This document shows positions 1 to 32,000 of a stretch of 32,000 nt of DNA, in pieces. Origin of the DNA: Candidatus Pacearchaeota archaeon (GTDB taxonomy: Archaea > Nanobdellota > Nanobdellia > Pacearchaeales > GW2011-AR1); contig JAGVXI010000004.1 of the NCBI GenBank assembly GCA_018303855.1, positions 1 through 32,000 on the forward strand. The letters are read 5' to 3'. The stretch's first letter is position 1. The number at the start of each line of letters is the position of its first letter. The position numbers and the translations under genes were made by a program. The notes under the pieces were generated by a model. That model saw nothing but the letters and a program-made list of their open reading frames with translations. It searched no databases and had not been told where the DNA came from.

Positions 1-177
1 ACAGACTTTGAAAGAGCTTTGTCGTATGTACAGAATCAAGAGTTGCATCATTCAATTCACTAGGACGCTGTCGCCTTTAGGCGAACAGAGGATGTCACAG
101 AATTAAGAAGGGGATTTGGTAGTGGTTATGCGGAAGAATCAAGTCGGTTATTAGAAGAAGACGATTAACTATGATTA

Positions 178-798
178 TTAAATCTCAAAAATAACTTCTT
201 TTCTTGCAACATTTATCACTCTTGTTTTTCCTATTTTTTCTTCCAATCCGGCAGTTTCATGTATGTGTCCATGCAGTAAAATGTCTGGTCTGAATTTTTT
301 GATAGCTTTTAAGATAGCTCCGCTTCCTTCAAATCCAATTGCTTCTGTTTTGCTTTTTTTAGGATGCATATGCGTAACCATTATTTTCTTACTTAAATCT
401 TTTATATTTTCATGGGCTTTATTAAGCAACCTATGCATTTCTTTTTCACTTGTACTAAACGGCCCAATATTTGCTCCTCCTGCTCCAAAAATCCCTACAT
501 CTCCAACCCTTATAGAATAACCATGGATATTTTTTGTATAAGGAGCGTAAAGTTCTGCTAAAAAATCAGCGGTTGCAACTGTTTCATGATTTCCAGGGAT
601 TAATAAAACCTGCTTTTTCATTCTTGTGAAAGGTCCTATGATGTTCTTTGTAGATAATTCTGCAAGAGTTAAATCGCCGGCTAGTATTACAATGTCTACA
701 TTTTCTTTTGCTGCTTTTTCCGCAAGTCTTTTTGCAAACCTCACATCTCCATGTAAATCACCTACTGCCAATATCTTAGTTTTTTTACGCTCTGCCAT
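178..798 (-). CDS. Calcineurin-like metallophosphoesterase (YfcE/MJ0936-like)
   Basis: Full motif set in order: GDLHGD, AGDL, GNHE, THMHP, HGHIHE. ATG start, 206 aa. Confidence 0.85.
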   Translation of the reverse strand: MAERKKTKILAVGDLHGDVRFAKRLAEKAAKENVDIVILAGDLTLAELSTKNIIGPFTRMKKQVLLIPGNHETVATADFLAELYAPYTKNIHGYSIRVGDVGIFGAGGANIGPFSTSEKEMHRLLNKAHENIKDLSKKIMVTHMHPKKSKTEAIGFEGSGAILKAIKKFRPDILLHGHIHETAGLEEKIGKTRVINVARKEVIFEI

Positions 799-987
799 TA
801 AAAAAAATGGTTATTTTTGTTAATAAAGTTTTCCAATACCGAAAATAGAAGCAATCACTTTATTTACGTTTTCTGTCTAACAAACTCTTAATAACAAGGA
901 GTTTGCAATAGGTATAATACGAAAGATTTAAAAGGACAATATAGTCTGAATATATACATTGGAGTTTGCATATCAAATTCAAATAAA

Positions 988-1254
988 ATGAAAGACAATT
1001 TTGACGTCTTTTTTAGGAGAAAGCCTGCTTTGATGCTGGTTTCTTTGAAAAAGAATACAAGAATGAGATACGGGAGTATTTTGGCTAAAGAAGTTGATTG
1101 TACATATAGCCATGCAGTGAAAATTTTACAGACTTTGGAGAAGCTTGGGTTAGTTTCATTTGAAAAAAAGGGGCGGATAAAACTGATTAAACTAACCAAG
1201 AAAGGTGTTGATGTTGCAGATGCAATTGAGAACATACAAAAATTAGTTAGATAG
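988..1254 (+). CDS. Small winged-helix (MarR/ArsR-like) DNA-binding protein
   Basis: 88 aa. ILAKEVDCTYSHAVKILQTLEKLGLVSFEKKGRIKLIKLTKKG looks like an HTH plus beta-wing. The overlapping minus-strand ORF 888..1235 looks like a hydrophobic shadow. Confidence 0.55.
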   Translation: MKDNFDVFFRRKPALMLVSLKKNTRMRYGSILAKEVDCTYSHAVKILQTLEKLGLVSFEKKGRIKLIKLTKKGVDVADAIENIQKLVR

Positions 1255-1585
1255 TTCTAAAAACTTTTTGCGCCCCGTGGAATTTGGAAAGGAGAATTGA
1301 ATTAAATAGAAGTAGGTGGGATGCTTTGTTTGTTATATTATTGTTAAGGCATTTAAATGAAGGTTTAATCATGGTTAATGTAAAATATTAGCAGTACTAT
1401 GCTTTAGGTTGATAATTAACTGAGGATGCTTGTACAATTGTTAATTAAGAATAACAGCTATTGCAACCTTATTTGTTATTTTACCTTTAATTATCCCTAA
1501 CAATTTACTATTTATACTGCCTAATTTTTTAATTATTGTTCTTAATATCAAATATATTTAAAAATTGACTTTTTATACTATTCTT

Positions 1586-1864
1586 ATGATAAATGAAGAT
1601 AGTTATAAAAAAGGAGACATTGTACGTTATCATTACTTTGGGGAAATTGATAGGGTTTTGGTGGTTGATAATCTCTCTAATAAAACACACATGGCTTACA
1701 TATTAAAAGTTCTTGAAGTTGTTCAAGAAAGTAGAATTGTTAATCCTTCTAAAATCGGGGATGAATTTGAATGCTCTAAAGCACGAAATAACAATGGTTT
1801 TTTTGGCTTGTGGAATCTTCTTGATGATTCTAATGAAGAAAATTTTGAGGAGATGACTACATGA
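1586..1864 (+). CDS. Hypothetical protein
   Basis: The ORF in the track starts at a TTG (1565). The first ATG is at 1586 (MINEDSYKKGD...). No recognisable motif. Confidence 0.4.
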   Translation: MINEDSYKKGDIVRYHYFGEIDRVLVVDNLSNKTHMAYILKVLEVVQESRIVNPSKIGDEFECSKARNNNGFFGLWNLLDDSNEENFEEMTT

Positions 1865-1874
1865 TTTTTAAGGA

Positions 1875-2009
1875 TGGCCCCGAAGGGATTTGAACCCTCG
1901 ACACCTGGATTTCTCTTTACATCTTTTTTTAAGGGAGATGTCATAAGAAGAACCATAGGTTCTTTTTATTTTAAGAGTCCAGTGCTCTACCAAGCTGAGC
2001 TACGGAGCC
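1875..2009 (-). tRNA. tRNA-Lys(CUU) with a 61-nt intron at the canonical 37/38 position; no encoded CCA
   Basis: Reverse complement folds as a cloverleaf. Acceptor GGCTCCG/CGGGGCC (one G-U), D arm GCTC-AGCTTGGTA-GAGC, anticodon stem CTGGA/TCCAG, loop CTCTTAA (anticodon CTT at 1973..1975). T arm GAGGG-TTCAAAT-CCCTT, discriminator A. Intron is 1911..1971, and its 3' AAGAG pairs with the exonic CTCTT as in a bulge-helix-bulge. TATA-like TATTTTTAAAC lies about 23-33 nt upstream (2032..2042). Confidence 0.85.
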
Positions 2010-2063
2010 TTGATTCTGTAAATGATATTGCGTTTAAAAATATGTTGATGCTCGATGTTTAAT

Positions 2064-2390
2064 TTATCTTTTTTTCTGTAACTCTTCAGTATAATCTTTT
2101 AATATTTTTTCCAAGCCAATATTTTTAGGAGCAGTCAGAGCTTTTCTTACACATAATATATTAATTTTTGTTTTATGTGAAACAGATGCACTTTTTTCCC
2201 AGATTCCATATGACATTTGGTAGTAATATGTTTTGTTATTGCCTATAAACTGGGGGGTTGAACTGCTGATTTCTGCATCTTTAAAATGTTGTTTAAGAAA
2301 ACCCATAAAATCCTCTAATAGTTTTTCTGGAGGAACTTTCTCATGAGTTATGCTTAAAACTCCATATTCATAGATTGCTTTATATTCCAT
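2064..2390 (-). CDS. Hypothetical protein
   Basis: 108-aa ORF with ATG start and ordinary protein-like composition. No motif recognised. Confidence 0.45.
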   Translation of the reverse strand: MEYKAIYEYGVLSITHEKVPPEKLLEDFMGFLKQHFKDAEISSSTPQFIGNNKTYYYQMSYGIWEKSASVSHKTKINILCVRKALTAPKNIGLEKILKDYTEELQKKR

Positions 2391-2468
2391 ACTATTGCTT
2401 TTAATTTCACCTGTATTCTCTACTCAAGCATAGATAGCTTATTAATATAAAATTTTTTTTAGTTACTG

Positions 2469-2783
2469 CTATCTATACTCTCGTCTTGTATGCCCGCATT
2501 TTGTGCATTTAAAAAATTTTGTTTCAGCTTCGTCTGCTGCTCGGGTTTGGACTGTCCAGAAATATGCTTCTTCATGCTTGCATTCAGGGCATTTTGCCTG
2601 AACAACTGGAAGAACATCTGTTCTCTTTTTTATAACAGCTATTTCTGGTTTTTTTTCAAGATTTATCTTTTCGCTTATCCTAATTTTCCCGCTGCTTTTT
2701 GAAGCATAACTGCATCTTGGACACCCAAGATTCTTCTTTTTTTGAATTAAGAGCGCACCGCATTTTGGGCAGAATTCCATCAT
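2469..2783 (-). CDS. tfs: Transcription factor S (TFS / RNA polymerase subunit M family)
   Basis: N-terminal Zn ribbon CPKCG...CPRC. C-terminal TFIIS-type ribbon CPECKHEEAYFWTVQTRAADEAETKFFKCTKCGH, which contains the acidic hairpin (RAADE). Confidence 0.9.
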   Translation of the reverse strand: MMEFCPKCGALLIQKKKNLGCPRCSYASKSSGKIRISEKINLEKKPEIAVIKKRTDVLPVVQAKCPECKHEEAYFWTVQTRAADEAETKFFKCTKCGHTRREYR

Positions 2784-2871
2784 AACTTTTATTAACTCTC
2801 TTTTAAAAATGTTTGGTTTTAGGAGTATGGATTAATTATACAATCGCTGGTACTTAAGAAAATTTTTAATT

Positions 2872-2924
2872 ATACCAAAGGACATTAATAATTTACCAGT
2901 TATGCCTTTGGTATCAAGGAAAAG
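2872..2924. repeat. Perfect 10-bp inverted repeat ATACCAAAGG / CCTTTGGTAT with a 33-nt spacer
   Basis: Arms at 2872..2881 and 2915..2924, in the spacer between the signal peptidase 3' end and the tfs 5' end. Confidence 0.5.
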
Positions 2925-3035
2925 TTATAATCTCTTGATAGATTATTTATAACTTTTATTATAGATTGGCGTATTATAAGTTATAAATTTTTTGCCAGTT
3001 GGTTGATTAACAATTAACTGCTTGTACCACCATTA

Positions 3036-3671
3036 CTAATTTTGATGGCAGAATCCCCTCTCACTTTTTGGTTTTCTCCAGTCATAGAACACAAGTTTGC
3101 CCCAGCCAGCATAAGGAGCCAGCCTAAGCACAGCTTTCCCGATAATCTGCTCTTCTTTTATGTCTTTTTCAACTTCTAACTGCCCATTATTATTATCCCC
3201 TAAGGTTGAATATACTGCTCCTTCTTTTGTCTCTTTTATTTTGATTACTCTGTGTATTAAAGGATTTTTCTGGCCACCATTGAATATTATAACATCTCCT
3301 ATTCTTACCTCGCCAGGCTTTGCGCCAATGACAAATAATATATCACCTTTTGTAAAGCCCCTTTTAAATGAAAATGTTTCAAACTGCTCTTTTTGTATAT
3401 TATAATAGTCATATTTGGAGGTTTCACTTTCCCACCAATTGTCAAAGTTTGAAAGTAAATTATCTTGGTGATGCATAGAGCATGATTCTACTATTGCTAA
3501 AGGTAGTGATGTTCCTGTAATCAGATTTAATGTCGGGAAGAATATAAATTTGATAAAAATGAAGATAAACAGCAGTGAGAAAATCCAGCCCTTTAAACTA
3601 TCGTCTTTCCAAAGCAAAAACCAAAACTTTTTTAAGATGATTTTTAATTTCTCATATGGTTTTTGTCTCAT
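3036..3671 (-). CDS. Signal peptidase I, archaeal/Sec11 (S26B) type
   Basis: N-terminal TM helix, Ser box VESCSMHH, His box PLIHRVI, and the conserved GDNN box (TLGDNNNG). The track start at 3686 is TTG; the likely ATG is 3671 (MRQKPYEKL). Confidence 0.8.
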   Translation of the reverse strand: MRQKPYEKLKIILKKFWFLLWKDDSLKGWIFSLLFIFIFIKFIFFPTLNLITGTSLPLAIVESCSMHHQDNLLSNFDNWWESETSKYDYYNIQKEQFETFSFKRGFTKGDILFVIGAKPGEVRIGDVIIFNGGQKNPLIHRVIKIKETKEGAVYSTLGDNNNGQLEVEKDIKEEQIIGKAVLRLAPYAGWGKLVFYDWRKPKSERGFCHQN

Positions 3672-3796
3672 TTCTACAAAAGGCAAAACAGGTTTTTAAA
3701 GTGTTTGAATTTTTTGTTTGTCAGATGAGAACATAAGAATATATATACTGGAACTTTGTTGAAATAACAAATATTTAGGTTTAACAAAAAGTTAAA

Positions 3797-4918
3797 ATGC
3801 AAGACAAGTTCTTAAAATATACCTTAATCTCTATGTTTTTATTTTTGTCAAGTTCATGTGCTGTTTTTAAAAAAAGTGAGCTTGAAAAAAAAGTAAGCGA
3901 TAGAATTGCCCAAATAAAAGACGTGAGTATAATCAAAGAAGAGAACTATACTCTTCCAATAAGGCAGGGGGCAGAAGAATTCCCTATTGATAAAAACAAA
4001 AAAGTGCTTGTTTATTATCCACTTAATGAAAATCCAAAGAGTATAGCATCTTCTTTGGAACTTATGTTAGCAGATGCTGCAAAAGTTTATGTTAATGACA
4101 ATACCGGGCAGGTATTTATTGTTGCAGATGAAGATTATGCAACTACAAAAGTTTTGCCTTTGCTTAGAAAAATTGACGTGGATTTGCCCCAAATTGAAAT
4201 TGAGGGGAAACTTGTTAAATTATTTGCAGATAAAACAATGGATTATGAAATGTCTCTTAAAGTCTCAGATATACTTGGGGTTGATTGGGATATGTTTATG
4301 CCAGGTGCATCTCTTAGGGAATTAACCAGGAAAACTTTTGGTTCTAAATTTAGCATCATAGAGGAAAATGACAGGCACAGAATTAATGCCTTGTTTAATT
4401 ATTTAGAAAGTGTAGGATATGCAGAAACAATTGTTTCTCCTGTTTTAGTTACTTATAATAATCAGAAAGCTTATATTGAGTCAACTGAAAAACAAGGCGT
4501 GCTTGTTGAAAGAGTAGTTGGCAATATTGTTACTAAATTGACTGAATATGAGCCAGTTATTACAAAAATGGAAATAACCCCAGTATTAACAGGGAATAAT
4601 GACATCCATTTAAACGTTGCTCTGCAGTTTGGAAGATTCCAGCCGAGTGGTTCTACTCAGGTTCCTAATATTAAAACAGAAAATGTTGGTTCAAGTGTTA
4701 GGCTTCGCCCAGGGCAAACTTTAACAATTGGAGGCATGATTTTAGAAGAAGAATTGGAAATTGAAAGAAGAGCAGTTCCTTTTGTCGGCGCGTATTTCCC
4801 ATTTAATTTTTTTAAATCTCTTGACAGAGAACACTCTACTAATGAGCTTGTTGTGATGATTACTCCGCATATTTTATACAATCCGCCAAAGCCAGATAAA
4901 ATCGCAACATTTAAATAG
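3797..4918 (+). CDS. Secretin-family protein (secretin N-domain plus C-terminal secretin domain) with a Cys-containing N-terminal signal
   Basis: N-terminus MQDKFLKYTLISMFLFLSSSC (Cys21). KVYVNDNTGQVFIVADEDYATTKVLPLLRKIDVDLPQIEIEGKLVKL resembles the secretin_N short domain. LESVGYAETIVSPVLVTYNNQKAYI...MEITPVLTGNNDIHLNV...VRLRPGQTLTIGGMILEEE...AVPFVGAYFPFNFFKSL...NELVVMITPHIL follows the secretin C-domain pattern. Confidence 0.75.
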   Translation: MQDKFLKYTLISMFLFLSSSCAVFKKSELEKKVSDRIAQIKDVSIIKEENYTLPIRQGAEEFPIDKNKKVLVYYPLNENPKSIASSLELMLADAAKVYVNDNTGQVFIVADEDYATTKVLPLLRKIDVDLPQIEIEGKLVKLFADKTMDYEMSLKVSDILGVDWDMFMPGASLRELTRKTFGSKFSIIEENDRHRINALFNYLESVGYAETIVSPVLVTYNNQKAYIESTEKQGVLVERVVGNIVTKLTEYEPVITKMEITPVLTGNNDIHLNVALQFGRFQPSGSTQVPNIKTENVGSSVRLRPGQTLTIGGMILEEELEIERRAVPFVGAYFPFNFFKSLDREHSTNELVVMITPHILYNPPKPDKIATFK

Positions 4919-4952
4919 TGTATATTTCTTGTGTATACGTGAATGTGTATAC
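4918..4952. repeat. Three direct copies of GTGTATA(C/T) spaced 13-14 nt apart
   Basis: GTGTATA at 4918, GTGTATAC at 4931 and at 4945, starting at the secretin stop codon. Confidence 0.5.
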
Positions 4953-4997
4953 TGAATATTTTATATTTATGCTATACGCAATTTCACCTCCTTTCCA

Positions 4998-5016
4998 CCG
5001 TGTCGCAAAGACACGG
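4998..5016. other. GC-rich hairpin CCGTGTC-GCAAA-GACACGG
   Basis: Perfect 7-bp stem in an otherwise AT-rich spacer. It is preceded by the pyrimidine tract TCACCTCCTTTCC, and no oligo-T tract follows. Confidence 0.4.
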
Positions 5017-5081
5017 TCATGGTAAACAAAATCAACAAAAATAAGAATTAAAACAATGAAAATTAGAGAGCTAAAATAATC

Positions 5082-5441
5082 ATGATAGACATGTTTGACA
5101 ACACAATTTTGTGCAGTAAATGCAACACAAAAATGGAAAAAGCAAATATAGAAAAAAATGGATTTTTGCTAAGAGCTGTTTTCTGTGAAAAATGCCATAG
5201 CAGACAGATTCATCCTGTTGATGAGGAAAGATACAACAAATTTATAAATCTTAAAAATAAAGAATTTAGAGTTAAAATGAGGCTTGTTGGAAATAGTTAT
5301 GCTGTTTCAATACCAAAAGAGATTGTTTCATTCATTAAAGTTCATGAGAGAATAATGAATGATATGGTTAGGCTTTGTTTTGACCAGGCAGATAAGTTAT
5401 CGTTAAATTTTAATAATGTACTTGAAGGAGAAAAAGAATAA
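5082..5441 (+). CDS. Zn-ribbon plus AbrB/SpoVT-like DNA-binding domain protein
   Basis: CSKC...CEKC ribbon followed by RVKMRLVGNSYAVSIPKEIVSFI, which matches the swapped-hairpin AbrB/MazE signature (vGnS.aVtIPkei). Confidence 0.6.
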   Translation: MIDMFDNTILCSKCNTKMEKANIEKNGFLLRAVFCEKCHSRQIHPVDEERYNKFINLKNKEFRVKMRLVGNSYAVSIPKEIVSFIKVHERIMNDMVRLCFDQADKLSLNFNNVLEGEKE

Positions 5442-5445
5442 TAAA

Positions 5446-5601
5446 ATGAGATTCGTGCTTGAGTTAACAAAAAATGAAGCAAATGCTATCAAAAGGGCAA
5501 ATAAAAAAGTTAAAAAAGTCTTTAGCCGAATTAAAGATAGCTTTAAGGTGAAAATTGTTAATGATAAAGAAAAATTAAACACAAAAAAAGCAAAAAAGTA
5601 A
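5446..5601 (+). CDS. Small lysine-rich hypothetical protein (51 aa)
   Basis: ATG at 5446 is preceded by GGAG. The stop at 5599..5601 lies 1 nt before the cdc48 ATG (5603), suggesting co-transcription or coupling. Confidence 0.4.
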
Positions 5602-5602
5602 A

Positions 5603-7909
5603 ATGGAAACAACAGCAAAAAAATCAATTCAGTTAAAGGTTGTTGAAGCATTGCAGGATGATGCTTACAAAGGTATAGCGAGAATAGATGCAGAAGCTAT
5701 GAGGGAGTTAGGTGTAAGAAGGGGGGATGTTATTTTAATTAAAGGCAATCGCGAAACAATTGCCATTGTTGATAGAACCTATCCTGCAGATGTAGGGGAG
5801 GGAATTATAAGGATAGATGGAATTTTAAGGAGAAACGCAAAAACAGGAATTGGCGACATGGTTTCAATTTCTAAAGCAGAAATTAAAGAAGCTAAAAAAA
5901 TAATTATTGCGCCTGCACAAAAAGGCGTGATGATTCAGGTTCAGGGAGACCCTGATTCATTAAAAAGAGGGTTGCTCGGGAGAACACTTGTTAAAGGAGA
6001 TCTCGTTGTTCTTGGAGGAGTTCAAAGAAGAAGAGACTTGCTTTCAGAAGAATTTGGGGATATAAATGAAATGCTCGGAAGCATGTTTGAAGGAATGGGA
6101 TTCGGACAGCTTGGTGGTGGTGTTAGCCAGATTAAGTTTTTAGTTGTGTCAACAAATCCAAATTGTCCATGTGTTGTTACTGAAAATACCCAGGTTGTTT
6201 TAAATCCAAAAGCAGTTGAATTAATTGACGAAAAAATTCCAGAAATAACCTATGAAGATATAGGTGGGTTAGAAGAAGAAATTAAAAAAATTCGTGAAAT
6301 GGTTGAAATTCCGTTGAAGCATCCAGAAATTTTTGAAAAGCTTGGGATAGAACCCCCAAAAGGAGTTCTGTTGCATGGCCCGCCAGGAACAGGAAAAACC
6401 CTGCTTGCCAAAGCTGTAGCTAATGAATCCGATGCTAATTTTATTTTATTAAATGGGCCAGAAATCATGTCAAAGTTTTACGGAGAAAGCGAGAAAAAAA
6501 TCAGGGATATTTTTGAAGAAGCTGAAAAGACAGCTCCAGCGATTATTTTTATTGATGAGTTAGATGCTATTGCTTCTAAGAGGGAAGAGTCTGTTGGAGA
6601 AGTTGAAAGAAGAGTTGTATCCCAAATACTTACAATGATGGATGGTTTAAAAGGAAGAGGTAAAGTTATTGTTATTGGCGCAACAAATAGAGTAAATGCA
6701 ATTGATTCTGCTTTAAGAAGGCCGGGAAGATTTGACAGGGAGATTGAAATCAATGTTCCTGACAAAAAAGGCAGGCTTCAAATCTTGAAAATTCATGCAA
6801 GAAGCATGCCTTTATCTAAAAAAGTTAATTTGGATGAACTTGCAAACATAACTCATGGTTTTGTTGGAGCAGATTTAGAAGCCCTAACAAAAGAAGCTGC
6901 TATGGGGGTGTTAAGAAAATTTCTGCCAAAAATTAAGCTTGATGCAGAGGAACAAATTCCCCAGGAAATTCTTGAAAAATTAATTATAGACCAAGATGAT
7001 TTTACAGATGCATTAAAAATTGTGCGCCCTTCTGCAATGAGAGAGGTGTTAGTTGAAACTCCAAATATTTCTTGGGATGATGTTGGGGGCTTAGATAAGA
7101 TAAAACAAGAGCTTAGAGAAGCTGTTGAATGGCCTTTAAAATATCCTGAGGGTTTTAAGAGGCTTGGAATAAAACCAGCCAGAGGTATTTTGCTTTATGG
7201 CCCGCCCGGAACAGGAAAAACTCTGCTTGCTAAAGCAGTTGCAAAAGGCTCAGAAGCTAATTTTATTCAGGTTAAAGGACCTTCATTACTAAGCATGTGG
7301 GTTGGTAAAAGTGAGGAAGGCATGAGAAAAGTTTTTGAAAGGGCTAGGCAGGTTGCTCCGTGCATTATATTCTTTGATGAAATTGATGCACTTGCTGGAA
7401 AGCGTGGGATAGAAACTGGGACAAAGGTTACTGAAAGAGTTTTAAATCAAATGCTTGCTGAAATGGATGGTTTAGAAGATTTAACTGATGTGCTTGTTAT
7501 TGCAGCTACTAACCGCCCAGATATGTTAGACCCTGCTTTATTAAGGCCAGGAAGATTTGATAAAATTTTACTGGTTAATGCTCCCGAAGAGCAAGGAAGA
7601 TTGCAGGTATTGAAGATACATACTAAGAATATGCCTCTTGCAAAAGATGTTAGCTTAGAAGGTTTAGCAAAAATAACTCAAGGGTATACAGGAGCTGATA
7701 TGGAAGCAACTGTAAGAGAAGCAGCACTTCTTGCTTTAAGAGAAGATATGGATGCAAAACAAGTGAAGAAGAAACATTTTGAAGAAGCTTTGAAAAAAGT
7801 CAGGCCAAGTATTAGCAAGGGTACAATTGAGGTATACCAAAAAATAGAGGATAATTATTTGAAGTCTGTTAAATCAGCAACTCCTACAGCCGGTGGTTAT
7901 TTGGGTTGA
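5603..7909 (+). CDS. cdc48: Cdc48/VCP-type AAA+ ATPase (N domain plus D1 and D2)
   Basis: Two Walker A motifs ([15 protein letters not shown] twice), two Walker B motifs ([16 protein letters not shown]), second region of homology, and a CDC48-N-like start ([24 protein letters not shown]). Confidence 0.95.
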
Positions 7910-8084
7910 TTTTTGATTGGTGTTCTGTAAAGTTAAAAGGTAATGCTTTTTTGAGACTCAATCAACTTAGATATTAATCTTTTATAAATTTAATTTTTAG
8001 GCTAATAACTATCTTAGAAATTGCAATTTTTTATATTACTATTATCAATTATCATCCGTATAATTAACGTCTTGATTGAATAAA

Positions 8085-8094
8085 TTTATAAATA
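8085..8094 (+). promoter_or_regulatory. TATA-box-like element upstream of the response regulator gene
   Basis: TTTATAAATA is centred about 25 nt upstream of the ATG at 8115. GAGGT lies just before the ATG. Confidence 0.35.
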
Positions 8095-8114
8095 GTTTAT
8101 TTCTGTTGTGAGGT

Positions 8115-8507
8115 ATGGAGAAAAAAACAATTTTACTTGCAGATGATAACAATTCTGCTATAGAATATTTTCAATCAAGAATTCAGCCTGAGTTTGTTGG
8201 ATATGCTTTTGAATTTTGCGAAGATGGTTTAGCTCTTCAAAGTAGATTGAAAGAAAATGTTGATGGAATTGCTTTAGTTGTTACAGACAATAAAATGCCT
8301 GGAATAAACGGAATAGAGATAATATCAAAATATTCAAGACAAAAGAAATTTAAAAATACTCCCTTTATTCTTTATACTATAGATGATGACGATTTTTTGC
8401 CTGATACTGCTAAGAAGTACGGGGCATATGCGTGCGTTTTCAAAGCAGATTCTGAAAAATTAATATTAACAATGAGAGAGGCATTGAACGGAAAAGAAAA
8501 CATTTGA
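8115..8507 (+). CDS. Single-domain response regulator (CheY-like receiver)
   Basis: ILLADDNNS acidic pocket, VVTDNKMPGINGIEI phospho-acceptor region, 130 aa, no output domain. Confidence 0.8.
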   Translation: MEKKTILLADDNNSAIEYFQSRIQPEFVGYAFEFCEDGLALQSRLKENVDGIALVVTDNKMPGINGIEIISKYSRQKKFKNTPFILYTIDDDDFLPDTAKKYGAYACVFKADSEKLILTMREALNGKENI

Positions 8508-8691
8508 TAAAATATATAATACTAATATTTATTAATAAGATAAGTGTTTCTATTATATTTATTGATACTTATTAATACTCGTTAATATCCTCCAACCCCT
8601 TTATTTAAAACATTTATACTACCATAGATAATATCAAAGCTAAATTTATTATTTACCATACCCTCATTTAATTAACAATAGCTTTTTTGAA

Positions 8692-9588
8692 TTATCCTGT
8701 CGTTACAATAACTTCCTTTTCATCTATTAAAATAGTGTGTTCTGCTTGGCTAACTGGTTTGTGGGAGTATTCAACAAGCTGTGCAAATTCATGGATAATT
8801 CCCTGCTGTTGCAATTGTTTTAAAGAAAGCAATGATGCTGGACCAAATTTTTTAATAATCCAGCGGGAACAGAAAGGCAGGGTTTGATATTCTTCTTTTA
8901 TATATTCTAAAATTTTTCTTGCTGTCGGCAAACGAGTGTTTTTTTCTTGCTCTAATTTATAAATTCCAGAATATTTTCCATCATAAACTTTGCCAGAGCC
9001 AGTTGTGGCAAATGGTTCTATTGCATAAAGTCCTTGATTTAAACTTAAATTCCTGTTGTCATCAATATTTGGTATAGTAGTGCCTGAATGCAATTCATAT
9101 TGCTCAATACTATGTCCTGAAAGGTTTATTATAGGAGAAAATCCATTGTTCTCTATTGTTTTAGATATCTCAATGCCTATCTGGCTTGTAGTTGTTTTAC
9201 TTTTATTTAACCTGACTTTTCCTAAAGCATTTTTTAAAGCAGATTCTGCTGCCTGAATTAGCTTTTTATTTTCTTCATTGTTTTCTAAATCAAAAGAAAG
9301 TGCAGTATCTGCAATATATCCATCAATATGAACACCAAAATCAACTTTTAACAAGCCATGTGCTAAAGTTTTGTCGTCGTAGCTTGGTGTATAATGGGCT
9401 GCAATATCATTAATGCTAAGATTTACAGGAAAAGCTGGTTTGCCTCCTAGTTCTATAATCTTTGATTCAATTTTTTCAGCAAGTTCAAGTAAAAGTATGT
9501 CTTTTTTTACTATTGATTTAACATATTCACGAATTTGTGATGCTATTTCCCCTGCTTTCAATATTTTTTGTTTTTCTTCTTGTTTCAT
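8692..9588 (-). CDS. map: Methionine aminopeptidase, type 2 (archaeal)
   Basis: Pita-bread fold motifs: FPVNLSINDIAAHYTP, KVDFGVHIDGYIADTA, NLSGHSIEQYELH, AIEPFATTG, and QAEHTI near the C-terminus. Confidence 0.9.
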   Translation of the reverse strand: MKQEEKQKILKAGEIASQIREYVKSIVKKDILLLELAEKIESKIIELGGKPAFPVNLSINDIAAHYTPSYDDKTLAHGLLKVDFGVHIDGYIADTALSFDLENNEENKKLIQAAESALKNALGKVRLNKSKTTTSQIGIEISKTIENNGFSPIINLSGHSIEQYELHSGTTIPNIDDNRNLSLNQGLYAIEPFATTGSGKVYDGKYSGIYKLEQEKNTRLPTARKILEYIKEEYQTLPFCSRWIIKKFGPASLLSLKQLQQQGIIHEFAQLVEYSHKPVSQAEHTILIDEKEVIVTTG

Positions 9589-9666
9589 GTTTTTGATAAA
9601 AATAATTTAGTTTAAATAGGTAATGGAAAAAAATTTGGTTTTTTATTATTTTTTTGATTTAGTAAT

Positions 9667-9930
9667 TTATTTAATAATCCCTTTCAAATGTGGCATTTCT
9701 TTTTCAATAAAATCTATTATTTCCCTCTTGAATTTTGTGTTCAGAGAAATTCCTATAAACTTAGGTTTGTTATGTACAATTAACCAGCCTTGTTTAGAAA
9801 GCTCTTTAATTATTTTTTTTAAATTTTGAAATCTCTTAAAATGCTCTATTCTATCATACTTCTCACCCCAATTTCCTTTACTTCTTGCTAAAATTGACAT
9901 TAGTTGAGCTTTCTCTAAATCTGAGGGCAT
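9667..9930 (-). CDS. Hypothetical protein, possible winged helix
   Basis: 87 aa. LKKIIKELSKQGWLIVHNKPKFIGISL resembles a recognition helix plus wing. Weak call. Confidence 0.4.
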   Translation of the reverse strand: MPSDLEKAQLMSILARSKGNWGEKYDRIEHFKRFQNLKKIIKELSKQGWLIVHNKPKFIGISLNTKFKREIIDFIEKEMPHLKGIIK

Positions 9931-10074
9931 ATAAATAAATATCTTTAATATTTTTAAATGTTGCTATTTTTGACAGTTTATCTTACTCAATGGAAAGATT
10001 TAAATATAGACTATAGCCTATAGACTAGATACTGACTGGGCAAATATTAAATACCGATTATATAAAATAATAAA

Positions 10075-10404
10075 ATGAAAGTTAAAGAAAATAAAAGTTT
10101 TTTCCTTATGCAGTTTGGAGATACACCTCAGTTAAGAGTTCTTGATTTTTTAATAGGGTTTCACTTCTTTGATTATCCTATGACTGAGATAGCAAGAGAA
10201 AGCAATGTAAGTTATAACTCTCTTAAAGTTTTTTTTCCATATTTTATTCAATCTGAAATTGTTTGCAAGACTAGAAAGATAGGAAAGTCTGATTATTTCA
10301 AACTCAATTTAGACAATCAATTTGTCAGAAATTTGATTAAGCTTGATTGGAGTTTAACTAAAAGAAATCTTCTTCCAGAAATAAAGGAAGAGATTGGCGC
10401 ATAA
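10075..10404 (+). CDS. Winged-helix DNA-binding protein (hypothetical regulator)
   Basis: PQLRVLDFLIGFHFFDYPMTEIARESNVSYNSLKVFFPYFIQSEIVCKTRKIGKSDYFKLN has an HTH-plus-wing layout. Confidence 0.5.
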   Translation: MKVKENKSFFLMQFGDTPQLRVLDFLIGFHFFDYPMTEIARESNVSYNSLKVFFPYFIQSEIVCKTRKIGKSDYFKLNLDNQFVRNLIKLDWSLTKRNLLPEIKEEIGA

Positions 10405-10517
10405 TTTACAAGAAGCATTATCAATAGTTTCTAGCAATTGGAAAGGTTTAGAACTTAAGACAAGATTAAAGTAAAGTTTTTATAGTAAATTATTTCTTAA
10501 AATATGTCCTAACTAAC

Positions 10518-10991
10518 TTACACATCTCTCTTTTTAAGTCTTCTCTCTTTCGGTATAAAATTCCCTATTTTATTCTCAGATGCTTTTCCACTTCCAAGAA
10601 AATCCTTTTTGTGTTTTATTATAACAAAGCCTTTTAAATTAGTTTTAATAAGTATCTCACTTCCAGACATCCAGTCATTAACTTGTCTATCATCTAATTC
10701 AAAAATGTTCTTCTTAATTTGGTTTTGGAGTAATTGCGTGGCTTCTATGCTAAGCCTGATATCTCCTGTTCTTTCATCTATTTTTGCAAAGTAAAATCCT
10801 GTTTTTTCTATGTTTGTAATTTCAATAAGTTTTTCAAGTTCTTTTTCGCTTAAACTTCCTGAAAAAAGATACAGCTTTTCTTTTCCAAACATTAAAAGTA
10901 TTCCTTGAAGTTGTTCAACGCCGAACTGTTCATTAAGTTTTCCAATTATATTGTTCTTTTCTTGTTGGTTCAGAATTTTTATTTGATGCAT
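10518..10991 (-). CDS. Stand-alone RsmF C-terminal-like module (pre-PUA plus PUA-like RNA-binding domain)
   Basis: The C-terminus GFVIIKHKKDFLGSGKASENKIGNFIPKERRL matches, from memory, the methyltransferase-associated PUA ending (GfpLG.gKa..g.lKN.yPk.lR). The N-terminal half (LNEQFGV...KLYLFSG...IRLSIEATQLL) resembles the first RsmF C-terminal domain. Confidence 0.5.
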   Translation of the reverse strand: MHQIKILNQQEKNNIIGKLNEQFGVEQLQGILLMFGKEKLYLFSGSLSEKELEKLIEITNIEKTGFYFAKIDERTGDIRLSIEATQLLQNQIKKNIFELDDRQVNDWMSGSEILIKTNLKGFVIIKHKKDFLGSGKASENKIGNFIPKERRLKKRDV

Positions 10992-11037
10992 AAATTAATT
11001 ACAAGAATTGATTTTATAAAACATTTGTTTGGATTAA

Positions 11038-11571
11038 TTAAACCCCAAATTCCCTAATAACCTTTTCTGGAACAATTATCTCTGCTCTCCTTAATTTTCC
11101 TGAGTAATGATACCCGCCAATATCAAATCTGTATAAATTGCCTTTGTTCCTTATATAACATGTTGCAAGAAAAGGATTGTTTGGCAGTGTTGTTATTTTT
11201 GCTTTTTTTACCCCAATGATGATCTCTATTTCATCTTTTCTTTGCTTTAACATTTCTGCATCAAATTTGCTCATGCAAACTTTTTTGGCATGATCTTTTC
11301 TAAACATAGTATGTGAATGGTATTCCCCAATTTTTTCTTTAATTAATTCAGCTTCTTCTCTTGTTGCCGCTAATTTATTAATAAAATAAACCCCATCTGG
11401 TTTTCTATCAACTAATTGAGATGGAAGAATTGATTCTATAAACCATTCAAGGGTTTTAGGGTTTCTTCTACCAAATAAACTTCCCTGGCATTCTACCCTT
11501 AAAGTTTCATATGCAGATTTTATTAGCCCTTCAAAAGGAGTTGTTTGAAAATATATCTTGGCTCTTTTCAT
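11038..11571 (-). CDS. JAB/MPN (JAMM-like) domain protein
   Basis: E-x-x-G motif RVECQGSLFG, then GEYHSHT...MSKFD (an HxH...SxxD arrangement with a longer than usual spacer). Confidence 0.5.
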   Translation of the reverse strand: MKRAKIYFQTTPFEGLIKSAYETLRVECQGSLFGRRNPKTLEWFIESILPSQLVDRKPDGVYFINKLAATREEAELIKEKIGEYHSHTMFRKDHAKKVCMSKFDAEMLKQRKDEIEIIIGVKKAKITTLPNNPFLATCYIRNKGNLYRFDIGGYHYSGKLRRAEIIVPEKVIREFGV

Positions 11572-11614
11572 TTATTAAATTTTGACTTTATTGTTTTTAA
11601 ATATTTATATGCTG

Positions 11615-12751
11615 CTAATGCCTCTTTAATTTTGCAATAAAAAAACCTTCTGTTTGGGTTTTATGAGGGTAGATTCTGCAGGTTTTTTCAACTTCTTTTT
11701 TATATGTTTTATCTTGCCATAAGGTTATACCCATATCATGTCTTATTGGCAAGTTAATTTTTTCTACTTTAATATTTGAAAAATTTTTAAGAACAAAATC
11801 AATAACTTCTTCGTTTTCTTCTGGTGCATGGGTGCAAGTAGAGTAAACAAGTTCACCATTTGGTTTTAGTATGCTGATAGCAGAGGCTATTAGAGCTTTT
11901 TGAAGTCTTGAGAGATTAAAAACTGTTTTTATGTTCCACATTAAACTTGTTTTTGGGGCAGAGCAAATTGTGCCTTCTCCTGAGCATGGAGCATCTATAA
12001 GAATTTTATCAAAGCGAAAATTTGTTTTTTCAAGTCTTTTGCATAATGCAATTCCATCATGCTTTGTTATTATTGTGTTTGAAACCCCGCATCTTTCTAA
12101 GTTTGCAGAAAGTATTTTTAATCTTCCGAGTTTTGCATCATTTGCAATAATTAATCCTTTATTTTGCATTTTTGCTCCTAATTGTGTTGTTTTGCTTCCA
12201 GGAGAAGCACATAAATCAAGAACAATTTCGTTAGGTTTTGGAGATAAAATTATAGGGGGCAACATTGATGCTATGTCTTGAACATAATAGTAACCAAGAA
12301 GATGCTCTAAGCTGTTTCCAAGTTCTCCTGGTGAGAGATTATTTAATTTGTTATTATTATCGTTATTTTGATTGTTAACTATAAATCCGTTGATTTTATT
12401 ATTATTAATTGTTAACACTTCATTTAATCTATTATCTAATTTTGTTGTACTATCAATTTCATCTTTAAAATGGTTTGTTTTATTATTAACCAATTCATTA
12501 TTTTCATCAGCTTTTTTACCTTCTATAATCATAATCTCTAGAAAATCTTTGAATGGTTGTTTTATTATCCATCCCTTATCTTCAAGCCTGGTCTTTAGTT
12601 CTTTTGGAGAAATTTTTAATGTGTTGCATCTTATTGATTTTAGTGGCTGTTGGTTTAATGAACCTAGATAATTATCAAAATCTTTGCCAAGCAAAGATTT
12701 CATTCTTTCAATGAAAAGGGGTTTTAAGGGGAAGGGTTTTTTTTGTGGCAT
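11615..12751 (-). CDS. NOL1/NOP2/Sun-family RNA (cytosine-C5)-methyltransferase with an Asn-rich insertion
   Basis: SIRCNTLK, YYVQDIASM, the SAM site DLCASPGSKTTQ, and catalytic motifs DAPCSGEGT and VYSTCT. An N/K-rich low-complexity segment separates the N-terminal and catalytic domains. Confidence 0.9.
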   Translation of the reverse strand: MPQKKPFPLKPLFIERMKSLLGKDFDNYLGSLNQQPLKSIRCNTLKISPKELKTRLEDKGWIIKQPFKDFLEIMIIEGKKADENNELVNNKTNHFKDEIDSTTKLDNRLNEVLTINNNKINGFIVNNQNNDNNNKLNNLSPGELGNSLEHLLGYYYVQDIASMLPPIILSPKPNEIVLDLCASPGSKTTQLGAKMQNKGLIIANDAKLGRLKILSANLERCGVSNTIITKHDGIALCKRLEKTNFRFDKILIDAPCSGEGTICSAPKTSLMWNIKTVFNLSRLQKALIASAISILKPNGELVYSTCTHAPEENEEVIDFVLKNFSNIKVEKINLPIRHDMGITLWQDKTYKKEVEKTCRIYPHKTQTEGFFIAKLKRH

Positions 12752-12891
12752 TTCTTTTTAATGTGCAGGAGTTTTATAAATTGTTTTATTTTTTAGGGAT
12801 TTGATATAAAGAAGAAAATTTACCGAGTTGGTTATATTAAACTTAAAGTTATTAATATTTTGGAGTTATAATCTTCTAGGTTAACTATCCC

Positions 12892-13758
12892 CTACTCTTT
12901 TGTTGGTTGTTCGCTCGGTTCACTTAATTCCGACATCGGGATTGCCACCCTCACGCCAAATACATCTGACTCTTGTTTTGGGTTTTTCCCATCCCTGTAA
13001 CCGAAATTTTCAACAACATCATAGTCTTTTGGAATTTGTGCTGACTCATATGTTTCAAGTTTTCCGCCAAGAGTTGTCAATATTTTTTTAACAAACCTAA
13101 ATCCCCTTCCTCTTCCCATGCCATGTGCTTCTCTCATTTTTACACCTTCTGTTTCATTTTCAAGTATTAATTCTAATGAACTCCTAAGACTTTCATCTTG
13201 TGTTATTCTTATTCCCTGGTTTATATTAGAGCCTTCTGGGGCATAGGTCATACAATTTCCTAAAAGAGTTCCCATCATTGCGCACATTACTCCTCTGTTA
13301 GCATAAACTTGTATAGGATTATGGTATTCTAATTTGTCATATTTAAAGATTAATCCTATTTTGTGCTCTTTTATATAATCATCATAAAGTAATGCATGTT
13401 CCCTTATCATCTGCTCTAGATTTATTTGTTCTGCGTTTTTTTGAAGCGCTTCTTTGGAACTGCCTTCCAAAGATAACAGGTCTGATAAGTCCATTAATTG
13501 TGTAGCACCTCGTTGGATTTTTCCTATTACCATTGTTTTTGTATGTTCATCAATATTCTTTTTACTTAGAAGGTTAGCAAATCCAATTACTATCTGTACA
13601 GGTGCTCTGAATTCATGCACAACCATGTCCAATATTTCTTCCCTTTCTTCAACTTTTCTGTCTCTTTCCTCTATTACTCTGTCTATATCTGCTTTTAATT
13701 CAGGGTAAAAAGCAAGGACAGCTGCGTATTTATCTGTTAATTTTTCATATGATTCCAT
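12892..13758 (-). CDS. Cytoplasmic histidine kinase (HisKA plus HATPase_c, no obvious sensor domain)
   Basis: H box HEFRAPVQIVIGFANLL, N-box-like LLGNCMTYAPEG, and a G-rich lid GMGRGRGFRFVKKILTTLGGKL. The track start at 13803 is TTG; the first ATG is 13758 (MESYEKL). Confidence 0.75.
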   Translation of the reverse strand: MESYEKLTDKYAAVLAFYPELKADIDRVIEERDRKVEEREEILDMVVHEFRAPVQIVIGFANLLSKKNIDEHTKTMVIGKIQRGATQLMDLSDLLSLEGSSKEALQKNAEQINLEQMIREHALLYDDYIKEHKIGLIFKYDKLEYHNPIQVYANRGVMCAMMGTLLGNCMTYAPEGSNINQGIRITQDESLRSSLELILENETEGVKMREAHGMGRGRGFRFVKKILTTLGGKLETYESAQIPKDYDVVENFGYRDGKNPKQESDVFGVRVAIPMSELSEPSEQPTKE

Positions 13759-13930
13759 CTTAATTATCTGAACAGGATTAGTTTTATTGTGAATTTTGAA
13801 CAACTTTTAAACCTTTCGGTTGAGAATTTTACATATGAATATATTTTTATGTGTCTAATGGAAATTATTGTGGTTTGGATGATTTATTGGTGTGGTTTTG
13901 ATTATTTATTGGGAGAGTGGCGATATTTAT

Positions 13931-16402
13931 TCAAAACTCCCCGAGTTTTTTTTGCTTGCTTCCTTGAATAAGATCATTAACATTAACATTAAAAACCTGA
14001 AAAATGTTTTCAACCGCAGGCAAAATTTGGTTCCCTAAGTAATACTTTATATTGTACTCTCCCTTTTCATTAGGAAGCTTAACTTTGTCTCTTACAAGTT
14101 TTTTCTTTTCTCTTGTTTCTGCTATAAAATATTCGATTAATGCCCCCTCATCAATAGGAATCTTCTGTTTCTGCATTTTTTGCGCAGCAATAACATGCGG
14201 CGATATAGCTTTATATTCATTCAGAGGTTTTTTTAGCTGTGTTCTGATAAGGATTTCTTCTATCTCGATTTTTCTGTCTTTTAGCTTTTTTACAATTTCT
14301 TTAACATATTTAACTGCTCTTATATTATCTCCGTCTTCAAGTATTAATCTTAAAACTTTATTCTGCGTTTTTCTTGCCAAATTACACCAGTCTCTTCTTA
14401 CTGTTTCAAACCCCCGAATTTTTAATTTGCCTTTTTCATCAACCAGAGCGTATTTTTTCTTTGCTCCGAATTCTCCTGTTCTTTTTGTCACCCAAATTCC
14501 TCTTTTATAAAACTCTTCTAATTCCAGTTCCATAATTCCCGGCAGTTCTTTATTAAGCTTTTCTAAAAGCTCAAGTGTTTGCTTTTTTGTTTTTTTATTT
14601 AAAAGAAAAGCTATGCTGTCTGTATCGCTGTATATTGTCCTAAATCCTTCACTATCAATTTTTTTTATAACTTCTTTGATAAAATTCCTGCTTATTGCTG
14701 TTGTTGCTGCAGATGCTTCAGGGCAGTAATACCTAGCTCCAAAAAATCCTTGGTATCCATAAGAAGCATTTGCTAAAAGTTTAAATGCATTGCTTCTTGC
14801 TCTTTTTACTGCGTCATCTCCTTTTTTTAACTCTTGCTTGAATTTTTTTCTTAAACTTATTATCTCCTTTAACATTTCTGGAAAAAATCCAGGTTCTTTT
14901 TCAAAATAAGCTTTTTTGCCTTTTGCAATTTCAACTTCTAAAACATTCTTCGCTTTTGGCTTTTTTTCAAGCAGAGTTGATTTTGATAAATTAAATGTGG
15001 CTATAATGCTTGGCCAATAACTTGTAAAATCAAAAAGGGCGAGGTTTTCATATAATCCGGGAATTGGCTGAAAAACAAAAGCGCCTTCATATTTTTCCCT
15101 TAATCTTCTTTTGCTTATTTCTTCATGTGTTGGCCTTTTTTCTGGTATTTCATTAAACTTCGGTAAATTATGGATAATGTATGATTCAACATTTTTCGAC
15201 ATGCCGTTTCTTGAAACTTCAAATAAAGGCTCTTGCATCACTCTTGAAAACGCAATAAAATCTGGCCAGAATTTTAAAAAAAGATTATATGTAAGCATAG
15301 AATCTTGCAGGTTATATTCAAAATAATCTTTCCAATCCTGGTTAGTAAGTTTTGATATTGATTTAAAGACAAAATCTTTTTTTCTTTCCCCCAAAAATTC
15401 AAAAGCGATATCATTTAGAGATAAAGTTTCAGACTGCATATACTGTGAATAAGCTGTTTGAACAAACCTTAATAAGTCTACATGAACAACCCCTGAAATT
15501 TTTCCAGTTAGTATGTTGCCTTTGTGAAATATTGGCTGGCTTCCATCTAACCCTAAAGCTAATTTTATCTTATGCTTTTCTGCACGAGCTTTTAAGTAAG
15601 GCAAATCAAAACCATCGCTGAAATATCCTGTAAGAAAATCAGGTGACTCTTTTTTTACATACTCTGTAAATTTTTCTATGAGTTCTGCTTCGTCTTCTAC
15701 ATATTCCACGAAATTTTGTTCTGAAGTCTTTTCTGATTTTTTCCATGTTATCACTTTTTTTAAATTATTACTGACAAGCGAAATCATTAATATTTGCCCT
15801 TTGCCTAATTGAAATTCATCTGTTTCAATATCATACGCAAGTATTTTTGGATTAATTATTGGTTCGGGCTCGGTTTTTTTTGCGGTTTTTAACTTGATGC
15901 AAAAATCAACATCTAATGCAGAATCAATTCCGCCAAATTCATATGAGTTGTTGAGCATCTCTCCCTCAATTTCATACCAAGTTAAGGGCAGGATATTCCT
16001 TTCTATTATGTAATGAGTAATAAAACCCAAATCATAACCCCTTCTTTTTTCGATTTCCGGCATATCAAGTTTATCAGCTATATCATGCAAATCTTTATAG
16101 TTTGTTGCAAATATCTTTAAGGCTTTTACTGGCTTTCCAAGGAAGTTTTTATCATGCAACTCAACTTTTTCAACCTTGGTTTGCCTTCCTTTTACATCTA
16201 ATTTTATGCTACTTATTTTATTAATCAAGCTTTTTATCTCCCCCTCTTCTAAATTCTCTTTTAAAATCGCCCAAAAAAATATATTGCAGAAATCTATAAC
16301 ACATATTCTTTTGCCAGAACTATCTCTGCCTATTATTTTGGCATAATTTCTCCCTTGCCAGTCAAAATAATCATAGTCTATTGGAATAAAGGTTGTTTTC
16401 AT
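13931..16402 (-). CDS. polB: Family B DNA polymerase
   Basis: ExoI YDIETD, polymerase motifs SYWPSII, KLLANASYGY and YSDTDS, and a C-terminal PIP box QKKLGEF. At 823 aa there is no room for an intein. Confidence 0.95.
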   Translation of the reverse strand: MKTTFIPIDYDYFDWQGRNYAKIIGRDSSGKRICVIDFCNIFFWAILKENLEEGEIKSLINKISSIKLDVKGRQTKVEKVELHDKNFLGKPVKALKIFATNYKDLHDIADKLDMPEIEKRRGYDLGFITHYIIERNILPLTWYEIEGEMLNNSYEFGGIDSALDVDFCIKLKTAKKTEPEPIINPKILAYDIETDEFQLGKGQILMISLVSNNLKKVITWKKSEKTSEQNFVEYVEDEAELIEKFTEYVKKESPDFLTGYFSDGFDLPYLKARAEKHKIKLALGLDGSQPIFHKGNILTGKISGVVHVDLLRFVQTAYSQYMQSETLSLNDIAFEFLGERKKDFVFKSISKLTNQDWKDYFEYNLQDSMLTYNLFLKFWPDFIAFSRVMQEPLFEVSRNGMSKNVESYIIHNLPKFNEIPEKRPTHEEISKRRLREKYEGAFVFQPIPGLYENLALFDFTSYWPSIIATFNLSKSTLLEKKPKAKNVLEVEIAKGKKAYFEKEPGFFPEMLKEIISLRKKFKQELKKGDDAVKRARSNAFKLLANASYGYQGFFGARYYCPEASAATTAISRNFIKEVIKKIDSEGFRTIYSDTDSIAFLLNKKTKKQTLELLEKLNKELPGIMELELEEFYKRGIWVTKRTGEFGAKKKYALVDEKGKLKIRGFETVRRDWCNLARKTQNKVLRLILEDGDNIRAVKYVKEIVKKLKDRKIEIEEILIRTQLKKPLNEYKAISPHVIAAQKMQKQKIPIDEGALIEYFIAETREKKKLVRDKVKLPNEKGEYNIKYYLGNQILPAVENIFQVFNVNVNDLIQGSKQKKLGEF

Positions 16403-16433
16403 GATGAAAAAAGGAGGTTTGATTATTTAAAGT

Positions 16434-16441
16434 TAGTTATA
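16434..16441 (-). promoter_or_regulatory. TATA-box-like element upstream of polB
   Basis: The minus strand reads TTTAAATA about 32-39 nt upstream of the polB ATG (16402). A GGAGG-like sequence lies between them. Confidence 0.3.
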
Positions 16442-16591
16442 ATATGATTTGGAATATAGGGCCTTAGGTAATTAAATTATACTTTAAAGGTTATCTACAC
16501 CTATTAACTTAATCTTTTGTTTAGTTTTATTATTTATCATGCATCTTACATCCTTAAAAAAGTTTAAAAACAGGATTTTTATGTAAGTGGT

Positions 16592-17071
16592 ATGAACAGC
16601 AACAGGTTGTATACGCAGGCAAAGTTTGAGAAGGATAAAACATTAGTAGATTATATTGAGAGGTATGGCATAAACTTGGAAAATTCAGATATGCATTTAG
16701 ATGAAAAGCATGATGATATTTGGGTAAAAATACTTGAGCATAAATCATTAAGGGTTGGTTCAGATGAATGTGGGCATCCATTTGAATATGCTGAAAGATG
16801 CAAACCATCAAGATTAACTGCTGCAATAAGGCGGCAATATTATCTTGCAACTATACACCTTAAAGAAGTTGAAGAAGGTTTAAGAAAAGTTATTGCTGAT
16901 GTTAAGCCAAAAAGTTTAACTCAAGTAGTTGTTAAACAGCAAGAATTAGAATTAGGGCCTTTTATGTCTGGCAAAGGAGCAGGGCATTATGAATTTGAGC
17001 TAAGTTCAAAAAAACGCAAAATAAAAAGGGGCGCAAGATTTGTCGATAAAAGCATAGATGAAGTATTTTAG
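16592..17071 (+). CDS. Hypothetical protein between polB and fen1
   Basis: 159 aa with an ATG start. The composition is protein-like, whereas the antisense ORF 16554..16850 is H/Q/L/C-biased. C-terminus ...KRKIKRGARFVDKSIDEVF. Confidence 0.5.
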   Translation: MNSNRLYTQAKFEKDKTLVDYIERYGINLENSDMHLDEKHDDIWVKILEHKSLRVGSDECGHPFEYAERCKPSRLTAAIRRQYYLATIHLKEVEEGLRKVIADVKPKSLTQVVVKQQELELGPFMSGKGAGHYEFELSSKKRKIKRGARFVDKSIDEVF

Positions 17072-17112
17072 ATAATTTTTTATATTTGGGATTCCTTTAT
17101 TTTTCATATAAA

Positions 17113-18153
17113 ATGGGCTTAAATATACGTGAAATAATTCCTCGTAAAGAAATTGAAATTAGCGGTTTAAAGGGCAAGATATTATGTGTTGACGCGTTCA
17201 ATACTCTTTACCAGTTTCTTTCTTCTATTAGACAGCCAGATGGGACTCCTTTAATGGATAATAAAAAAAGAATTACTTCTCATTTAAGCGGATTATTTTA
17301 CAGAAATATAAGCTTGCTGTTAGATGGAATAAAATTAGTTTATGTTTTTGACGGCAAGCCTCCTGAATTAAAAATAAAAACGCATAAAAAAAGGATGGAT
17401 GGAAGAGACATTGCAAAAGAGAGGTATGAACAGGCAAAACAAAAAGAAGATTTTGATGCTATGAAAAGATATTCTAGCCAGTTAGTCAGGCTGGATGATG
17501 AGATGATTGAAGAAAGCAAGGCTTTGCTTGGCGCAATGGGCATCTGTGTTGTGCAGGCTCCAAGTGAAGGTGAAGCAGAAGCATCTTATCTAGTTAGGAT
17601 AAAAAAGCAAACCTACGCTGTTGCAAGCCAGGATTATGACTCTTTACTTTTTGGTGCTCCACGTTTAATTCAAAATTTGACATTATCAAGAAAGAGAAAA
17701 ACTTTTTCTGGTTGGGCAGAAGTAAAACCCGAGTTAATTGAGCTTGAAAGTGTGTTAAATAATCTTGGTATTAATATTAACCAGCTTATTTGCCTTGGAA
17801 TAATGGTTGGAACAGATTATAATCCAAAAGGAATTCCAAGAATTGGGCAAAAAAAAGCTCTGCAAATTGTTAAACAGCATAAACAGCCTGTTTTAATTTT
17901 TAAAAGCGTGGAAAATTTGATTAAGGCTTTGCCAGAAGAAGAGAGGTTTGATTGGAAAGAGGTATTTGAATTATTCAAAAAACCGAAAGTTGTTGATGCT
18001 GAGCTTAAGTTTGGCAAGATTGATGATAATAAAATAAAGGAAATTCTCGTCGGCGAGCATGATTTTTCAGAGCAAAGGGTTAGCAAACAGCTTGATAGGC
18101 TTACAGAAGCCCATGAAAAATTAAAGCAGAAGGGTTTGGGGGATTGGGTTTGA
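17113..18153 (+). CDS. fen1: Flap endonuclease 1
   Basis: N domain GKILCVDAFNTLYQFL, I domain EGEAEASYL...SQDYDSLLFGAP, H3TH GTDYNPKGIPRIGQKKA, C-terminal PIP box QKGLGDWV. The ATG at 17113 (MGLNIREI) is preferred over the TTG at 17086. Confidence 0.95.
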   Translation: MGLNIREIIPRKEIEISGLKGKILCVDAFNTLYQFLSSIRQPDGTPLMDNKKRITSHLSGLFYRNISLLLDGIKLVYVFDGKPPELKIKTHKKRMDGRDIAKERYEQAKQKEDFDAMKRYSSQLVRLDDEMIEESKALLGAMGICVVQAPSEGEAEASYLVRIKKQTYAVASQDYDSLLFGAPRLIQNLTLSRKRKTFSGWAEVKPELIELESVLNNLGININQLICLGIMVGTDYNPKGIPRIGQKKALQIVKQHKQPVLIFKSVENLIKALPEEERFDWKEVFELFKKPKVVDAELKFGKIDDNKIKEILVGEHDFSEQRVSKQLDRLTEAHEKLKQKGLGDWV

Positions 18154-18300
18154 GATTTGTGAAGATGCATAAAAAAGAAAACCAAGTTAATCTAAATACA
18201 AATTTTAATATATGTAAGCAATAAAATTTAAATTAAGTGGGGTTGTGTTAATAAGCTTTAATCATGTTATTGCTAAAACTTAATCTTAATTATACCAGGG

Positions 18301-19482
18301 TTAAACAATTTGTTTCCCACGTTCTTTATCACGCAAATGAACATTATTTTTTCTTGCTAATTTTACTATTGATTTCATAGCTTGAATGTATTTATTGTAT
18401 TTATGTTCTGCGTATTTTCCTATTGCTCCATCTTTTTTTGCATGTATTAGTGTATTTAATTTTCTTGCATAATCATCATATTTATCTTGTAGTTCTTCTT
18501 GTGTTCTTTGTCTTTCTCTCGCTTTTTTCTGCTCTTGAACTCGTTGTTCTACCTGTTGTTTTTGTTCTTCTTTAACTTGCTTAGCTGCTTTTTCCTTCAT
18601 GCTCTCTAAAAGCGCTTTTTCTAATTTTTCCTTTTCTTCCTTCATTTCCTGCTCTTCATGGACTTTTCTTTCTCTTTTTTCCCTTTGTTGCCTTTCCTCT
18701 CTCTGCTGTCTTTGTTCTCGTTCTATTCTCTCTCTTTCCTCTTTTTTTCTTTGTTCTTCTTCCTGTTTTTCCTGCACCTCTTTTTGAATTTGTCTTTGTT
18801 CCCGCTCTTGCTTTGAGCGTTGTATCCTTCTGTATCTTTCCATAACTTCTTGTCTTGAAAAACTTCTTGGTTGTATTATTGTTCTTGTTACTGGGCTTGG
18901 TTTATTATACCTAATTCCTAAATCATGATATGGCATTTCTTTTATTTTCTTTTTTCTTCTGAGCAATAAACCCCAGAAAATAAAGATTACTCCAAGTGTA
19001 AAAGCTAATCCCTTGTTATAAGCAAAAAAACCAAGTAAAAATAATATACCTCCTATTAAAAATAAAATGTTTGCAAATCCTATAAAAAACCCAAGCATTA
19101 TTAACAACACAACCCATAAAAAAGGAGAATAAAGGAAGTCATAATCTAATCCAATGTTATAAAATAAATCTGTGAAGTCAAATCCAATATAGTTTGCATA
19201 ATACATTAAACCAAAAGAAAATGCAAATGCCATGACTCCTGCAAGTGCATTGTGGTGTCCAAAAACTTTTCTTAAAAGAAAATAAATAATTGCAAACGAA
19301 ATAATAAATATAGATCCAAGAATTATTGTGTCTGGTCCAATAGTGTACCATAAATCAGTTAGTGAAAAGCTGTTATAATAGCCAGTGTTAAAATTGGTAA
19401 AATCCGACAAGCTGAATTGTGCATTAACCAAATTAGATAAAATTACCATTAAGAACAATGTTGCCAAAATCCTCTTTTTCAT
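18301..19482 (-). CDS. Multi-pass membrane protein with a long C-terminal E/R/K/Q-rich helical region
   Basis: Signal-like N-terminus, several hydrophobic helices, then about 120 residues of E/R/K/Q repeats (EREQRQIQKEVQEKQEEEQRKKEERERIEREQRQQREERQQREKRERK...). Confidence 0.7.
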   Translation of the reverse strand: MKKRILATLFLMVILSNLVNAQFSLSDFTNFNTGYYNSFSLTDLWYTIGPDTIILGSIFIISFAIIYFLLRKVFGHHNALAGVMAFAFSFGLMYYANYIGFDFTDLFYNIGLDYDFLYSPFLWVVLLIMLGFFIGFANILFLIGGILFLLGFFAYNKGLAFTLGVIFIFWGLLLRRKKKIKEMPYHDLGIRYNKPSPVTRTIIQPRSFSRQEVMERYRRIQRSKQEREQRQIQKEVQEKQEEEQRKKEERERIEREQRQQREERQQREKRERKVHEEQEMKEEKEKLEKALLESMKEKAAKQVKEEQKQQVEQRVQEQKKARERQRTQEELQDKYDDYARKLNTLIHAKKDGAIGKYAEHKYNKYIQAMKSIVKLARKNNVHLRDKERGKQIV

Positions 19483-19646
19483 ATTTTATTAAAGAAAATG
19501 TTTTTTATAAATCTTGTTTTATCAGGTTAATTTATCAATTCAAAATAGAAAGTTGGTTAATAAAAAGAGAGTATGTTAAGAAACTTAATATTATCTCTCT
19601 TGGTTTTGAGTTATCAGTTATTTCCGATGTCTAAATAATTTAGTTG

Positions 19647-20213
19647 TTACCTTTCCCATGGGTATCTTGGCTTTGCTTTGTTTTTTACCCCAAAAATAAT
19701 TCCTGAAATAATCACCATAATTGTTCCAATTACTGCTAATAGTCCGGTTTCATATACCCAGCCAAAAACCGAGATGAGTATGAAAAACACGCCAATTGAA
19801 AACAATGTTTTTTCTGCCCCCCATTTAAATGATGCAAATGCAGCAAATCCAATAAATGCAAGGAGTATTAACGGGGCAAATTCGTCTACGGCAAATTCAA
19901 TGTCATAAAAAAATACTCCAACATCAAATCCTCTTAAATGTAAGCCGTAGGTGATTAATAATGAAACCGAAAATGCAACAATTCCTGCAATTACCGCATT
20001 TCCTTTAAAAAACTTAATTAGCGAGAAATAAATAAACCCAAATGAAATAAAGAATATGCAAGTTAAAAATACTGTTGAAGGCTCTAATGCATCTAAAAGA
20101 GTTCCCAATGAAAAACCCCCATACCCATAACTATAATAGCGAGGATAAGCACTGACAAAGTTAATTGCAAACAATGCAGTGATAAAACTCAGCAGCCAAT
20201 TCCTCTTTTGCAT
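19647..20213 (-). CDS. Multi-pass membrane protein, paralog of the N-terminal part of 18301..19482
   Basis: FSLGTLLDALEPSTVFLTCIFFISFGFIYFSLIKFFKGNAVIAGIVAFSVSLLITYGLHLRGFD aligns by eye with FSLTDLWYTIGPDTIILGSIFIISFAIIYFLLRKVFGHHNALAGVMAFAFSFGLMYYANYIGFD. Confidence 0.7.
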   Translation of the reverse strand: MQKRNWLLSFITALFAINFVSAYPRYYSYGYGGFSLGTLLDALEPSTVFLTCIFFISFGFIYFSLIKFFKGNAVIAGIVAFSVSLLITYGLHLRGFDVGVFFYDIEFAVDEFAPLILLAFIGFAAFASFKWGAEKTLFSIGVFFILISVFGWVYETGLLAVIGTIMVIISGIIFGVKNKAKPRYPWER

Positions 20214-20449
20214 AATTAAATTAAGCAGGTAGTTTTTATAAATGTTATTGAGGAGAACATTGGGATTAGTTAACTTAGATATGGGGTTTAAATAACTAAA
20301 TTTTAATGATAAATAGGGGGTGTAATAAGCATATGTTAAATAGTTTAATTAATAGTGTTTTAATATTAATTATCTTTTTTTAATATCTCAATTTAAACAA
20401 TAAACCAAAAAATCATAAAGTTTAATTACTTTATTTTGGTTGTTAATTT

Positions 20450-21238
20450 ATGGCTGAAAAAATTAGATCATATGACTTTTTTGGGAATATTGCTGTTGTA
20501 AGGTTTCCAAATAATTTTAGTGCTAAAGAAAAAAAGAAATTTTCTGTAAAATTAATGAAAGAGCAAAAGTCAGTTCAAACAGTGCTTGAGAAAGTTGGGA
20601 AGATTAAAGGAAGATTAAGAAAGATAAAAACAAAGTATGTTTCTGGCGAAAGAACAAAAGAGGTGCTGTATAAAGAAAATAACTGCGTTTTCAGGTTTAA
20701 TATTGATTCAACTTATTTTTCTCCGAGATTGAGCAATGAGAGAAAGGAAATTGCGGGCAAGATTAAACAAGGTGAAAATGTTTTGGTTATGTTTGCAGGT
20801 GTTGCTCCTTTTTCAATTGTTATTGCTAAAAATTCCCGTGCTATCAAGGTGGTTAGTGTTGAAATTAATCGTGAAGCAAGCAAATATGCTAAATTAAATG
20901 TTGAGCTGAACAAACTAAAAAATAAGGTTGAAGTTATTCAGGGAGATGTGAAAAAAGTTGCAGTGAAATTGGCTAAAAAAGAGAAATTTGATGTTATTGT
21001 TATGCCCCGTCCGCAGCTTAAAGAGAGCTTTTTGAAGGAAGCTTTTAAGTTATGCAAGCGTGGAACAAAAATCTATTATTATGATTTTGGTAAAGAAGAT
21101 GAGATTAGTTTAATTGTTGAGAAGATAAAGTCTGAAGCTGACAAATACAAGTCACGGATTAAAATTTTAAAGGTGAAAAAAGCAGGTGAAATTGCGCCTT
21201 ATAAATACAGGTTTAGGGTCGATTTTAAGGTGATTTAG
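20450..21238 (+). CDS. trm5: tRNA (guanine37-N1)-methyltransferase Trm5 / Met-10 family
   Basis: YDFFGNIAVVRF, FRFNIDSTYFSPRLSNER, the SAM site VLVMFAGVAPFSIVIAK, VVSVEINREA, and FDVIVMPRP. Confidence 0.8.
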   Translation: MAEKIRSYDFFGNIAVVRFPNNFSAKEKKKFSVKLMKEQKSVQTVLEKVGKIKGRLRKIKTKYVSGERTKEVLYKENNCVFRFNIDSTYFSPRLSNERKEIAGKIKQGENVLVMFAGVAPFSIVIAKNSRAIKVVSVEINREASKYAKLNVELNKLKNKVEVIQGDVKKVAVKLAKKEKFDVIVMPRPQLKESFLKEAFKLCKRGTKIYYYDFGKEDEISLIVEKIKSEADKYKSRIKILKVKKAGEIAPYKYRFRVDFKVI

Positions 21239-21243
21239 TAAGG

Positions 21244-21251
21244 TTTATAAA
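21244..21251 (+). promoter_or_regulatory. TATA-box-like element upstream of ORF 21273
   Basis: TTTATAAA is centred about 25 nt upstream of the ATG at 21273, implying a leaderless or very short-leader transcript. Confidence 0.35.
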
Positions 21252-21272
21252 TTCGTATTATTCTTATTTTTT

Positions 21273-21665
21273 ATGGTAGCTTTGAACAAGAGTATAACTT
21301 TGTTTCATGGAACTTCAAAGGAAAATCTTGAAAAAGCTTTAGTAAATGGAATTTTACCTTGGAATGAAGTTGGGCAACATAATTGGGATACAGAGCAGGA
21401 TTTGTTTGGGTTTTATACGCCTATACCTGGGAATGTTTATATTGCTAAATTTGATAGGGCCAAGGATTATGCTCTTTATTTAAAAGAAAATGGGAAAACA
21501 AAACAACCAGTTGTTATAGAAGTTTTAGTGGATAAATCTAATTTAGTTAGTGATGAAGATGCTAAAGAAGATAATTGGCAAGATAGTTTAAAGGTTAATG
21601 GGACTTGCGCTCATGTTGGTTTTATTCCAGCATCAAAGATTATGGCAGTTTATAATTGTGCTTAA
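21273..21665 (+). CDS. Hypothetical protein; possible minimal ADP-ribosyltransferase fold (Tpt1/KptA-like)
   Basis: 130 aa. LFHGTSKENLEKALVNGILP, then GNVYIAKFDRAKDYA, PVVIEVLVDKSNL and NGTCAHVGFIPASKI loosely follow the Tpt1 ART-domain order (HGT...VHLS...A..vG...pvvL.Vd...NgVWL..vP). Low confidence in the function; moderate confidence that it is a real CDS. Confidence 0.45.
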   Translation: MVALNKSITLFHGTSKENLEKALVNGILPWNEVGQHNWDTEQDLFGFYTPIPGNVYIAKFDRAKDYALYLKENGKTKQPVVIEVLVDKSNLVSDEDAKEDNWQDSLKVNGTCAHVGFIPASKIMAVYNCA

Positions 21666-21688
21666 ATCTTTTTGTTAGGTATCAATCC

Positions 21689-22996
21689 TCAAATTTTCTT
21701 CCTAATCTTTACCGCAGTTGGAGCCTCGCCGCCATGCCATGTAAAGCGAGGGCGGACTCGCATTGGATAAATTCTCTCAGAATTATCATCAAGAAGAATT
21801 GCGCTTCCTTTTAAATCCGGCAGTTCGTCTATATACTTCTTTATGCTTGCTAAAAGATATGACTGCATTATATAATTCAACGACTCAACATCTGGCTGGC
21901 TTGTAACTCTGTGGGCAATAACAATGTCTGATTGAGTCATCACATCCCTGTTAATCATACCTGGTTGCTGTGTTGCTAATACAAGAGAAATTCCTGGCTG
22001 TCTCCCCTCTCTTAAAAGCTGAACCAAAGCATCTGTTGCAATTGTTTTGTTATTTAAGGGAAGAAATTCATGAGCTTCATCAATAAATATCCATACAAGG
22101 GGATCTTCTTTTCTTTTTGTTATCTCCGAGAATTCAAGCCCCTTTGCTACAGCCTCAACCTCTTCCTTTTTTCTTGCAGTCATTCTTTGATTAAAAATTT
22201 TTCTTGAAATTAAGCTGATTACTAATGCCCTCACATTAAACGCTCCAACTGCATTGTAAATACTTAGGTCAAGAACTGTTGTTGAACCTGCAGTTACTAA
22301 ATCTTTTGTTTGTGTCGGGTTGTCATATTTTCCTGCAAAAACACCCCAGGTTTGTGCTGCTTCAAACAAACCTGCTGCTGCATTTCTTATCTCTTGGGTG
22401 GTTTCTTTGTCTTGATTTATGCTGGATATGATATCATTAATGTCATATTTTTTTCCTTTTAATTTACTGAGTGTTCTTTCTATAATTACTGCAACAGGTT
22501 CAATAATATTTAGCCCAAAAGTTAAAATCCAGTCTTCTGCCTGCATTTCTGTGGTATCTAAAGCAAATTTTTCATCTGCTGGAATTCCTTTTTCAACATA
22601 CTCATCATAATAGCCAAAAGGAACAAAAATTTTTACTGGAAGATTTTTTGGCTCAAGTTGCCATTCACTTAGCAGGGTTTTGTCTTTTTGGTTCTGATAT
22701 TTCATTGTCCAGTAAATTCCCATTGTATCAAAGATTAGAGAAGCAATATTCTGGCTGAGCTCTTTTGGTAAATTTGATAGTTCTTCTGCAATTACTCCAA
22801 GCGTGTAAGATTTTCCAGAACCCCTCTTTCCAGCTACCAGGACAACATGGCTTCTGGCTATGTCCATGAATATCTTATTGCTTAATGAAGTATACTGCCC
22901 CATTTTTACATAGCCTTTGCCAAGAAAAATTAATCCTTTATCTTCCAGAGATTTTTTGTCATGCTCATCCCTTCCTGTTATTATGTCATACGGCAT
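21689..22996 (-). CDS. HerA/FtsK-superfamily ATPase (DUF87-like)
   Basis: Walker A VLVAGKRGSGKSYTLG, Walker B VWIFIDEAHEFLP, and REGRQPGISLVLATQQPGMINRDVMTQSDIVIAHRV, typical of HerA-like ATPases. Confidence 0.8.
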   Translation of the reverse strand: MPYDIITGRDEHDKKSLEDKGLIFLGKGYVKMGQYTSLSNKIFMDIARSHVVLVAGKRGSGKSYTLGVIAEELSNLPKELSQNIASLIFDTMGIYWTMKYQNQKDKTLLSEWQLEPKNLPVKIFVPFGYYDEYVEKGIPADEKFALDTTEMQAEDWILTFGLNIIEPVAVIIERTLSKLKGKKYDINDIISSINQDKETTQEIRNAAAGLFEAAQTWGVFAGKYDNPTQTKDLVTAGSTTVLDLSIYNAVGAFNVRALVISLISRKIFNQRMTARKKEEVEAVAKGLEFSEITKRKEDPLVWIFIDEAHEFLPLNNKTIATDALVQLLREGRQPGISLVLATQQPGMINRDVMTQSDIVIAHRVTSQPDVESLNYIMQSYLLASIKKYIDELPDLKGSAILLDDNSERIYPMRVRPRFTWHGGEAPTAVKIRKKI

Positions 22997-23117
22997 TTTT
23001 CTTTTTTTTGGACGTTTTTATTGTTTAATACAAGTATTTTATATTTTTAAATTGTTGGCATGATATATTAATTGGTTGATGTTACATTATAAGTATATCT
23101 TTGAATCCACCAAAACG

Positions 23118-23127
23118 TTTTTAAATA
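23118..23127 (+). promoter_or_regulatory. TATA-box-like element upstream of ORF 23147
   Basis: TTTTTAAATA is centred about 25 nt upstream of the ATG at 23147. Confidence 0.35.
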
Positions 23128-23146
23128 GGTTTTTCATTGGTTTGAA

Positions 23147-24160
23147 ATGGAGCCTGTAGAAGTGAAGAAAATTGAACAAAAAGTTGAAGAAAAAATAGAA
23201 GAGGGATTTATAAGCAAGTCAAAAAAAAATCCCTGGATTCTCTCTACATTAATCTTTGCTATTTTAGCATTGGGATTGGTTTTGATGAACCCTAATATCT
23301 CTGGGCGAATTACCGGAAATGTTATTTCTGCAAATAATGCTGCACAAAATTTACTGGGTTTTTATTTAAACAATGGTGCAGAAGGGTTGTCAGTTGATAG
23401 TGTTGAGACAGAATCTGGTTTATACAAAATTAACTTTCTTTTTCAGGGGCAGGTTGTTCCAATTTATATGACTAGAGATGGTAAGCTTGCAGGCAGTTTA
23501 AGCCCGCTTATGTTAAGTACCCAAACAAATACTCAAACAAATACTAATGATAATACAAATGTACAGCAAACTTCACAGGCTATGCCAAAATCTGATAAAC
23601 CAAAAGTTGAACTTTTTGTGATGAGTTATTGCCCTTATGGCACTCAAGCTGAAAAAGGACTACTTCCAGCTGTGGCATTGTTAGGGGATAAAATAGATTT
23701 CAAGTTAAGATTTGTTCACTACACTTTGCACGGTGAAAAAGAAGATATAGAGAATAATAGGCAGTTATGCATTAGAGAAGAACAAGGGCAAGACAAGTTA
23801 AATAAATATCTTGTTTGCATACTTGATTCAGATAACCCTAATGCTCCAAAAGATGTTAGTGTTTGCGAAAAAGAAGCAGGAATTGACAGTGCTAAATTGC
23901 AGACATGCTTAAAGAATAAAGCAGATAGTTATTTTGCTTCTGATTCTGCTTTAAGTCAGGGTTATGGAGTTCAAGGTAGCCCAACATTGGTTATTAATGG
24001 TGTTCAATCTTCTGCAGGAAGAAATCCTGCAAGTTATTTAAATGGCATTTGCGGTGCATTTAATAATGCTCCAAGTGAATGCAGTGAGCAATTATCAATA
24101 ACAAGCCCTTCAACAGGATTTGGTTACAAGACAGGAACAGATACAGTAGCCCAGTGTTGA
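23147..24160 (+). CDS. Membrane-anchored, Cys-rich thioredoxin-fold protein (DsbA/GILT-like) with a CPYG site
   Basis: One N-terminal TM helix (WILSTLIFAILALGLVLM) and a T/N/Q low-complexity linker (TQTNTQTNTNDNTN). Then VELFVMSYCPYGTQAEKGLLP at the position where the CxxC motif of the thioredoxin fold would sit. Several further Cys residues follow. Confidence 0.5.
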   Translation: MEPVEVKKIEQKVEEKIEEGFISKSKKNPWILSTLIFAILALGLVLMNPNISGRITGNVISANNAAQNLLGFYLNNGAEGLSVDSVETESGLYKINFLFQGQVVPIYMTRDGKLAGSLSPLMLSTQTNTQTNTNDNTNVQQTSQAMPKSDKPKVELFVMSYCPYGTQAEKGLLPAVALLGDKIDFKLRFVHYTLHGEKEDIENNRQLCIREEQGQDKLNKYLVCILDSDNPNAPKDVSVCEKEAGIDSAKLQTCLKNKADSYFASDSALSQGYGVQGSPTLVINGVQSSAGRNPASYLNGICGAFNNAPSECSEQLSITSPSTGFGYKTGTDTVAQC

Positions 24161-24230
24161 TAAATTTAGTTAGGGTGGTATGAAAGATTATCAATTGTGA
24201 ATAATTGCTATTGATCTTTACTAAGCAAGA

Positions 24231-24239
24231 TTTATATTA
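24231..24239 (+). promoter_or_regulatory. TATA-box-like element upstream of ORF 24260
   Basis: TTTATATTA is centred about 25 nt upstream of the ATG at 24260. Confidence 0.35.
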
Positions 24240-24259
24240 TAGTCAAAGCATTTTATTTT

Positions 24260-24517
24260 ATGGATAAACAGTTTGAACTTTATGACCCGCATCCTGGGTC
24301 TAAAGGTGCATTAATGCCTCTTCCAAAAGAAATGCAAGATGTTGCTAAAAGGTTAAATGGAAAGCGTATGACTTTAGAGGAAGCCCTTGCACAACTTGAA
24401 CCTTTTGCCAAAAAAACTTGTGGAAAAGTAGAAGCAGTCTTTAAATATAGCTTTATTTCTTATATTCAAGGACCGCACCATTATAGGCTATTAAGGTTTA
24501 AAGAGTTGGTTAAGTAA
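24260..24517 (+). CDS. Hypothetical protein
   Basis: 85-aa ORF with an ATG start and a TATA-like element upstream. No motif recognised. Confidence 0.45.
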   Translation: MDKQFELYDPHPGSKGALMPLPKEMQDVAKRLNGKRMTLEEALAQLEPFAKKTCGKVEAVFKYSFISYIQGPHHYRLLRFKELVK

Positions 24518-24673
24518 AATTCAGAATAAATTATCAAATTTCTATAAACATATTATAATTTAATTAATATCTGTAAGCAGTAGTTGTTTATCGTTTAGTA
24601 ATTCTTATGTCAAGATGCTAAATAAGCGATGTGTTAACACATTAATCATATTTTTGCTTTTTCCTGCAATCAT

Positions 24674-25843
24674 CTAATTATTCAAATACGCCAATTCTTC
24701 TTCATTGAGTTTTAATTGTTTTTGGATTTCTGAATTGGATTTGACAATTTGTTTTATTATAGAAAATTCAGCCATTGCCCGCTTTTCGCCGACATGAACA
24801 AGCTTTGAATATTTTTGCGCAATGCTTTTCTTTTTTGCATGCGCCTGGTTGTGCATCCAAATTTTTAAAATCCTCTCTGGCTTTTTATAGCTTGTAAAAC
24901 CTGTCTTTGCAGATTTTTTGGCTGCTGCAATTCCGTAACTGAGCAGTATGTTTTCATAAACAAGAAATCGCCAGTACTGTTGTTTGTATATTCTGCCTTT
25001 AAAAATATCTGCCTTGCTTAAATACTCATATGCTTTAGCAAGCTCTTCTCCTTTATATTCTGCAGGAATATTTTCCTCTATCCACAAAAGGATTTCATCT
25101 AAAGAAAGATTTACAGAATCAAATACATTCAATAATTCTGTTGTTGCCTTGTTTTTAAATATTAATCTAAGGGCATTAAAAATATCTATCTCTTTATTTC
25201 TTTCATCAAAAAAAGAAGGTTGAACTTCTTTGAAATTGGATATTGTCTGCAAGTCGTTTATTGCTGCCCTCACATCTCCTTTAACTTTTATTGCAATGCT
25301 TGTTAAGATGTCATTGCTTATGAAAAGATTTTCTTTTTTTAAAATGCTTATAAGAATTTCTTTTATTGTCCTATAGTCAATTTCTTTAATTTGTATTAAC
25401 TCGCATTTTTTTCTCAAGTCAGCAAATTTTTTGCCCCATATATTATTTGCTGTTATTATAACTGGATATGTCGTTATACTTATAAGGTATATGAGGGTAG
25501 AAATACTTCCCCAGTCTGATACAGAAAGCCCATCTACTTCATCTATTAGGATAATTTTTTTCTTTTTAGTAAGAGATTTTTGCTGAATTGCGGGTTTTAA
25601 TATGTTCTCTAATTTTTCCTTGTTTCTTAAATCAGAAGCGTTTAATTCAAAAATTTCTGCGTTAGTTTCCAATGCAGCTACATGTGCGAGAGTTGTTTTT
25701 CCTGTTCCAGGCGGACCATAAAGAATAACTGCTTTTTTTTCAAGCCCAAAATTTTTTGTAAAAGCTTTTATTTTTTCTACAGCTAACTGCTGTCCTTTTA
25801 TATCTATGAAACAAATTGGCCTGTGTTTTTCATTCCACGTCAT
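24674..25843 (-). CDS. rfcL: Replication factor C large subunit
   Basis: MTWNEKHRP start typical of RFC, Walker [12 protein letters not shown], Walker B IILIDEVD, sensor region ITAN. The ATG at 25843 is preferred over the upstream ATG at 25900. Confidence 0.9.
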   Translation of the reverse strand: MTWNEKHRPICFIDIKGQQLAVEKIKAFTKNFGLEKKAVILYGPPGTGKTTLAHVAALETNAEIFELNASDLRNKEKLENILKPAIQQKSLTKKKKIILIDEVDGLSVSDWGSISTLIYLISITTYPVIITANNIWGKKFADLRKKCELIQIKEIDYRTIKEILISILKKENLFISNDILTSIAIKVKGDVRAAINDLQTISNFKEVQPSFFDERNKEIDIFNALRLIFKNKATTELLNVFDSVNLSLDEILLWIEENIPAEYKGEELAKAYEYLSKADIFKGRIYKQQYWRFLVYENILLSYGIAAAKKSAKTGFTSYKKPERILKIWMHNQAHAKKKSIAQKYSKLVHVGEKRAMAEFSIIKQIVKSNSEIQKQLKLNEEELAYLNN

Positions 25844-26180
25844 TTTTTCTCTCAGCTCTTTTTTTTGTGTATTCTCTATATGCTGTTTTAAAATATGCAT
25901 CTACTGCAGGTTTTATATTCTGGATTATACTATCCTGGTTTTCATCTGAAGAATATTTTGTTGTTATTTTTTCTTTTATTATTCGATTTTCTGCAGTTAT
26001 TCCAATCTTTTCTAAAACCCAGCCTTCAAGTTCAGTATATTCCATTAATGATAATGTTCCTCTGCTCTTTATTTCTTTTTGTTCTCCAAGTAATCCATAA
26101 ATCGCTTGTTTTATTATAGTCAATTCTTCAGGGGTTAATTCTCTTAACTCTCCTTTTCTTGTTTTTGCTTCTAAATTCAT
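25830..26180 (-). CDS. Hypothetical protein encoded between rfcS and rfcL
   Basis: 116 aa. Its ATG overlaps the rfcS TGA (minus strand ATGA at 26180..26177), and its 3' end overlaps the preferred rfcL start by 14 nt. The plus-strand ORFs here are hydrophobic shadows. Confidence 0.55.
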   Translation of the reverse strand: MNLEAKTRKGELRELTPEELTIIKQAIYGLLGEQKEIKSRGTLSLMEYTELEGWVLEKIGITAENRIIKEKITTKYSSDENQDSIIQNIKPAVDAYFKTAYREYTKKRAERKNDVE

Positions 26181-27136
26181 TTTCCTTGTCCTGCAAGCAC
26201 AAAACTTGCTAAAAGAGACTGCAATTGGATAAATGTGTCTGCTCCTTCTACAATTCTAAACTCAGTTTCTCCTGTCTTTTCAATTAATTTCATTTTTATA
26301 TCTGGTTCCACCTGCAAGTTCCAAATTTCTTTTTGAATAGCCTTTATAACATCCTGCCCTGCAACGCTTTCTTTTAACATAACATCAAGAAGTTTATTAC
26401 GAGCCTGCTGAAAATCTCCTGCAAGAGCATAGTCCAAAACAATCTTTATATCTCTTGGCTTTGCACTCGCAATGATTGTTGTTACTAGTTCTGGATTTAT
26501 TGATGGAGATATGGATGCAGTTGCCTGCACAATATTTATTGCTTTTCTGCAGTCACCTTCACTTGCTTCATAGATTGTTGCGACTCCTTCTGGGTTTATT
26601 GTAAGCTTTTCGCTCTCCGCAATAACTTTAAGCCTTTTTTCAATGTCCTTTTTCTCTAAAAGCTTAAATCTGAAAATCGCGCATCTGCTTTGTATAGGGT
26701 CAATTATTTTACTCGAATAATTGCATGATAGAATAAAACGGCATGTAGCAGAATAGTTTTCCATTGTTCTTCTTAAAGCCTGTTGGGCTTCTGGTGTAAG
26801 AGCATCTGCTTCATCAAGAAATATCACTTTAAATGGGACATTTCCAAGTGCTTTAGTTCTTGCAAAAGTCTTGACTTTTTCCCTAACAACATTAATTCCT
26901 CTTTCATCACTTGCGTTTAATTCAAGGTAGTTTTCTGTCCATTTTGTGCCATAAAGCTCTTTCACAATAATTAAAGCCATAGTTGACTTTCCTGTTCCTG
27001 CTGGTCCAGCAAAGAGCAAATGAGGTATGTTAAATGAGCCGACTAATGATGAAACTCTCTTAACTATGTCATCTTGCCCAACTAAATCAGAAAAGACTTG
27101 TGGCCTGTATTTTTCTGTCCAAATTCCACTTATCAT
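26177..27136 (-). CDS. rfcS: Replication factor C small subunit
   Basis: WTEKYRP, Walker A FAGPAGTGKST, Walker B/DEAD box IFLDEADALT, SRC motif (QSRCAIFRF), no intein. The ATG at 27136 is preferred over the TTG at 27157. Confidence 0.95.
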   Translation of the reverse strand: MISGIWTEKYRPQVFSDLVGQDDIVKRVSSLVGSFNIPHLLFAGPAGTGKSTMALIIVKELYGTKWTENYLELNASDERGINVVREKVKTFARTKALGNVPFKVIFLDEADALTPEAQQALRRTMENYSATCRFILSCNYSSKIIDPIQSRCAIFRFKLLEKKDIEKRLKVIAESEKLTINPEGVATIYEASEGDCRKAINIVQATASISPSINPELVTTIIASAKPRDIKIVLDYALAGDFQQARNKLLDVMLKESVAGQDVIKAIQKEIWNLQVEPDIKMKLIEKTGETEFRIVEGADTFIQLQSLLASFVLAGQGK

Positions 27137-27158
27137 ATTAAAATATTCTTTAGACAAC

Positions 27159-27166
27159 TTATAAAG
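27159..27166 (-). promoter_or_regulatory. TATA-box-like element upstream of rfcS
   Basis: The minus strand reads CTTTATAAG about 23-30 nt upstream of the ATG at 27136. Confidence 0.3.
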
Positions 27167-27175
27167 ATTGTTATG

Positions 27176-27249
27176 TCAGAAATACATCATTTCTGAACAC
27201 ATCAAGAATCTTTAAATTCTTGAGTGCCATCAAAATCTTTTGATTTTGA
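27176..27249. repeat. Three tandem 8-bp-stem palindromic hairpins (TCA-N5...N5-TGA)
   Basis: TCAGAAAT-ACATC-ATTTCTGA (27176..27196), TCAAGAAT-CTTTAA-ATTCTTGA (27202..27223) and TCAAAATC-TTTT-GATTTTGA (27230..27249). All are perfect, with about 26-28 nt periodicity. Confidence 0.6.
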
Positions 27250-27543
27250 GGTCCTAAAATTACAAACAACTACTACATACAGGAATTTTTTGATGTTTGA
27301 GAAATGGTGTTCATTAATTTGTTAGATAACTGGTTAGTTGAATGAAAAATTAGCTGTAATAAGCTACTTTTTAAGCTGTTTTATAGGTTATACTATTTAT
27401 TAATTTACTTGAAACTGGCTGTTAATAATGACTTACCACTTAATTTTACATTATTAACTATTTTATTGCTTTTGTATAAATTAATATTTGATAAGCTAAT
27501 TAATAAAAATCCTCTTTTTTTGCGCTTTTATTTCTTAATCCTT

Positions 27544-27888
27544 CTACGCTGAAAATGATTGCCCGCATCCGCAGGTTTTTTGAGCTTGAGGGTTTTTGAA
27601 TTTAAATCCGCTGTCATTCATATCAAAAGAGTAATCTAGTTCCATTCCATTCAAATAAAGGTAGCTTTTTTTATCAGTGTAAACTTTAATGCCATGCTGT
27701 TCAGAAAGGAGTTTTTTATGTTCAGCATCTGCTTCATCAATCATCTCAATGCCATATTCTAACCCAGAACAACCCCCTGCTTTTACAAAAACTTTTAAAA
27801 CTTTTCCCCCCAATCCACTTTTTTCTATAATCTGTTTTACAGCTTCTGCTGCAGCTTTAGTTAAAATTATGGCTGGTTTTTCATCCAT
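27544..27888 (-). CDS. Fe-S cluster insertion/assembly protein, HesB/IscA/ErpA family
   Basis: GGCSGLEY...and a C-terminal CGCGQSF, giving the three conserved Cys of the family. 114 aa. Confidence 0.9.
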   Translation of the reverse strand: MDEKPAIILTKAAAEAVKQIIEKSGLGGKVLKVFVKAGGCSGLEYGIEMIDEADAEHKKLLSEQHGIKVYTDKKSYLYLNGMELDYSFDMNDSGFKFKNPQAQKTCGCGQSFSA

Positions 27889-27944
27889 TTTTAGATTATT
27901 TATTACAAAAGATAAAGGTCCTCTCTCTTATAAATGTTAATATG

Positions 27945-28010
27945 TCAAAAACAATGTTTTTGAGATGCTCAAGAACCAGACACGCCATACAATTTATTGT
28001 ATGGTTCTTG
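27945..28010. repeat. Palindromic hairpin TCAAAAAC-AAT-GTTTTTGA plus a bulged inverted repeat
   Basis: 27945..27963 has a perfect 8-bp stem. In 27970..28010, CAAGAA...CCATACAAT-TT-ATTGTATGG-TTCTTG forms 15 paired positions with a 9-nt bulge on the 5' arm. Confidence 0.5.
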
Positions 28011-28123
28011 ACATGTTTAAGGAATGAAGCTTATGAGATTTTAATGTATGGAGATAAGCAAGGCATTGTAAATTAAAATTGCTTTTAATCAAATTAATCA
28101 ACAAAAATAAACTTATTTTACAT

Positions 28124-28240
28124 TTATTGGCTTCTCGTTCTTCTAAGCTTTCTTTTATGCTTTTCTTTTTTTAATCTCTTGCGCTGCCATTTCCAGCGCA
28201 TCTGCCTTTTCTTTTTCCACCTTCGTGATGAGCGTTTCAT
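28124..28240 (-). CDS. rpl41e: Ribosomal protein L41e (38 aa; below the ORF-track cutoff)
   Basis: Hand translation of the minus strand gives MKRSSRRWKKKRQMRWKWQRKRLKKEKHKRKLRRTRSQ*. This closely resembles the archaeal L41e pattern KRSSRRWKKK.RMRWKW.KKRL as I recall it from Methanocaldococcus. Confidence 0.7.
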   Translation of the reverse strand: MKRSSRRWKKKRQMRWKWQRKRLKKEKHKRKLRRTRSQ

Positions 28241-28289
28241 AAATAAAATTTAGAGAAGTTAGTTTAAAAGGCTTTTGTTGTGCTGTTTT

Positions 28290-29144
28290 TTACTCTCTGT
28301 TCCTTAATCCATACCCATCATTCATGCCAAGATATCCTCTTACATTTTCTATTAACATGAAAGGGATGCCCCAAGATAATTTTGAAATACTGGAGGCATG
28401 TTTAATGTTTCCAGGAACAAAATTCCTCCTTCTTAGAGCATACTTCAACCCATTTTTTAATTCTTCTTCACTATCAGTTTGCACGTTTATGCCGTGCAGA
28501 TTAATATAACCATCTCCAATGCCACTTACTATGTGAGCTCCAGAAACAGGAACTGCCTGAATTACTATCCCTCTTTTTTTTAGATTTTTTAATCTCTTTA
28601 TGGTTTCTTTATTTTGTGTAAGTGATGCTTCTGAACTTAAAAAGATTCCATGAATAGAATCACTATATTTTTCAATGGAATATCTGCTTCCAAATAATCC
28701 AGAAGGTTTTATGAATACTAAAGAGTTTGAATCTTTTGCCATGCTTATTGCTTCTTTAGTTGTTATCCTTCTTTTTTGGCAGTCAAAATCAAGATAGCTA
28801 CCTAATATAAATATGTCAGTTCTTTTGTAATTTTCAATTGTTGGCACTAAAGATGACTTTAAAATTCCAAGCGGGCCAAGGCTTTCTCGAATTATTAAAA
28901 AATTATCCCCGCGCACTTCAATATTCATCCCTTGGTTTTGTGCTTCATTCAGAACATACCCAAATCTGTCATTAATTCCTGTAGGCGTTTCTTCTGTAGC
29001 ACTTGTTAATGCAAGCAAGTCAAGTTCTTTTGATTTAGCTGTTTTATAAATCTCATCAGTTATATTCACATCGGGAAACATCTGCCATGCTTTCCAAAAT
29101 TTTGAAAAACTTACTAAACCATATGCATGTAAATCTGCTTTCAT
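28290..29144 (-). CDS. Hypothetical protein, possibly a degenerate PHP-like fold
   Basis: 284 aa. KADLHAYG at the N-terminus, LDLLALTS, and VSGAHIVSGIG weakly recall the PHP motifs (DLHxH, ..TDH, GSDAH). Not convincing. Confidence 0.4.
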   Translation of the reverse strand: MKADLHAYGLVSFSKFWKAWQMFPDVNITDEIYKTAKSKELDLLALTSATEETPTGINDRFGYVLNEAQNQGMNIEVRGDNFLIIRESLGPLGILKSSLVPTIENYKRTDIFILGSYLDFDCQKRRITTKEAISMAKDSNSLVFIKPSGLFGSRYSIEKYSDSIHGIFLSSEASLTQNKETIKRLKNLKKRGIVIQAVPVSGAHIVSGIGDGYINLHGINVQTDSEEELKNGLKYALRRRNFVPGNIKHASSISKLSWGIPFMLIENVRGYLGMNDGYGLRNRE

Positions 29145-29184
29145 ATTTTTTTAAGAAATAATGAGTTTTTAAGAATTATTGCAC

Positions 29185-29727
29185 TCAAAAATAATCTCTG
29201 ACTCTCACCTTAAATTCAAGCCAGAAAATCCAAAATACAAGTAAAATTGCATCAAGACTTGCAAGAAATGTAGCTCTTAGTTCTTCTGGAATTAATAAAA
29301 TAGAGTAAAGCCCAAAGGTTTGAATTGAAAAAGGATAAAAAAGCGCCAACTTCCCGAAAAAAATAAAGTCGAGGAGGATATGCAAAAGTGTTGTTGCTGA
29401 TAATATGTAAAAAACAGCCGGCAAAGTCATGTGCCTTTTTCCTAATCCGTGATTTTTTATTTTTAATCTTGCGATTACAACTCCAGCAATAAATAAAACA
29501 AATGGTATTAACAAAATGTGGGAATAAGTTGGGTGGATCTGTTCTAAAGTGAAACCAAAAGGATACAGGATAAAAACTAAAGCATAATCCAAATCAAGTA
29601 AAATTCCACCAAGAGCTGCTATCAAAATATAATAACGTGGGAATTTTTTATTGTCTTTAATAAAATATCCTCTAAAAAGTTCTATTAAGATAATTGCTAC
29701 TAAAATATGTGTAACTGCGTAGGGCAT
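29185..29727 (-). CDS. Membrane-bound metal-dependent hydrolase-like protein (YdjM/DUF457-like)
   Basis: 180 aa, about 5 TM helices, N-terminal AVTHIL, LLDLDY, and HPTYSHILL, in the DUF457 arrangement. Confidence 0.5.
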   Translation of the reverse strand: MPYAVTHILVAIILIELFRGYFIKDNKKFPRYYILIAALGGILLDLDYALVFILYPFGFTLEQIHPTYSHILLIPFVLFIAGVVIARLKIKNHGLGKRHMTLPAVFYILSATTLLHILLDFIFFGKLALFYPFSIQTFGLYSILLIPEELRATFLASLDAILLVFWIFWLEFKVRVRDYF

Positions 29728-29918
29728 TTTTCCTCTTTTACTTTTGGTGTAATTGTATAAACAAAATCTGATAAGTTTAATAACTTTGCTTAGCGTTAAT
29801 AAGTTAATTGCCTACGCCACCCATTTTGTATAATTAATGCCTTAAAATCAGCTTATGAAAACTTAACTAAAAATATTAAAATAGGCAGTTTGTTAAATGT
29901 TGGTTAATTTTATTTAAA

Positions 29919-30518
29919 ATGAATATTAAAAATATAAAACAACATCATGGGCGGGTAAGGCCATTAATACTTGAAAGGCTTCAAGAATTTTCCGATGTTA
30001 AAAGTAAAGGCAACAAAGAGGTTTTTCGTGAGCTATGTTATTGCCTGCTGACAGCAGGAACAAGTGCAGAGCTTGGCATTAAAACAATTGAGCATTTAGG
30101 AGATGTTATTTTTTATGGAAGTGAGCAAGAAATTGCCGGCAAACTAAAAGAGTGTTACAGGTTTTATAATATTAGAGCAGGTTATATTTTTTTGGCAAGG
30201 CAAAGCTTTAAGTATGTTGATTTAAACGCTGATAATGTGCGTGAACAGCTCGTTAAAAATATTAAAGGTTTGGGCATGAAAGAGGCAAGCCATTTTTTGC
30301 GTAATATAGGATTTAAAGAATATGCTATTTTAGACAAGCATGTTGTAAATTGTTTGTTTGAACTTGGTGTAATTTATAGCAATAAACCGCCTAAAAACAA
30401 AAATGAATATTTAGAGATTGAAGAAAAAATGAAAAATTTTGCTAATAAAATAAATGTGTATTTTGACGAACTTGATTTAGTGCTATGGAGTTTTAAAACA
30501 GGCAAAGTGTTGAAATGA
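29919..30518 (+). CDS. ogg: 8-oxoguanine DNA glycosylase/AP lyase, archaeal Ogg2 type (HhH-GPD)
   Basis: FRELCYCLLTA, RFYNIRAGYIFLAR, NIKGLGMKEASHFLRNIGFKEYAILDKHV, and the C-terminal ELDLVLWSFKTGKVLK closely parallel the M. jannaschii Ogg sequence as I recall it. Confidence 0.9.
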   Translation: MNIKNIKQHHGRVRPLILERLQEFSDVKSKGNKEVFRELCYCLLTAGTSAELGIKTIEHLGDVIFYGSEQEIAGKLKECYRFYNIRAGYIFLARQSFKYVDLNADNVREQLVKNIKGLGMKEASHFLRNIGFKEYAILDKHVVNCLFELGVIYSNKPPKNKNEYLEIEEKMKNFANKINVYFDELDLVLWSFKTGKVLK

Positions 30519-30662
30519 AATATTTAATAAGGATAAAACAGAAAGCGTGCTAATACTAAAACATATGGAGAGTTTAACATTCATTTTGTTAATTATAAAT
30601 TGCTTTAAGACGATTAACAATTAAAAATTTGTTTACCCAATGTATTTTTAATCCTTCACAAA

Positions 30663-30671
30663 ATTTAAATA
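30663..30671 (+). promoter_or_regulatory. TATA-box-like element upstream of the DAC-domain gene
   Basis: ATTTAAATA is centred about 27 nt upstream of the ATG at 30694. Confidence 0.35.
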
Positions 30672-30693
30672 CTCTTATCATGCACAATTAATT

Positions 30694-31278
30694 ATGGAGC
30701 AGGAAAAATTAAAAAAATTGGAAGAGGCACTAATCCAAGTAGGATTAAGAATAGCAAAGAGAGGAGAAGGAGCTTTGTTTGTTATAGGAGAAGTTGATTT
30801 TAAACCTTTAGTTAATCAATCTGTGCCTAGGTTCAAAGTGATAAGCAATCCAAAATTGCTAGAGTCTTTGGCATTGATGGATGGAGCAGTTATAATTGAT
30901 AGGCAAGGTTTTATGAGAGCTTATGGAGTTATGATTAAATCCAAAAAAACCCTTAAGAATTTTGGAACAAGGCATAGTGCCGCATTAAGTGCTGCAAAAG
31001 GAGAAAACGTTGTTTTTATTGTTTCTGAAGAAGATAGGAAGATAAGAATTTTAAAGCAAGGCAAGGTGGTTATGCAGATAGATGCCCTGCAAAAGAACAT
31101 TGAGAAAAATGTTTCAGGGGCTGTTAGAGTATTAGAATCAATTGGTGCAGGAACTATCGGAAGCATTGGCACAAGCGTGCTTGTTCCTACTTTAGGGATT
31201 GCTTTTTTTCCAGGAGTAGTTCTTTTTGGTTCTGCTTATTATTTGGCAAAGTTCCTCTCTAAAAAATTTAATCAATAG
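30694..31278 (+). CDS. Diadenylate cyclase (DisA_N/DAC) domain protein with a C-terminal membrane anchor
   Basis: GEGALFVIGE, the DGA motif (MDGAVIIDRQG), GTRHSAALSAA (RHR motif with R->S), and VVFIVSEEDRKIRILKQGKVV. The C-terminal hydrophobic stretch is GAGTIGSIGTSVLVPTLGIAFFPGVVLFGSAYYLAKFL. Confidence 0.7.
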   Translation: MEQEKLKKLEEALIQVGLRIAKRGEGALFVIGEVDFKPLVNQSVPRFKVISNPKLLESLALMDGAVIIDRQGFMRAYGVMIKSKKTLKNFGTRHSAALSAAKGENVVFIVSEEDRKIRILKQGKVVMQIDALQKNIEKNVSGAVRVLESIGAGTIGSIGTSVLVPTLGIAFFPGVVLFGSAYYLAKFLSKKFNQ

Positions 31279-31480
31279 TAGTAAATACACCTCCGTCGAA
31301 CACTACACTTTCTTGGCACCTTAAGGGGACGCATTTTTATTTATTGTTTAAGTTGAATTCAGTAGATTAAAGGCTATTTAAAGAGCTCTACAATGGAAAG
31401 TAGATATTTAGAGGTAGAATTTATTTATTGTATGCACAAGGAAAATATACTTTTATAAATGTGTTTAGCTTTTTTTGTTA

Positions 31481-31798
31481 ATGGCTTATAGGGTGTTTCG
31501 TTCAGACCATTATAACAAAAAACTTGAAAAAATAGATGCTTCAGAACAAGACAGGATTAAAAAATTTGAGCAAATGCTTAAAGAACAGCCATTTTCTGGC
31601 AAACCATTAGGATATAAATTCTTTAGAGAAAAGAAATTTAATGGAAAAAGAATGTTGTTTTTAGTATATGAAGAGTATAAATGTATCTTTATTGTTACTA
31701 TAACTCATAAAAAAGCTCAACAACATGAAATTGATTTAATAAAGGCAAATTTAGATATTTATAAAGAAGAACTTAAAAAATTAATAGGTGAAATTTAA
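31481..31798 (+). CDS. RelE/ParE-superfamily toxin-like protein
   Basis: YRVFRSDHYNKKLEKIDASEQDRIKKFEQMLKEQPFSGKPLGYKFFREKKFNGKRMLFLVYEEYKCIFIVTITHKK follows the RelE/ParE layout (helical hairpin, P..GK.L, R..Y.v.e....i..i..R). The ATG at 31481 is preferred over the TTG at 31475. Confidence 0.5.
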   Translation: MAYRVFRSDHYNKKLEKIDASEQDRIKKFEQMLKEQPFSGKPLGYKFFREKKFNGKRMLFLVYEEYKCIFIVTITHKKAQQHEIDLIKANLDIYKEELKKLIGEI

Positions 31799-31932
31799 AT
31801 TTCTCTAATTTTACCTTGGAGTATATCTTTTATACCTTTAGCTATGTCTGAAAGTAATTCCTGATCAACTCTTTGGAATTTTATAAGCTTTTCATACTCT
31901 GTTTTTGGTATGGTAATTGTTTCTTTTTCCAT
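31795..31932 (-). CDS. Small ORF (45 aa), possible antitoxin-like or regulatory protein
   Basis: Hand translation gives MEKETITIPKTEYEKLIKFQRVDQELLSDIAKGIKDILQGKIREI*. It is convergent with the RelE-like gene, and the two 3' ends overlap by 4 nt. Confidence 0.3.
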   Translation of the reverse strand: MEKETITIPKTEYEKLIKFQRVDQELLSDIAKGIKDILQGKIREI

Positions 31933-32000
31933 AATTATTCATGTTTATCATTGTTTAAATAATTTTCGTTGGTGGTTAAAAAGAACTTTATAAAAGGATG

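What the first reader, a model, noticed from the sequence alone, without database searches (positions are those of the whole stretch)
3797..4918. Bacterial-type secretin encoded within a core archaeal gene neighbourhood
The 373-aa product has both halves of a secretin. The short N-domain is KVYVNDNTGQVFIVADEDYATTKVLPLLRKIDVDLPQIEIEGKLVKL, compared with the recalled consensus 'v..d.rtN.l.v.g......v..li..lD.p..qV.Ie..ive'. The C-terminal secretin domain runs LESVGYAETIVSPVLVTYNNQKAYI / MEITPVLTGNNDIHLNV / VRLRPGQTLTIGGMILEEE / AVPFVGAYFPFNFFKSL..NELVVMITPHIL, compared with '..GqtvviGGL....VP.Lg.iP.lG.LF....ELlifitP.i'. The N-terminus is a signal sequence with Cys21 (a non-canonical lipobox, LSSSC). 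Secretins are the outer-membrane channels of diderm bacteria (T2SS, T3SS, type IV pili, filamentous phage). I know of no characterised archaeal secretin. Every neighbour is archaeal (TFS, Sec11-type signal peptidase, Cdc48, PolB, FEN1, RFC), and the gene shares the local AT-rich composition, so it does not look like a fresh insertion. No GspE/PilB-type ATPase, pilin, pilotin or phage genes are adjacent. It could be an envelope or cell-cell-contact pore used in a new context, for example by an episymbiotic archaeon.
Basis: partly seen in the sequence, partly recalled or inferred. Interest (0 to 1): 0.85.

Follow-up and report, generated by a model that had tools for sequence, protein, structure and literature searches.

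The report
Secretin channel gene native to archaea
A small groundwater archaeon carries, as a stable and conserved part of its own chromosome, a complete copy of the secretin protein that two-membraned bacteria use to build large gated outer-membrane pores, which reviews say archaea do not have.

Summary
ORF 3797-4918(+) encodes a 373-aa protein with a strong Pfam Secretin hit (87.6 bits; cut-off 27.5). A confident AlphaFold2 model (pLDDT 84.7) has 40 secretins as its top 40 PDB matches (E down to 2.5e-20); the next hit is at E about 0.02. The window is archaeal throughout (TFS, Sec11-type peptidase, Cdc48, PolB, FEN1, RFC, intron-bearing tRNA).

It is not a chimera or a fresh insertion. The locus was assembled independently in several samples. 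GC and codon usage match the neighbours. A 46%-identical orthologue sits in the same syntenic slot in a second archaeal genome, with dN/dS about 0.23, like the housekeeping neighbours.

It belongs to a distinct lipobox-bearing 'orphan' secretin subfamily. Short forms occur on at least four clearly archaeal and three probably archaeal contig types. Long forms with a coiled-coil tail occur in Planctomycetota-type bacteria. No T2SS, T4P, pilotin or phage partner is adjacent in any context.

Architecture: signal peptide with Cys21, a tether, one N3-type domain and a full secretin domain; no N0 or S domain.

Most likely it is a self-piloted, multimeric gated envelope channel. That is inferred; its substrate and target membrane are unknown. 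I found no prior report of an archaeal secretin.

The parts
3797..4918 (+). Secretin-family gene, 373 aa (identical to NCBI 'hypothetical protein J4225_00575', Candidatus Pacearchaeota archaeon)
   Evidence: ORF; PF00263 at 87.6 bits; AF2 model pLDDT 84.7; Foldseek top 40 hits are all secretins; identity to the NCBI record
3797..3859 (+). Signal peptide with lipobox-type Cys21 (MQDKFLKYTLISMFLFLSSSC)
   Evidence: Hydropathy and lipobox rule; the protein's only Cys. This Cys is nearly invariant in the subfamily and is present in all archaeal-context members once the P0009 start is corrected
3860..3973 (+). Tether of about 38 residues: a short helix (28-39), then a low-confidence linker ending in the subfamily-conserved L53-P motif (LPIY in most members)
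   Evidence: pLDDT 40-60 across residues 40-57; L53 is nearly invariant
3974..4174 (+). Single N3-type (ring-building, Secretin_N-like) domain, residues 60-126
   Evidence: beta-beta-alpha-beta-beta-alpha unit at pLDDT above 90; Secretin_N is sub-threshold here but hit by 7 of 14 relatives; the profile aligns to the last N-domain of PilQ
4190..4879 (+). Secretin beta-barrel domain, residues 132-361, made of long beta-hairpins
4772..4813 (+). AVPFVGAYFPFNFF loop, the counterpart of the conserved secretin VPxLGDIPxLGxLF motif. Assigning that motif to the membrane-associating amphipathic loop is from my own knowledge
   Evidence: Residue-level alignment to PilQ; no regular secondary structure at 326-339 in the model
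3687..3796 (.). Divergent intergenic region with A/T-rich TATA-like boxes; ATATTTA at 3771-3777 lies 26 nt upstream of the ATG
   Evidence: Read directly from the sequence; a consensus match only, not evidence of function
3036..3686 (-). Archaeal Sec11-type signal peptidase I, transcribed divergently. The adjacency is conserved in the syntenic second genome but not in other archaeal contexts, so a functional link is unproven
   Evidence: TIGR02228 at 68.1 bits vs 51.85; synteny; 59% identity between the two genomes

Best explanation
**Shown**
- The gene encodes an intact secretin-family protein that is a native, vertically inherited gene of a DPANN (Pacearchaeota-type) archaeon.
- Its anatomy is a Sec-type signal peptide with lipobox Cys21, a tether of about 38 residues, one N3-type ring-building domain and a complete secretin barrel domain that includes the conserved VP..G...F loop. 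It has no N0, N1, N2, AMIN or S domains.
- It belongs to a distinct subfamily of lipobox-bearing secretins that are 'orphans', meaning they are not linked to T2SS, T4P, Tad, T3SS or phage genes. The subfamily occurs in several low-GC archaeal lineages (short forms of 360-450 aa) and in Planctomycetota-type bacteria (long forms with a coiled-coil tail).

**Inferred**
- An ancient interdomain transfer introduced it. The direction is most likely bacteria to archaea, because the wider superfamily is overwhelmingly bacterial.
- The protein is exported by Sec and lipid-anchored by the archaeal AliA-type pathway, or alternatively cleaved by the neighbouring signal peptidase.
- It self-assembles without BAM or a pilotin into a 12-15-mer gated channel in the outermost envelope layer.
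- It lets a large substrate pass. Candidates are a type IV-like filament, DNA for nucleotide scavenging, exopolymer or folded protein.
For: **Identity and fold:** PF00263 at 87.6 bits. PDB sequence hits are to PilQ, RcpA, GspD and pIV. The subfamily profile matches PilQ at E=1e-34 across the last N-domain plus the secretin domain. The AF2 model has pLDDT 84.7 and pTM 0.71. Foldseek returns 40 of 40 top hits as secretins, then a gap to E=0.02.

**Native to archaea:** archaeal genes run the length of the window. Independent assemblies agree. A syntenic orthologue at 46% identity has neighbours at 52-92% identity. dN/dS is about 0.23 against 0.03-0.25 for neighbours. Composition matches the flanks here and on the other archaeal contigs.

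**Other archaeal contexts:**
- P0010 lies beside L21e, RpoF, S13, S4, S11 and RpoD.
- P0009 lies with RpoN, 5S rRNA, SecDF and an intron-bearing tRNA.
- P0013 lies with a tRNA carrying a 73-nt anticodon-loop intron.
- P0064 lies with an ArgRS whose best PDB match is from Pyrococcus.

**Subfamily traits:** the lipobox Cys is nearly invariant. All 14 aligned members hit PF00263.

**Plausibility of export and assembly:**
- Lipoproteins and AliA are prevalent in DPANN (PMC12462473).
- The secretin PulD multimerises and inserts into plain liposomes without any assembly machinery (PMC4604470).
- The lipoprotein secretin HxcQ needs no pilotin (cited in PMC12475490).

**Hint at a substrate:** on L018 the secretin is followed after 6 bp by a signal-peptide-bearing SNase nuclease.
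Against: - No oligomer was modelled and no expression or protein data exist.
- The envelope of these archaea is unknown, and cultivated DPANN are described with a single membrane plus S-layer, which gives a secretin no obvious membrane to sit in.
- No partner machinery is adjacent in any of about 10 contexts, so the substrate is a guess.
- The nuclease linkage is a single instance.
- The gene is rare. Two pattern scans of 185,579 species-representative genomes found nothing, so it cannot be a core DPANN function.
- The AHL-like loop is unusually aromatic in the window protein and its orthologue (VPFVGAYFPFNFF).
- The deep tree topology is unresolved, so the number and direction of transfers are not established.
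- The organisms behind the other archaeal contigs are unnamed.
Confidence: 0.72

Rival explanations
1. Host-directed pore. The archaeon is an episymbiont of a diderm host. It exports the secretin so that it inserts into the host's outer membrane, as a filamentous phage's pIV does in its host, and so builds a conduit at the contact site.
For: Secretins can insert into lipid bilayers unaided (PMC4604470). The model resembles the minimal phage secretin pIV (TMt 0.74 to 7ofh; phrog_1012 E=1.8e-22). The closest bacterial relatives come from Planctomycetota-type MAGs in similar anoxic habitats. A 'secretin-like' barrel has been seen by cryo-ET in the envelope of the DPANN cell ARM-1, docking a nanotube that extends from its host; its protein is unknown (PMC11329633).
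Against: There is no host information for this lineage. An N-terminal lipid anchor would keep the protein on the producer cell. The cryo-ET barrel is 21 nm wide, larger than known secretins, and comes from a different DPANN phylum. Nothing tested here distinguishes this reading from a self-envelope channel.
Confidence: 0.15
2. Repurposed scaffold. The protein still forms a ring but no longer acts as a membrane channel. For example, it could be a collar in the pseudo-periplasm or S-layer around a filament, tethered to the cytoplasmic membrane through its lipid anchor.
For: The tether of about 38 residues plus the N3 domain would place the barrel several nanometres above the membrane. The membrane-associating loop has diverged in the window protein. 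Archaeal type IV pilus loci are reported to be often linked to S-layer genes (PMC7613921).
Against: All canonical barrel motifs and near-invariant Gly and Pro residues are retained. No pilus genes lie nearby.
Confidence: 0.08
3. Passenger gene. A horizontally acquired bacterial gene with no function in the archaeon, drifting towards loss.
For: The gene is rare and patchily distributed, and absent from the species-representative genomes at pattern level.
Against: The ORF is intact in two genomes that have diverged to 46% identity, at the same locus, with dN/dS of about 0.23. Family-invariant residues are kept. Composition is fully ameliorated.
Confidence: 0.03
4. Artefact. Either a bacterial-archaeal chimeric contig or binning contamination, or a pIV-type gene belonging to an integrated filamentous virus.
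For: Secretins are otherwise bacterial or phage proteins. The protein hits the pIV PHROG.
Against: Identical junctions appear in independent assemblies from JGI and ENA samples. The orthologue is syntenic. There are several further archaeal contexts. There is no compositional step. No neighbour has a PHROG hit. No relative was found in IMG/VR with the patterns used. The only viral structural matches are pIV homologues.
Confidence: 0.02

Closest known systems
Type IVa pilus secretin PilQ and the DNA-uptake secretin HofQ/ComE
   Same: These give the best sequence matches: NCBIfam PilQ subfamily at 91.7 bits and HofQ aligned over residues 64-360; Neisseria PilQ at E=1e-34 with the subfamily profile. 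The last N-domain plus secretin domain, the GxTLxxGG motif and the VPxLG..P..G.LF motif are shared. HofQ is of similar size (profile of about 419 positions).
   Different: The scores are far below the family cut-offs (284 and 554 bits). There are no AMIN or N0 domains and no pilMNOP or pilus genes nearby. The host is an archaeon. This protein has a lipobox.
Self-piloting lipoprotein secretins (HxcQ of P. aeruginosa; BfpB of the EPEC type IVb pilus)
   Same: An N-terminal lipobox Cys precedes the N-domains and there is no S-domain or pilotin gene. HxcQ is cited as the known pilotin-independent secretin (PMC12475490). BfpB, described as an 'outer membrane lipoprotein', is a structural and sequence hit (9u5s).
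   Different: Those proteins sit in T2SS or T4bP operons of diderm Proteobacteria and are targeted by Lol. Here there is no operon, no Lol and an archaeal host. Sequence similarity is no closer than to PilQ or GspD.
Type II secretion secretin GspD/PulD
   Same: These are the top structural matches (5zdh, 5w68, 5wq8; E about 1e-20). PulD assembles independently of BAM in liposomes, which gives a precedent for assembly in a foreign cell.
   Different: TIGR02517 scores 59.5 bits against a cut-off of 351. N0, N1, N2 and the S domain are absent, and there are no gsp genes.
Filamentous-phage secretin pIV
   Same: It has a minimal architecture of similar length. The phrog_1012 hit (E=1.8e-22) covers residues 52-360. 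TMt is 0.74 to 7ofh. pIV is a secretin that works in a membrane it was not 'born' in.
   Different: There are no phage genes in the window, no IMG/VR relatives, and the gene is chromosomal, syntenic and conserved.
Uncharacterised Planctomycetota 'GspD' long forms (for example a Sedimentisphaerales MAG protein of 636 aa)
   Same: They belong to the same subfamily: 26-32% identity over nearly the full length, including the lipobox, the LP.Y motif, FADxTxD and LPGAxLR. They are also orphan genes, lying among housekeeping genes.
   Different: They carry an extra coiled-coil tail of about 250 aa rich in Ala, Glu, Gln and Lys, and they are in a diderm bacterial host (SecA, EF-P, L19 and S20 as neighbours).

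Membership tests
Secretin superfamily (Pfam PF00263; GspD/PilQ/InvG/pIV) | C-terminal secretin domain scoring above the curated HMM threshold | tested here: met
   87.6 bits vs 27.5, E=9.4e-25, covering model positions 2-168 of 169; 14 of 14 subfamily members hit
Secretin superfamily (Pfam PF00263; GspD/PilQ/InvG/pIV) | Protomer fold of long beta-hairpins that build the double-walled barrel | tested here: met
   AF2 monomer with pLDDT 84.7; Foldseek top 40 PDB hits are all secretins, E from 2.5e-20 to 1e-13, with the next hit at E=0.02
Secretin superfamily (Pfam PF00263; GspD/PilQ/InvG/pIV) | At least one N-terminal ring-building (N3 / Secretin_N) domain | tested here: inconclusive
   Pfam PF03958 scores 12.4 bits against a cut-off of 28.2 for this protein. 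In its favour, the model has a confident beta-beta-alpha-beta-beta-alpha unit at residues 60-126, 7 of 14 relatives hit PF03958, and the profile aligns to the last N-domain of PilQ
Secretin superfamily (Pfam PF00263; GspD/PilQ/InvG/pIV) | Export signal | tested here: met
   N-terminal hydrophobic stretch plus a match to a PROSITE-style lipobox rule (written from memory), with Cys21 the only Cys. No dedicated signal-peptide predictor was available
Secretin superfamily (Pfam PF00263; GspD/PilQ/InvG/pIV) | Homo-oligomer of 12-15 or more subunits forming a gated channel | not testable with these tools
   Only monomer prediction was available
Secretin superfamily (Pfam PF00263; GspD/PilQ/InvG/pIV) | Residence in the outer membrane of a diderm cell | not testable with these tools
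   The host is an uncultivated archaeon whose envelope is unknown. Reviews describe archaea as lacking such components (PMC7613921; PMC6668835)
Secretin superfamily (Pfam PF00263; GspD/PilQ/InvG/pIV) | Genetic linkage to a T2SS, T4P, Tad, T3SS or filamentous-phage module | tested here: not met
   None in the 32 kb window, the 10 kb upstream of it (L001), or about 10 other contexts
PilQ (NCBIfam TIGR02515) | Score above the curated cut-off; AMIN and N0 domains present | tested here: not met
   91.7 bits vs 284.35. Only one N-domain is present and there is no room for AMIN or N0 domains within 373 aa
GspD (NCBIfam TIGR02517) | Score above the curated cut-off; N0-N3 domains and an S domain present | tested here: not met
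   59.5 bits vs 351.35. The protein ends about 12 residues after the barrel
HofQ DNA-uptake porin (NCBIfam NF010083) | Score above the curated cut-off | tested here: not met
   53.8 bits vs 554, although the alignment spans residues 64-360
Filamentous-phage pIV (PHROG 1012) | Encoded within an inovirus-type gene set | tested here: not met
   The profile hit has E=1.8e-22, but no neighbour has a PHROG hit and there is no IMG/VR relative
Lipoprotein ('lipo-') secretins | Lipobox Cys directly after the signal peptide, and no S-domain or pilotin | tested here: met
   Cys21, conserved across the subfamily. Actual lipidation is not testable here; AliA-type lipidation is reported in DPANN (PMC12462473)

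The most novel reading that the evidence does not exclude
Some DPANN archaea have kept a bacterial-type secretin for a long evolutionary time. They use it to build a large gated pore either in a so-far unseen second envelope layer of their own or in the outer membrane of a diderm host. This would give the first molecular candidate for the 'secretin-like' barrels and intercellular conduits seen at DPANN-host contacts. It would also show that secretins can work outside the bacterial diderm envelope, without BAM, Lol or a pilotin.
Probability: 0.25. Interest if true: 0.9.

Novelty: new variant of a known kind. Interest (0 to 1): 0.75.

Why it matters
Secretins are treated as a hallmark of the diderm bacterial envelope. 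Comparative work on type IV filament machines states that they are absent from monoderms and lists none in archaeal systems (PMC6668835). A recent review says archaea lack homologues of the bacterial outer-membrane translocation subunits (PMC7613921).

A conserved, selected, lipobox-bearing secretin in several DPANN lineages raises concrete and testable questions:
- What envelope do these uncultivated archaea have?
- How does a secretin assemble with archaeal ether lipids?
- What passes through it? DNA or nucleotide scavenging, filaments and host contact are the obvious candidates for organisms that depend on other cells.

It also defines an uncharacterised orphan lipo-secretin subfamily shared between Planctomycetota-type bacteria and archaea. 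That is a clean case of interdomain transfer of an envelope machine part.

Tried and rejected
- **Word-indexed homologue search.** Generic bacterial secretins saturated the candidate list and most of the subfamily was missed. The exhaustive phmmer search was needed.
- **Pattern scans of the GTDB species-representative genomes with A3 and A6.** Both found no relative, so no organism names could be obtained that way.
- **Metagenome scan with A6.** It gave one 1.3 kb fragment.
- **Viral scan.** It gave nothing.
- **Exact look-ups of neighbouring proteins to get organism names.** Almost no names came back. The archaeal assignment of the other contigs therefore rests on gene content, intron-bearing tRNAs and GC.
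- **ARAGORN.** It missed all intron-bearing tRNAs; Rfam found them.
- **PDB search with the GDH of L021.** It did not discriminate between domains, so L021 stays 'probably archaeal'.
- **P0012/P0170 and P0019 contexts.** These are high-GC (0.57-0.68) and look bacterial, but this was not proven.
- **NJ tree.** It supports only the window + P0007 pair (99%). Archaeal monophyly, and the number and direction of transfers, are unresolved, so I make no claim on them.
- **Signal peptidase as a functional partner.** Its adjacency is conserved only inside one syntenic block, so I do not count it as evidence.
- **HerA/FtsK-like ATPase at 21689-22996 as a partner.** It is 17 kb away and from an unrelated family, so I rejected it.
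- **dN/dS.** It rests on a near-saturated dS and should be read only as 'well below 1 and similar to the neighbours'.
Full report
**1. The observation**

The ORF at 3797..4918 (+) exists as described and encodes 373 aa. Against Pfam the protein hits PF00263 (Secretin) with E=9.4e-25 and 87.6 bits, against a gathering cut-off of 27.5. Residues 203-360 cover nearly the whole model.

The Secretin_N model (PF03958) gives only 12.4 bits against a cut-off of 28.2.

NCBIfam places it nearest the PilQ subfamily (91.7 bits), then SctC, GspD, HofQ and MshL. All are far below the equivalog cut-offs. phmmer against PDB sequences finds PilQ (E=2e-9), RcpA, GspD and phage pIV.

**2. The fold**

I predicted the structure with AlphaFold2 from a 149-sequence alignment of exhaustive-search hits. 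The model has mean pLDDT 84.7 and pTM 0.71. Its layout is:
- an N-terminal helix, the signal peptide (residues 2-18);
- a short helix (28-39);
- a disordered linker (40-57);
- a beta-beta-alpha-beta-beta-alpha unit (60-126) at pLDDT above 90;
- long beta-hairpins from 132 to 361.

Foldseek against the PDB returns 40 hits at E=2.5e-20 to 1.3e-13. Every one is a secretin: GspD, ExeD/EpsD, PilQ, InvG, MxiD, BfpB, RcpA or pIV. After them the E-value jumps to 0.02 (FadL). Against predicted viral structures only two pIV-type proteins match.

The N-domain is also supported in other ways:
- Full-length profile alignments cover it: HofQ 64-360, SctC 99-360 and pIV PHROG 52-360.
- Seven of 14 relatives hit PF03958.
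- The subfamily profile aligns to Neisseria PilQ from its last N-domain to the end, at E=1e-34.

The protein ends about 12 residues after the barrel. It therefore has no S-domain, and 373 residues leave no room for N0, N1, N2 or AMIN domains.

**3. The N-terminus**

There is one hydrophobic stretch, at residues 5-24. Cys21 is the only cysteine. ISMFLFLSSSC satisfies a PROSITE-type lipoprotein rule that I wrote from memory.

In the subfamily alignment this Cys is nearly invariant. By the strict rule, 26 of the 40 best hits have a lipobox, against 26 of the next 109. The one archaeal member that seemed to lack a signal peptide (P0009) has a miscalled start: the in-frame upstream sequence MIRQRKNSHRASLCSLIFLSSLLSGC restores it.

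Lipobox proteins and the AliA lipidation enzyme are reported to be prevalent in DPANN archaea (PMC12462473). Lipid anchoring in an archaeal cell is therefore plausible, though untested here.

**4. The host is an archaeon and the gene belongs to it**

The window encodes:
- TFS, Cdc48, a response regulator and a metallophosphatase;
- an archaeal-type signal peptidase I, TIGR02228 at 68.1 bits against 51.85;
- PolB, FEN1, Trm5 and a HerA-like ATPase;
- RFC large and small subunits, type-2 MetAP, RsmB, AGOG and a DAC domain;
- a 135-nt intron-containing tRNA.

The exact protein is deposited as a hypothetical protein of a Candidatus Pacearchaeota archaeon and occurs on 23 or more contigs.

*Independent assemblies.* The same gene order around the secretin appears in assemblies from several JGI and ENA samples. 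The secretin DNA is identical in all five loci returned, so these represent one population.

*Composition.* The gene's GC (0.339), GC3 (0.254) and codon usage fall inside the spread of 29 neighbouring genes.

*Synteny.* A 409-aa relative, 46-47% identical, occupies the same position (TFS, signal peptidase, secretin, then Cdc48, MetAP, RsmB and PolB) in a second, clearly diverged archaeal genome that was itself assembled four times. Neighbour identities between the two genomes range from 52% to 92%.

*Selection.* Nei-Gojobori dN/dS for the secretin is about 0.23, against 0.03-0.25 for the neighbours. dS is near saturation, so the value means only 'well below 1 and like the neighbours'.

Together these results exclude a chimera, contamination and a recent passenger insertion for practical purposes.

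**5. It is one member of a wider subfamily**

Exhaustive phmmer against 1.84 billion cluster representatives gives 7,765 hits. The best roughly 55 align over nearly the full length, including the N-terminal region.

The subfamily shares these features:
- the lipobox;
- an LP.Y motif before the N-domain;
- FADxTxD after the N-domain;
- LPGAxLR..R;
- P.G..Q.P;
- G.TL..GG;
- the VP.L..IP.LG.LF loop.

Genomic contexts of the members:

| Member | Context | Assignment |
|---|---|---|
| P0010 (30% identity) | abuts L21e, RpoF, S13, S4, S11, RpoD, L18e, L13 | archaeal |
| P0009 (32%) | with RpoN and 5S rRNA; on a second contig with SecDF and a 100-nt tRNA | archaeal |
| P0013 | with ArgRS and a tRNA carrying a 73-nt anticodon-loop intron | archaeal (probable) |
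| P0064 | with TrmB, a SET-domain protein, and an ArgRS whose best PDB match is the Pyrococcus enzyme | probably archaeal |
| P0023 | on a 27.6% GC contig with a related ArgRS | probably archaeal |
| P0015 (long form, ~250-aa coiled-coil tail) | among SecA, EF-P, L19 and S20 | bacterial |
| P0016 cluster (long form) | one member named as from a Sedimentisphaerales MAG | bacterial |
| P0012/P0170, P0019 | high-GC contigs | look bacterial |

The ArgRS proteins of L018 and L022 are 58% identical, and each is about 49% identical to that of L021. All archaeal-context contigs have GC of 0.28-0.39. Each secretin gene matches its own flanks in GC, and its trinucleotide profile is closest or nearly closest to its own flanks.

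A neighbour-joining tree supports only the window + P0007 pair (99% bootstrap). Deeper nodes are unresolved, so I do not claim a number or direction of transfers.

The gene is rare. Two pattern scans of 185,579 species-representative genomes found no relative.

**6. What is not there**

No context, archaeal or bacterial, contains T2SS, T4P, Tad or T3SS genes, a pilotin or phage genes next to the secretin. The window has no pilin-like class III signal peptide and no PHROG hit other than the secretin itself. IMG/VR holds no relative for the patterns used.

The signal peptidase adjacency is conserved only within the one syntenic block.

One possible functional clue comes from L018. There the secretin is followed after 6 bp by a signal-peptide-bearing SNase/LTD nuclease, and then by a glycine-zipper OMP-like lipobox protein. 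This is a single instance.

**7. Mechanism**

*Shown:* the protein is an exported, probably lipid-anchored, minimal secretin (one N3 domain plus the barrel) under purifying selection in archaea.

*Inferred from established knowledge of the family:* it oligomerises into a 12-15-mer gated barrel.
- Secretins such as PulD multimerise and insert into protein-free liposomes independently of BAM (PMC4604470).
- The lipoprotein secretin HxcQ needs no pilotin (Viarre 2009, as cited in PMC12475490).

An archaeon lacking BAM, Lol and pilotins could therefore in principle assemble it.

*Unknown:* where it sits and what passes through it.
- Possible locations are an unseen outer layer of the archaeon, the pseudo-periplasm or S-layer, or a host outer membrane.
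- Possible substrates are DNA for salvage (the HofQ-like alignment and the L018 nuclease), a type IV-like filament, exopolymer (secretins serve as slime nozzles in PMC12475490), or protein.

I put about 0.7 on 'functional multimeric envelope channel'. Within that, no more than 0.15-0.25 goes to the host-directed or second-membrane readings.

**8. Comparison with what is known**

By homology the protein is a member of the secretin superfamily. It meets the domain, fold and export criteria. It is not a member of the PilQ, GspD, HofQ, SctC or pIV equivalog families, because it fails their score cut-offs and lacks their extra domains and gene contexts.

Functionally, the nearest analogues are the self-piloting lipo-secretins (HxcQ, BfpB) and the minimal phage secretin pIV.

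I found no report of an archaeal secretin homologue in the searchable literature. Denise et al. 2019 treat secretins as a diderm-bacterial accretion that is absent from monoderms. van Wolferen et al. 2022 state that archaea lack homologues of the bacterial outer-membrane translocation subunits. Johnson et al. 2024 describe a 'secretin-like' 21-nm barrel in a DPANN envelope whose protein is unknown; this is a lead, not a link.

**9. Verdict**

The finding is real, robust and unexpected. It is a new variant of a known kind: a secretin subfamily living in archaeal genomes without its usual machinery. The function remains to be shown.

Noticed in passing
window 1875-2009 (-): A 135-nt tRNA gene with an intron (Rfam 54.7 bits) that ARAGORN missed. 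The ORFs at 1723-1956 and 1874-2062 that overlap it are spurious.
   Followed up: partly
window 18301-19482 (-) and 19647-20213 (-): Tandem paralogous multi-pass membrane proteins with signal-like N-termini (34% identity, E=5e-13). The longer one carries a highly charged Glu/Lys/Arg/Gln-rich tail of about 200 aa. No family hit beyond weak TolA/AuxB-like low-complexity matches.
   Followed up: partly
window 12892-13803 (-) and 8115-8507 (+): A histidine-kinase-like protein (weak PhoR/PnpS-type hits) and a stand-alone receiver domain. These are bacterial-type two-component parts in a reduced archaeal genome.
   Followed up: no
window 21689-22996 (-): A HerA/FtsK-type DUF87 ATPase with weak CedD- and VirB4-like matches, flanked by a 130-aa unknown protein and an exported DsbA-like thioredoxin-fold protein (23147-24160). 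It lies 17 kb from the secretin and no link is shown.
   Followed up: partly
window 30694-31278 (+): A DAC (di-adenylate cyclase) domain protein with a C-terminal hydrophobic segment, suggesting c-di-AMP signalling in this archaeon.
   Followed up: no
L018 3379-5739: On another archaeal-type contig the secretin is followed after 6 bp by a signal-peptide-bearing SNase+LTD nuclease, and then by a glycine-zipper OMP-like protein with its own lipobox (SSISC). The arrangement looks like an operon and hints at extracellular DNA processing or uptake.
   Followed up: partly
L015 2038-2148 and L014 81-191: The start of P0009 is miscalled in the public gene calls. The in-frame upstream sequence MIRQRKNSHRASLCSLIFLSSLLSGC restores the signal peptide and lipobox.
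   Followed up: yes
P0015, P0016, P0017, P0020, P0024, P0028 (bacterial long forms; L016 10001-11881): The bacterial members of the subfamily carry a C-terminal coiled-coil tail of about 250 aa, rich in Ala, Glu, Gln and Lys. No archaeal-context member has it, and its function is unknown.
   Followed up: no
L010 9201-10442 and L020 5270-6499: On the high-GC, presumably bacterial contigs the secretin gene is 5-7 GC points below its flanks, whereas the archaeal copies match theirs. This may hint at the direction of transfer; it was not analysed further.
   Followed up: no
L006 vs L007 and L008: In one assembly of the syntenic sister genome, Cdc48 is called as three fragments and topoisomerase I as two. 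Both are intact in other assemblies, so this reflects assembly or frameshift variation and not gene decay.
   Followed up: no
L018, L021, L022: Three low-GC contigs carry ArgRS near the secretin. Their ArgRS proteins are 49-58% identical. This suggests a second, loosely syntenic archaeal lineage group that carries the gene.
   Followed up: partly
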